Shown one piece after another: positions 1-64,000 of a stretch of DNA of 64,000 nucleotides (positions are counted from its first letter, which is position 1; each line of letters opens with the position of its first letter). Origin of the DNA: Podarcis pityusensis (lineage: Eukaryota); NCBI GenBank assembly GCA_964106645.2, contig OZ067052.1. One strand, given 5' to 3'. Position numbers and translations under genes: made by a program. The notes beneath the pieces were generated by a model. It saw nothing but the letters and a program-made list of their open reading frames with translations. It was not told where the DNA came from and did no database searches.

Positions 1-513
1 TAAAGTTATTAATTTTGCTACTGGTGTCATTTTCCATTTACAAAACAATGAAGCAAAGGATTTAATTATGCAGGCTTAAAAATAGAAGACGGTGTATTTT
101 GCAGGCCCAGGGATTCAAGACATGCATACAAACAAAGGCAACTGTCTGTGGGTTTTGCATCAAGGGCTGTGGCAGCAGCACAGGAAGGGAAAGCAGCAGC
201 CCAGGTGAAATTAGCCACTCTCTCCCCATAAATCTCTGGGAAATTCAAACAGCCATTAATGTTTGTAGACATTTTAAGCGATGATTTCATAATCGCGCCA
301 ATCTATCTGTGGCTTTGCTATAGATGAGGGTCGTTTGGTTTAATGTACGTTTCAGTCTTCATTGCCTTTTAACTAGTTTTTAATCAGTAATTATTGCCGA
401 GCTGGAATGGTATGCGCAGTCCTTCCTGCCCGCTTCCCCGGAAGAGTGCCAGTCAATATGTCATGTCAATTAGCCCGCGGTGCGTGGGCTGGCAGGAAGC
501 GCCGGATCTCTCA

Positions 514-528
514 CTAGCAGAGGGCAGC
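514..528 (+). promoter_or_regulatory. Candidate CTCF site
   Basis: CTAGCAGAGGGCAGC differs at one position from the CTCF core CCAGCAGAGGGCAGC and sits in a CpG-retaining, repeat-free block. Confidence 0.45.
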
Positions 529-1224
529 TGGATAACTAGCCTGTCTGTCTGATCAACCTGGGGGAGTGTGGTGGGGAATCTCCCCCTCCCTCCACTCACA
601 TTTGCAATTTCCCCCCAGGCATCTCAGGGCAGGAAAGGCCAGGACAGCTAAGTTGTGCAAATTAAAGGAATGCCAGTGCCTTTGGGTTTGCTTGCAACCA
701 AAGCAAATAAGAAAGTGAACCAAGATTCCCTTTTCAGTTAAGATAAGTTAGTTTTGGTGATAATTTGTGCTGCTTCCCAGTGCACTTGTGTATTCACTAT
801 TCTGATAGATGCTTGTACTGTTCTGTGGTCCAGCTTGTTACCACATCAAATACAGGCACATAAATATCCATGTTACCCTCCTCCTGTTTATGTCACAAGC
901 TTTCCCTCTTATATTTTAGTTGTGTGCCATAATTTTCTCACATTGCCCTTCTTTGGGATCAGTTTTCTTCTTGTTTATTTTACCCCTGTGTCCTGCTGCT
1001 GTACCTTGTGTTACCTTTCTGATTGGTTTGCTCTTAGAAAATGCTGTATCGCTGTATTACTGTTTCCCCAAAGCACATTTTTCCTCGAGTACTGTTGTGT
1101 TTTAATGCAAGGTTTCACCAACTAAATAATTGCACTCCCTCATCTCATGGAACAGGTTCCTAAGCATGGGAATGCAAGGTAGTATTCCACAGTCTGGGAA
1201 TACAAGGTGGGGAATTTAAAGATG

Positions 1225-1525
1225 GGGGGGGGATTTGATTCAGTGCTCATTTAAAGGTGGCTGTACCTAATTCACAGTTTCCAAAACAATTTGCAAACCA
1301 AAAATGTTGCCATCTTCCAAAATTTGCAGTTTTCTGAAATTTGCGATGCAGTTCGCCAGTCAAGTAATGTGTATAAATTCACACTGAAACACTGGCGAAT
1401 TTTTAGGAAGATTTTTTTTTTACATTTAAAAAAATAAATAAATGTGGAAATGTGGAGAACTGAACTAAGATAGGAAAAAGGAGAAACTGAGAGAAACCAA
1501 AACTGGCAGATTCACCCATCACTAA
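1225..1525. mobile_element. Degenerate squamate non-autonomous repeat (related pieces at 8763-8805 and 12705-12965)
   Basis: Shared ggatt(t)gattcagt(t/g)c(g/t)catttaaag start; TAGGGAT/CATC(A/C)CTA-like termini; the 12.7-kb copy is in reverse orientation. Confidence 0.45.
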
Positions 1526-1909
1526 TGGTGATACAATATAGTCTTTTTAGCTGTGGCACCAACATGCTGGAACCTGCTCTTCCAATAGACTCATGTTACC
1601 CCCTTCTTAATCAGATTTTAGATTTCAAGTGAAGACTTAATTTCAGACAGCATCTTGGGATCTACTAAGTGCATGACTCTGGATTTAATGGTGGATGCTT
1701 TTGAATGTTTTTCTGTTTTTTGTTTTTTATTGATTTATGCTCTTGGAGATGTTCAGAGTGCATTTTAAGTAAGTAGAGAGTGTCCTTGTACATCAGGGAT
1801 TAGGGGATTAGATCAAATAATTCTGTATCCAGGAGTGAGCCCCAACACCGCTTTTTGCTAAAAATTAACCAGTGCTTTATCTATAATGATTCCTCCCATA
1901 ACAATTGTA

Positions 1910-2127
1910 CAGTAGTACCTCTGGTTAAGAACTTAATTCGTTCTGGAGGTCCTTTCTTAACCTGAAACTGTTCTTAACCTGAGGTACCACTTTAGCTAAT
2001 GGGGCCTCCCGCTGCTGCCGCCGTGCAGTTTCTGTTCTCATCCTGAGGTAAAGTTCTTAACCAGAGGTACTACTTCCGGGTTAGCGGAGTCTGTAACCTG
2101 AAGCGTTTGTAACCCAAGGTACCACTG
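1910..2127. mobile_element. Tc1/mariner-pogo-type MITE, TA target-site duplication
   Basis: TA|CAGTAGTACCTC...AAGGTACCACTG|TA, with terminal inverted repeats and internal TTAACCTGA repeats. Confidence 0.85.
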
Positions 2128-2900
2128 TAGTTTGATGAGTGTGCTGCGTACCCTTCTAAATACATCCCTAGCCCTAAACGGTACTTCACAGGGTTCTTTG
2201 GTACAGTATAGAGGGAATCACTCCTAGACCATTGAAAGTTTATCATATAAGTATAATTGGGGATCTGAGGTGACCTGCAAAAGTGAGTTTGGTCTATCTC
2301 ATCTGTCCAACAATCTATCTGCTACATTGTTCTGGTTGTTGTTGGATAATGCGGCTTTATCATAAAAGAATACCCAAATACGTAGGCTTTATAGTAATAA
2401 AGGGCTGAGATTTTTTTTCTTTTTCCCCTGGATAGATAGGTGACACGTATTAATGGGTATAATTGTTCAAGGATGAGAATGATAGCTCATTACTGAAAAG
2501 CAGATGTTGCACCAAGTTGAGTTATGCATCATGAAAGCAAAGAGTTGACGGGACAAATGGAGAAGGGAAGCAACATTTCTCCAGAGCATCGATATAGGCT
2601 GCATGTGGCAAGGATTTATTGTGCTACTATGCATTTCTGCCTCCCCAGAAACTTGTGATATTGGAGTATAGCTTTCACCCACCTTATGAAGTTGCTGCAA
2701 GGTTTATTGTGATGATGTACACATGAGGTGTCTCATATGGAGTCGGGCTGCAGGCCATCCTGTCCAACACTGTCTACTCTGACCAGCACCAACTCTCCCA
2801 AGGTCTTTGGCAGAGGTAGATCTTTTCCCAGCCTTCTGTCGGAGATTCTTTTCACTTCATCCTTTAAGTGACAGTGCAGGGTTCCTTGCACTGATATAAC

Positions 2901-3560
2901 TACATTCAGGTAGTGATGGCTGCTGACTTGGATGGCTTTAAAATAGGGTTAAACACAAAAATGGTGGGTAAGGCTAGCTATGGCTATTAGCCATGCTGGC
3001 TATGTTCCTAATAATAATAATAATAATAATATATTTATATCCAACCCATCTGGCTGGGCTTCCCCAGCCACTCTGGGCGGCTTCCAACAAAATATTAAAA
3101 TACAGTAATGCATCAAACATTAAAAGCTTCCCTAAACAGGGCTGCCTTCAGATGTCTTCTAAAAGTCTGGTAGTTGTTCTTCTCTTTGGCATCCGGTGGG
3201 AGGGCGTTCCACAGGGTGGGTGCCACTACCGAGAAGGCCCTCTGCCTGGTTCCCTCTAACTTGGCTTCTCGCAGTGAGGAAACCGCCAGAAGGCCCTCGG
3301 CACTGGACTTCAGTGTCTGGGTAGAATGATGGGGGTGGAGACGCTCCTTCAGATATACTGGACTAAGGCCATGCCACTGTTGGAGGTCTGAATGCTATCT
3401 GAATACCACTTGCTGCGAATTGTAGCTGGGAAGAGTGCTGTTGTGCTCAGTTCCTGCTTTTGGGCTTCCCACTGGAGCATCCAGTCGGCCGCGGTGAGAA
3501 CAGGATGTTGAACTGGGCAGGCTTCTGGCCTGATCCAGCAGCGCTCTTTCTATGTTCTTG
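2901..3560 (+). mobile_element. CR1-type LINE 3' end interrupted by an L2 insertion (3009-3370)
   Basis: Typical squamate CR1 3'UTR pieces (gatggctttaaaatagggtta...ctattagccatg; gaataccacttgctg...ggcctgatccagca...ttctatgttct) flank the L2 fragment. Confidence 0.65.
3009..3370 (-). mobile_element. L2 LINE 3' fragment with (TAA)n tail
   Basis: (ata)n tail then ccatctggctgggcttccccagccactctgggcggcttcc...gccactaccgagaaggccctctgcctgg; homologous copies at 7681-7925 and 37903-38005. Confidence 0.75.
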
Positions 3561-3753
3561 TAACTTTTTGTTCCAACGCACACTGGGCTGTGCTGACATG
3601 TGGCTGAATTTGTGGCAGCACAGAAGACTTTTAAGATGGCTCGGGTCCGATATTGTGATAATAGGGGGCGTTTGTGAAAATATCATTTTAAAAAAATAAA
3701 AAAGATGGCTCACGTCTCTTCTTCAGTATCAGTGCACAGCAAACTAGCAGGTA

Positions 3754-3995
3754 CAGTGGTACCTTAGGTTACATACGCTTCAGGTTACATACGCTTCAGG
3801 TTACAGATTCCGCTAACCCAGAAATAGTGCTTCAGGTTAAGAACTTTGCTTCAGGATGGGAACAGAAATCATGCTCCGGCGGCGTGGCAGCAGCAGGAGG
3901 CCCCATTAGCTAAAGTGGTGCTTCAGGTTAAGTACAGTTTCAGGTTAGGAACGGACCTCCGGAACAAATTATGTACTTAACCCGAGGTACCACTG
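3754..3995. mobile_element. Second copy of the same MITE, opposite orientation
   Basis: TA|CAGTGGTACCTTAGGTTAC...AACCCGAGGTACCACTG|TA; reverse-complement homology to 1910-2127. Confidence 0.85.
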
Positions 3996-5084
3996 TATTG
4001 TTTCGCTCTGTGTGTCCACAGTGGTTCCCCATGAACTCAGATGGAAAGCAGGATGGGGCAAAAAAAGAACCTCCCTTCCTCAGCTCCGTCCTATTTAGAG
4101 CTCTAGGGGGGACCTCCTTGACAGGGACAGATTTGAGATGTCTCTTGTCAAAGGCCCTCTGGTGTCATGCCTTCTCTTGTCAGTGGGCCCACAGGCAGCT
4201 TGCTTAGCAGTGGCAGCAGAAGGTCTCTGAATTAGAGCTGGTGGGGTCCCATAAACATTTTCCATAATGGCCAGGGTGATGTTAACATCCCTTTTGCCCA
4301 TGCATCAGGGCTGCTTCCTGCTATTCTCTTCTCACTGAACATGTTACCAATGACACCAAGGTCTACCTCACCTATGATCCTATCAGTTCTTAGCCCTTTC
4401 CTGGTTCTCCCACTGGCAGTGGGGGTTCTCCCCACCAGTCCTAGGTCCATCTTACTTATCCCTCTCTCTGTGTCATCCTCGCCCCCTTGCCATGTACTAA
4501 TAGTTGTCGGAGCCAAGATTCTCACGCAGCTGTTACCCTAAGCCACTGTGGAACACCAGGAGACAGTGGGTATATTGCATCCACATTTAAGGGGCTTCAT
4601 TTAGGTGATTTACTGTTTTATTCCACCCCGCCCCCCAAATTAAGAGACCGTCCTTATGGTGGTATTGCCACAATATCCTGGAAACAAAGTCTGTGTGGAT
4701 CTGACACAAACAGCTTTGCTACATAAAAAGGGATCTGTTTACATCACTGTGTCTGTCAACACAAGAGGCGAGTTTTCCTTCTGGCCTTTGCAGATGGCTT
4801 CCCTTTCACAGAGTCGCAAATTTACAAGATGCCATGGATATGCACCATGCTTTTAAAAAAGCAAATTAGCAGCTGCCTCTGTGACTTGGATTGGCAAACA
4901 AAAGGGCTGTTTTGCAAAGGGAGGAAAACGAGGTCCGAAATACCTTCCACATTACAGAAACACTGAAGGGTGGGGGGGGGGATCCAACCATTTATTTATC
5001 ATTCATTTACCACTGATTTTCAATCATAATTATTGTCATCATTTAATATTTTAAGATACAGTTGATAGGTTCTTCATTTTATTG

Positions 5085-5590
5085 TGTACTGGATGCTTGG
5101 TGGTTGGCATCTGTCAGTCTAGGGAGATAATCGAAGCGTGCACCTTTGAGGGTGAATTTAAATCGTTGGAGAGCTACTGTGCCTGTTTTGCCTATAGAGA
5201 CCAATATGGGAGAGACATGTTTTATTGCAGCTGGAGCAGCGTCCGGTTGTGTTGCTGTAGATGCACCATGGCGTTACTTTTCTCTGTGCTCCTCCCAGTG
5301 GTCATTCCTCCTCTGGTGACTGCTGTGGATACAGGACCTGACTGTCTGTCTCCAGGCACTGCAGTCATCTGCAAGGGATTCCCACACGGCAGGGCTGATG
5401 TTGCCAGCCTTCATGTCACTTTGCAGACATCTTTGTAACGCAGAGTTGGTCTGCCAACGGGCCTGGTGCCTAAAGCCAGCTCCCTGTAGAGCACATATCT
5501 GGGATCCTGCTATCTTCCATTCTGTGGACATGACCACAGGAGAGTGACCAAGCTGGGAATGTGGGCTTGCGAGAGCGCATCTTTCTTTGA
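5085..5590 (-). mobile_element. RTE-clade LINE 3' fragment (degenerate ORF C-terminus)
   Basis: The minus strand translates with frameshifts to GHVHRMED-RIP-YVLYRELALGTRPVGRPTLRYKDVCK and WESLADDCSAWRQTV, the motif pattern of the RTE ORF C-terminus. Confidence 0.75.
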
Positions 5591-6204
5591 GAGACTGTCC
5601 TGCCCAAAATCTCCCTGAAGCAGTGCATGTGGGAGGCGTGGAAGCATCACTCCTGGAGGGTGTCGATTGTGTACTACTGGACATGAATAGGTGGCAAGTA
5701 ACAAGTTTTGGAAACAGAATTAGAAATGGTGGCAAGAGCGTCAGTAGGCCTTGTCCTTCCAGCAACAGCCCGCCCCCTCAAGGTAGGTGAGGGAAGCCAT
5801 TTTCTATTCTTGTCAATTTGGCGCCTCAGCCTTCATTCCTTCTCAGAAAGTCAGTATGTTTTCAAAAACGTGTGTGGCCTAATGGGATCTGGGTGAGTGG
5901 GTGGCTGTGTTCCTTTTTGTTCTATCTGAATAACTGAATGTGAGACAGATTGTGAGCTGTTGTGAGAAGTTATTGGATCTGCTGGGTCATCTCTGTGAAC
6001 TGTGGCTGCATATGTGGCCAAGAGACTGAACTATAAGCAGAGAAATCTCACCCACTACCACAAAGTGACCAGGCGGCTTAGGCAAGTCGTTTTGGCTACA
6101 CCTTGGCGCCTGACCTCCCTTGTTAAGTTGATGACACCAGCCTACTTTCCAGGGTTGCTGTAAGGATTCTAACAAGATAATGCTCCATTTAATGGCTAGG
6201 TATT

Positions 6205-6325
6205 TGTTGGTAGAACATGAGACTCTTAATCTCAGGGTTGTGGGTTCGAGTCTTACGATGGGTGAAAGATTCCTGCATTGAAGGGGGTGGATTAGATGGT
6301 CCCTTCCAACTCTACAATTCTATTA
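6205..6325 (+). mobile_element. tRNA-derived SINE with CR1-like tail
   Basis: ggtagaacatgagactcttaatctcagggttgtgggttcgag resembles tRNA-Lys with a B box; tail ggtcccttccaactctacaattcta. Confidence 0.75.
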
Positions 6326-7589
6326 GATCTCTGTGATTAATACAAATCACCATTCAGCCATGAAGTTGTTTAGTGCCTTTGGGCAAGGAGCCTCAGCCTG
6401 AGATGTCTTTCAGGGTAGGCAGGTGCAAAATCTTCTCCCTCATACAGTGGCTGTGGTAATAGAGTCTGTTAAAGGTTATAAAAAGCTTCAGAGAGCTGTT
6501 TGGATCTCCTCACTGCAGATCCTTTGTAGTCAGGGTTGCTCTGGATCTTTTGTGGTCATGGGTCTCTTCATGGGGGTCTTTTCTGATGCTGAGGGCCTCA
6601 GGCTCCCCCCACCCCACCTCTGGATTGTGTGTTTGTTGAATAGCCAATTCTGACTGTTTTATGAGCATAGATGACAGCATGACAAAGCATCTGTAAGTGG
6701 ATTCATGGCATGATATCAAAGGGGGTCTGTCTAGCCCAGCAGCTGTTGCTGGTAAAAAAAAAAGGGGGGGGGGAGGGAACCAAACAAAGCCAGGACCTCT
6801 TGGAAACAGCCCTTTTGCTTTCTTTCACTAAAAAGCTAAAATAAGGGCTTCCCTTTCAACAGTGGCTGCCCGAGAAATTGCCTCTTAGAGTTCACATTTT
6901 TCACACAAGCCTGTAAAAGGTTTTGTTTCTCCACCGGTAAACTAATACAGGAAATGGGGTCAAGTGTCAGGAAACAATTGGGGGACCCCTAGACTCAGTG
7001 GGGGCCCTGTATTCAACAACGCTGGAGGTAAAGAGTCTAGGAATAATCCCCTTTCTGTGCTTTTAAAAAATGAGAGTGAATCCTTGTGCATCATATGACA
7101 TGTTAAATGATACAGATAGCTAGATATATTAAGTGAGCCAAAACACTTGGTTTTCCTTGCGGCACGTTAGAACATGGGACTGTACAATGAAAACGTAAGC
7201 AAACTCATGGAGGAGAGGTTTCTATGCTGCCTCCATTTTCAAAGGCAGTATATTATGCCACTAGTAGAAGCTGGGGAGCCACAATGGGGAGTGGACTATT
7301 TCCATCATGCAGGTGGCATCTCTCAGTGGTTGTACCTAGATCACAGAATGCCCTCCAGGATTTCTGCCAGGTTCCACCTCTTGTTGCATTTAGGTCGGCA
7401 GTTAGGACTTGTTGCTGCCGCTGTTCCAGCAAGCTTTAAATCTCTGAAGATTGCTCTGTAAAATTGGCACTGCTATCCGTGTTTCATTGTCATGTTGTTT
7501 TATGTTAGAATTACTGGTTTTTGATGTCTGACTCTTCTTTTGTTTTGATTAAGTCATAAGCTGCTTTGAATGCAACATACCAAAGTGTT

Positions 7590-7627
<38 letters not shown>

Positions 7628-7680
7628 GAATGAATTAGAGTTTTGAAATAAACAAGGAAGTGGTAGCGAGGCCAGTGGCA

Positions 7681-7925
7681 TAACAACAACAACAACAATA
7701 ATTATTATATATTTTTTATTTATACCTTGCCCATCTGGCTGGGTTTCCCCAGTTGCTCTAGATGGCTTACAGCATATACTGAAACATAATAAAACATCAA
7801 ACATTAAAAATTTCCTGATACAGGGCTGCCTTCAGATGTCTTCTAAAAGTTATGCAGTTCTTTATCTCCTTGACATCTGAAGGGAGGGTGCCACTACTGT
7901 GAAGGCCCTCTGCCTGGTTCCCTGT
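7681..7925 (-). mobile_element. L2 LINE 3' fragment
   Basis: Homologous to 3009-3260 (cagggctgccttcagatgtcttctaaaag; gaaggccctctgcctggttccct). Confidence 0.75.
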
Positions 7926-9746
7926 AAATAATAAGGCATGATCTTCCTTAGGACAGAATATGACTCACCTGTGGCTCCCAACTAGGGATGTAATAAGGCT
8001 TCCTTTTCTGCTCTGCTCTGCACTTGTCACACGCAGCACTGTTTCCATTCTGCTGCAGGTCATCTTCCGTCAAAAACTAGGTTGTTTGCCTTGCACACCA
8101 CTGTGGCAAAATTACATAACTTATGTAGTTTTTGCAATTGATTGATTGATTGATTAAATTTATATACCACCCTGTACCTGCATGTTTCTCTTAATTCCAT
8201 AGATTATGCAGTTACATCACCATTACATTATTCCACTCTTTCATTTCAGAGAAAAGGAAACCCAGTTGCAGATGTGTTTGTTTGTGTGGGGTGTTAATCA
8301 ATTATCAATTTGCGGACTCAAAACAACAGTGTATACCGATCGTATTCACTGGATCAATTTCCATTCCAGATATGGGATGAATAAGGAAACCCTGGCACCT
8401 TCTGCTCCCATTTTCATTGGAATTCTCTGACATCCCTACTCCCAACGCAGCAATCTTAAGGTTGCTGCTGGGTGTCAGGTGGTTCTAATGCACTGGTGAA
8501 CCCCAGGGACCAGCTGCTTAGCAACATTGACTCTCACACTTGCTTCTGCAACTGGCTCCTAGGGGGGCGGCATTTGCGTCCAGCTCCTCACCCTCCTCTT
8601 GCCAATCAGTCATGGCATGGTGTTGGGTGCTAGGAGTGCTTAGATCTCCGAATTTGTTTTGGGGATAACATCACCTTTACTAATCAATGGCCACTGTTAT
8701 CCTAGCTGGGAGAGCACCATCTTTTAGGCAGCCCAATCCCATGCATGTTTAAGCAGCAGCTGTTAGGGATACGGAAGGAGTTGGATTCAGTTCGCATTTA
8801 AAGCCCTTCCAGACATCTTTTTTTATTTCACATTCACGATGTTTTGTGCTCATGCTGGTATCGGGGCAGTTAAATACAACCCCACTTTCACTCCTGTTTG
8901 CTCTTGCAAAAGTTTCAGGGCAGGCCTATAGCTTTGTTTCCAATCGGTGCATGTCCCATAGCTTCCTGCTGAAATCCTATAATTTTTCATATCAGAAATG
9001 TTCTGGGGAGCTGTGTGCCTGTGTGGTATAGCACTTTTGTTGCACTATAAAAAAAGCAGAATGTGTGGACACTACCATTGCACCATTACTGTGTAACTGA
9101 TATGCTGCAGAATATAACTGCCTCCAAAAAACTTTTCTGGAGGGGCTCAAGCATGTAAAGTGTGAATGCACTCACATCTGTCAATTCAAAATTCTTGGCT
9201 ACCCTGATCTGATAGTTTAGAATAAAAGCTAATTCCCTAGAGGAAGTGGAAGAGATGATTCACTTTGATCAAGTTTGTTTACCATGCTTATAGGAGTCAA
9301 TTGTTGGTTGGGCCATTATAGAAGGCAGTTATTTGATCTTCTCCATATGTGTGAGGGTTGTGTGTGTGGTGGGGGGAGGAGTAGAATAGAAAAAATTCTA
9401 TTTTTGAAAGAAAGAAAAAGGAAGATCCTTAGGGTAATAATCAGTCTGAATTACAGCTTTCAAAATTAATGCCATGCAGGGGTGGCAAGTATAACGTGTG
9501 CATTTTTAATCGGTGCACCCCCCCGTCGGTAATCAATATGCTGTATAACGAATGAGCTTTAATAAGCACACTCTGTTTTATTATTCTTATTAATAATAAG
9601 GAGGCCCTTGAAAATATCCATGAAAGGAGGCACTTAAGTTGATAATTAATAAATGCTGGTTTTGGTTTCCGCTGCTAAACAGCTTCCATGAGTGGGCTTG
9701 ATAGCGGCTAGATCTTCATTCCAGCAGCAGAGGGAGGAAGATGAAA

Positions 9747-9748
9747 GT

Positions 9749-9801
<53 letters not shown>
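9747..9801. repeat. Compound microsatellite (TG)n(AG)n; other (TG)n at ~7592-7623 and ~13551-13584
   Basis: Directly visible. Confidence 0.95.
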
Positions 9802-9804
<3 letters not shown>

Positions 9805-10065
9805 TGCAGATTAATAAGCAACTATAGCAGAAACTGCTTAACACAATGGAGTTATTTTGTTCTCCAGTTAGGAACATGAGGCAAGGTGGTGAGCTCAGCA
9901 AAAGTTCAGCTATGGCAAAAATTGCACCATCTTGGCTGGGTTGGGTCATTTCCCTACCTAAAAAGAAAACTTTTTCAAAGTAGCTTTAATTTGTTCCTCC
10001 TACAGCATCCCTCTCTGGATGGAAACTGTATGACAATTTATGATAAACAAAATCAGTAACTTGTA

Positions 10066-10158
10066 CAGTGGTACCTTGGGTTACAAATACCTTGGGTTAC
10101 AAACACTTCGGGTTACAGACTCCGCTAACCCAGAAGTAGTACCTCAGGTTAAGAACTT
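10066..10158. mobile_element. Truncated third copy of the same MITE
   Basis: TA|CAGTGGTACCTTGGGTTAC...TCCGCTAACCCAGAAGTAGTACCTCAGGTTAAGAACTT; only one end is present. Confidence 0.75.
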
Positions 10159-13084
10159 AATAATAATAATAACTAGAAGCCAGGCCCCTGGCTCTAAGAC
10201 AACTGTTGCACATCCTACAGACTGGGGAGCACGACATACAGAGATGGGTTTAGTTATGGTGCCTGACCAGCTGTAGTGTTGGCTTATATCCCTGCAGTAG
10301 GGAAAGCAGCAACACATTAGCGCATGAGGGCAACCTGAGGGATTGGTGCCCAAAGCAGTAGTGTTCGAAGGAATTTGGGGGTGCACACGTTGGACAGGGA
10401 CGCCCAGAAACCTAGGTAGGACATGGAATGAGGCCAGCATTTGTGCTGACCTCCCCAGTGCCTAAGGAACGTACTCAGTGGGTCACAGAACATGCAAAAA
10501 TGGCTTGCCTCCTACTTCGGACTGGATTTGTGGCACAACTGTAAACAAATAATCAACAAGAACAAAATAGGTCGGCCACCACTGGACTATAGATAGGGTT
10601 TCAAACAGTGTTGTATTTAACTATGAGGCTGCTGGCCTCTGTACATGAATTGTGGAGGGAATGGTAAGGGCCATCAGTGCGATCCAGAAGCCCCACCCCC
10701 TGACTCTGCTACATTTTGGCCAATGCCCAGTGGCAGCTCCAGACAGGGCTGGGAATGCTCCCTGCCTAAAGTCCTGGAGAGCCCCTGCCTGTCAGTGCAG
10801 ACACTACTGAGGTGGATGGACCATGTTCTGATTCAGTATAGAGCAGCTTCCTAAGTTCCCAAGTTCCTCCTCCACCACACCTGAGGGCAGAAGCTAGTTT
10901 AGGGGGCCAGGACAGGCCACGCGGCAGACACAGCTCTTGTTCCGCGTGGGGCTGCCACTGCAGCTGTCCCCCAGCCTCTGCCCCCCTGCAGTGGTTGCCT
11001 CTCTGTGCCTAACAGTTCGACCAGCCCTCATAGCTGCATAATTGTGCAGTTCGTTCTGCTTCCACGGTGCAACCTTTTAAAGACTGGGGCAGGTGGGTTC
11101 AGGACTGAAATGTAGGAATCGTAGGTGAGACGGAAGGACATTGAGTCGGGAAATGAGTTCTGGGAAAAGGAAAGGCGGGAGTCCACAAATGGATAGCAGA
11201 GTGCGTGCCCTGCATGCAGACAGAACCAAGGTCAATCACCAGTTTAAAAAAACCTCAGGTGTGCCGGCTGATCTATCCATCCCCTCCTACCATGAGATCT
11301 AGAAACTTGCTTTGATTGGAGACAGGCATTTGTTTTGGGGGTTTTTTTTGTTTTCCTGAAAGAGTTCATGAAGGACATAATAGAGGCATGACCACCCAAA
11401 GGGCAATACGTCACAAACCTGTAGAAGCTTCTCATCAGAGGCCTCAGGTACGCCACAGGAAATGGCTTCTTTGTCATACAACCTCCAACTCGGCTGAAAA
11501 CTAGTTAGCTGGTCTTCAGCCTTTGGGCACAGAGCACCCATTCATGGATTTTTAAATAGAAGAAAAGGTGCAAACACCCCCCCCCCCACCAACCCTCTTC
11601 ATAGAAGAATTGCCTTTGAACAGCCTTTGAATAATTTTGGATCTTATTTTACTCTTGTGACAAACTCCACCCCACAGCTATTAGCAAAAAGCAACTTCCC
11701 TCTCCCTCCCATAATTGTGCCCACCCCCAATGCACTAATCTGCAGCTCAGGTTACATAGCAAGAACAGTTCAAACAGCATTTTAAACCCATTGTAATCGA
11801 CCACCATTGTTTATGGCATGAAGAAAAGGTCCTAAATTGCATTTCTAGGAGTTGCTTTCTTCATCAAGGGTAGTAATTTGACAAGGAGAGGAAAGTTTGG
11901 CTTCTTTCACAGGCTTGGCCTGCGATTCTGATTTAAATGTTTGAGAAGCTGCAAGGGGAACAGAAAACTTATTTGTGATCATTTGGGGAGTGGGTAGCTG
12001 TGTGGGGAGTGTCTGTAATAATAAAAATAAAAATCAGTTTGTTGACACCAAAGGCGCACGAGCATATTTTTAGCTGAGATATAGGAGGCCGTTGGGCATT
12101 TTGCAAGCGCATAACCCAACAAGTAACACACTCATAATTCACTAATGTTTGCTGAATGACAGGGTTAAGTGGCTGCTATTCCCGGCCTCCCACCACACTA
12201 ATGTATTCCAGACCTGCTCTCCTTCTCCTGGATGGAAGTCAAATTGTTGCCTGCCTGCCTTGATACAGCAGCAGCCTTCCACCGCGAATAAGCCCCACTT
12301 CCTAAATGATTTTCATTTGTTTTTCTAATCTAATTTTTCCCTCGGTACCTCACTAATCATCAGTCCCATTAAGGCTTTGATGGGTTGACTGCTTTCCAGA
12401 GACGAGGCCATCCCGCAGTCAGCAGGGCGCTGACCTTCAACCGCAGCAGCCCCAAGTCCATCTTCTCTTGTTAAGCAACCTGAGTGCTGAGGTCTCTCTT
12501 TCAGCAATGGAAGAAGTGCCCTTAGAGGGGGCAGAGACCCTTGTGGAGTCTCCACCGTCCCCATTTCCTTTTCCTACCTTGTCGCCATCTAAGGTGAAAC
12601 TAGGAGCTACATTATTTCCTTTTTTAAAATGTGAAGTTCCAGCTCATCTGAAAGGCTAGGTATCTTATAACTTTCAATCTTTGATTCATTGAGGGGTTTC
12701 TGGTTAGGGGTGTGTAGAGATGAATGGAACTGTCACTTTTCAGTTCTTCATTTTTCTGATCTTAAATTCAGTTCCCAACATTCCTGTCACTATTTGTGAT
12801 TAAAAAATAATAATACAAGATTCTAATGAAAATTCATCAGAATTTTAGGGTTTGAATTTCTACTAATAAAGACATTTTGGTATGCAGTTTTCCCTTATTT
12901 ATTTATTTATTTATTTATTTGCAAAGCGGTTTCTTCTGATATAATGCAATTTTCTATGTTACTGTCATTTATCAGCTAGCACACTGTATATGCTGCGTCC
13001 AAAGAATCAGCGGTATATTTTGGGCTGTGCCTAGATATGTCACTGTCACTAGAGCACCCATTCTTAACTAGCTGGTTCATCATC

Positions 13085-13547
13085 TATGATTCCTGGACAG
13101 GGATAGCTTTGCCATCTAGATCCATGCATTGGTAACCTCACATCTAGATTACTGTAATGCACTATGCGTGGGACTACCCTTGTGCCTGATTTGGTTGCTG
13201 TAAAATGCAGCTTTCAAGATACTCAGTGGGGCACCCAGTTTGCTTATATTACATTAGTGTTAAGAGGCAGATTAACTACTGAGACAAGCAAAAAGTTTGG
13301 TTGTTGATATGGAAAGCCCTAAGCCACTTGAAAGCAGGGTATCTAGCAGTTCACTTCCCCCAGTACAGACCAAGGTGAGCAGTAAGATCTTCTGAGGAAA
13401 GTCTGCTGATCATTCTGCAGCTAATGGATTCTCGCTTGGTAACAACACAAAAGTGGGCCTTCTCAGTGGTGGCACCCACCCTTGGAATGGCTCCCCCTTC
13501 AGCATTCGAGAGGCTGAGATTGGTAATCAGCTTTAAAGCCTCTTAAA

Positions 13548-13550
<3 letters not shown>
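13085..13550 (+). mobile_element. Degenerate L2 ORF2 C-terminal fragment
   Basis: Encodes HALVTSHLDYCNALCVGLP, the typical L2 motif, and contains gccttctcagtggtggcaccc...tggaatggctcccc. Confidence 0.7.
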
Positions 13551-13587
<37 letters not shown>

Positions 13588-14949
13588 ACTCAGTTTTATC
13601 CATGGTGTATTCATTTTTATTCTATTTTTTTTAGTAGTGTTTTATATTTGATTTTTTATTCTATTTTATGCAGTGCTATTTTTCTAGAAAAAGAGGTGCT
13701 GGAACTCACCATGAACCAGTATACCAGTTTCTGGGTATCACAAGTGGGGAGAGACAGTACAGGTGTGCTCAGATCCTGTTTGCCTGCTTCCCAAAGGCAT
13801 CTGATTAGCCACTGTGATGATGCTGGTATAAATGAGGGCTTTTGGTCTGATCCAGCTGCAGGGCTCTCCTTACAGCACTTCTGCCCTCACCTGGCTCCCC
13901 ACACCTGTTGCATAATTCCCTCTTGATTTTAGCCCCAGGAATTAATTGCCCCAAGGAGCCACCAGCTGTTATCTTCATGGTGTAGATAACAATAAGTCAG
14001 ATGGGAAAGAGCTCCCCACCCCAGCAAAAAAAATACCCCTACCCTTGTGGTGAATGCAAAGTGGTAGTGATGTTCTGCCTGAATTGGGGGCTGAAGCAAA
14101 CCTTTGTAGACTATCTGATATCACTCTGGATAGAGTCATACTGAATCTCCCCCATACAAAATTAGAAATACATTGAAGCCCAGTCTGGCAAAGAACTATA
14201 TGCTACCAGGTCCTTGCGCCTCTTCAGACAGCTCTAATATTCTTTGTAAAAGAAGAGAGTGATAAGCTTTTTTGAATCAAGGAACCTAGAGATGCAGAAG
14301 GATGGTTTTTAATAATAAGTACCACGGTGCAGCTCTCAAGAGAACAAGCCATGCCAGCCTTTCTCAACTCTCTCAATTTAAAATAACCAGTAAAAAAAAA
14401 ATATTTAGCCATTTAAAATATGGAAAGCCCCCGTTTCCAAGGCAATTGCATCCGATGGGCAGTTAAACACCTCATTAGCCAAAACCATAATGGGCAAGTT
14501 GATGCTAGTTGGTGGTGGCTTGATAAATGGTTTGATGCTTTAGTTTTTAAGAGTCCCAGCGACTCTTTTTGCAAGCACCCACCTGGCGGGGACTGTGGAA
14601 AATAATCCATGAATCCCTGGGAGCTATGATGTCACACACATCCTTCTGAAGTCTTTCTTGAAACTATGCCTTTCAGAGTTCTGATGCACAGGAGACAAGC
14701 ATGATTAAAAGAATGGGGCATCTAGTTTTCAAGAAAAGAACCTTCATGCCAGGTAGGTTTATGTCTCCTCCCTAGCAGATGTGGAAATGCGTAGAACACC
14801 TTGTCCGCTGTAACAGAGTAATTAAGAAATGATGATTGACTAACCAGAGCATATGGGCACCTTTTTGAGATGAATGCAGGTAAGGGAAGTGGAAAAATAG
14901 ACATTAACAGCTAGGTGTCAAGCGATTGATGCAAATGACACATCATACA

Positions 14950-17900
14950 ACACTGTTCAAAACAGATTTTTTTATTATTTTTTTCTGAGACAAACACATT
15001 GATTTTCTGGACCACAGTAGAGGATGGAAACCTTTCACAAACTTATTTATTTGAAAATACAAATATAAAATTATACTTTCCACATCTGTGATGTGAGAGA
15101 CCCCCATCCATGTAGTATATTTTTACAACAGGGCTTCGGAAAGCCATACACAGAGACCTGAAAGATGCTTGATATATATAGATACACGTATATATATATA
15201 TGTATGTATATATATATTTATATATGTATATAAAAAGTCACTACCAAAGTTCGCATCAGTTCATACTAAAATATAAAAGGAAGGGGCTAGGCCTGGCCAC
15301 TGTGTCATTGTTGATTAAGTACATTTAGAACCACCTGAAAATGCTGAGACTTTGCATTGGATTTACTGATGGAATTCAAAACATGTACAACATATACAGT
15401 GAGATTATTTTGCTATCACTAGAATTCAATTGACACGCACATCCCACACATGTGTGGTGGTGTTGGCATATGTACAAACACAGGTTATTCTATAGCACGG
15501 GTGACTTCTTTTTTTGTTTGTTTGTTTTTGTCTGAAACAAAATTCTATCAAGACAATACATTCTGATTGTTTGGTAACTGGCAAACAGATCACTTTGATT
15601 TTGAATTCCTTTTATTTTTTGGTAATTTTTTTTATTACAGTATTAAAGTATTGCTTAGCTTGCAGAATCTCATGTAGTGCTTGCACACAGTGAGAAAATG
15701 GATTGGAATTAGATTCTGCGCACTTTATGAAACTCTACAGTGTATTGATGCAGATTTTTTGGGAATCTGCCAGTGTGTCTAAGGCCCCCTGTCACTCAAA
15801 ACATAGTTAGACTAGCTTCAGTTTGCTCTTCCAACCATTTTGCTTTTCAGAAAAAAACCCAAAACAAAACAAAAAGGAAACCTTTCAAAACAAATACACC
15901 CAAGAGTAAAAAATAAGTAGTTAGTGTTTTTTTTTTGTAAACAATTTCATATGCAATATATATATTACACAACCATGGCTGACCTTCAAGAAAAAAATGT
16001 AGGAAAACTATATTGCTTTAGTTTTGTTTTATGTTGCATTGAATTAGATGGCAAATGAAACAGGGTGGTTTGGTGGCTGGAGTCCCTAGCCCTCATTCAC
16101 ACTCAAGATTGAAAGAATCGTACAGGGTTAATAGCTGGGTGATGGAGAAGAGAAAATTAAAAAAAGTCTGTACACCTTTCAGGTCATTATTATTTACCAA
16201 CAATTACCCAATGATTCAACTAGCCTAGCAAGATGTGTAACATTCATCAGCTTGTGTATATACTGCTGTACAAGGGGAAAAAAATTACAGCAACAGAGCC
16301 ATGCTACCTTAAAGTCCAAGCTACAAATTCAAATTAAAATGAACATTATGTAGAATAGGAAACAAAAAAGGGACAGGTTGCTCTTCATTTTAATCAAGTT
16401 AAGATTGGATGGGGTGTGTTTTGTTTCTCCCCTCCCCTCCTTCGGTGGGAGGAGAAACAGGCAATGTGAATTAAAAACTCCCAATATCCCGTGAGTGAAA
16501 TTCTGGCCCTCTGTTCAAGTCAGTAGCAAAAAAGAAAAGTATGCCAGGATTTCATGCCAAGCTCTTTCCAAACCTTTAGATCAATTTTGACATCCAAACA
16601 CCACGGAAACAAGCAGAGAATTTCTCATAGAGTTTCCTGGTCTCTGGTTTTCGCAAGATTGTTTTAAAAATTAACTTTTAACTTGAGGCACAAAGCAGCA
16701 TTTTCCAATGCTTTCTCCATGGAGGTGTGTAAAGAATCCACCACAGTACTTGAGTGGTGCTTTTCAATCCCTGTGTACACCATTCTGCTCCTACATTTTG
16801 GTTTTTGCTAACTCCAAGGCATTGTTTGGAAGGGGAAGTTTGGAACAAAATGATGAGATGCTGAAGATGGGCTTTTTGCCTGCTCACCTTGACTAAAATA
16901 AAGATGCAGCTGAGCCTTCTGTGCTAAAATTAATTGTTTTTAAAAACAAACAAACGAACCCAAATCCTTTGAAACAGATTTCTAGATGAGTGAGGGAACT
17001 AAAATGAACCTTAGCCTAGGAAGCCACTTCAGAAACATACCAGGTTCCACACAAGTTGTGCTATGGGCCACTGGGGCTTTTCAAAAGGTATAGAAACATC
17101 TAAAACATATTCACACAGGTTATCAATTTTTTCTTCTGAGCATTCTTTTTTAAAAAAATATTTTTTCTCTTAGTAAAATCATTTTATTATACCATGCCTC
17201 CCTCTTTTTTATTTTAAAAAATAAATTAAAAAAATCCAGTTTTGCATATCTAGCGTTAGCATTTAAGGTAGTATGGCACACCCTCTTTATAAAAGTCAAA
17301 GGGTGGGGGAATCTATAAAATGCCGCAGCGGTTTTGCTAGCATTTTTTTCCTTCTTCTTCTTCTTTTTTTTTTTTTAACATTGTGAGACCTTTGGTTAGT
17401 TGAAACCACATGAGATCAGCAGAAAGAAAAAACACAAAAAGAAAATTTAAGTTTTAAAAAAACACCTGCCCAAAATTATTAGCATTTCGTTTTGTCTTAA
17501 ATAAGAGAAAGTTCTATCCTTACTGGTCCTAAATCTGAATAACTACATCTATGTATTTAACCTTAATTACGATACAACTACCAATATGTACTAGAAGAGG
17601 AAGAAAGAGAAGAAAAGAGAAGGGGTTGGGGGTTGTCACTACACTAGCATCAGGACAGCACTCTTACAAGATAGTCATTTTTATACATTATTAACATACA
17701 ACAATGATCAAATAATCTGCTATGAGGTGACAGGGAATGAATGACGAGGAGGAAAACATGGTAGTATACAGTACAGGCACACGCTCCCGGGAACTCCTCA
17801 CAGGAAAGCTCCATTGAAATGAATGGGAGCTGCGCAGAGCTCCTGGGAGGGAGAACTCGACATCATTTGAAAGGAGCCTTCAGAGAAGTCGTCCCTGATA

Positions 17901-20392
17901 GGTGGTACTCTGATGTCATCTACATTGATTAAAGAGTAATAAAAAAAAAATTCCCTGACTTTTTTTTTTTTACACACTTGACTCTCAGGGAATTTGGTTT
18001 GCAGTTAATTACTTTTCTTCCTTTATTATTATTAATAGTATTATTATTATTTAGTGTACTACTTGATCAAGTCTCAATTTTAAAAAGCGTCCAGCATTCT
18101 GGCTTTTAAACCTGGTTGTTTTGAAATAAAATAATAATAATAATAATAATACAACCAAAGACATTACACAACCAACCAACAAACAAAAAACAACCCAAAA
18201 CCAACAACAAACAAAGAAACCCATGTTTTTTGTTGTTTAAAAACAAGACCCTCCCCCCTCCTTATGGTTAGCATTATGGTGCCTCGGTGAGTGTTCAAAG
18301 ATGCTTTGCTCTAACTTGTCTATTGAACAACTATGTTAGCCTACTTGTTAGTAAAGTTTTACAAAAATAGGAGCGCAGCAGCTTTTTTTTCTCTTAACAA
18401 ATGTCGCATTCAGTGTCTTATTCTGGCTGTACCTAGAGTACCAAATTTATAAACGTAACAATTTAAAAAAATATTAATAAACCTTGTCAATATTAATGTT
18501 AAAAAAAAGAATATATCCACACTATAGTTATGCTTGTAATATCACCTACTGTGTTGTACTTCGAGTTGCTGTTGCTGGCCTATTTGACCCATATTTAAAA
18601 AATTAAATTAAAAAATATCCTTCATAAGACTCCTCCCCAGCAGAGGACCATATATATAACAGCCAAACATTAAACATGTGCAAATTGGAAATTGTCAGTT
18701 TTTCCCTACCAGTCACAGTGCAATGATGTTTTTTATACATATTTTTTTTCAAATCTGTTTTCATCTACAATAAATTAAATCTTCTCTTGCGTCTAGGGTG
18801 ATAAACTTGTAGCACTGAGGTATTCAGAACAATATTTTCTTTTTTTTAAAAAAACAACAACTTTGCTTTCCCTAATTTGTTAATATAGGAAAGAATGGAT
18901 GAGGTGAGAAGATGCAAGGCTTAATTTGCACCCCCTGCCCACAGCGTGGGAGCTTCCAAGTGGACTCGCTTGGCCAGAGAGCTATAGAAGGCGTCAGGGT
19001 GGCTGAAATGGATGGACAGTCAGTCAGGTGATCTAAAGAATGGTTAAAAAAAGTGTGCTTGGATTTTTAAATACCGTCTTAAATATTATATTTGTAGCTT
19101 TTTCAATCTTGGGGAAAGCAGTCCCCCCCCCCTTCTTAACTTAAAAATGTAACTAGACTGTTACTTTATAAGCTGTGCACAGATGTCTAGTTAATATGCT
19201 GGTATGACGCTAGTACAGTTATAAGGTCTAACACCTACAGAGCAAGCTAAACAGTGTTGATCTAACTGCTATGGGCCAGCTCTGGCAGTCGATCTCAAAC
19301 GTTTAAAAATGTCAGGGTGCAACCCACTGGGAGCTTTGCCGTTCCATATACTGGCGAGATGAATGGGAGCCAGGAAGGGCAGTTCCCTGCCCTTGGGCCT
19401 CTTCTGTTCACTTGCAGAAGAGAAGCTTCCAGCAGATTGGGGGCCCCTAATCTTTGTCTTTTTCTTCCGTTCAGTACAGAAACTGCCTTAGTCTGACTCC
19501 ATCACAAAAATATTATGCATTTCTCTTTTTTAATAGTTTATATGTAAGTTAATGGAATTGTATTTACAGTATTATTATTTTTTCAGAAATCACAATTTCA
19601 AAAAACCTTATATCGCCTCTTTTTCAACAACAAAAAATGCACTTATAGAAAAAGGACGCACAAAAAACTTTGTAGTCCTTGCCTTATTGCCGAAAATAGA
19701 TATAATTAGGTTAACTGATACAAAGAACTGCTAGAGATCTTGTTACTGAGCCAGCCTCCCATTCCCTATACAGCATAAATAGAATATGTCCGCTCACTTG
19801 TCTTGCTTGCTCTACTTCTAAATTCAGTGTGTGCTAAATTCCACCTGAAAAAAGTTTTTTTAGCTTCAGAATTGGTACCAGTCAACTGAGAATCGTGTTA
19901 CCACTTCAGCTTCTTTTAAGCGACGAAAGTACATAAAACAAAATAAAGGGGTGGGAGGTTATTAAAAAGCAAAGCCAAAAAAAAAAAAAAAAAATCCTCG
20001 TAATATATAAACAGTTATATTATGGTTAGGCTTTTTCTAAATACACAAAGTAGTAGGTCTACGTGACTACAAGCCTATGTCAAAATACTACAAAAGAGTG
20101 ATTAAAATAGATTTCAAAGGGGAAAAAACATCAAGAAAAATAATAAAATGAACAAAATGGATTATATATATATACACATATTCTTTTCTTTAAAAAGCTG
20201 TTGTTCTATATAGTACAGCAGGTTCGTGAGATGATAGAGATTGTGGACAACCCAAGTCCGCTGAATGCCACCTCCAGTTTGTGTGGGTTATTGGTGATGA
20301 TGCAATGCTCAAAGTCTGATTGATGATGTATCACCTAAACATGGAACCATTCAGAAACTTCGCCCTGTCTTGCCTGGACATCCAGATATACT
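14950..20392 (-). other. MSI2: MSI2 terminal exon / ~5.4-kb 3'UTR
   Basis: Long pyrimidine tract then gctgtag|AGTATATCTGGATGTCCAGGCAAGAC. The sequence is AU-rich, ORF-poor and nearly free of transposons. It ends with AATAAA at 15051-15046 and 14976-14971, then GU-rich gtgttgtatgatgtgtc. The 3' end position is approximate. Confidence 0.85.
14971..14976 (-). terminator. Distal polyadenylation signal AATAAA of MSI2 (second copy at 15046-15051)
   Basis: Plus strand tttatt = minus AATAAA, followed ~20 nt later by CA and a GU-rich downstream element. Confidence 0.75.
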
Positions 20393-21253
20393 CTACAGCG
20401 CGTTTTTTGAAAAGGAAAAAGAGAGGGAGAGAGTGTGAATAGATAAAAACAGCAACAATTATAGCCAACACTTCAGAGACATGTTACTAGTTCTAGGGGC
20501 CTTTTTATGGGTTTTATGGTCACACGTTGAATGTGGTGTACCTGGGATGTCATTTGTTTCCCAACAGGCCACCATACGTCTGTGTTAAATGGCGAGGGAC
20601 TTATGCATGTTGATATCCAGAGCTTTGTGTGACCAACCATGTTAAGAATATCAAAATGCTGCACCGCATCAGCTCAAGTTCAGAAACAGGGAAAGTGGAA
20701 TTCTGGCGCTTACATACACTATTCAATTATGTCGTATGCCTCCTTATTCTGTGATTCACAGGGAGCTATTCGGCGTGCACAAGTCCCCTCCCCTGACCGG
20801 TGGAAAGCAGATTTAGCCTCCCCACACCCAACTTCTGATATGTTAGCGGGCACGGCTTCCGGGTATAAGGTTAGAATTTAATCTTTTTTCTTTTTTTTTA
20901 AAGAAAGCTGAAATTCTTAGGGAATCTGATTTCGGTGGCTAATATCAAATTCTCCAGCTTTCTGCCGCTCTAGTGGCACCGCAGCATACCCATAGGAGTC
21001 TATTATTCATGTGGTAACTGCACCTATCTGCCGAGAAACGTGATAGGGAAAGAGGAACTGGGGTGATTGAGACTCTTAGGCAAATGGCCTACAAGGGGAG
21101 CTAAATGGTAACTTACACATAGTATGAATTACCCTTAGAACAGAAACAGGGAGCTAATGCTGCAAACAGGGACTCTCTGCTTCTAGGTCCATGCAAGAAA
21201 ATCAGGGTTATGTTAAGTGCCAGGGATGTTAATATTGACAATAACTTGGTCCT

Positions 21254-21428
21254 AGAGCCATAGCTCAGTGGCAGAACACATGCTTTGTATGCAGAAGGTC
21301 TCAGGTTCAACTTTTGACATCTCCAGGTAAGGCTGAAACCCTGAAATACTGCTGCCAACCCGTGTAGATAGCACTGAGCCATATGGTCCAATGTGTCTGA
21401 CTCAGTATAAGGCACCTTCCTATGTTCC
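21254..21428 (+). mobile_element. Squamate tRNA-derived SINE (related copies ~24630-24800 and ~53200-53350 on the minus strand; fragment ~10725-10865)
   Basis: gccatagctcagtggcagaacacatgctttgtatgcagaaggtctcaggttcaa (A/B boxes)...ctgactcagtataaggcaccttcctatgttcc. Confidence 0.7.
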
Positions 21429-24400
21429 AAGTGTTGTCTTCCTTTTAAGGCCGTGCACTGTGGAGCCACAAGGTCCTAAAAATTAAGAGTTCAAGGCAAA
21501 CCCTTTAAAATTTTTATAGGTTGGAGTTACTTGTAAGTGAGAAGAACTTCTGTTTCCTTCGGGTTCTTGGAAGGAAGTCATGGGTCTGAGATGGCTCCTC
21601 CTACTGCGTGTTGCCCCCAAAGGGTTTTTCTTCATACCATCCTCATGGGCTTTGGAGACATTATCCCTGTTGGCCAGCTCCTCCACCCACAACCTGCCCC
21701 TGCATGTTTATCATGGATTCCTGGGGGAATCTACTGCTGGTGCATTCAGCTTTCCCATCACCTTAGGCAGGAAGTAGTGTCACTTGTTGACTAGTTTGTG
21801 TGATGGTTTATGTTTTCCTGGTATGCCCCATTCAGCTTTTCATAACTCTTGAATATGGAGATTGATGCATGGCCATGCAGTGCCGCTGGTCTGGAAAGGG
21901 AGCTTTTGGCTTCTTACAGCAGTTCCAGGAGCCTCCTTGCTTTCACCTCTCAGGAGAGGGAACACTCAAGAGAGCCTCTGCCCTAGGCATTCTAACTTCC
22001 TGCTGTATGCCTTCTTGAACAGGCTGGCCTTGCTGGTTCCATGCCTTATGGAATGTGCCACTAAGATGGACCACTTGTGTCCAGAAGATGGAGAATAGGA
22101 AAGAGGAGGAAGAAGAGGAAGAAGAGGGCAGAAGGAATGCTGACTTAGTGCACCATTCTTCCTTCAACGGGGCTTAGGTACATATTTACCCCTTTCCAGT
22201 CCTGGACAGGGGGACTGCAATGGTAGGGAAGGGCCTGTTGCTGGTGAGAACCTGGCAACCTGCATCTCTCTGACCAGTACCCCTGTAAAACATTTGAGAG
22301 TTCCTTTTCCCCAGACAAGCGCAGTATTGAGAGGACTTAACCCCCTCCACTGACAGTTCACTTGCAGCCCAGGGCTTTAGCCTTCCTTGGACGTGGCTTG
22401 GTGGGCTCTCCTGTTCACCTGCTTCAGAGGCCTCTGGTTCCTACAACACGTTTCCCTTTGAGGGTGACTTTGCCCTGCTGTGGGGCATAGTGTTTGGCTC
22501 CTGATGCCAGCCAAGGCTGAGGTGCGGGTGGGGAGAGATCCAAATGGGCTCTGCAGGCTTCTCCATCACCTCAGTGAATCTCATGGTGCCTGCTTGCTGT
22601 GATGAGCAATTACGCCAACCCTCTCAGCCATATGGGCACAATCTTCTCCACTGTCCCACTTGGGGCTCCTCTCTCTCTCTGCCTCCTCCTCCTCTTCTGT
22701 GCAATTGTGCCAGTGTGAACCACAAACTTCCTGTGCTACAGGAACAGCCTTCCAAATGCCCCCAGTTTCTAACAGCAGATGGGGAGTGAAAGGGGAGGCA
22801 GGGAGAGAGAGAAAAGCACAGAAGAAGGGAATACAGAAGACAAGCTAGGAGCTCCAGTTGATCCCAACCATCCAGCTCATGAGGCAGGGTGGTCTGGTGA
22901 GAAGGATGTTCCCTCCCCCTGGTTAGTATCATATAATTGGGGCCATAATTGGATCCAGCCAGAGGGAGGAGCCATTCCAGACACATGGCTGCTCTCCAGG
23001 AACCTGTGGGGGAACTTCATTTACACATTTTTTAGAAAAGTAAGAGATGTGGTTGGCAAACAACTTGGATGAAAAAACATGCCAATAGTTGATGTAAAGT
23101 CTTCCTTTTTCTGAAACAAACAGGCCCTCTTCACAGGACTTCAAAACCAAGTATGAAGGTGAAGCTGTGCTCTTTGATGCAGGTGGTGGTGCATTGAAGG
23201 GCAAAAATAAAGAGTGTGGCATGAAAAGGGAAGAGAGAGTGGCATGTAACTAAGCAACATGGTGGAGTTAAGAAAGAGCCATGCTGAATTTGTAATAATG
23301 ACTTGGATATGGAAGTGATTGTTATTGAATCCCACCGGTACCTAATTTTTTATTTTTCTTACTGGCTTCAGCGAATATAATCAGTGAGAATGAGACAACT
23401 AAATAACGCGTGTTCACACTGCCTCTCTAAAAATTAACTTCATGTTTCTATCCACCAAGCTCTTTATTCATTCTACTTGGCCTGGTGCCAGAAGGGATAC
23501 CCTCTCCCAACACACCTGAAATCAGGCCTCACATATCAAGAAGTTCCCTAGAAGATGTTCTCAGAGCAAGGCCCTGGGTTTAAGGCAGCAAAAGGCATTT
23601 GTGGCAAAGTCCTCCTTGAAAAGAACAGAGCGAAACTTGAGTCACAGCTAACTCAAATCATGCTGGTGTCAGGAATTAGCCATGGCTAGTTGTTGTTGTT
23701 GTGTTTTTGTTTTTTTTTGCCAGTTTGTGCCCACTCGGCTATCAGGCTTTGGGTCTGTTTCAAGCAAGGCCTCTCTCTGGAAACCTCTTGAGTAGCTTGG
23801 CTTTTCCAATAGGCTTATGGGAAGCTGTCAGACAAGGCAGCTGCAATGGTCTTGGTGTTTAGGGGGAGACGTGAAAAATACAGGTTGGAGTGGAAGCTAT
23901 GAACCAGTAAATCATGAACTGAGCTATGCTAGTATCTCCGCTTCAACTGCGATCTGATCTGCAGTTCTACCTACCTACCATGCAGGGCTGTTGTGAGAAT
24001 TACTGAAATGTTGTGTGCGAAGGACTTCACTGACTCCAATGCTAAGCATAAAAATAATGATCAGCAGAACTATGTGGACTGAATGGTACAAACTTTATGT
24101 AATTGGGAACAGGTTAGGAAAGGCCATTCCAGGGCCTGTTATTGCCTGAAGATGTGTGTTTGTGTGGTTGGCAGAAGAAACAAGGATTGCTGCAAAAGAT
24201 ATTCTCAACAAGGCTCACAGAGGACTAGACATCTCTGAAGCTACAGTAGAAGATACCTAGTGGAGTGAAGAAAACATGGCGCACAAATTACAGACATGCT
24301 CTTCATTTGAAATGGGCTTATTTCAGCCACTGCTTATTGCCTTGTTAATGGCGGTTACAGCGCTCATGTGGGTACTGGGTGAATTAATGCCGTATGGTTA

Positions 24401-25806
24401 CCTGGTTAACACTTGTTAGCACCAAAACACCAATTTAAACTGCTCATGTAGTGTTTTTTCTGTGAGTAGCAAGACTGCATTTGGACCTGGTTGCTATTAG
24501 TAACTTTAACATAATAAGCAAGCAACCGTTAATGGCACCAGTTTGAGACCCTGATTCACTTAGAATGGTGTCCTGGTTTTCTTTTTGTTGTATCTGACTG
24601 CCAGTCACTGAGATCATACTCCATAGAAACATATGTAACTGCCTTATAGTGAGTCAGACCATTGGTGCATCCACCTCAGGCAGCAGCTCCCCAGGATTTT
24701 AGGTGGGCAAATATTTCCCAGCCCTACCTGGAGATGCTGGAGATTGAACCAGGGACCATTTGCTTGCAGGGCAGATGCCTGACCACTGAATTATGACCCT
24801 TCCCCAACTGCATGTTCTAAAGGTTAGTGACGAGTACAGAATTTATTTATTTCAGTACATGTAAATACCCTGTCTTTCTTCCACCATAGAGCTCAAGCTG
24901 GCATATATGGGATCCTCAGGCACTAGCCAGACTCAGACCTGCTTAGTTTCAGCAAGCTATCTTTATCGCGTGCCCTCAAATCACACTCTGGGTATGAAGG
25001 AGCAACCCAGCCTTCAGAGCATGCTGCCTGATGAGAATCATGGAGCATTGTTATGTGTTTTGCAAGGGGTGTGTGTGTGTGTGTGTGTGGAACAGATGCA
25101 ACTCAAATGCCTTAGCATCCTTGAGAACCTTTTTAAAAACTCATTTGTTCATGGTCGAAAAACCTTGGGTCACTTAAAACCACACCACCATATACTTATT
25201 CACCCCTCTGACATTCATAAAGCCTTTCACAAGCATCATGCCAAATTTTCCTAATTTCAGCAATCATTATTTTAATTCCATGCATTGATTTGGAATTTAG
25301 AAGGCATGCAATTAGCAGCAAAATAAAGCATTTACCACATTTAGATATATGTGTATATAAGCTGTCATGGACTGTTTTCTAGGAGTTGTTTTTACACTTT
25401 AGACTGAATATTTATAATTTGATATGCAAAGACCCCACATTGGGGTGGTCAGTTGAAGGGTAGGAAACAGGCAGGGATCCAGATAGGACATTAGTAAGTG
25501 GATAGTTTTAATTTGAGGTAGCTGTTCTGAAAGTACTAACAGTCCTTACTGTGCTACAGGATTTGACATAGCACTTAGTGGTGGATGTGAGGCAATAAAG
25601 CATTGCACTTTTGAATGCTGCTTTTTCCATAAGTCTCTAGTCCACATTAATGGTACTTATTAAAAAAAAATCCTCACAGAAGGTTGAGGATTCCTCAACA
25701 GCTCTTTGTATCTGAATAATCAAATCGATTGCATAAAAATGAAATAAATGTAAACACACTTAGCAAAATTTCCTCAGGATCCCTTTCCACTTTCCATCCC
25801 AGAAAA

Positions 25807-25809
<3 letters not shown>

Positions 25810-25839
<30 letters not shown>

Positions 25840-25854
25840 TAATAATAATAATAA
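25810..25854. repeat. (AAT)n microsatellite; others (AAAC)n ~29396-29442 and (AAT)n ~33218-33262
   Basis: Directly visible. Confidence 0.95.
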
Positions 25855-26006
25855 TCTTACAAGGAAAAAAGGATTTAAAGACAGGAAGAAAGAAAAGTGT
25901 AAGAATGTAAAAACAAATGACAAAATATAAGGGACATAGTTGAAAATATAAATGCTATATACTGGAATACCTCCAAGTGAGATGGCAACCAACCCTGTGT
26001 AACGTT

Positions 26007-26048
26007 TCAATGGTATCCATTTGTAAAAGCCGTTGCAATCAAAGGCCC
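26007..26048 (-). CDS. MSI2: MSI2 last coding segment GPLIATAFTNGYH-stop (exon 25971-26048)
   Basis: caattttag|GGG CCT TTG ATT GCA ACG GCT TTT ACA AAT GGA TAC CAT TGA is the hallmark Musashi C-terminus. Donor TTGGAG|gtattc at 25971/25970. Confidence 0.97.
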   Translation of the reverse strand, partial: GPLIATAFTNGYH

Positions 26049-28607
26049 CTAAAATTGTACAATTGTTAATGTCATCAGTGTGATACATGGGAAGAGATTG
26101 TGATTTTTATTTATTTTTTGCATGGATTTATCAAAAGTCTCAAGTGTGTGTGGTGCCAGCATGAATATTTAGAAAAGCTGCAATCTAGTCCTGCTAACAT
26201 CTCTGTGGATTCAATTCTAGGGATATTTTTCCAAGATCACATCTGAAAAGTAAATTTCTTAAGCTGCTGTTAGTAAATGGATGGCGTGAAAGGTATTAAA
26301 AAGGCAGCTACTTTCTGTAGAATGTTATTGAACGTAAAATTAAAGAGCCAGCTGTGTGCAGGCACACACAAAATAATTTTAAAGGCCACATTAGTGCAGA
26401 CAAAGCACAATGCTGTATTATTCTTTGGAAGCCAGGCTGCTGCAAAAGGTCAACAGCGCACACGTTTTCAAGAACAACCCGATCTTTTCTTTCTTTAGGC
26501 GAAAAATGGAAATGAGGGGTGTTGCAAAGTGGTGATAGATGGCAGTTTAGATTGATGTAGGTCTTAACAGAATAATAATCTGTCTTTCACTGTACAGCTG
26601 ATCCAATGGGATTTTGCAAGTTACCCAGCTGACATTACAAGGGGAATGGAATTAAAACAAAAACCATACATGTCCGGGTGCTAACTTTTTTAACGCAGTA
26701 AAACACTTTTGGAACTTTGTCTGCACTTTGGGTTAATTAGGATATAGCTCCAGATACAAGAAAATGGACAGGAATAATCCGTTTGGCTTAAAATAATTTG
26801 GTTAACTGGCCACTAAACAGCGTCAGACATTCATGCTAACACACACAATTGAACACAGTAGAATTGAGATGGGGGGGGGGGGAGGACTTGCATGCAAATT
26901 TGTTGAGCAAAATTTCCACTTGAAAATTAGTAATTTTCCGCTTCCAAATTAATAATCACACCACATTAATACTAAAACATCTTGTATTCGCTTGAGAAAA
27001 AAATACGTTAAAAACTTGCTAACATTTTGCAGATGAACAGATTTAAAGCAACAACTTCAGTTCTTTATAAATTGGATTCACATAACCATTCCTCCACCCA
27101 CACCCTATACAATCTTTTTCCACCTTCCAAAAACAGATTAGATCTTAAAACTGAATATGAAATAATGGCACAGCAAGAAGCCCCTGTTCTGGTGATGTGA
27201 ATCCATTCACTCATGGGTAGCTGGTAAGGTGCAGAGCAAGGCAACTTTCCATGCTAAGTGTTATTATATCAGTACTTCATTTCTAGCCCAGCTAATTTTT
27301 AAAAAAGTGATACAGGCCATTCCTTGATTCCTGTTTTAAGGTTATAGGAGTGTTCCTGCAAATTGCTCCTATGCATATTCATACATCTACTTTTGACAAA
27401 GGGTTCGGGTGCAAGGAGCTGCGGAGCATGAGCAGAGTTATCAACCTTTATAAGGTAACTTTTGGGATATGGTAGTTGCTTGGAGGAGTACAGGTAGATC
27501 TCATCTTACACTGATTTTACATACGTGATTCCAGCTTTACACAGATCACAGAATTTTTTTTTTAATAAGGAGGGGTGGGAGATCAAGGAAAACCACCAGG
27601 AGGGCCATCCAATGTTATGCAACGGCTCTTGTGAGATCTCATGGGAGCCCTCCAGGGCTTCCATAGCCCAATACGCAAAGTGGATGGGGGGGGGGCAAGG
27701 CCCACTCAGTGAGGACTTTAGGCAGGGAGGGATGGTTGTGCAGAGCTGTTCCAGGGATCGTTCTGCCTTTGTGCAATTTTCCTTATATGCACAATAGCCG
27801 GCATGTAACATGTAAGTGGAGATCTACCTGTACTTTAGGATCTCAAAATTAGCTCATGTAAGCATTTTTGTGGGGGTGGGGTGGCTTATAGCCAGAAAAA
27901 AACTTGAGCACACCTTTGGAAATTAAGCACTCCTGTTTTTGTAGGATTGTGGCATTTGTTATCTTTCAGCTGCTTGAGTGGGAGCACTAAAGTGAGATCT
28001 CTCACCTGGGTAAGATTGCTATGAAAAAAACTTAACAGGTTTCCTTAAACAGAAGCACACATACATTGCTAAAATAAAAAAGACACTTGGTGTGCTGTGC
28101 AGGTTGATGGATCAGAGGAAATCTCTCCCCCCTCCTTCCTTTACAGAAATAAATACACAGTGCAACTTCTGTCAAATGGACACCTCTCAGCAGCTGACGT
28201 TTATCTGGAATAACGGAGCACAATGCAAGTCCAGTATCTGGCAAAAGATCTGAATACGTGGTCTGGCTGAATGAAGTTTTATTGTACCTTGCAAGGGAAG
28301 TGTAACGGTTTGCTGTTACAATCAAAAGAAAGTGAAGCTTCAGATATATGGAATCCATAGAGGATGCCGGGGCAAAGGCAGAGCCACACAAATAGATTCA
28401 ATTTAGCTTCTAATGCACGTGACAGGCAGGAGTCCTGGCTTTGTGTGGCTTTGAAGGCCTATTTAGAAAGCGGAGTAGTAGCTTCTATAACATGAGCCTA
28501 CCCTGACAGCAGTGGGAGGGATTGCACTCGTTGGCAGCTAACTCTGCTCATTTCAGAGCCCAGGACACGCTAGGAGGAGAAACGGGGAAACAAAGAGGAC
28601 TACTTAC

Positions 28608-28762
28608 AGCAATTCCATGCCCAAAGCCGGAGCCAGGCTGGGGGCTGGCAGCACTTATGTAGTTACCAACACCGGAGTCTTGACTGGCTGTACCGTAGAG
28701 GTCTGCAACGGGACCCGGGCTGTTCGCCCCTGGGAATCCTCCGGGCCGGGCTGGGTTGGAGC
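28608..28762 (-). CDS. MSI2: MSI2 coding exon [52 protein letters not shown] (155 nt, phase 1-0)
   Basis: Acceptor cccggcag|GC TCC AAC and donor ATT GCT|gtaagt. Near-identical to the MSI2 C-terminal region (ORF 28548..28814). Confidence 0.97.
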
Positions 28763-28816
28763 CTGCCGGGGAAGCGGGTGCGCCAAAATTCGGTTGAGCA
28801 CTGTAGCTATTCAAGA
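28763..28816 (-). CDS. MSI2: MSI2 alternative 3' splice-site extension (54 nt, 18 aa [18 protein letters not shown])
   Basis: Acceptor ctctgcacaccag|TCTTGAATAGCTAC. The peptide matches the 18-aa insert of the long mammalian Msi2 isoform; in frame. Confidence 0.88.
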
Positions 28817-31800
28817 CTGGTGTGCAGAGAATAAAGCTGGGTATGAGGCCAGAAGCCGAGCATGCACAGTTATTACAAAGCCAAACACTAAAAAAAGAAA
28901 AGAAAACAGCCTAGGTCCAACTTCTAACACTTAACCAAGGCCATGCGATAGGAGAGCAAGTACTCAATAATAGTCAGCCCATACTACTAAGAAGCTTGGA
29001 GCTCCAAATATATAGAAATATGTATAAAGAGAGAAGGAAAAAAAAAAACCATTCAACACACTACTGCAACCAGAGACGGTAGGTGCTCAGTTTCACCAAA
29101 TTATCACAAAAAAATATATTTTTCAACATCTGATTTGATGCTCATGCAGTAGTAAAACGGGTTTTCTAGATCTGGGCACGTCGAGACAGCATTCACATCC
29201 CATGCAAACTACAAAGGAACTAGTTTTAGACTACACATTGTGTTAATATTGATATTAAATGTTGATAAGCAAAGAAAGAAAACCGTTTTTTGGATCCACT
29301 GAAAACTTTCAGATGAAATATATGTCCTGTCCACCCACCCACTTTTTAGCTCTCAAGGTACATGAAGATTGGGAGGTTTGAAATGCTTTTCTTTAAAACA
29401 AACAAACAAACAAACAAACAAACAAACAAACAAACAAACAAATGATATGCAATGGAACATTTGGGGTGTTTTAGGTACCAGAGGAGGGTTGGTTTCCCTT
29501 TCCTCCTCCCCTAATAATAAGTGTCTGTCTCCATCTCCAAAACTATTATTTGGGCACTACCGGAATGCACAAAGAAATGAGTAGCTAGAAGCAGAAACAA
29601 TCCTATAATATTAATTATTTCCAGAGAGGGAAGTAGGGAGGAAAAAAATGTAAATAGTAATAGGGAAGTCAGCTCCTTTAGCTGAAAGCATGATGCATCT
29701 CTTTTTGTCAACTATTTGGTAGAAAAAGTGAAATTAGCAGATTTAGTGGAGGAGGAAGACCGAACCATAAGCAGTATGTTACAAAGAGAGAAAACTGCCA
29801 GCTTTATGCTTTGAGACCATCCACCTGCCTTCATGACTATATCAAGGCAAGCAGTGCTATTTCTTGAGCTGATCATTCTTGACCTTTTAAAATCTATTGC
29901 TTAATTATACTGAACAAGATGCTCTCAAATAGCTCCGACTATAATGCAAACCTAGAAAATGATGTCCCAGGAACGCTGTTATTAAATAAACCTTTGCTGT
30001 TATTGGTCTATTTGCATTGTCTAGGGATGTTTGATATGTAAAATAATTGGTGGAAGTATCTGAAAAATGCTTTTAAAGAAAAAAAGAGAAAGAAACAGGA
30101 TTAAATAGCAAAAAGACACAGGGCCTGCCCTCTCTGACAACAAACTACAGAGCACCGTTCCCTCTATACATCTAGGAAGAGTGAAATGGGAGGTTGCAAA
30201 GCCTTTACCATAGCTTTGAATCTTTCAGCCCACCAAAGATGCAAGCTTGTAAGTTTCCCCAGAGGTCAAAATGCCATGTTGCCTGGAGGTATAGTTGGGA
30301 ATCCTGCCTCCTCTTTCCCAAGCTGGGAGAAAAAAACTATTTGGGAGTAATATGCCCCTGGGCATTTCACATTAGTTTTCTTTCTGCATCTTGCTAGATT
30401 CCACACTTTTGAGGAAAACAGCTGTTTGTCTATTTACAGAAAACTCCACAACATTTCCTGGAAAAGAGGGGCTTTCCCCAAAGCCTCACACACCAAAAGG
30501 GAATCTTTCTACCTCTAACGAACACCCATACTTAAAAAAGAGATAAATTGAAAAACAAATCTGGTACATCTTGAGCAACAAAGATCTGCAAAGTCCTAAA
30601 ATAAAGGCCAGCTGTAAATGTGCAGCCCCTCCCATAGCAAAGTATTGTAAGTATTAACCTGGCGGAGATAAAATGGGGTCTGTGTGCATGGAGAGAATGA
30701 ATGAAGCAGTATCCCTCGTGTTTGGCAGAGGGACAGGTGACCACAATCAGCACTGAGGCTGGGGAGAAAGATCTAGGAAAGTAACTGCATTGTGCTGGAC
30801 TGAAATGGCAAAACAACGTACTTAAAAAAATATTAAAGATTAAATGTCAAGCTAACATTTGGCGTTCTCACTCATGGAGAAAAACATCCAGCTGAGATAT
30901 TCAGAGGCCCTTTATTAACTTGCTAGAGCAGACTTTTCTTTTCCAGTTCAGTAAAGTGGATACAGGCCTTGCTGACAGCTCACCAGAAAGCCTCCGTTAC
31001 CCAGGCAAATAAATGCTTAGGCTTCTGAAGTTAGTGATGCAGAGCCTCCACATGGAAGTGGCTTTAAATCACGTCAGATGGAGCTAGTGGGAGCTAGAGG
31101 TGGCTGTCCTGATAAGGTGAGGAGTCCTGGCAGGATGGGTGCATCCAAGGGAAGTTCAAAATGGCCACCATGCAGACATGGGCAGGCCTTGGTAACAGGA
31201 CGCCCTGTGCGAGGCCAGTGGACGCCTTCCCTGCAGCCTTCGCAGTGCCGACTTATACTGGGCTTGGGGAAGGAGGTAAGAGGGCTCCGGCAGGGTCCCA
31301 GGGCGCTCCTAGGACCCTGCCAGAGCCCTCCTCCCTCCTTTCTGAAGCCAGCCAAGCGCTTGCCTGGCTTTGAGAAGGTGCCCTCCTTGGCTTGCATGCC
31401 TTGTGTGGCTGCAATGCTCACACTGCACTAAAACCGCCTCTGATATAGAGGCCATTGCTGGGGAGCTGCCCAGATAGCAAAGGGGTCTCCTTATTTCAAT
31501 GTGCTTACAAAGAAGCACAGGGACCTTGAAGGGATATAATATTTTTTAGTTGTCTCAGGATTGTGCACCAAAGGAGCTGCTGTGTGTTTGGGAAGAGGCA
31601 ACTGATGGAAGAGATGGTCCTGCCTTGTGCAAGATGGCTCCCTGACCTCTTCTAACTGTGTTCCTGGTTGCCCATGGTTATTTCCACTGCTCCCTTTTGT
31701 GTGTGTTTCCTGCTGGCTCAGGATTCATGGCTAGATACCAAAATGAGTGCAGTTCTGAAAAACGGATGCAAAGCTAAAATACAGACAACATTCTCAATAG

Positions 31801-32453
31801 ATAAAAGACAAGCTTCTCCATCTCCACTCAGGTATAAGTAAACCTGCCTGTGGGGGCCCAAAGCGCTGAGGGAGGATTTGGCAGCCTGACCATCTATTCT
31901 TTAATGGTGGTCCAATACTGTAAAAGTATTGCGAAGCAGGAGGTTTCAAGGACTGTTTTTGTCTCAGCTGCTTGAATAAATATTCCAGGAATGCCTGTTT
32001 TATTTTATGATGCTTCCTTTCTTAGCAATGGTAGGAACAAGGGCTTCTTGCTCCCTTTCCCTATAGTGGTTAAGATTCCATAATGATGATGGTGGAGGAA
32101 AAGAAGAAAACAGCTGCTGTTGGAGGGAACACTGCTTACCTAGCACTATTGCATTTAAAAAGGGAGCTTTGGCTTTTTAACTGTACTGTGCTGTACTTTG
32201 CTTTCTTTCTGTTTTCATTTTCATGCAGTTTTGCAACTGCAGGCCCACCCTCCAGTTCTGGGATACAATCCAAATAGAATACCAAGGCTGAAATCCTAAA
32301 ACTGGGGAGGGGAAGGTGGGGGGGGGGGCAAAGGCAGCTTATATACCTCATCCAACAACCTGTTGGCCTCTTGCCGGCAGGGAAGGAATGAGGGTGCGGG
32401 TTCACTCTTGCTCGCCTATGTCCTTGGCTAGGGTTTTAAACATTTGTTTAAAT

Positions 32454-32886
32454 CAGTGATTTTCAACCAGGGTGCTGTGGCTCCCTGGGGTGCCCTGAAT
32501 GATGGTCAGGGGTGCTGTGGGCATCCCTGGCCTCTGCCCCTCTTTCCTCCCCTCCCTCCTCTGATGCCCTCTCACGTCTCTGCTTCCCAAAGGCTTGCAC
32601 AGCTGTTTATTGCAGCAGCCCTGGCTCTAAACTCTGCAGGCGAATGCTGCCTCTTGGAGGCCCCTCTCTTTGGGGTGGGGGGCAGCTCAGAGACCGGGGG
32701 CAGCAGCAGCTGCTCAGAGGACTCCCAAGGGAACACTCCACAAGGGAGGGTGTTCGAAGAAGGGTGAGAGGCTGCCAACTCTGCAGACAGGGGTGATATA
32801 ACTGGGTTCCTCAGCCCAATGTTGTGCCACAGAAAGAATGTAGTTGGTTAAGGGAGCCACGGACTCAAAAAGGTTGAAAACCTCTG
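32454..32886. mobile_element. hAT-type MITE with 8-bp target-site duplication
   Basis: gtttaaat|CAGTGATTTTCAACC...GGTTGAAAACCTCTG|atttaaat (TSD 7/8 identical). Confidence 0.75.
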
Positions 32887-33226
32887 ATTTAAATTATTCC
32901 CCTAGCATTGGTTCTATTGTTGGGGTTTAATCTTCAGTTTGGGGTGTGTCAGAGGACTGGGAAGGCTTTAGATCCAAGCCTTCCCCAGGTCTACACCTTC
33001 TCAGCCCCACTGATGTCTGAGCATCAATATTGGTAGTGCAAAGGCCGCCAGAGTTTCCACAGCAGGAAGGGGGAATAAAAAAATGAGATCTCTGTTTCCA
33101 CTCTCAGAAGCTTCCTAAAGTTCATAGGAACCCTGCCTGGGACCAAAAGATTTTAGGACCTGTGAATTGTTTGCATTTATAGATGCCTTGCCAGGTATCC
33201 TAACAAAATTAGATTTTAATAACAAC

Positions 33227-33263
<37 letters not shown>

Positions 33264-36200
33264 GCATTGTTTCCCTATAACAGTGATCTAATGATTATAG
33301 CTTTTGTTGTCATCATAAAAGTTAGTACTTTAAAAATTCTTGACTGTTATGTGACAGTTAACCAAATTTTCTCTGATTAGTCAAATGTTCAACACTACTC
33401 GGGGGAAAGGGGGTGTTGCATCACCCACCCTGGGGCCTGAATACAGTGCACCAAGCCCACAGGGCCATGTCAATAGTTTAGCCTCAACTGATTGCACACC
33501 AGTAGAGGATGTACAACTGCACACAAGGCCAAGTTGCTTGGAGCAGTATTTTTTCCTTCTCCAAAATGACATCCACTGTCTGCACTCATACCTAGGGAGA
33601 GCATTTAACTGGTCTCTGCTGTGCTAGTGGAAAGAGCCAAATAAGCTCACTCTGCCAGGGGAATTCTGGAAGATATCGATAGGGGGAAATGTCCTTCTTA
33701 ATGGAAACAACAACTGGAAAACAGACAATTTGCAAGAAAGTGTGAGCAAACTTATCAGATTCCAGAGGTTGGGGACTTTTTCTCAGTGTTCTGACCAACT
33801 CTCTGCCCAACAATTTTGGGCCTAATTGTTTTAGACTGCAGGAGCTTAGGGAACAGGAGCAAGCCCCCGCAGTGCCCCCACACCTTCAGGGACACTTGCC
33901 CCCTCCAAGGAGCCTTGCAACCAACCAACTGAATTCACCAGAACATATTGAAATGTATCCTTTCACAGTTGTTAAACACACACACATATGAATGATACTG
34001 TTTGTACATTCAGAATTTGCTTGTGAAGTCTGAACAAAGACTGTTGACTATACAAAGTCAAGGGTAATTTCCCATTGTTTGAACATCATTTTCATAGTTC
34101 GCTGTGATCGCAGAATTGACTACAGGAGAAATGCAAAGCATAAAAAGCACGCCCACTGGGACATTATCTTGCAAATACACTAGAGGAGTAGAAGATGTCT
34201 CGGCTCCTTTTTTGTTCATGACCTACAAAACAGCGAGTTGCAAAAACTTCAGAGGAGCGTTTGGAAAAGCTGTTACAGAGCTGGCAGTCTGCAGTAGACC
34301 CAACACATTAGAGAAGACAGGTCTTGGAACTGCCACAGAGAAAAAGCACCTTGCAGAGACTGGCTTTTAATCAGAATATATTGCTGTAATATACTTCTCC
34401 AATACAAGCATCCTTGTAAGACTTAAAAAATACTGCAAGTTAGACGTGAAGTATCAAAAAGGAAGGGAGTAGTCATCTGATAATGTATTTCAGAAACAAA
34501 TCTTAAATAAGCATGGGAGGTGATGGGAAAATCAGAGAACACGCCAAATCTAAAAGCTTAAAAACCTATTTGAAGTGCCAGAGAGAATGTATAACTTGCA
34601 GGGTGTAATTTTTTAGCTCAAACTTTCTTATTTAGACTGGACAACAAAAAGTGGGAACCTGCTGCTGTTTTGTTCAGAAGAACACTGAAAATAAAATTAA
34701 GGAGTTTTGAAACCAGGCTGGGGGGGGGGGGCAGTGGCACAAAGAGAGATGCTAAAGAGAATCCCTGTGAGAAACGGGTGCAATGGCCTTGATCTGAAGA
34801 TTAAGGCTGACTGCCTGGAGTCTTCAGGTGTCTGGTGGGGTTCTTTGAGGACTGGGTCTGCACAAACTTGTCCCTTGGGATCGCTTGGAATTCCAGTGTG
34901 CAGCCTTCTCACACTGCTTCTACCACTGGAAGATTCTTGCCAGATGTCAGGGTCCAGGCTTGGGTTGATGTTTTGAGGGCTGTGGCTATCTGGGCTTGGG
35001 GTCTCTAGGTGTGCAACTTGAAGGGAGAGCTGGTCTTGGAGTGAGAAGACCATGTTTCTTTAAACAGACATCTCATCTCTTTTTTCCCTGAGTGGTGAGC
35101 AAAGACTTCTTTTTGTCCTTTGTCTTCACTAACACTGTCTCGGGGATCTCCAAACAACTCTCTGCCTGAGGAGGACACCCTTGCCAGACTGGCCTAGATC
35201 TGGTGTTGGTTCCCCAGGTCTGGAGCCAAGGATTGGTTTCCTCTTGCCACTACATTATTCATTTACACAGCATTTATATATTTTGTATTTATATTCAGCC
35301 CTTTAACCAAAAAGGCTCTGAGCAGCTTACAAAAAGCATCTCGCAATCTGAAAAAAGGCATTACATGAGTTAAAAGGAACGGGAGGGAGGATGGAAAAGC
35401 AAGTTGATGCTTTGCTAGTGTGATTTTATAAATATGAAACATATAAAACTAGATACATTTTTTTTAAATTCATGCCTTGTTGTATGCATCTGTTATCTTG
35501 GGAAACCTGGAATGTATTCATATGTAATATGTGTTTAATATTATACATATAATTATGCATATAATATGTGGCAATTATCTGTAGTTTAAGCAGAACCAGT
35601 AAAAAATAAGTTGCTTCCCTTCAGGACTGAGGCTGGAATGAGAAAAAAAAGTGTGTTGATAATCAACACTGTGATTTTCAGAAAATTCCATCCCTAAAGT
35701 TGACCCTTATGAGTTTAGTTTATGGGTTCTATTTTCAATGCTGGGCAGAAGATGCTGTAGTGAGCAGTCTGGGGTGGGAGGCAGGAAAGAATAATGGATG
35801 GCCATTGCACAATGCTTTCTCTTCATCCTCTTAATTTTCAGGTTGCCCAGTATCTTGTGCAAATGAGCAATTTGAGCGGTAACATCCTTGCCATTCAACT
35901 TGAGATGAAAACATGATCTCTGCACTGAAAAGCTATGGAATAAGTCAATTCCATTTCGCGGTCATGAAGTTTTATGAAGTACAGGGCAAAGCAATATTTT
36001 TGAAACAAGTAAAAACAAAAATGCACAAACAAAAAGTGATGGATTACTATTTTGGGCTCTTTTTAAATTGGGGTCATGGAGGTTGATGACTGCAATGGGA
36101 GGGGGAATATAGTGGTAAAAGCAGCTGTAATCTCCAGGTTTATTGGACAGTGGATCTAACCTTCCTGTCAACGCCAGCCTGCAGCTCCCAAATGAGTCTC

Positions 36201-36988
36201 TGGTGAGAAACTAATAAAGTAGTAAAAGTCTGTTTCCCACCTTCCCCTTCAGAAAACAGAACTGGGCCACAAACAGGAATGAGTGTGGGAAGCTCTAATG
36301 CCACATTGTGTGCCCATTAACCTAGATTACACACAGAGGTCCAGCAAGTTCACATTCAATTAGGAGCTAAAAATAATGACATGGACTCGCAATCATGCAC
36401 TTCACGTCGCAGACTCAGTTCCTCCGGCTGCTTAATAGAGAGAACAAGATGAGTGTGAGTCAGCAATAATGCATTGTTCAAAAGCAAACTAGGGGAAAAA
36501 GCCCTACAACCTAAAACGCAGCCCCTGGGGGGGGGGCACATTAGAGAAAGTGATGTATCCAAGCAATGGAAAACAACAGCATCACGCTGATCAAGTCTCC
36601 GATGACCAATTTTGTCCAGTTGGGCTACCATAATTTAAGACAAGAGGTGGGAGGAAATAGGATTGAGAGGATCAAAGCAGAAATGGAATGTTTTAAAATG
36701 TAAGTGAAGGGGAGAAACTGAAGGGATAGCTTTTTTGCTGAACCCAGAGAAAAGAAGATTGGTGGGAGGGTGGGCTGGTAAATATTGGGACTGCCATAAA
36801 GAGAGAACTATTCCCAGAATCATTTAAGGCCATTTTGCACATTAAACCAAGACAAACCTGAGTCTGGCACTGTGAGCTTTTAACTACAGACCACAGCCAG
36901 TCGCCGTACCTGAATAGTACATGTGTTTGCTTCACTTGCACATTACATTTTTTGATGTACACCTAAAACAAATAGCAGGTAGAGTAGC

Positions 36989-37075
36989 CCTAAGAAATGG
37001 CAAGAGATTTAGCTTGTAGAAATCTAAGATTCACCTAAGAAATGGCAAGAGATTTAGCTTGTAGAAATCTAAGAT
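36989..37075. repeat. Perfect 42-bp tandem duplication with 3-bp spacer
   Basis: cctaagaaatggcaagagatttagcttgtagaaatctaagat at 36989-37030 and 37034-37075. Confidence 0.95.
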
Positions 37076-37902
37076 ACCACCTTCCACATCGCAGGGAAAA
37101 CAGAGACCACTCACTTAACAGGTTTGTTTAAGCAAGCTAGCAAAACATCCAGCAGGCTGAATGAAATGATTCTGGATGAGCTGGTGACTACCCTATTATT
37201 TCAGGGAGTACTAAAAGGTGCTCAGGAGACTGTCAGTAAAGGAACGCTGTGACACCCCTGCTCCATCTTTTTTACTGTAAGCTCTTTTTTATGTATCTAT
37301 AAAAATATCTGTAACTCATGTTTTCTCCAAGGAGCTGGAGGTGGCATATATCATCCTGTCTCATTTCTACCCCTGTAAGGCAGCATAGCCTGAGGTGGTG
37401 ACTGGCCTAAGGTCACCCAGTGAGGCCCATGGCTCAGTTGGGGGCAAGTGGAACCTGAGTCCCCAGTCTTTATCCAACATTACAACACACTGAGCCCTGG
37501 TTTTCAAAAACGGGGAAATTATCACCCAAAGGGCAAATAAGTAAAAGAGCTCAGTGTGGGAGAGCTTTGGAGAAGGGAGTACAGAAGGCAGCACTGATGC
37601 CAAGACAAGTGCTATTCAAGGCTACGCAGTACTACTGACACCTTTTTTTCTAGAAGAAAAGCACTGGCACCAAGAAAACTCACTCTGTTCTTCCTCACCA
37701 GGCGCATATTGAGTCCAAGTTCTAATCCCTCCTTTTCTTTTCTTCTGAGACTTGAGGAAGTTAGGTGGGTATGAAACAAGACTGAGACATATGAAAAGTT
37801 ACTCTTCCCATAGCACACTGAAGATGCCACATGTTGCTGTGGATTGTGAAGGTTCACTGCATTATCAAATCTGGCTGGGGGGGGAGGGGGCTCATGCTAC
37901 TA

Positions 37903-38005
37903 CTAATGTTATTATTTATACCCTGCCCATCTGGCAGGGTTGCCCCAGCCACTCTGGGTGGCTTCCAACACATATAAAAACATAATATAACATCAAACAT
38001 TAAAA
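37903..38005 (-). mobile_element. L2 LINE extreme 3' fragment
   Basis: tataccctgcccatctggcagggttgccccagccactctgggtggcttccaaca...catcaaacattaaaa; same family as 3009-3130. Confidence 0.7.
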
Positions 38006-38916
38006 AAACGTTTTAAAAAAGGTCCTTGCTATGGGATGTGGCATTTAATATAAATCCCTCCTGCTTTTCTCTGCTGGATCTCATCTCCTTCATATTCAGC
38101 GTCCTCATTCTCTGAGGACTTCATTTCCAAACTTCATTAGGGACATAACTGTTTCAATATATGTGTTAAAAATTCACACACTTCTGCACCCTAAACCTAT
38201 ACATTCCTGCCTATAGATTTTAAGCATTATTTCTGTAGCATCTCTTCGGTAAAACAATGTGCAACATAACATGTACACACAGGTCTCGCCTTCCGAACAG
38301 GATTCATTCCCAGAAAATATATTGTCTGGCGAGTATTCACAAAACAAGCTGATCATATTCATTATTTCCTGTGGGAACATGTCTAATGCATGCTTTCTCC
38401 CTTCATGCTTTCTGCCTGCAGCCAATCAGCAAAAGCCAAAGAAGGAATAACTGATTTGTCCAATATTTCCTGCTTTCTGATTTGTCTGATATCTCACCCT
38501 CCCACTGTGGTTTCCACTGAAAATGGCTGTTGTGGACCCGCAAAACACAAATGAGTAAGGAAGTGGGCAAACTTTGGCTGTTCAGATATCTGAATCAGCC
38601 GTTTGTGTAGTAAGGTTTGGATATAATTTGTTGTGTTCAGATAACTGAGATTTCAGATATAGAGCGTTCTGACAGCGGGGCCTGAGCGTATGTGTGTTTT
38701 TAATCCAAAAAGTGAGTTTTTTTATTAATCTGCAGGATAAGGTGATTTGTGGTGATATAATGAAAAGAATACAGCCAGAATTCTGCCTGATGGCTCACCA
38801 GGATATAATGCAATTAAATACATTTAAACATAAAAGGCTACCTGCATGTACATTCTGGCTGTTCTGCAATGATCCTTAGAGCCCCCTCACTGTTCAAAAC
38901 ACTTTTGCATGCACAC

Positions 38917-39062
38917 TTAGAATCACAGAATTGTAGAGTTGGAAGGGACTCTGGGGATCATATAATCCAACCCCCTTCAATGCAGGACTATGCAACTTTC
39001 CTGTATGGGGATCAAACTGTGACCTTGGCATTATCAGCACCAAACACTAATCAACTGAGCTA
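38917..39062 (-). mobile_element. tRNA-derived SINE with CR1-like tail (reverse)
   Basis: The reverse complement begins tagctcagttgattagtgtttggtgctgataa and ends cccttccaactctacaattctgtgattcta. Confidence 0.7.
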
Positions 39063-39334
39063 TCCAAAATACCAGGCAAACTAGTCCCACCATTTGTTTT
39101 GATCCTGGCTTGAGTGTTCCTACTTGCTGATTTTAAACTACTGTATCTAAAACAGTTTTAGGTGCGCCTCAATGCTGGCCAATTTTTAATTCATGATTTG
39201 ATGAATTAACATATGCAAATGGGAAACAGGACTTTCTCTCCTGAGACAAAGGAGAATCTACTATTCTGCTTACTGCATGATTTGAAAGCAAGGTGAGGAG
39301 CCCAAATGGTGAAATCTTAAAGCACCTCCCCCAA

Positions 39335-39455
39335 TTTGGTACCCTCCATTTTTGACTACGGCTCCCATCAGCCGCAGGCTCCATGACTGTGCTGACTGGG
39401 GCTGATGGGAGCTGTAGTCAAAAACATATGGAGGGCACCAGGTTGGGGAAGGCTG
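39335..39455. mobile_element. Palindromic squamate MITE fragment (related copy ~45165-45295)
   Basis: tttttgactacggctcccatcagcc...ggctgatgggagctgtagtcaaaaa internal inverted repeat, then caggttggggaaggctg. Confidence 0.6.
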
Positions 39456-41155
39456 CCTTAAGGAGTGCTTGTGTGACAAGAGCCCAGAGCATGATTTTGC
39501 TGGCACTGCTGACAAGTGAGAGCTAAGGCTGGCTTATCAGGCACTTTGTCCTATGAACTGGCATGTTAACACAAAGCCTGCACACAAATTACTCCAGTTC
39601 TGGACAAGAAAGGTCACCACTGAAAGATAAACTCTCTTTGATAAAATGGGGAGGAATTTCCAGCCATGATTCATTATGACATCTGCCTTAGCATATGGCG
39701 CATTATACTGAGGTGGATTCACAAAGTGAGGAGGAAATGATGGCTTCCTATTTTCAAGGCAAAAGCACTTCAGCAATTTTACAAGACTGTCAAAAAATCA
39801 ACCCCATGTACAGGTATTTAGGCCAACTAGTTATGTAGGATTTTCCAAGGTGGGGAGGGGAGAGATGATGGCTGACTCATTCAAGTGGTGAACTCTACAT
39901 AAGTATATATTTAGAAGCCACCACATGCCTATGAGCAACAGCAAGATATTCCTCCTCTTATTTAAACCTTAAAACCAGTAAGAACTCTTTCAACACATAA
40001 TGTAAACCAAGGTTTCATTGCGAGAGTTCATTCTAGGTGGAATGCAGAATTTGCGAATCTGCATTTGGTGATGATTCAAAAACAGGTGTGAAGGGGCCCT
40101 GAGAAGACTGTCTGTTTCAAGAAAGAGTGTGCTAAAAATCTAAGTCATAGATACATTTGTGGAATCCTTGTAGAAAACAATGACCAGGTTTGGACATAAC
40201 ACTAAGTTGTAATTTAGTGACTTGGTCTGCTCTTCCCTCTCTTCCTGTTATAGCCACAAAGAACAAATCAAAAGCATTTTCAACTAACCACTGTTTATTG
40301 TTTCATCCAAACCAGGATTTTCATTTAATTTCAACAATGGTTTTATCCAAACAAGTCAGGATCAGAAAACACAATTTATCTTGGATTGTTTGGAGAAACC
40401 ATAGTTAAATCTAACAATAGTTCCCAGTTCAGTTGAAATGATAAACTACATGAAGCTTATGCAGCATAAGATAGGTGCACTGAAGAGGTATTTAGGATCA
40501 GATTGCTAATGAAAGAGCTCATCAAATGTCAGAAACAAATTTCTGGAAGAAGCAAAGTAAAAGATTCTCAGGAGGATGAAGTATCATTCATACACAAGCA
40601 CACACACCTTATTCTAAGCATCTCTTTCAGGTCAAATACCTAGCTAATAATGACTTTCAACAGAATATGCAGTTTGAAACCTTTTGCATCAAAATCTCTA
40701 GGGTTAAGAAGAATCTTGAAAAAATTAACACAAATTATTAGGGTCCTTTATTTAATCTTTAAAGAATACAGCTAAATTTTGATTCACACCCATCTTAAGA
40801 GGAGGGAATGCACTTTTTAGTAAGCTCAAGACTTACTTCCAAGTATACATGAATAAGATTGCCCTGCACATCTAATGAGCTACTTCACTCTCTGCTGTCA
40901 TGCCTCTACAAAAGGTTTTGATTGACATTTGATCAGATCTGGAACAGCCCCTAAAAGAAAACTGTGCCCTTCACAACTGAAGCAAAGTCGACAAAAACTC
41001 TAGAACTGAGTAAAAGGATGGAGTGAAGTTTGATTGCCAACCATTAAGTGGCATACATAGCATGCAGATCTCTTTCTGTGCATCGTTAAATATGTGATGC
41101 TATTGCCATTTTTCTTTCCTTTTGCTTCCCCAAATGAATGAAATTCTATACAAAC

Positions 41156-41332
41156 CTGGGCTTTTAAATTGATCCGGGCTGGGAAGGTGGTGAAGGGGGG
41201 AGTTACTCGCTGAAGCAGGGTGCTCGCTACGAAGCATCTGAGCCACCCGAGGCCCCATGGAACCATAGTCCGCGTACGATAATTGAGCCCGTTGGTCACC
41301 GGGCGGAGAATAGAAACCGTAATCGGGGATCC
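41156..41332 (-). CDS. MSI2: MSI2 cassette exon, 177 nt, phase 1-1: (G)IPDYGFYSPPGDQRAQLSYADYGSMGPRVAQMLRSEHPASASNSPLHHLPSPDQFKSP(G)
   Basis: Acceptor gtatctccag|GG ATC CCC and donor AGC CCA G|gtttgt. It is 59 codons with no stop in the MSI2 frame, CpG-rich within an AT-rich intron, and has a Musashi-like G/Y/S/P composition. Confidence 0.82.
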
Positions 41333-42269
41333 CTGGAGATACAGTGACTCTATCATTGTGGATACTGGATTGGTTCTTATTTTCAATATTAAATTGTACT
41401 TTATTATTATTTTTTTACAGTTACAAATCACGGAAACAAGAGCAAAAATATATGTATGTAGGATTTTGAGGAGCAAGTGGACCACAGCTTGATCATACAC
41501 GCTCCAGGTCCTTACTCAGACTCATAGGTTCAGAGGCATTGAGCCTGGATTTTGTAAAAAACCAAAAAAACATAAACTCACCATCTGATGTACTATATAT
41601 TCTTTTCCAAAACAGGCACAAGAACAGAAGTATGAAAACACAGAGCCCCAACTGATTAAAATGACAACCAATGCAATACATACTGAGAAGTGTAGAGAAA
41701 AGCCGAACCAAGCTGACTGGGCCTAACCTTGCAAAGCTACAGGGGTTCATCCACATGAAGTCCCTTTCCCCAAACTCATAAAAAGCAAAAAAATCCCCAA
41801 CCACCAGGTGCAATGTATACAAAGTGTGTGTGTGCGTGCGCGTGTGCATAACTATTTGTACCAAAGTATATCTATGTATTAATTGAGAAATGTTCCTTAA
41901 TTGATCTTACCTGGATTTCCTGTTGTACTGGATCCTACAAGATCACTCCCACCCCCACTTCCATTTTAGTACTGCATAGTGCAAGGTTTGGAGTTTGTGT
42001 TAATGTCCTGGCCATAAAAGTTGAACTCCACAGAGCCCCAGATGAGATGAGTGAGTCTCACACCATACAAAGCTATGGCTTTAATAAGGCAGTTTGTAGA
42101 TTTCAATTGGTTTGGGTCCCAGTAGGAAGTAAACAGAAGTTGATTTCTATTAAACCTCGTCACAACCTTCAGATTGAGAACTAGTATACGTAACAAAAAT
42201 TAATTAATGGGCAAGTATCACAAATAGTTGATCTACTCCACATTTAACCTAGCTAAGCAGGGGGAATCT

Positions 42270-42485
42270 CAAAAGAACTAAGAGCCATGCTCAATCAGGG
42301 CAATGGCCCATCTTGTTCAGCATCCTGTTCTCCCAGTGGCCACCAGATGCTTCAATGGGGAGCCTGAAAGCAGGAGCTGAGTGCTACAATGCTCTCCCTT
42401 CCTGTGGTTTCCGGCAACTGGTATTCCAAAGTATACTGTCTCCAAATAGTGGAGGCAGAGCATAGCCATCATGGCTAGTAGCCAA
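42270..42485 (-). mobile_element. CR1-type LINE 3' end (reverse); another fragment ~13720-13870 (+)
   Basis: Reverse complement of the 3371-3560 type sequence (cagcatcctgttctc...cagcaactggtattc-like...catagccatcatggctagtagcca). Confidence 0.6.
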
Positions 42486-44419
42486 GTTTGACTAAAGCAG
42501 TGAGTGAACTTCACAACTGGTTGGGATTTGGGATAGTAAACTTGTTCTTATTTCACATCATGGGCATCCTTTAAAGGACAGCAATTTTCAAATTTGTTGG
42601 TGCAAAAAAGTCTGCATGCATTTTAACAAACCAGTCTACACATTTATTCTCCCAAGCCAAGTGGACTAGAGGTACATTTTAATATCTGTGTTGTAAGCCA
42701 CTGCTAACAACAAAGAACGCCCCCCCCCCCCAGCATCAGGAAGACTTTTGCTCTTCCACATTCATAATTGCCTTCCAGCAAAAGGCAAAAGCAGGTCTGA
42801 ACTTGCAAGACAGAAAAGATGAACTTAAATAAAACAGAAAGGAAGATTTATTTATTTATTTATTTATTACTTTCAGCATCAACTGTATCACCAAAATAGA
42901 TCACTCCATTATGAAAACAGAGCCTCCAGATGGTGAATTCAGGAAAGAATTGAACAGGGAAAAATAAATAACTCTCAGGAAATTACTTTTCTGCTCCAAA
43001 CTTCCATGAATCTCTACAGAGTTTTGTGATAGTTTCTTTCTCATTAGATCGTAGCACAAAGCACCTGTATTACTGAGTTTATCTCTTTTTTGAGGTTTGA
43101 CCAGTACTCTTAAATATGTGCTGCAAAGCAGGCACTTGCCTTGTGCCTTTGTAACTTGTGAAGGGTCAGATAGCTACCTGTTTAGGTCCCAAAGACATGT
43201 ATGGCAGATCTCCCAGAAGCCAGACAGAATGATGCACGTTGACTCTCTTCTGTTTCTCAACACACATCTTAAGAATGCACACCGAGAAAAATGAGAGGGG
43301 AAGTGATTTCCCCCACAAGGACATTCAAAGCAGAACTCACTCATGCAGAATTAATTTCCATGCCAACTAATTCCCCTTGGTGTGGTGTTCCTTGCAGGAC
43401 TGACAAACCCTGGACTTCCAACTCTTTCTCTTTCCAAGTGCATCAGCCATTGGGAAGTGACCCCAAATCTGTTTGTAGGCCATTTTCTGCAGGATCGTGC
43501 AACATGGGGAATTTCTGCCCAAGTGGATGTAAATAATTGGTCTCTGTTGAGGGCCTTGGCCCTCCAGAGGACACTTAACAACTGTGTGTTCTGACTTTAG
43601 CGCAGAATGATGGCAGCGTGTGTAAACGCTCCTTTATTAAGGGTACTTTCCAGAAGAACAGCTGTACAAACACTGCCTGAGATTCTGCTTCATTTTGCTA
43701 TCCTTGCCTGGCTGTGGACCACAGTGCTGAGAAGTGAAGAGAACCCCAAAAGTCACTTCTGGAGGTCAAAGCAAAACTTCGGGAAGACTCAAAATGCTCT
43801 CAAGATTGAAAGGTCTCACTGACAGCAACCTGTCGATAGAGCTCCCTGTCTCTCTTTTTCTCTCCTCTCTTGCCATAAGCAGCCACACGCAATTTGGCAG
43901 CCGTTTGCACCATCAGTGTTTATGATAATAACCGTGCGTGCTTGAAAGCAGCAGGAAATTTTCAATATAACTATCATTAAGACAAAACACTTTAAATCAA
44001 AGCCATTACTGCTACTGAGAGTTAAAGCTCACAAGATTAGGCCGCTTTTTATCTTTATGAAAAATTCATAGAACAAGCTGCCAAACATCATTTTCCTGCT
44101 CGAGAGAGTAAATGATATAATAATATTTAATGCTGCCGATACAGATGAAAGTGGAGGCAGAAGCTGCGTGTAGTAATGTGTACATCAGGGAGACGCTGTC
44201 GAACAAGGAGCGCCGACACTCAGCACATGTAGCGCTGGGCATACAAGCCAACGGGAAACCTGCCGTTACCATCTCCAACTTTTATACTTCAAAAACCAGT
44301 GGCTGTTCTTTGGCGTTGCTTAATTTGGGTTGCTAGTAGAGGTCCAACGTACAACGTTGGAGCTAAACGGGTCCAAAGTGTGCTTCAGAACTGGAAGGCT
44401 GGAAGGACCCAACAATAGG

Positions 44420-44660
44420 ACATGCTCCCTGTGTGGGACTTCCCTCGAGATTGGCAGAGAAGCTGCAAGCAGTGCAGAATGCAGCTGCCAGGTTGTTGAC
44501 TGGAGCACCGGGACGCACACATGTTCCACCTGTGCTGAGGGACCTGGACTGGCTGCCAGCTAGAGTCTGTGTCATGTTCAAAGTCTTGTTATTAACATAT
44601 AAAGCCTTGGAGAACCCTAGGCCACGTTACCTGAAAGACTGCTGCTATGGAGACTTGTAA
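44420..44660 (+). mobile_element. Degenerate L2 ORF2 C-terminal fragment
   Basis: ORF 44433..44660 GLPSRLAEKLQAVQNAAARLLTG...PVLRDLDWLP..VMFKVLLLTYKAL is the canonical L2 ORF2 tail motif. Confidence 0.85.
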
Positions 44661-47600
44661 GGACACTTATAGACAATTTGGAGGGAAATGGCTTGTGGCA
44701 CCATACTGTACAGACTATCATAGTTCCCCACTGTTGCCTCTGCCTTATGGATTACCCTTTCCTCTGCCAGACGTTGCTTCAGCCACTTCCTCTTACCTAG
44801 AGTTTCCCTGCCCCTTAAGACTGGACCCTGTTTTGACTAGAATTGGTTTTATCTGTTTTTATTATACAGTTTCGCTGTTTTTATGTTTGCAATTTTCTAC
44901 ATGGTTCAGAGATTTTAAATATGAAGTGGTTTAGAAATGCTTGTAAACAAGTAGAAACAGACAAGTGTGAAACGCCAAAATACTTTGGCAAAAAATGTCC
45001 CATTGTGCCTTCTGTGATTGACAAGGGTCAGGTATTGCCATGAGCCCTGTGGCCAGGTACCTAGCCCCCTGACTGGCTGAAAGAGGGAAATGCAGGCAGT
45101 TTGAGCCAAGCTACAACTCTGCAAACTGGCATCTTCCTGGTCCTGGAAGCCAGGTGATACCAAAGATTCTGTGGCTCTCCAGATGTTGCTGGACTTCAAC
45201 TCCCATGAGCCCCAACCAGCCTGGATAATGTTCAGCGACTGATGGGAGTTGTAAGTCAGAGGTGGGAGCTGTTGTAGGTTTCCCATCCCTGGTGCCGGGT
45301 CAGTGCAGTACATGGCTGCTTAAATCTCTAGTTCCTCAGCAGTGGTCATGATTGACCAGTGCAACTGAGTTGCTTTGTCAAGCAAGCCCTCAATAACTTT
45401 ACCAACGGTTTCCTTGTTGCAGACTCAGGAAGAAAGTGTCATAATTTCCCCTAACACCTGCTGCAAACATTCAAGCTGCACACCCCCAGACGTTTCTACA
45501 CATTACTCAATGGAAAGCCTTATTCTAAGACATCATGCAGGCACCATTTTAAGGTGGGATACAAGACAGACGGACAAGACTCGCCTGCCCAGGGGAGATA
45601 ATACCACCCTGTCAGACTTTACCCAGAGATGATCTGACTGATTTTCTTTTTTATCTGAATCTGTCTTTCTTCAATAGAACTCAATGAGATTTATGTTGAG
45701 GTCCCAGTCAGTCTCCCATCCAGGCCCTAATGAGAGCCAGGCCTGCTTAGCTTCAGCAAGGCTGCTGCATCAGATGCCTTCAGATTTTAGGTCTAGTTGA
45801 AACTGGCATTTGGGATTGTGTTTGTGCAATCTGCCATGGGATTATAAACTGCCCAGTCATCATGCCAATTGTGCAGGTCACTCTCTAAAGCTTTAGCCAA
45901 GTGACCTGCAAAACTGGAATGATGATTGGATCACAGGGCAGAAAGGCCTTTCTTAAGCGGATGGGGCTCACTGTCTTTGAAAGCAAAGTATATAGGATGA
46001 TATGCCACTAAGAGCACATTTATGTAAATTTGGTGGTGCTTTCAAATCTTAGAAAGTTGAGAACTGCTGCTGACCCGCTGACCACAAGAATTCATCAACT
46101 TAAGAATGGATAAAAACATTGGCAGGATGCTTTGGAAACCCCTGCTACAATAAATCAAATTGGATAATTGCAGTGATTCTTTCTGACCACAAATACTGTG
46201 AATTAATTAACTGCAAGATGAAGAAAACCTAAACCAACAAACAATAAAAACCCCTAATACAATAAACAATAAATCCCACAAGAACACTTTCCTCCCTGAA
46301 ACATAATCAAGTTGAACCCTTACCTTGCTAAGCATCTATTGATGCCCATAGGCATTCGAAAAAATGGTAAAAGGGGCTCCCAGGTATCAGGAAAGTTCAA
46401 TATCATGGGGCACTTTGTGTACCACTTTGCCACCTGAACACACTCTTAAAAATCTGCTCATCTCTGGGTTGTCTCTTTTTATAAACGTATGAGCTAAGCA
46501 GCAGCAGAGCAGGGCATTGAAACAACTTGAAGAAAACAGGGAACATTCTTCACCTTCAACAAATGTGAGGAGCCCTTGTTCTATTGAGGGCTGCGTTCCT
46601 TTGGGGGTCAGCTGGGGGAGAGTGTTGAATGCTAGTGGTGGCAGAACCAAAGAGGGCAGTGGATGAAGCTAGATACAAAGTGTGTGCATAGGGACCACTC
46701 ATTTTCTCTATCACCCCTTCTCATCCCCTGCCTGATGGGCAACCAGGGAGAGGCAGATCACTCTTGCCCATGGTCTGCAGTGTCCCTTTCTTCTTCTCCT
46801 TTCATTTGTCTCCCTCTGTCTCTGCTTTCTCCCCTGGTTCTTCCTCCTCCAAACCTCCTCTTTCTTTCAACTTTCCCCACCAGCATGACATTAGACCAAG
46901 GGCTCCATGAGATGAGATGGAGGGCAACATGCGTCAGGCTGGTTTGGTTGCAGGCTGCCCACCCACTGCCTAAAAGCAAACATCCATCATGCTGGAAGGG
47001 CCTGTAAATATTCTAGTCTTAAATCTCTCATCTGCTACATGATGGTGGTCTCAGAATTGGACTTTGGGGCAGATGACCAGAGCCCCAATCAGCAAAACGA
47101 GCAAGAGGGCTACAAAATGCAACATGACTAAACCTAAGATCTAAGAGGTGTGTCCGTGTATAAGGTTAGTAAGCCTAAAATTATCTGACTATGCTACTGG
47201 TGTCACTTCCACGATGTTGCTCTAAATAGGAAATAGTCTTGGTGTCCCTGTACAAAATGAAGACCACCTGGATTTTAGAGTCTGTTCAAAAGGTTAGAAC
47301 ATTCCTCTCTGCAAGCTTTGGAACATATTGATTGCTTCATGTAACATAACTGGGTAACATAATCACAAGGGAGGTTAAATGCAGCTCAAAGAGCCATTGT
47401 GCAGCTGGGTTCATGATACAGCTCAAAAGATATTCGGATACATTTGTAGAAGCTAAATCCCCATGGCATGTATAAAAAGAGCTGCAATCTCCAGGCTTTA
47501 GCATCCTGCTTTGTGGAATATGGACACAAGCCAGCGACAGCTAAGCAAGATCAAATCCCACTGAAATCCATACAATTCAAAAGGGTCAGTGGAGAAATGC

Positions 47601-49839
47601 CATACATCTATTGCTGCATAATGTGGTCAGAAAGGGTGATGGTGTTACCAGTTGCATTTGTAGCTCAAGAGGAGCATCAACAAGAGGATACATGGGATGG
47701 AGGAATGGAGGAACATTGGCAAAGACTGAATCCAGAATACATACAGTGAAGCGCAGTTTGCAAATATTGCTGATAGGTTGATAATATGATTAAGAAAAGA
47801 GCTGTCTCTTGAGACTGGTTTCTATATGGAGATGGTGCATCAAAGAGTTTTGCACAGATCACATGGTGCTGAATTGTAGAAATGGCCCAAAATACTCCTG
47901 TTCCAGGTTGACAAGCCTTGTCTGTTGTGGCCTACGGAGAGGCCAGAATGAGAACTCAGGAGAGCAGGAAAGATGTGCACCTCTCAGCTTGCATCAGTAT
48001 TATCCTCAAGATGGTTTGTCATAAGATAGGAAGGATTTCCTCTTCCCCAAAGTTCTGCTAGGGACGTAGAAACTGTAATGTGGAGAGGGTGTGGGGGAAT
48101 TGCTCTTTTGCCGTGTCAGACAGATGAGGCACCGGGGCATTTAGACAACTTCTTTAAAGCCACTAAAATGGCAATAGGCTGGGGCACTTTGACGTCTAAG
48201 TTAGCCACCCGCCCAAAGCCATAAGTATATTAGAAACAACTGCATCCTTAATAGCTGTTTTAGCTGAGTTTAAACTTGCACACTGATAAAGGATTGTCGA
48301 CAAGTGATTGGGAACAGATTAACAAAATACTTGACATACAGCAAAGTATATAAAAAAAAACCCTCACAAAATAAAATCCTGCACTCGCTCATGGAGGCAA
48401 ATAAATACATTTCTCATCTTAGCTGTGATGTTTCATGAGCAATCAATATTTATAACCTAATCAAAATCTCCCATATTGTGAATTAAACACAGTGTCATTT
48501 TCAGATGGGGCCAGTGCCATCACACGCGAGGCCTTGCAAAGCTTCTCCAAGAGAAACGGCAATCAGGGCTCCAGTTCTTCTTGCAGCATTTGACAAAAGA
48601 GTTTCCACTTGAGGGGCTCATCTTTAATCATTACAAAAGCACAGAAGTTTAATCCATTTTTGATGTAAGTGCTAATAGCTCTGTGTCCTTGAAGTTCAAA
48701 GTGGTCTTCGTGCATGTCACTAATTAGCCAAGCAAGCAGCCAGTCTGCTCCCTCTCATGCTTCTAATTAGATCCTTAACAACAAACAAATGTCGACCTTT
48801 CAAATGCTGTGCTACATTTCTCTCTCTTTTTGTTACATAGTTTTGGAGGGCAGAAGATAACCATGCCTTGGAAAAGCCTGCACCATATTTTGACATCTCG
48901 TCCAGATATTATTATTATTGAGTGGGGGTGGGGGGTGGGGAGAGAGAAGACAACAATCATAGAGGCTCGGGATTCCAAGGCAACCTGTCAAAATAGTTGA
49001 CCATGCCAATCAACTGGTCAGCCATTTTGTTTCTTGGAACAGAAGGAAGAAGTCAATGTTTGACAGCAACTTCAACTACTGGTTACCTGTTCCCCTTTTG
49101 AGATATTCATTTTCACTTTTTTGTTTTTCACTTTTAGTTTTTTTGCCATTCGCCAGCATGACGATTGATGCCACTATATCATAAAGCATTTTGCTGTGTA
49201 CCTTCTTCACCTACAGCAATGGAAGCTGGTGATTTGCTGGTCATATTCTTATCACGGTGAACTTTTATTGCTAAAAATAGCTACTCACGAAGCCACAATA
49301 TATATAGCATGTGCTCCTTATCTCACACCTGCATTCGAGAGCAGTCTGGACTCCAAGGAGCTCGTCCAATGAATAAAGAGGAGAAAGGAATATTCAGAAT
49401 ATTTATCTTTTGAATGTCTTATCTGATCGTGAGTGAGTCACTGAAAACAGTGGGCAGAAAAAGAGGTTACATGATCTTTAACACAAGTTGATAAAGTCAG
49501 GAATGAGCTGGTGGTGGCATGCAGTGGAATACAGCATGGTAAAAAGTGTGAAGTGGATTTCTGGAAGAAGGTGCCAGGTGAGGCCCAAGGTGCTTCCAAT
49601 GAATATCTCCCCAATCAGTGCCTTCACTGGGTTAAAAGGCAGCAGAATAAAGCTAAGTTGATGTGCTCTAGACCTTCACATGGTTGATTACTGCTGCCAG
49701 GTATCTGTTTGCCATTACTCTCTATATAATCCCTCATCTGAAACCCAACTACCTCATCTTTCTTTGCCTGCTTTGCTTGCTGTGTTGAAGACAAATATCG
49801 GCCCTCCAAGGTAAGTGTCTATCTTGGTTTCACTAAGAG

Positions 49840-50061
49840 TAGGGCTGCCATATGTCCGGACGTAGCTAGAGTTTGGCCCTTGTAAACAGTGCCTGGGAGG
49901 AAATTGCTGTAATGTCCGGAAAAATCCAGACATTTGGCAACCCACACCCTAAGTGTAGATTTTGGCGAATTTCCTTAAAAATAGCTCAAGTTTTCTTTTT
50001 TGTGATTTTGCTCAACAATTTTTGTGTCTGGATTTGTACTTTTTGAAATACGGCAGCCCTA
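49840..50061. mobile_element. hAT-type MITE with perfect 8-bp target-site duplication
   Basis: actaagag|TAGGGCTGCCATAT...ATACGGCAGCCCTA|actaagag, with internal TGTCCGGA repeats. Confidence 0.85.
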
Positions 50062-51061
50062 ACTAAGAGATGCTCTGGACGTTCTGTTGTTGCTCATCAT
50101 GATGAAATTTTGGAACCTGAAACACAGAGGATGTTCTTTATGCTCCAGTGCGAAGTCACAGCCACAAGGATGGCAGAGAGAGAACATAAGAGCAGAGACT
50201 GAGGAAGCTGCTGAAAGGGTGGCTGAGGGCAGGTTGCTGCCTTTTTTTATATTGGTGTGTAAAAATGCCCTTCATGGCAACAGTGCTTTCTATATTCTAT
50301 ATTTCTCAGGACTGAAATACTTCAAGGGCCACCTGTCTCCATATGAACTAACTCTGAAAACTTCATATATCTGTTGTCCAGCTCTAGCCAGCGGCCATTC
50401 CATTATAAGCAATACAACAACTCATCCTGGGTCAATATAGAATCATTTCCAAATCATTTGCCTTTTTTATCCAAAGGAATGAAATAATCTCTCTTACTTT
50501 TTCACTCTCGTTTTAGCAATGAGTCTTTTACTGCTACCTTTTTACCACTGGTGGCCAGATTTGCATTAATTGTTTACCACAGCCTGGACAGGCCTTTTAT
50601 TAATATTAATGAGTGACTGGGAAGAAAGGGACCCTTTATTTTTAGCCTACTCTAATTGTGTAGTAATTATTCATCTACAAAACAAATGAGCCGAACTCCA
50701 TTGCTATGGCAACTGAAACTCTGGCCTCCCACTGTAACACATTAATAGGCTATTGTTCCTGTTAATTTTAAATTGAGGCCTTTTGTGCAGCTACAGATAT
50801 GAAAAAGAGGCAAATTACAATAAAACCGGGACTTAACCTCACATTTAAGTCAGAATGGTCATTGTCCAGGCATGGTTTTAAGAGAAAAGTCACTTGTTGA
50901 AATGCACTGTGGTCCACTAGGGATTATTTATTAGGGGTGTTTAGATATACTGCTTTTCAGCAAAAAGTTCTAAAAAGGGTTTACATAGTAAAACAGGGCA
51001 ACAACTTGAAAACAGTATTTTTTAAAAAAGATCCTGAAGTTTCCCCAATATTTTTATGGTT

Positions 51062-51430
51062 GGGAAGTGGGAGGCGCTGTGGTCTAAACCACAGAGCCTA
51101 GGGCTTGCCAATCAGAAGGGCGGCGGTTCAAATCCCCATGACGGGGTGAGCTCCCATTGTTTGGTCCCTGTTCCTGCCAACCTAGCAGTTCGAAAGCATG
51201 TCAAAGTGCAAGTAGATAAATAGATACCGCTCCAACAGGAAGGTAAACAGCGTTTCTGTGTGCTGCTCTGGTTTTGCCAGAAGCGGCTTAGTTATGCTGG
51301 CTGCATGACCCAGAAAAGCTGTCTGCGGACAAACGTCAGCTCCCTCGGCCAGTAAAGCAAGATGAGTGCTGAAACCCCAGAGTCGTTCGCAACTGGACTT
51401 AACTGTCAGGGGTCCTTTACCTTTACCTTT
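51062..51430 (+). mobile_element. Full-length Sauria SINE
   Basis: ggcgctgtggtctaaaccacagagcctagggcttgcc...ggttcaaatcccc...cctagcagttcgaaagca...agtagataaatag...ending in (ACCTTT)n, the characteristic Sauria SINE structure. Confidence 0.9.
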
Positions 51431-54400
51431 AATAGGGTGCTACTCTTTGCTGTGGACAATAAATAAAACCTGAATGTGTGAAGGCACTGTTTGGACCCAG
51501 GAATTATCAATGGTCCTGGAAGAAATAAGCAGAAAGATGACAAATGATGACTCTGCATCCGAAGGGGAGATTATTTGTGGCTCTAATATATAGCTCTTGC
51601 ATTGCTGAGCTAATATGAAAAATAGCAGGAAAAAGGTGAGCTCGCACTCATATTCGCATGGGCAACATTTATGCACAGAGGATTGCGTTCTGCAAAGAAA
51701 AGGCATATTAAACTAATAACTGTGCATGCAAAACTGTTGGGATGTGCAAGGAGTCTTCCAATCTTCATCTTTTTCATTCTTATTGCATCTCTATGAGGTA
51801 AGGCATCCCTATTCTTAGCCTAAGGAAATTGAGACTGAGAGACAGCAGTTTGCCATCTCACAAACCTAGTTATTTGTATCTGACACTCTCTCAGAAAGAT
51901 TCAGGGCAGCTGTGCTGTGGTTCCCTAGTGGTTCCCAATCTATAAAGTGTGGCCTGCTAAGTTTTAACTTGCATGAGTTCAAACATTACCTTAGTTGATT
52001 CCCCAATGTCCTGAGGGATTTGAACCCAAGTCTTTTGAGGTATGGATCCAACACTTGGTCTACCCTAGCTCTCCATCACTGTGCTTCTGCCTGTATCTGA
52101 AGAAGTGCCTGAATAGCTTTTAGATTGCCAGAGTCCTCCTGGGACTATTATAATGGAAAATGGATAATGATTGCAGGAAAGAGAAAGAGAAGACCTCACT
52201 CTTCAGCTTTGTTCCATCAGGGAAAAATTGAGTTACATGAAGTGCCTGTTCCAGGGCTTGCCAAGAGTAGAGTAAAATTCATTCATGGAGCGAAAGAACC
52301 TTTTAGAGCCCCCTTTCCTCTGAACACATGATTAGTCTGTTTGGATCACAGGAGTGAAGTGAGGCACCCTGCAAGTCAGAGCGGGTTCCGTGGAAGAGTG
52401 TTTGCCCATTAAAAATAATTCCACTGATTGAGAAGACCATTAAAAGTTAGTGACTACATTCATTACAGATTAACTTATACCGTACTTAAGCCTGCTCTCC
52501 TGAGCTGGTCACTAATTGCGCTGGAGATGATTTATCAAGTGCCCTGGATTTTCTATTACAAAATAAGTGATTAAAAGCTAATACATTTTACCCACAATAG
52601 AATCAAGTAAAATTACTGCAGCCAGAGTCAGAACTTGGCCGCAGCATTCACAGAACTCCTCAGTGTGCAGGAGGGTGAGTGCTTCACTAAGAAAGAATGT
52701 TTTGCCCTTGAATGAAGAAAATTAATGGACGGGGTGCAGGTGGACATCCCAGAACAGGCTCACAGGTATCGAACTTCTATAATGGTTGGGGTTTTCCTCC
52801 AGTGAGCGCCTCCAGAAGCTGAATGGAAATCATTCTGCTTTAAGTTCTTTTCGAAAAATAATGCAGGAAAGTAATTGTCGTATAACAGCGAGGGGCAAAC
52901 CAGCATCACTTGAATTCTTTCTCTCACTCTACCTACTTAAGGGAGCCTTCAGGGGCCTAGTGATGGCACGTGTTGCAATTTATTTTTCTCTACTGACGTG
53001 TCACCCAGGCTCACAATGCCTTGCTGCAACCCTTTTAAAAAGAGGGTTGATTGGCTGATTGAGGAATGGGATCCATGGACAGTTTCCCTGCAGCGTTTAA
53101 AGAATTCTCAAACAAGCAGCAATCCTCAATGAAGTTAGCCAAAGCAAACTCCCCATGACACTTTTTCAGGTACAGAATAGAGAAAGGTGCCTTACACCAA
53201 CACATTGGCCTATCTAATTCAGGACTATATACGCTGATTGGTAGAGGTTCTCCATGGTTTCAGACTGAGGGGGAGCATCTTTTCCCAGTCCTACCTGGGA
53301 TTTAACCTGGGACCTTCTGCATCCAGAGTATGTGTTCTACTAAAGAGCCACATTGCACTTTGAGCAAGAGAGGAGCCCCAGTGACAAAGCATCAAGGTAA
53401 CAAGTGAGTTTGACAGCAGGGCGAGAACACCAGGGCAGCAAAATGTCTCACCTTTTTATCTATCAAAGCACAATTTTTCAAGTAAACAAATTCAATATGT
53501 AGCAACAGCAGGCATGCAGGCAGAAAGCCAGCAGGGGTTTGAGAGCTTTCCAGCCTACTACATAAAGAGCTACATCAGGGCCGGACTGACTGGAGTCAGA
53601 TAGTTGCCTTGAGTGGTAGAAGCCCAAGAGGCAGCACCCAAAGCAGCAGAAAAGCAGCACCGGCAGCTGGTAAGATCTCAGCAGGTAGCTCTTAGAGAGC
53701 ATGAGATCTCCTAAGATTTTGGCGAGACCTTGCCAGAAGCCAGCGCTCTGCGGGTTGCCACCATGCCACACAAGTAAGGAAGGCTTGCAGGGCAGCACAT
53801 TCCCATGATGCCTCAAGTGGAGAAATGGGATGTGCCACCTGAGTCGCATGCATGACTCTCTGCGGGACAGGTAAAGAAGAGGCTGTGTGCAGGCTGAGCT
53901 GAGGAGTCTCAATGTCTGGATCAGACCGTGGCACCAGGGGGAGGGCTTTGGGTTTCTTAGGCACCGGGGAATGTTTAGGGGCAAGCCAGGCCAGGATGAA
54001 AAGGATCGTCTCCATTTGAACCAGATAGCTGGTGCTTAAAAGTTAGCAGACCAGCTTTTAAATGTCGGGAAATTGACAGAAGCTGAGGACCGTCCAGTCT
54101 GGGGTGAACCATGCCTAAGGAACCAGGGTAATCTTTTTTTCCCTGGTGGTCCAAAAGGGAACAAGTAGAGCTAGGCAATGGAAGTGCAGGGGACGCAAAA
54201 GCCATTCAAATATGTCAAAGTGCTATGAGTTATATATGCTAGTTCAAGTGCTTGCTTTTAAAGGAGAGCATAGATACAGTGGTGGAATGAAGAAAACCAA
54301 TGGACACAGTTATCTCTGGATACAACCTACTATGGGAAGCACAAGGCAGGGAAGGGCATACTAGGTTGTAGTGTCGTTCTTTACATTGAAAGACCCTGTC

Positions 54401-54482
54401 TAAGCCTTAGCTTAATATTTGGTCTAATGGATAACCCTTCTGCTCTGAACTTATTGACAAATCATTCCAGTCTCATTCTGCT

Positions 54483-54534
54483 GGCTAGGCAAATAGAAGC
54501 ATTTATAGGGCTAGGCAAATAGAAGGATTTATAG
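54483..54534. repeat. 26-bp tandem duplication (1 mismatch)
   Basis: ggctaggcaaatagaa g(c/g)atttatag occurs twice in tandem. Confidence 0.9.
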
Positions 54535-56296
54535 ATGCATCTTCTTTTTACCACACTATAGAGTGAAAATTAGTAGGTGCATTAAGATGCATTAAGATTT
54601 TCTCTTTCTATTGCATCAGCTGTCCAGGGCTACAGTTGTAATTATTGGGTCTTTCAGAGGAGAAAGACATTCGAAAACCACTTGCTATCCCCCAGGTGGT
54701 GCTTGTTAACATTCTGACTACATGACTTGGATTAAATGTTATACACTTTTTAGACAGTAATACATATACATTTAAGCATCCAGGGCTTGCTTCAAGGTCT
54801 ATCCCTTGGACTGTGAAGAAAACACAAGTGGCTATTCAAACTGTTCCAACATTGTTGCTACAAATTTCCCCATCATCATTCTGTGTACACAAACCAACTG
54901 TTGCTCCCATCTTTTTTCTTTTTTTATTACTGCAATTTGCAAACAAGAGAGGTGCTTAATGACAAGACTAAATATTTGAAAGTACTGGAATTAAGTGTAC
55001 GACGTGGATTGCTACTTCCCATGCAATTTTCCGCTTTGCTAACTTTTAGATACGTTACCCATCTAATTTTCCTGCATCACACATTTAACAGTGGGCCCCA
55101 TTCCTTGTAGTAGATTTGCTGCTTAAGAGACAAGTTATAGAATCATACCTCAAGTGCGTAAGATTTACAACTATACTGGCACAATAAGGGAAGTGGGACA
55201 CCTTCAATCAATGAAGGGTATGTACTTGCCATCTGGGTCAACAACATGGGGGGGGGGCAGTCTGTGTGTTTTACGATTTGTTAGAACAATATTCTTAACT
55301 GCATAATGAAACAATATTTAGCGTACCTTATTTCTTCCAGTAACATATGCTGAGTTAACTGCTTGGATTTAACCGTCTACACTGAGCATGCTCAGTAAAT
55401 TGAACACACTCCAAACCAGCAGTGCATCTTCAGGCAAGATGTCGAACTGGGTGGGAGGGGAACGGTGATGTACGCAATCTACTCTCAGCAGGATATGTGC
55501 TGACAAAACAGTAGCAGCCACAAACCAAATGTAATGTGGCATTCAGGACTTGAATTACCAGCTGCCAACCCTACCCACTGCTGCTCATTTGGAAAACAAT
55601 TTTGAGAAGCTGAGTACAGAAAACTAGGTGCAAAAAAGAAAGAAAGAAAGAAATGCAGGGAGGGAGAAGAAGCAAAAGACAATTTTGCTGGTTTGATGAG
55701 GAAGATGATGAGACTTGCCTTGGGACACCTAATATTGACTGTTCATGAAATGTTCAGTAGTGCTTGAGGGGAGAAAAAAACCAAAACATTATCCTAAAAC
55801 TTGGCAATGTGGGAATGAATACAAACAGTGGCAAGTTTGTGGCGTAGCCAAATTTGCACTTTAGGATCTAAAACCAATTCCCTTGTGCCTCTGCATACTC
55901 TGACGGTTAGTCATTGTACATACTCTCCATGACTTAGGTCTCCAATGGACGGCTTTCCTGCTCTGCCGGCCTGGTTTAAGGCCTCCAAAAAGGATTCGGA
56001 GCGCTAATGCAGAATATTAAGAAGGTTAATGTTCTGTAGGAAGCCTTGAGTGTACAATGCTTGCTGAAATTAAACTTGGCCTCAAATCATAAAGCACTTA
56101 CATATGAGTAACTCCCATTGGCTTAAGTGGGAACTACTCACAAGTAAGTGTACTTAGAATTAAAAGAAGGGTCACTTTTTTTCTTTTACAACGGTCAATT
56201 GACTACCCCCCGCCAGACCACCAAGGGCCCTTGCAGAATAATAAAATGTCCTGATTGAATTTGGTAGGCCCAAGTTTGGGAGATAATGATCACTGT

Positions 56297-56464
56297 ACTA
56301 TGCATCCAGGTGTTCAGCATTGCTCTACACAGGTTGACCTACACTTCCAATCAAACCGCGGCTACACTGCAACTGCCATGCTCTTTCGAGCCGACAAGAA
56401 CCTATAATATCAACTCAACAATGCATGTTCTACAACTACGTCTACTGCTACCGGTTACAACTAC
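56297..56464 (-). promoter_or_regulatory. Cluster of 10 RUAG Musashi-binding-type motifs in the MSI2 intron
   Basis: Plus-strand CTA at 56298, 56325, 56339, 56362, 56402, 56430, 56436, 56442, 56448 and 56461. All read GUAG or AUAG on the transcript; three are full (G/A)UAGU elements. Confidence 0.6.
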
Positions 56465-56562
56465 GACAAGTGCATGCATTTAGTTCAGTCCCACAGATAC
56501 ATAACACTCTAAGAACAGGCAAGGGGAGATGTGAGATGTTTCACGAACAACAAGTGTTTTGT

Positions 56563-56568
56563 TTTATT
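56563..56568 (-). terminator. Intronic polyadenylation signal AATAAA for the candidate alternative last exon
   Basis: Minus strand cttacttAATAAAacaaaacacttgttgttcgtg, preceded by ~140 nt of U-rich UTR-like sequence. Confidence 0.55.
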
Positions 56569-56706
56569 AAGTAAGGGAAAGTAATTTTTAAAAAAACCAA
56601 AAGAGAGAAAGTGTACTAAAATAAACAAAAATAAATATATATTTTTTAAAAGAGAGAGAAAGAGAGAGAGAGAGACATTTTTCAAGAGTTGGATATGAGT
56701 CGTTTC

Positions 56707-56720
56707 TTAAACCGTTTCAT
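56707..56720 (-). CDS. MSI2: Candidate MSI2 alternative last exon, coding part (D)ETV-stop
   Basis: Acceptor ttttttttgcttgttcag|AT GAA ACG GTT TAA. A phase-1 join gives GAT GAA ACG GTT TAA. AATAAA lies at 56568-56563 with a GU-rich element downstream. Confidence 0.55.
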
Positions 56721-59700
56721 CTGAACAAGCAAAAAAAACATGCAACCAGCTGCTACTAACAAGAAGCTGGACACAGAGAGAGGATTAATAGGTGTGGACA
56801 AACCTTCCTGCTGAGCGTGCTCAGAAGAGTGTTTGAGAGGAGTGCACGTCCCAGTGTAAGAGAGGCCGGAAAGAATGCCTCAGAGACACCCTCTCTCACA
56901 GCAGCCCCAACCAAGCAAGAGAGAAAACAACAAGAACATAACTGCTCACACTCACCATCAAGGTCAGTAGCTCATGTTATGAGATTGGTTATAGCTGGCA
57001 AGTATAAAGGACAGTAAGGAACTGGTGAACTCAGGATTTCAGAAGTAGGAGCAGGACTTTGGCCAAGGTGCAGGGGAGCAAGAAGGAACTCTGGGGGATC
57101 TTTCTGTTTGGGAGTTTTACCACTTCGTTCTTAGTGCAGTCACTCACAAGTGGTCAAGCAAGTAGACTTTGGTGCCTCCCCACGGCCAGGCAACAGAATC
57201 ACTGGCCATCTCATTTTCCAGCCACGAGGGAAGAAACTAAAGCCACAGAACTATCTGGCTAATGCATTTTACTTTCCAAATTTTATATTCCTTTAAAAAA
57301 CAAAGCAAAACCCCGAATTAACCCCGCTTCCCAACTTCACCTTTGTGAAACAAAGAAGCAAACAGCATTTTCAGGAAAGGGTGGAATCGGCTCAGTGTAC
57401 TATTAACGGGGTAGAAGAACGGACATGGTGGTCTTCCACCATCTATCCAAATAAAGCGTGTGAGGGGTGCTCCATGCAGGGGCCTGTATGCATGATGGCC
57501 CAATGCAGGAGGAATTGCATGAATCAGGGCACTGGATACACAGAGCTCCCCCATGGGGGAGGAGAAGGGCACCCACCCACTTCATGGACTGCTGACGATG
57601 CTTGGTTGAGTGTCTGAACTGGGCGGCGGCGGGGGGGGGGGAGGGCACACTAAACACTGGTGCTTTAAATATGCCAGAGGAAAAAATCACCTCAAACCAT
57701 CAATACCTTTCCAGTAAACTCTGCCCCAATGGCTCCCTTCCCTACAAGTGGATTTTGCCAACAGGCAAAGAGGTTTGTGCATCAAGCTGCCACCTCCATC
57801 AAACTGAATGGGGAAGCCTGCCCACGAAATCCATACATGCTCGGAATTGTAACAGAAAAGTGCTATTGATAGTGAAACTTGTGCATTGGAAGAGTTTGTT
57901 ACAAGATGCAGACCATCATGCCAATGTGACCCAGGTCCTGATTCATCAATAACATAATAAGCGGAAAGTGAAACGTTGTCAAGGTGGGTGTAAAGGCTTG
58001 GCTTATATGGAGGGTTGCGATGTCCTCAACAATTGCGTGGTTTTAATAACGGTCGGGCTAACGTTTTGGCACATGGGCACTGCCCATGATGGTTACCAGG
58101 CAGAGCCTCTTTGGTGATAGTCCCACAGCTGCAGAACTCCCTCCCAAAGGAGATAAGATAGGCCCCTTCTACAATGCCATTTAGGTAGGTGGCGGTCAAT
58201 ACATTCTTTTTCCTGCCAAACTTTTAGTTCGTGTTGGGAGGCTGGTTTCATTTGCTTTATCTTGGCTTCTCTCAATGCTCTCCAGTTGTAATTACAGAAG
58301 TGTTTTCACTGTTGTAACCTGCCTTGGGGGACCTTTCAGGGCTGAAAGAAGGTATATAAATGTTTCTATAAATATGAACGAAGAAACATACAGCCCCAGC
58401 TCCCAGGCTAATATCGCCCTGTGATCCTCAGATGAAAGGTAGTATAGCAATTTAGTAAATAAAAAATAAAAATAAAACAAATGTTTCCCCACCAGAATTA
58501 AAAGCATAGGCCCTTGATCCAGGGAGGGGTCATCTGCCTGTGGATTGTAATTAGTAGAGTACCCGTACGGGATGCACAAGAGGCCAGAGTGGGGAGTGAG
58601 GACAGAATTCTCTGCATCCAACAGCCAGCCTTATGAAGTGTGGTTTAAAGATCCATGAACACACAAATTCTTATGTTATGAACCACCCTGAGACCTGAGA
58701 GTATAGGGTGGTATACTATTTTAATAAATAATAATAATTGTGTGTACGGCAGTGCTGCAATCACAGGGCCCAACTACCAACTTCTGCAGGGGTGCAGACC
58801 TTCCCCCCCCCAAAAAAAATCTGTTCAGCAGTGAGAGATCAATAAATATACACTGAACTGATGTCTTGTGGTTTAGACATTTAACATTCGTACATCTTAA
58901 GACACAGGTGTGTCTTCGCTTTAGTAGTCACTTAAGTCATCTTGCAAGTGTGCCCCAAGTGATATTGCTCTAATCATCAAAATATTGAAGCCAATTACTT
59001 CCATTTGTCATTCCCCCTCTGTAATGAATCAGGCCTGAGTGCCATTAACATGAAGCTGACTCCATTGCTCTTAAATACACTTCACTATCAATGCTATTCC
59101 CTTTGATGGAAATGGCTGCAAATGGAATGCTGTCCCTGAGCTGAAGAGGCTTCTTTGTCAATGGAAACCACTTCTGCACATCAACAGACAGTTTCCTTGA
59201 GGGAGCATTAGGGTAGATCTGCAAGTGCAGAGTTTTTCCCCCCCAAAACACACAAGAAATATATACAGGGCACCATACTGCTCTTTAAACTTGCCATATA
59301 TGTTGGTGTTAATTTCAGGGTTAGAATTTTCTTTTTTTTCTTTTTTGGTATCACAAAGTTAATCTGTTCTTTAAAAAAGAAAAAAAAAATCCAAAAAAAT
59401 TAAACAAAAAAACAAAAAAAACAACCAAATGATATCAAGCAGAGAAATTGGCTGACACTCAGTTCAGCTGTGATGGGACACTCTGATTAAAACAGGACAA
59501 CAGTGAAGATCAGACTTAATCTGGCAGAACCCTTGTCCTTTTTGTGGGAAAATTGATCATCTCTATTTAAAATTAAACTGGAACCAAATGGGCCCAAAGT
59601 GTAGGTAAGGGACGAGGGAATCTGTCCATTCTTCCTCAAATAATAAATGGAATCCTTTTCAGAAAAGGATTTTGAAAAAGGAAAAAAAAAATCCCTTTGC

Positions 59701-61848
59701 TATCTTTGAGCAAACCAACCCTTGGACTTTCCCTACATACAACGATAAAATGCTACGGATGAATCCTTTGTAGCCCCGCAAGCAGTGCCAGTTTGCATGG
59801 AACGGAGTTCTCCAAACATCCCACTTTGGACCCTAAATAATTCAGTCTCCCCCCCACCCCCGCCAAAGTCTATTGCGGTGTGTGTGTTGCTGCTTGACAG
59901 CACGTTCCCCACCTCTGGGACCTTTTGTTTTGTGTCAGTTTGAAGAGGCCTATAGCTAATGAGTGTAGGAATTTCCATGTCAAAGAACAAGCTTCATCAT
60001 GAGAGAGCTGAATAAAACAGTTACCTCCAAGTTGTTTGCTACATGTCTCAACGTGTACAATCTGGCTGGGGAATTTGGGCCCAATCGTGTTGTCTCCAAT
60101 TGCCCCCCCCACCACCCCCGGTGCAATAACCCAGTTAATATTAGCAAGAACAAACGGCCGGATAAACGCACAAGACAGTACACAGAGATGAGCAAGCAAG
60201 ATAGATTGGGGAGCAATAAAACCCACTGAAAGCAGCAGTCTACCCTTTGTCCTTGCTTTGTATTTAGGGTTCAGAATGGCTTCAGGCACAACCAAGGTAT
60301 CAGCCAACAAGCAAATACAGCAAAAGAGAGGCACTGGTAAGTCTTAGCAGCCCACTCATGATTTCACTCAATTATGCCAAAGGGATAATTCACTTTCCCC
60401 TAAATTGGAATGCTAGGATATAATAGCGGCTTAACTACTTCCCCTAGCAGGAGGGGCACTGGAGAACAGAGTGGATGGAAGTGGAGCTTTTTATAGGTGG
60501 GCAAACATTTCTCATGAAACTGGAGCCAGAGTTTGCAGCAGGTAACAAAAGATGGAACAATATTCACGCTCAAAGAGCAAAAGGTAGTTTTAAAGGTGTC
60601 TGCAAAAGGTTATACCCTTCAGAGAGCCATTCCAATGTACGCCAAGGTGGAACACCCGTGATTTAGGTTGAACTCCTAAAACTGCAACTGACTTCAAACT
60701 ATGGTGCAATTTAGACATCATGCCATGTCGCCGTTTGTGCTAACCCTAGTTTAGAACCAAAACCTTGGTATGAGCTTCCAAACATACTAGCAGACCACAG
60801 TTTAGAACAGCTTGTCTGCTGTTATATTCTGCTACTCAGCTTCCATCAAATCACTCTCATCTCCCTTTTGGTACAGCTTCTGGAGGTCAAACAATGGCTA
60901 TCAATATCACACCAAACCAGAGTTAGCACAAAATCCAGTTTGTAAATCAACTTCCCTCATTGTATCAGATTCTGGTTTGTTGGCCAATTGCAAACTATGG
61001 TTTTGTCAATTCAAACATCACACCAGAACCATGCTTAAGCACCCCAACCATATTTTAGTGAGATGTCTGAACTAAGAAGTAACTGGGGAGAACTATTTTT
61101 CTAGCATCCAGGTCCAGCTGACCAGACTTGTCAGCTAAAAATGGCACGAGAGAAGGCAAGCTGCACTGCTCACCCTATTCTGTATAATAGTAGACCTGTT
61201 CGCATTGGCCAGATCTGGAGTGCCACCATTTCAAAGGGCAGGGACACACACTATAGTTCCCTTTTCTCACGAGACAGATGAATAAACAGAACTTACTAAA
61301 TAGCTGAATGCTAAGCTGATTTGTAGGAGGTTGATCATGGTACCCTCCATAGATCAAAGTTTGATAGAGCATTCCTAAACACCATAATTTGGAATCCTTG
61401 CTGATATTAATGAATATGTGGTTTCTTGCTTTGGATTGGGCCACCACTGAGAGTAACTTGCTCACTGCATTCATCCCAAACATTAAAGTTGGAGATGCAG
61501 GTTGCTGCCCTAACAAGTTGAGGAATTAACAGGTGTGTGTGTATATGCGGGTGTGAGTGTGGTTGCATTGTTAGCCCAGTGCAAACTGTGGAGAAATGAA
61601 AACTTTTGTTGTCCTTGACATTTTCATAAAAGGTCCAGTTGACAGCTCCCAGTAGGGTGGACTTTGTATTGGGTGGATCCGCAAAGACCATCTGGTCTTA
61701 CAGCCTATGCTCTGCTCTGAGTTATGGGCTCTGCTTGTAGTATTTGGTTTTCTTTGGTGGGTATCCCCGCACCCCCAGATCACTGTGAGAAAAGTCAGAG
61801 AAAGGGATGGACAGCTGCAGCCACATAGAATACCGACAGAGCTTTTAC

Positions 61849-61905
61849 CTGGCCCTGCATTCTGAAGGTATGCCATGTAGCCGCCTCTTCCACGGCCCCC
61901 CCTAC
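61849..61905 (-). CDS. MSI2: MSI2 alternative 5' splice-site extension (57 nt, 19 aa: GRGGRGRGGYMAYLQNAGP)
   Basis: The frame stays open past the first donor to a second donor CCAG|gtaaaa (GT at 61848-61847). Length is a multiple of 3. The peptide appears in ORF 61571..61927. Confidence 0.78.
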
Positions 61906-61965
61906 CTGATCCTCTTGCTGCTGCCACTGCCGCTGCTACTGGTCCGTAGGCTGCTGCCGGAAAAC
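61906..61965 (-). CDS. MSI2: Musashi-2 internal coding exon (Ala-rich, phase 1-1): (G)[19 protein letters not shown](G)
   Basis: Minus strand reads ...tttttccccacggccag|GTTTTCCGGCAGCAGCCTACGGACCAGTAGCAGCGGCAGTGGCAGCAGCAAGAGGATCAG|gtaggg. The peptide matches the known MSI2 segment [21 protein letters not shown]; AG/GT sites are canonical; 60 nt. Confidence 0.96.
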
Positions 61966-64000
61966 CTGGCCGTGGGGAAAAACAAGAAGGGGTAAGAGGA
62001 AAGGTGCAACGGACAGCCAGTGTTTACAACGGCCACAACAAAAGAGGCAGGTTAAGGGCGAGTATGAGCGGGAACAACTGTGTGTGTGTATATATGAGAG
62101 AGCATTGACTGCAGAGGAGTTTGGGTGGGCCTTAAGAGTGGAAGCGTTTTGATGCAATTCCCTTTCTCCTGAAAGGTAAAAGTGGCAGCTGCCCATAATA
62201 ATGGAGAAATTCAGAGCAATTCAGCACAGTTGTGAATGGGCAGCCAGTGGTCCTGCCAAAGCAGAGACGGGAGCCTATATTCCTTCTTATTTTGTGCAAA
62301 AATTCAAAATCAACATGTGAGTGGATCTTCCATTGAAGCAGCACAAAATGAAACTCCCGGGTCAAAGCGGAAGGCAGGCGGTGAGCCTTAGGTTCAGTGG
62401 TTTGGGCTGGAGAAGAAAAGTGCTTGAAGGGATGAGTGTGGTGGGGGGAGGAAGCAACCTTCAACTCCTGCTAAGCCCTGCACTCTTTTGCAATGAGCAT
62501 CAAAGCCCCCACCAGGTTCAGCATCAATACACAGCACACACACTTTTTAAAAAGTATTTCTGGAACCCTGCTGAGTGAGGGACCTCCTTTTAATCCTCCA
62601 CAATGCTCTGAATGGAGGCTATGGAAGGGGCACTGTGGGAAACAAAAATAGAAGCTCCCCCAGACACAACTGCCTGGTACTCATCAGAGTGCTGCTGCTG
62701 TGTGTCGCTGCCACCAGGTAAGGCTACAGGGAGGTCATTGATGTAGGAGGGAGCCCAAAAGGCCCATCATTGTTGAGGGTTCCTCTCATACCTAGAGCTG
62801 GTCCAGTGCCCTGCTTAGATGTGAATGAGGAAGACTCCTTAATATGGCTACCCTGAGATAGGTCAGGGCAGAAGGTTGTGAGGAAGGCAATTCTACAGGC
62901 CAAGAGTCTGTAAGTGCTGACAGTCAAGTCAAGGATCTGTAGAACAGCAGTTGGGGCTGCACGATAGGGACCAGCCACCATTGAGGAGGAGGCGCTTCTC
63001 AAAAGCAATAAGGAGCTGGTAATCAAAGATGCCCCGGGCTGCAGGGACAAGATGATGCTGGGAGGGTTTTCTGCCCTTTGTCAAATTTTGTTCAGGGATG
63101 CTGGTGCAGTCCTCTGAGCTTGGGTTCAGAAACAAGCTCAAATGAGGGGCGAGCTTTTAAAAGCCCTCGATTTCCCCCCTGGCTTTGATCAGAATGTGAG
63201 CTTGCTTCTCTCCTGCCTATTCCTGCCAGCCATCTCAGAACACTCTCTCCTCCCTTCCCTTCCACTGACAGGGGTGGATCTTGGTAATACAATGCCTTGG
63301 GCGAGGCCAACATTTGACACTGCCCTTGTGCTGCCTTCCCAAAATCTGGTAGGTGAGGTGCTGGGCTTTGGGAAGGAGGCAGGAGGATTCTGGCAGGGTC
63401 CCAGAGTCCTCCTGTCTCCTTCCCAAAGCTGGGCAAGCACTTACGAGGCTTTGGAAAGGAGGCTGGAAGGCAGCCCCTCAGCTTGGCGCCCTGTGTGGGG
63501 GAACCAGTCGTGCTGCCCTAAATCCACTTCGGCCACTGAAGTTGTAGCGGCGGCGGCAGCAGCAAAAGTTGCAAGTACATGGAACAAAGAGAGGAGAGGG
63601 TTTCCACCCTCTCTCATTACTTCTGTCATCCAGTCGGAGCAGCCTTCTGGGGAAGAAGACAGCATAGGAGATGTAGTTGCCTTGCCCCTACAGAATCCAT
63701 ATACCCACCCATATTTGATCTTAAATGAGGGCAGTGGCTCTTCAGAGAACTACATCTGTCACAGTTCCCCATGGGCTGGTAGGTTGTTAGCTAACACGTT
63801 GGTCTGCTTTCACTGCTGCTACCGTTACTTCAAAATTAAGATCATGAAACTGGGAGCGTGTGGGGAGACCTTTAAAGGAAGGAGAAGGCAGGAAGGCCAA
63901 TAATTTCTCTGAGCCCTTGGAGTGGCTCAGAAAAATCACCCAAGTTCCTTCCATTTTTTCCCAAAGAACTCAAGTAATTTCAGAGTTAATTTGAGGTGAG

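What the first reader, a model, noticed from the sequence alone, without database searches (positions are those of the whole stretch)
56290..56760. Candidate Musashi-autoregulated alternative last exon that ends MSI2 in a PDZ ligand (-DETV)
Seen on the sense (minus) strand, ~5.1 kb downstream of the Ala-rich exon, in this order: GUUAGUAG (Musashi element, 56760-56753); UGCAUG (RBFOX, 56744-56739); U8 tract plus CAG acceptor; a 14-nt coding stub; ~140 nt of U-rich UTR; AAUAAA (56568-56563); GU-rich element; then 10 RUAG motifs in 168 nt. Both upstream donors are phase 1, so splicing gives ...ARGS-DETV* or ...QNAGP-DETV*. Established: E-T-V-COOH fits the class I PDZ-binding consensus (S/T-X-V). 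Musashi RRMs recognise (G/A)U1-3AGU with a UAG core, and Musashi binding downstream of exons promotes their inclusion in photoreceptors. Inference: high Musashi levels would switch MSI2 to a short isoform. That isoform keeps both RRMs, loses the C-terminal phospho-regulated region and the 5.4-kb 3'UTR, and gains a scaffold-docking tail. This would be a feedback loop that could tether an RNA-binding protein to PDZ scaffolds at synapses or cell junctions.
Basis: partly seen in the sequence, partly recalled or inferred. Interest (0 to 1): 0.9.

Follow-up and report, generated by a model that had tools for sequence, protein, structure and literature searches.

The report
Ancient truncating exon in Musashi-2

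Summary
All motifs are at the stated coordinates, and the 10-RUAG cluster is the densest in the window. DETV has Glu, not Ser/Thr, at position -2, so it is not a class I PDZ ligand. The stop codon and AAUAAA are absent in cotton rat, and the acceptor is absent in bowfin, teleost and shark. None of 349 non-human MSI2 protein models ends in DETV.

Its donor is identical in all five species compared, and 42 annotated isoforms (alligator, birds, mammals, sharks) use it. In amniotes every acceptor choice gives a stop or frameshift, removing the phospho-regulated exon. GUUAGU, UGCAUG and the UAG cluster lie downstream of its donor, where Musashi and RBFOX promote inclusion. A second acceptor at 56508 matches an Anolis isoform.

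Best reading: a Musashi/RBFOX-controlled poison or truncating exon (feedback, about 55%). The scan noted the UAG cluster before on this same DNA, not elsewhere.

The parts
61906..61965 (-). Ala-rich MSI2 exon (60 nt), proximal donor, phase 1
   Evidence: peptide identical to Podarcis muralis X23
61849..61905 (-). 57-nt in-frame extension to a second donor (RGG-rich), phase 1
   Evidence: present in models from shark to turtle
56804..56892 (-). Conserved cassette exon, 89 nt, frameshifting; tandem acceptors also at 56894 (91 nt, stop inside) and 56890 (87 nt, stop inside)
   Evidence: tblastn 100% over 17 aa to Alligator sinensis X7; 91% rat, 85% shark; all three acceptors annotated in birds (P0603, P0594, P0595)
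56798..56803 (-). Cassette donor (GAAG|GTTTGT), identical in lizard, cotton rat, bowfin, teleost and shark
56753..56760 (-). Proximal Musashi-type element, +43 from the cassette donor; a UAG core is present in all five species
56739..56744 (-). Proximal RBFOX element UGCAUG, +59; present in rat, bowfin and shark, one change in the teleost
56707..56720 (-).
56563..56568 (-). AAUAAA in a poorly conserved U-rich stretch; not present at this place in the other four loci
56509..56559 (-). Conserved branch-like and pyrimidine block ending in the AG of a distal acceptor
   Evidence: 84% rat, 74% bowfin, 68% teleost
56480..56508 (-). Distal exon start; phase 1 gives ECYVSVGLN*, identical to the C-terminus of Anolis carolinensis isoform X27
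   Evidence: P0260; bowfin same frame, rat shifted by one base, AG lost in the teleost
56473..56478 (-). Distal RBFOX element UGCAUG, +325; a UGCAUG at a comparable place in all five species
56301..56468 (-). RUAG cluster (10 in 168 nt), Musashi-type; upper half conserved
   Evidence: rat 7 and teleost 9 in 170 nt are their locus maxima, bowfin 5, shark only 2
41156..41332 (-). Downstream 177-nt optional exon (PDYGF...), open in the shifted frame
28608..28816 (-). Exon with both regulatory Ser-Pro sites (S278/S303 equivalents); second acceptor at 28762; read out of frame after the cassette
   Evidence: PMC5599597
26007..26048 (-). Coding part of the canonical last exon (GPLIATAFTNGYH*)

Best explanation
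The stretch is the downstream control region of an ancient optional exon of MSI2 (56892-56804). Shown: the exon and its donor are conserved from shark to rodent and used in many annotated isoforms. Shown by translation: in amniotes each of its acceptors gives a stop inside the exon or shifts the frame, so the phospho-regulated exon is never read correctly. With the long acceptor of the next exon the stop lies 203 nt above the last junction, a decay (NMD) substrate by the 50-55 nt rule. With the short acceptor it lies 47 nt above, and a truncated protein may survive. Inferred: Musashi on the UAG elements (+43 and +340 to +500) and RBFOX on the two UGCAUG elements (+59, +325) promote inclusion. 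High Musashi would then lower activatable full-length MSI2, a negative auto- or cross-regulatory loop.
For: Exon and donor conservation. 42 of 349 non-human models use the exon, none ends in DETV. All three tandem acceptors are annotated in birds and all truncate, which fits selection on truncation rather than on a peptide. UAG cluster far above chance and the locus maximum in rat and teleost too. Musashi activates exons from the downstream intron (PMC9509328), as does RBFOX (PMC4991804). Mouse Msi2 is already a Musashi splicing target at another exon: a 24-nt exon falls from about 0.85 to 0.38 inclusion in the double knockout (PMC9509328 supplement).
Against: No reads could be laid, so use in this species is unshown, and no squamate model with the cassette was in my sample. 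The mouse retina lists of Musashi-dependent exons show only two Msi2 rows (the 24-nt exon and a 5' exon), not this one; the full table is truncated and NMD could hide it. In shark the exon is in frame (93 nt) and the UAG cluster is weak. The commonest annotated product probably escapes NMD. A version that skips the phospho-exon stays in frame (Alligator X7). The published Musashi map stresses proximal sites, and the big cluster is 340-500 nt away. The models are automated predictions.
Confidence: 0.55

Rival explanations
1. The main product is a truncating terminal exon, but not the reader's: either the distal acceptor at 56508 (ARGS-ECYVSVGLN*) or read-through from the cassette. The UGCAUG and UAG cluster would then sit in its 3'UTR, where Musashi would control its processing or translation.
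For: Anolis X27 ends in exactly this peptide, and bowfin keeps the frame. The block before the AG looks like a branch point plus pyrimidine tract and is conserved. A Mus caroli model reads through the cassette donor. No consensus donor was found close below 56508.
Against: Only 1 model of 349 for each form. The AG is lost in the teleost although the block stays; the rat frame differs. No conserved poly(A) signal nearby: the next AAUAAA is about 1.6 kb lower in the window and at unrelated distances elsewhere.
Confidence: 0.2
2. The cassette is real but controlled mainly by RBFOX or other neuronal factors; the UAG motifs are not a Musashi feedback sensor.
For: Both UGCAUG sites are more widely conserved than the UAG cluster, including in shark. 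The exon is absent from the Musashi-dependent lists that could be read.
Against: The UAG density is extreme, is higher than any on the other strand, and recurs in rat, bowfin and teleost.
Confidence: 0.17
3. One reading: splicing to 56720 and polyadenylation near 56545 give a Musashi-induced short MSI2 whose DETV tail docks on PDZ scaffolds.
For: The AG, pyrimidine tract (75%), stop and AAUAAA exist in this genome. The AG and following bases are shared with rodent. Contigs of possibly-RNA runs hold the stretch. DETV fits the loose class III pattern.
Against: Not class I. Stop and AAUAAA absent in rat; AG absent in three fish loci; no branch-like motif found; 0 of 349 models. The holders are not on record as RNA and would also hold intronic RNA or DNA.
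Confidence: 0.05

Closest known systems
Poison exons of RNA-binding protein genes (SR proteins, hnRNP L, PTBP1, RBFOX; general knowledge, not looked up here)
   Same: Deeply conserved optional exon with conserved flanks in an RNA-binding protein gene; premature stop or frameshift; the protein's own motif next to it.
   Different: Here one common outcome may escape NMD and give a truncated protein; the exon is in frame in sharks; feedback is untested.
Musashi-activated photoreceptor exons (PMC4991804, PMC9509328), including the 24-nt mouse Msi2 exon
   Same: UAG motifs in the intron downstream of an optional exon; same gene for the 24-nt exon.
   Different: The 24-nt exon is in frame and lies upstream of the Ala-rich exon. 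This one truncates, also carries RBFOX sites (RBFOX is absent from photoreceptors), and is not in the Musashi-dependent lists I could read.
Human MSI2 variant 2 (exon 11b, ...QDIIFIN; PMC5599597)
   Same: Alternative splicing that keeps both RRMs and drops the two regulatory phospho-sites, leaving a protein that cannot activate translation.
   Different: Exon 11b lies upstream of the Ala-rich exon and is a true last exon; the element here lies downstream of it.
Class I PDZ-binding motif (S/T-X-hydrophobic-COOH; PMC2891790)
   Same: Terminal Val.
   Different: Position -2 is Glu; the motif is not met.

Membership tests
Class I PDZ ligand | Ser or Thr at position -2 | tested here: not met
   Glu at -2
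Class I PDZ ligand | Free C-terminus conserved in orthologues | tested here: not met
   Rat reads on for 50 residues; Mus caroli model has DETV internally
Class III PDZ ligand | D/E-X-hydrophobic at the C-terminus | tested here: met
   E-T-V fits, but the pattern is loose and the isoform is unsupported
Alternative last exon at 56720 | Acceptor, stop and poly(A) signal conserved, or annotated use | tested here: not met
Alternative last exon at 56720 | Junction reads and 3' ends | not testable with these tools
Autoregulatory poison exon | Optional exon with real splice sites | tested here: met
   Conserved donor; 42 annotated isoforms in other species; not shown for this species
Autoregulatory poison exon | Premature stop more than 50-55 nt above the last junction | tested here: inconclusive
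   203-285 nt for most joins; 47 nt for the join to 28762; none when the phospho-exon is skipped
Autoregulatory poison exon | Deep conservation of exon and flanks | tested here: met
   60-91% across rat, bowfin and shark for exon and proximal flanks
Autoregulatory poison exon | Host protein's motif at a position that promotes inclusion | tested here: met
   UAG elements downstream of the donor
Autoregulatory poison exon | Inclusion follows Musashi dose and rises on NMD block | tested here: inconclusive
   Not in the significant mouse retina lists; full table and CLIP files truncated; NMD not testable

The most novel reading that the evidence does not exclude
A 600-nt vertebrate-wide switch in which Musashi and RBFOX choose among several routes (cassette, distal acceptor, read-through) to MSI2 forms that bind RNA but cannot be switched to activators. 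The exon would have changed from an in-frame coding exon (sharks) to a truncating one, and the donor may pair with the distal block to bring the far UAG cluster close.
Probability: 0.2. Interest if true: 0.65.

Novelty: new member of a known kind. Interest (0 to 1): 0.4.

Why it matters
MSI2 dose matters in stem cells, leukaemia and photoreceptors, and the exon removed here carries its repressor-to-activator phospho-switch. I found no paper describing a Musashi poison-exon or truncation feedback at this exon (9 searches of an open-access library), although automated annotation shows the exon in many species. If it holds, it gives a precise, testable element for how Musashi limits or re-tunes itself.

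Tried and rejected
Human- and great-ape-labelled proteins that appeared in cluster lists (P0377, P0578, P0579, P0587) and unlabelled assembly proteins were left out of the counts; no human contig was fetched. Rfam gave only chance-level hits. Local RNA folds were not unusual (z from -1.5 to +1.3). A donor-to-distal-block pairing ranks in the top 1-3% of local background in lizard, rat and bowfin but not the teleost; it was picked by eye and is kept only as a lead. No bird, reptile, amphibian or marsupial locus could be fetched, so I cannot say how widely the TAA and AAUAAA occur among lizards. Paper searches for an MSI2 last exon, poison exon or unproductive splicing found nothing specific.

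Full report
Setting. The window holds the 3' part of MSI2 on the minus strand: the Ala-rich exon (61965-61906, extension to 61849), a 177-nt optional exon (41332-41156), the exon with both phospho-sites (28816 or 28762 to 28608), the canonical last exon (26048) and a further last exon (20392). The Ala-rich exon and its extension match Podarcis muralis isoform X23 exactly, including a shorter Ala run, so the genome is most likely a lacertid lizard. The window has no N.

Observation. The RUAG cluster is real: 10 in 168 nt against about 1 expected, and the next best window on either strand has 5-6. One stated fact is wrong. A class I PDZ ligand needs Ser or Thr at position -2 (PMC2891790). DETV has Thr at -1 and Glu at -2, which fits only the loose class III pattern.

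The proposed exon is not conserved. Orthologous DNA came from cotton rat (L003), a shark (L002, GCA_003427335.1), bowfin (L004) and a teleost (L005, GCA_029706075.1). The rat keeps the AG and the first codons, but TAA is CAA, the frame runs for 50 residues, and AAUAAA is absent. The three fish loci lack the acceptor. The U-rich stretch with the AAUAAA is only 25% identical to rat, and an AAUAAA is expected in 14% of 200-nt stretches of this intron. Of 349 non-human MSI2-type protein models with the Ala-rich exon, none ends in DETV; the one that contains it (Mus caroli) reads through from an upstream exon. This is a sample of clusters, not a full census, and the exact joined sequence was not looked up.

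What is there instead. Its donor GAAG|GTTTGT is identical in all five species. The exon is 91% identical to rat and 85% to shark, and the flanking intron is 60-87% identical across all four. Forty-two models from alligator, birds, mammals and sharks use it, and all but one (the Mus caroli read-through) either stop inside it or splice on to later exons. The acceptor has three tandem AGs. In the window they give 91 nt (stop inside), 89 nt (frameshift) and 87 nt (stop after GCL). Bird models exist for all three, with the predicted peptides. Mammalian models use an internal AG (50 nt in rat, also frameshifting). In sharks the exon is 93 nt and in frame.

Consequences. After the 89-nt form, the long acceptor of the phospho-exon gives an immediate stop, 203 nt above the last junction; this matches the annotated ...SGKS* ends. 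The short acceptor gives a new 34-residue tail with the stop 47 nt above the last junction, borderline for NMD; this matches the bird ...WGTT* ends. Skipping the phospho-exon keeps an open frame. In all amniote cases the two Ser-Pro sites needed to turn MSI2 into an activator (PMC5599597) are lost.

The motifs. A proximal UAG is present in all five species. The distal cluster is the densest of its locus in rat and teleost, present in bowfin, and weak in shark. Musashi bound downstream of an exon promotes it (PMC9509328), as does RBFOX (PMC4991804). Mouse Msi2 is a Musashi target at a different, 24-nt exon, so self-regulation of splicing has precedent. This cassette is not among the significant exons I could read, a real though limited point against.

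A second acceptor. The conserved distal block ends in an AG at 56509. Splicing there gives ECYVSVGLN*, the exact C-terminus of Anolis carolinensis isoform X27; bowfin keeps the frame, rat does not, and the teleost has lost the AG. It rests on one model.

RNA evidence. Runs of this organism hold the stretch, but none of the holders is on record as RNA. Use of any of these exons in this species is therefore not shown. Annotated isoforms are automated models; that they usually rest on RNA-seq is my own knowledge, not a result here.

Verdict. Observation mostly right, PDZ claim wrong, named exon unsupported. The underlying feature is a conserved truncating or poison cassette of MSI2 with Musashi- and RBFOX-type downstream enhancers: a new member of a known kind, apparently not described, with feedback inferred at about 55%. 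Interest 0.4.

Noticed in passing
window 59763-59809: A 45-nt intronic element 89% identical in cotton rat and 98% in bowfin; no obvious exon.
   Followed up: partly
window 52504-52572, 50559-50690, 48616-48849: Three more conserved non-coding elements in the same intron (rat; shark and bowfin; shark, bowfin and teleost), with no reading frame matching MSI2 models.
   Followed up: partly
window 28935-29248: Conserved block (bowfin, shark) above the phospho-exon acceptors, with 2 UGCAUG and 8 UAG in 340 nt; could control choice or skipping of that exon.
   Followed up: partly
window 61849-61905: The RGG-rich extension is used in models from sharks to turtles and in Podarcis; birds and mammals have altered versions.
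   Followed up: partly
window 41156-41332, 26048, 20392: The 177-nt exon and the two last exons are open in two frames, and annotated isoforms use both.
   Followed up: partly
mouse Msi2 chr11:88368211-88368235 (PMC9509328 supplement): A 24-nt exon upstream of the Ala-rich exon is Musashi-dependent (inclusion about 0.85 to 0.38); no matching peptide was found in the window.
   Followed up: partly
L002 13865-13957: The shark cassette is in frame (93 nt); the amniote copies differ by small indels and all truncate.
   Followed up: yes
window 56807-56788 with 56502-56481: The cassette donor can pair with the distal conserved block (-13 kcal/mol, top 1% of local background; similar in rat and bowfin, not the teleost).
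   Followed up: partly

Follow-up and report, generated by a model that had tools for sequence, protein, structure and literature searches.

A purine-led UAG array downstream of a conserved frameshifting exon in MSI2 intron 11: a candidate Musashi-responsive element

The window, a 64,000-nt stretch of DNA from Podarcis pityusensis, contains the gene MSI2 on its minus strand, and the exon peptides are identical to lacertid MSI2 isoforms. We number the exons after the human gene as in PMC5599597. The array studied here sits 5.4 kb below exon 11, within intron 11 (33 kb), in keeping with the sequence-only reading, which had placed it on the transcript strand of an MSI2 intron. The exons are located as follows.

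61906..61965, minus strand: exon 11 with a phase-1 donor, translation identical to lacertid MSI2 isoforms
61849..61905, minus strand: exon 11 lengthened by 57 nt to an alternative donor, found in isoforms of lizard, shark, lungfish, teleost, turtle and marsupial
41156..41332, minus strand: 177-nt in-frame cassette exon, identical to lacertid isoforms
28608..28816, minus strand: exon 12 with a long (28816) and a short (28762) acceptor, holding the early stop of the 89-nt exon X frame (exon X is described below)
25971..26048, minus strand: exon 13 with the normal stop, donor picked by consensus
20092..20392, minus strand: start of the last exon, acceptor 20392, first 300 nt modelled

We notice several further features of this gene map. 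When exon 13, or exons 12 and 13 together, are skipped, the start of the last exon (20334-20393, minus strand) is read as coding in two frames; such isoforms occur among lizard, marsupial, lungfish and fish models. The 177-nt cassette is retained in lineages from sharks to lizards. Within 300 nt below its donor, the intron contains 7 UAG (4 RUAG) and 2 GCAUG, and the first six bases of this donor are the same as those of exon X. Neither the 24-nt exon known before exon 11 nor a shark-only 21-residue exon was found in the window. Across positions 1-10000, the AT skew stays negative, in contrast to most of the MSI2 region; another gene, on the plus strand, may lie there.

The array and its parts are given below.

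56297-56478, minus strand (transcript strand): block of the RUAG array and UGCAUG
56473..56478, minus strand: UGCAUG (RBFOX motif), 326 nt below the exon X donor
56430..56464, minus strand: five GUAG in 35 nt, with gaps of 10, 3, 3 and 3 nt between the UAGs
56298..56405, minus strand: five further RUAG and one GCAUG (56381)

On the minus strand, the block contains ten UAG, each preceded by a purine (G in eight, A in two), and the U of each UAG lies at 56463, 56450, 56444, 56438, 56432, 56404, 56364, 56341, 56327 and 56300. The sequence-only reading had reported this count, the purine before every UAG, the five GUAG in 35 nt and a UGCAUG, and recounting confirmed all of them, with the UGCAUG at 56478-56473. 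It had expected two to three UAG; the intron background gives 2.0 UAG, 1.0 RUAG and 0.5 GUAG per 168 nt. RUAG per 180 nt reaches the maximum of the window on either strand in this block (10; next best 6), as does GUAG per 40 nt (5; next best 3), and neither value is attained when the full 64 kb is simulated 300 times with Markov models of orders 2-4. The plain UAG count, however, does not stand as a signal, since 10 per 180 nt is attained by 17 of the 300 simulations and by a window on the plus strand as well. When the block was shuffled with dinucleotides preserved, 10 RUAG or 8 GUAG were obtained in 0 of 3000 shuffles, and 10 UAG in 0.3%. The motif excess is confined to the transcript strand. 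The rare feature of the array is the purine before each UAG, not the density of UAG.

No tandem repeat covers the block, as the sequence-only reading had stated, and neither a second copy in the 64-kb window nor an Rfam match was found. A tandem or dispersed repeat as the origin of the array is not supported. The retention of CpG noted in the sequence-only reading is also borne out, with seven in the block, within the top 2.3% of intron windows (mean 1.9). Two weaker RUAG clusters occur on the minus strand, one with 6 in 180 nt in the last intron (23897-24076) and the other with 4 in 40 nt in the early 3' UTR (20059-20098); both are within the simulation range.

Upstream of the array, at a distance of 326 nt, lies a cassette that we call exon X. 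The features around it are as follows.

56956..56994, minus strand: possible 39-nt exon with a good acceptor, or an upstream acceptor by itself; it holds an in-frame stop, has a consensus-like donor and lies 63 nt above exon X
56893..56941, minus strand: 5' extension of exon X from a CAG acceptor at 56941; 10 of the 39 named bird and alligator exon-X isoforms start at the matching place
56804..56892, minus strand: exon X, 89-nt frameshifting cassette with donor 56804, same boundaries in shark, alligator and bird RefSeq isoforms
56753..56760, minus strand: proximal Musashi-type element with two UAG, 44 nt below the exon X donor
56739..56744, minus strand: proximal UGCAUG (RBFOX motif), 60 nt below the exon X donor
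56563..56568, minus strand: AAUAAA, probably not conserved, as the P0215 peptide cannot encode it
56480..56535, minus strand: candidate second acceptor with first base 56508, a branch-point-like motif and a pyrimidine tract; its reading stops just before the array

Exon X has tandem GAG acceptors, with the first base at 56894, 56892 or 56890. When the inserts of MSI2 proteins were mapped back to the window, that of the bamboo shark, the one hit close to the array, matched 56911-56781 in two lizard frames (E 5e-10 within the window). The identity is high across the frame change, which argues for constraint on the RNA or DNA and not on the peptide. Among the 196 proteins P0003-P0198, six contain exon X: five are from bamboo shark (31 residues) and one is from devil ray (25 residues). 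In each of them exon X keeps the frame, and between them they pair it with both exon-11 donors and with several acceptors downstream. Isoform models with exon X are known from a ray and two sharks; a search with the shark insert returned only itself among 6 candidates.

Searching with the lizard exon X translation returned 9 proteins among 324 candidates and, with clusters, 49 (P0199-P0247), 46 of which are named. Exon X occurs in 39 of the 46 named isoforms, 36 from birds (more than 20 species) and 3 from alligator. Because the 49 proteins were selected by a search with exon X and its clusters, they show its presence, not its frequency. In these isoforms, exon X uses six acceptors (16, 10, 7, 4, 1 and 1 isoforms), while the 37 read-through isoforms share one donor, equivalent to 56804. 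Three of the acceptors match lizard 56894, 56892 and 56890, and one matches the CAG at 56941. Judged from the bird peptides, the remaining two appear to be a tandem CAG pair at 56898-56906 (11 of 39 isoforms), where the lizard has no AG. The splicing of exon X is optional, as birds, alligator and sharks all have models with and without it; these isoforms are automated RefSeq-type gene models, not reads. Public gene models of bird, alligator and shark already contain exon X without comment. Among the isoforms listed from lizards (including lacertids), turtles, marsupials, monotremes, lungfish and teleosts, a part of each annotated set, none contains it. In a screen of sequencing runs by word matches, 14 of 24 rows, from three organisms, had half or more of the words, and six RNA rows of other organisms had a share of 0.10-0.21; these runs form no part of the evidence used here.

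The size of exon X is 89 nt in the lizard, one codon longer in birds and, by peptide, 93 nt in sharks; there are further indels between the lizard and bird exons. Birds also carry one more in-frame exon, of 24 nt, located after exon 11 and before exon X (P0201, P0204-P0206, P0237-P0245); for this exon, no match in the right order was found in the lizard intron.

To follow the consequence of inclusion, we spliced the lizard exons in silico, combining 2 upstream donors, 6 exon X forms and 4 downstream paths. With exon X included, 48 of 48 models stop more than 55 nt above the last junction. The closest approach is 125 nt, among the 24 inclusion combinations listed. A stop more than 50-55 nt above the last junction is the rule for nonsense-mediated decay. 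In the frame of the 89-nt form, the stop falls in exon 12, while the four listed forms that skip exon X end at the normal stop in exon 13. The other candidate donor of exon 13, 23 nt earlier, would leave this result unchanged. In birds and alligator, 38 of 39 exon-X isoforms have an early stop (2 inside exon X, 36 in exon 12), and one alligator model (P0207) reads on to the last exon. None of the six shark and ray isoforms has an early stop from exon X. The many bird exon-X models suggest that inclusion is no rare event, in agreement with weak decay. In 12 of the 13 supplements of PMC11188260, Msi2 gave no hit, which is weak evidence either way on decay.

Conservation from exon X into the array was read from the peptides of gene-caller ORFs over this intron, not from a nucleotide alignment. 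The ORFs P0202, P0203 and P0215 match the window collinearly from 57019 to 56483, and the peptides of P0203 and P0215 are compatible with a conserved proximal UGCAUG (56739-56744). A whole-library search with P0215 gave 5 hits (E up to 0.001), and with clusters P0248-P0254 match the same region. One of them, P0251, aligns with 56732-56413 (E 6e-25 within the window). All 9 residues agree over the UGCAUG (56495-56469), and 12 of 13 agree over the last four GUAG (56451-56413), in a frame where each GUAG would read as valine plus a codon starting with G. The match across the GUAG cluster comes from this single ORF, in which third codon positions are unreadable and several indels separate it from the lizard. 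Overall, the collinear ORF matches cover 57019-56413 and end short of the last five RUAG (56405-56298). The selection that the sequence-only reading suspected is supported by these peptide-level proxies.

Below the exon X donor at 56804, the order of elements is the two UAG (+44), the UGCAUG (+60), a pyrimidine-rich stretch, the acceptor-like site at 56508 and the UGCAUG (+326), followed by the five GUAG (+340 to +374) and five RUAG with a GCAUG, extending to +504. The (U)GCAUG motifs are three in number, at +60, +326 and +423. In the interval 300-600 nt below the donor, exon X has 10 RUAG, against 0 or 1 for the five other donors tested.

Other targets near the array were considered. For the 39-nt candidate, the acceptor and donor regions match ORFs P0202, P0203 and P0215; its peptide was found in no isoform among 247 proteins, and so the exon at 56994-56956 is not supported as the main target of the array. 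Intronic polyadenylation at the AAUAAA at 56568 is weakened because P0215 cannot encode this motif. A structured RNA is not supported either, as the fold is no stronger than that of shuffles (z = -0.3, +0.6 and +1.9 for three spans). In the predicted fold, both UGCAUG are mostly paired, and 7 of the 10 RUAGs are no more open than the region median. We also notice a predicted local hairpin that pairs UGCAUG around the GUAG cluster, and, at longer range, a predicted pairing between 56775-56741 and 56366-56301, by which the array would come close to the donor; neither is stronger than shuffles, and we regard both as leads only.

Previous studies have shown that Musashi binds UAG with both RRMs and prefers UAG-N(1-5)-UAG, where the second UAG gives an approximately 10-fold gain (PMC12136788). 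Bound downstream at UAG clusters, it promotes exons, and clusters of at least three UAG are enriched up to 8-fold downstream of Musashi-promoted exons (PMC4991804; PMC9509328), with the reported enrichment lying within approximately 200 nt below the donor (PMC4991804). In HepG2, MSI1 overexpression raised two other MSI2 exons from 0 to 34% and 56% (PMC6952364). In the double knockout retina, a 24-nt Msi2 exon fell from approximately 0.85 to 0.38, a change confounded by the deletion of Msi2 itself (PMC9509328). These responses of MSI2 exons to overexpression and knockout indicate that Musashi reaches MSI2 pre-mRNA. According to supplementary file 5 of PMC6952364, the exon that rose from 0 to 56% is 78 nt long and lies near the 5' end of human MSI2.

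Because Musashi reaches MSI2 pre-mRNA and promotes exons from downstream UAG clusters, we read the array as an enhancer of exon X. We infer binding by Musashi and RBFOX, an activating and not a repressing effect, an action of the array on exon X, decay of the product and use of this exon in the lizard. When nuclear Musashi is high, Musashi, together with RBFOX, would occupy the RUAG array as an intronic downstream enhancer and would promote the inclusion of exon X. Inclusion would introduce the early stop and may lead to nonsense-mediated decay, and the loss of the included message would lower MSI2 when Musashi is abundant, forming a negative feedback. We give this reading, a Musashi/RBFOX downstream enhancer of an MSI2 poison exon in negative feedback, about an even chance of being right.

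The sequence-only reading had supposed that the array controls an unnamed exon. A conserved frameshifting cassette does lie 326 nt upstream, but the array is beyond the approximately 200 nt in which enrichment of Musashi sites is reported. The five GUAG, with gaps of 10, 3, 3 and 3 nt, form a downstream cluster of at least three UAG spaced by up to 10-15 nt, as in Musashi targets, whereas targets mostly have the cluster within approximately 200 nt of the donor and the array occupies +326 to +504. In the proximal 200 nt or so, exon X has only the two adjacent UAG at +44. Several observations count against the enhancer reading: this 326-nt distance, the in-frame exon of sharks and ray, the mouse tables, the small number of RUAGU (3 of 10 sites), the gaps between UAGs, which are never the preferred 1-2 nt, the folding, the lack of exon X in the lacertid isoforms listed, the single ORF behind the match across the GUAG cluster, and the many bird models with the exon. 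In the mouse knockout tables (Data 12-14 of PMC9509328), two Msi2 rows are present, neither of them below exon 11; in the searched part of an earlier retina table, two Msi2 rows likewise differ from exon X. The human tables searched (PMC6952364) do not list exon X either.

An alternative is that the array is exonic. An exon starting at 56508 would stop just before the UGCAUG and would serve as an alternative 3' UTR (the next AAUAAA is at 54928) or as a second poison exon, with Musashi acting on translation or stability. The site at 56508 has a UAG acceptor, a pyrimidine tract and a branch-point-like motif 24 nt upstream, its region is conserved in the ORFs P0215, P0250, P0251 and P0252, and the array is only 30-210 nt away. 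This location would suit the 59.7% of MSI1 eCLIP sites that fall in 3' UTRs (PMC9509328). However, no isoform among 254 proteins uses the acceptor or contains the peptide of its exon, though very short exon-X endings are annotated (P0228), and the lizard and P0251 diverge in their reading downstream of the acceptor. We consider this alternative unlikely.

The array might also control exon X through other proteins or in the other direction, by RBFOX alone, by other UAG binders (unkempt, hnRNP A/B, DAZAP1) or possibly as a silencer. The hnRNP A/B proteins and DAZAP1 are UAG binders, and hnRNP A1 prefers UAGG, which occurs at only 2 of the 10 sites. Three (U)GCAUG motifs below the donor would favor RBFOX, the UAG core is common to unkempt (PMC12136788), and the splicing role of Musashi is reported as largely confined to photoreceptors. 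On the other hand, the host gene itself encodes the best-known UAG binder, and MSI1 activates other MSI2 exons (PMC6952364). Such control appears distinctly unlikely to us.

It is more improbable still that Musashi promotes exon X to make a stable protein, changing the activity of MSI2 rather than its amount. The product would be truncated in birds, crocodilians and lizards, with both RRMs and without the exon-12 phosphorylation region, and lengthened in sharks. In its favor, the 39 named isoforms are annotated as coding, with one of them, P0207, ending only in the last exon; sharks and ray carry the exon in frame; and a truncated human MSI2 variant without the exon-12 sites is functional (PMC5599597). 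Yet the six acceptors lead to different frames and endings, the lizard and bird exons differ by further indels, and the lizard model stops at least 125 nt above the last junction. Least probable by far is a DNA-level conserved element (enhancer) or a chance cluster in which the RNA motifs are incidental: the CpG excess, the choice of the window after the motif was seen and the lack of unusual RNA structure would agree with it, but the counts reached in 0 of 300 window-scale simulations, the strand asymmetry of the motifs and the conservation continuous with a spliced exon speak against it.

Returning to the Musashi/RBFOX enhancer of exon X, we speculate on a wider scenario. An exon older than the split of sharks and tetrapods, in frame in cartilaginous fish, may have become a many-acceptor poison exon in reptiles and birds, gated by a distant GUAG array and an RBFOX site that would sense a threshold of nuclear Musashi and destroy the MSI2 message. 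This would be the missing mechanism of Musashi dosage compensation; we offer the scenario tentatively and consider it rather doubtful as a whole. Sections 18-19 of a 2026 paper (PMC13175383) describe Musashi protein restored after allele loss in photoreceptors through a feedback loop and give no mechanism. For that feedback, our analysis provides a candidate with coordinates: a putative poison exon together with its proposed driver, the motif block. The level of MSI2 matters for stem cells, photoreceptors and several cancers, and if exon X exists in mammals, it would be a handle to raise or lower MSI2 with splice-switching oligonucleotides. An exon that keeps the frame in sharks and shifts it in reptiles and birds would clearly illustrate how an exon can acquire a different role.

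A literature search, which covered few subscription papers, found no description of exon X or the array, and exon X is absent from the searched parts of PMC11188260, PMC2697156, PMC4381951, PMC7948980, PMC5626838 and PMC13501125. In the accessible part of the review PMC6884704, Musashi autoregulation is given only via the Msi1 3' UTR.

Four known systems resemble the proposal. The poison cassette exons of SR proteins (SRSF3-7, 9, 10; tra-2/TRA2B; PMC6884704) are, like exon X, conserved alternative exons in genes of RNA-binding proteins, with an early stop and motifs of the own protein nearby. They differ in that most exon X acceptors act by a frameshift with the stop in the next exon, that exon X is in frame in sharks and ray, that its main motif block is 326-504 nt away, and that its regulation and decay are putative. 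Musashi-activated exons (Ttc8 exon 2A, Prom1, Cep290, Cc2d2a; PMC4991804, PMC9509328, PMC6952364) share with exon X a cluster of at least three UAG downstream of an alternative exon. Their clusters, however, are mostly found no more than approximately 200 nt from the donor, with Ttc8 extending to 320 nt. The array here lies farther away, and its target would disrupt the frame of the gene that encodes Musashi itself.

The Musashi-responsive exons of MSI2 itself, one of 24 nt that precedes exon 11 and one of 78 nt close to the 5' end, resemble exon X in that Musashi changes MSI2 splicing, which is putative for exon X. In contrast to exon X, the 24-nt exon lies upstream of exon 11, and the lengths of 24 and 78 nt are multiples of three. 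Finally, the Xenopus Musashi1 3' UTR autoregulation (PMC6884704) also has Musashi acting on its own transcript. In Xenopus, the action is cytoplasmic and forms a positive feedback on Msi1 translation, whereas the one proposed here would be nuclear, negative and directed at MSI2.
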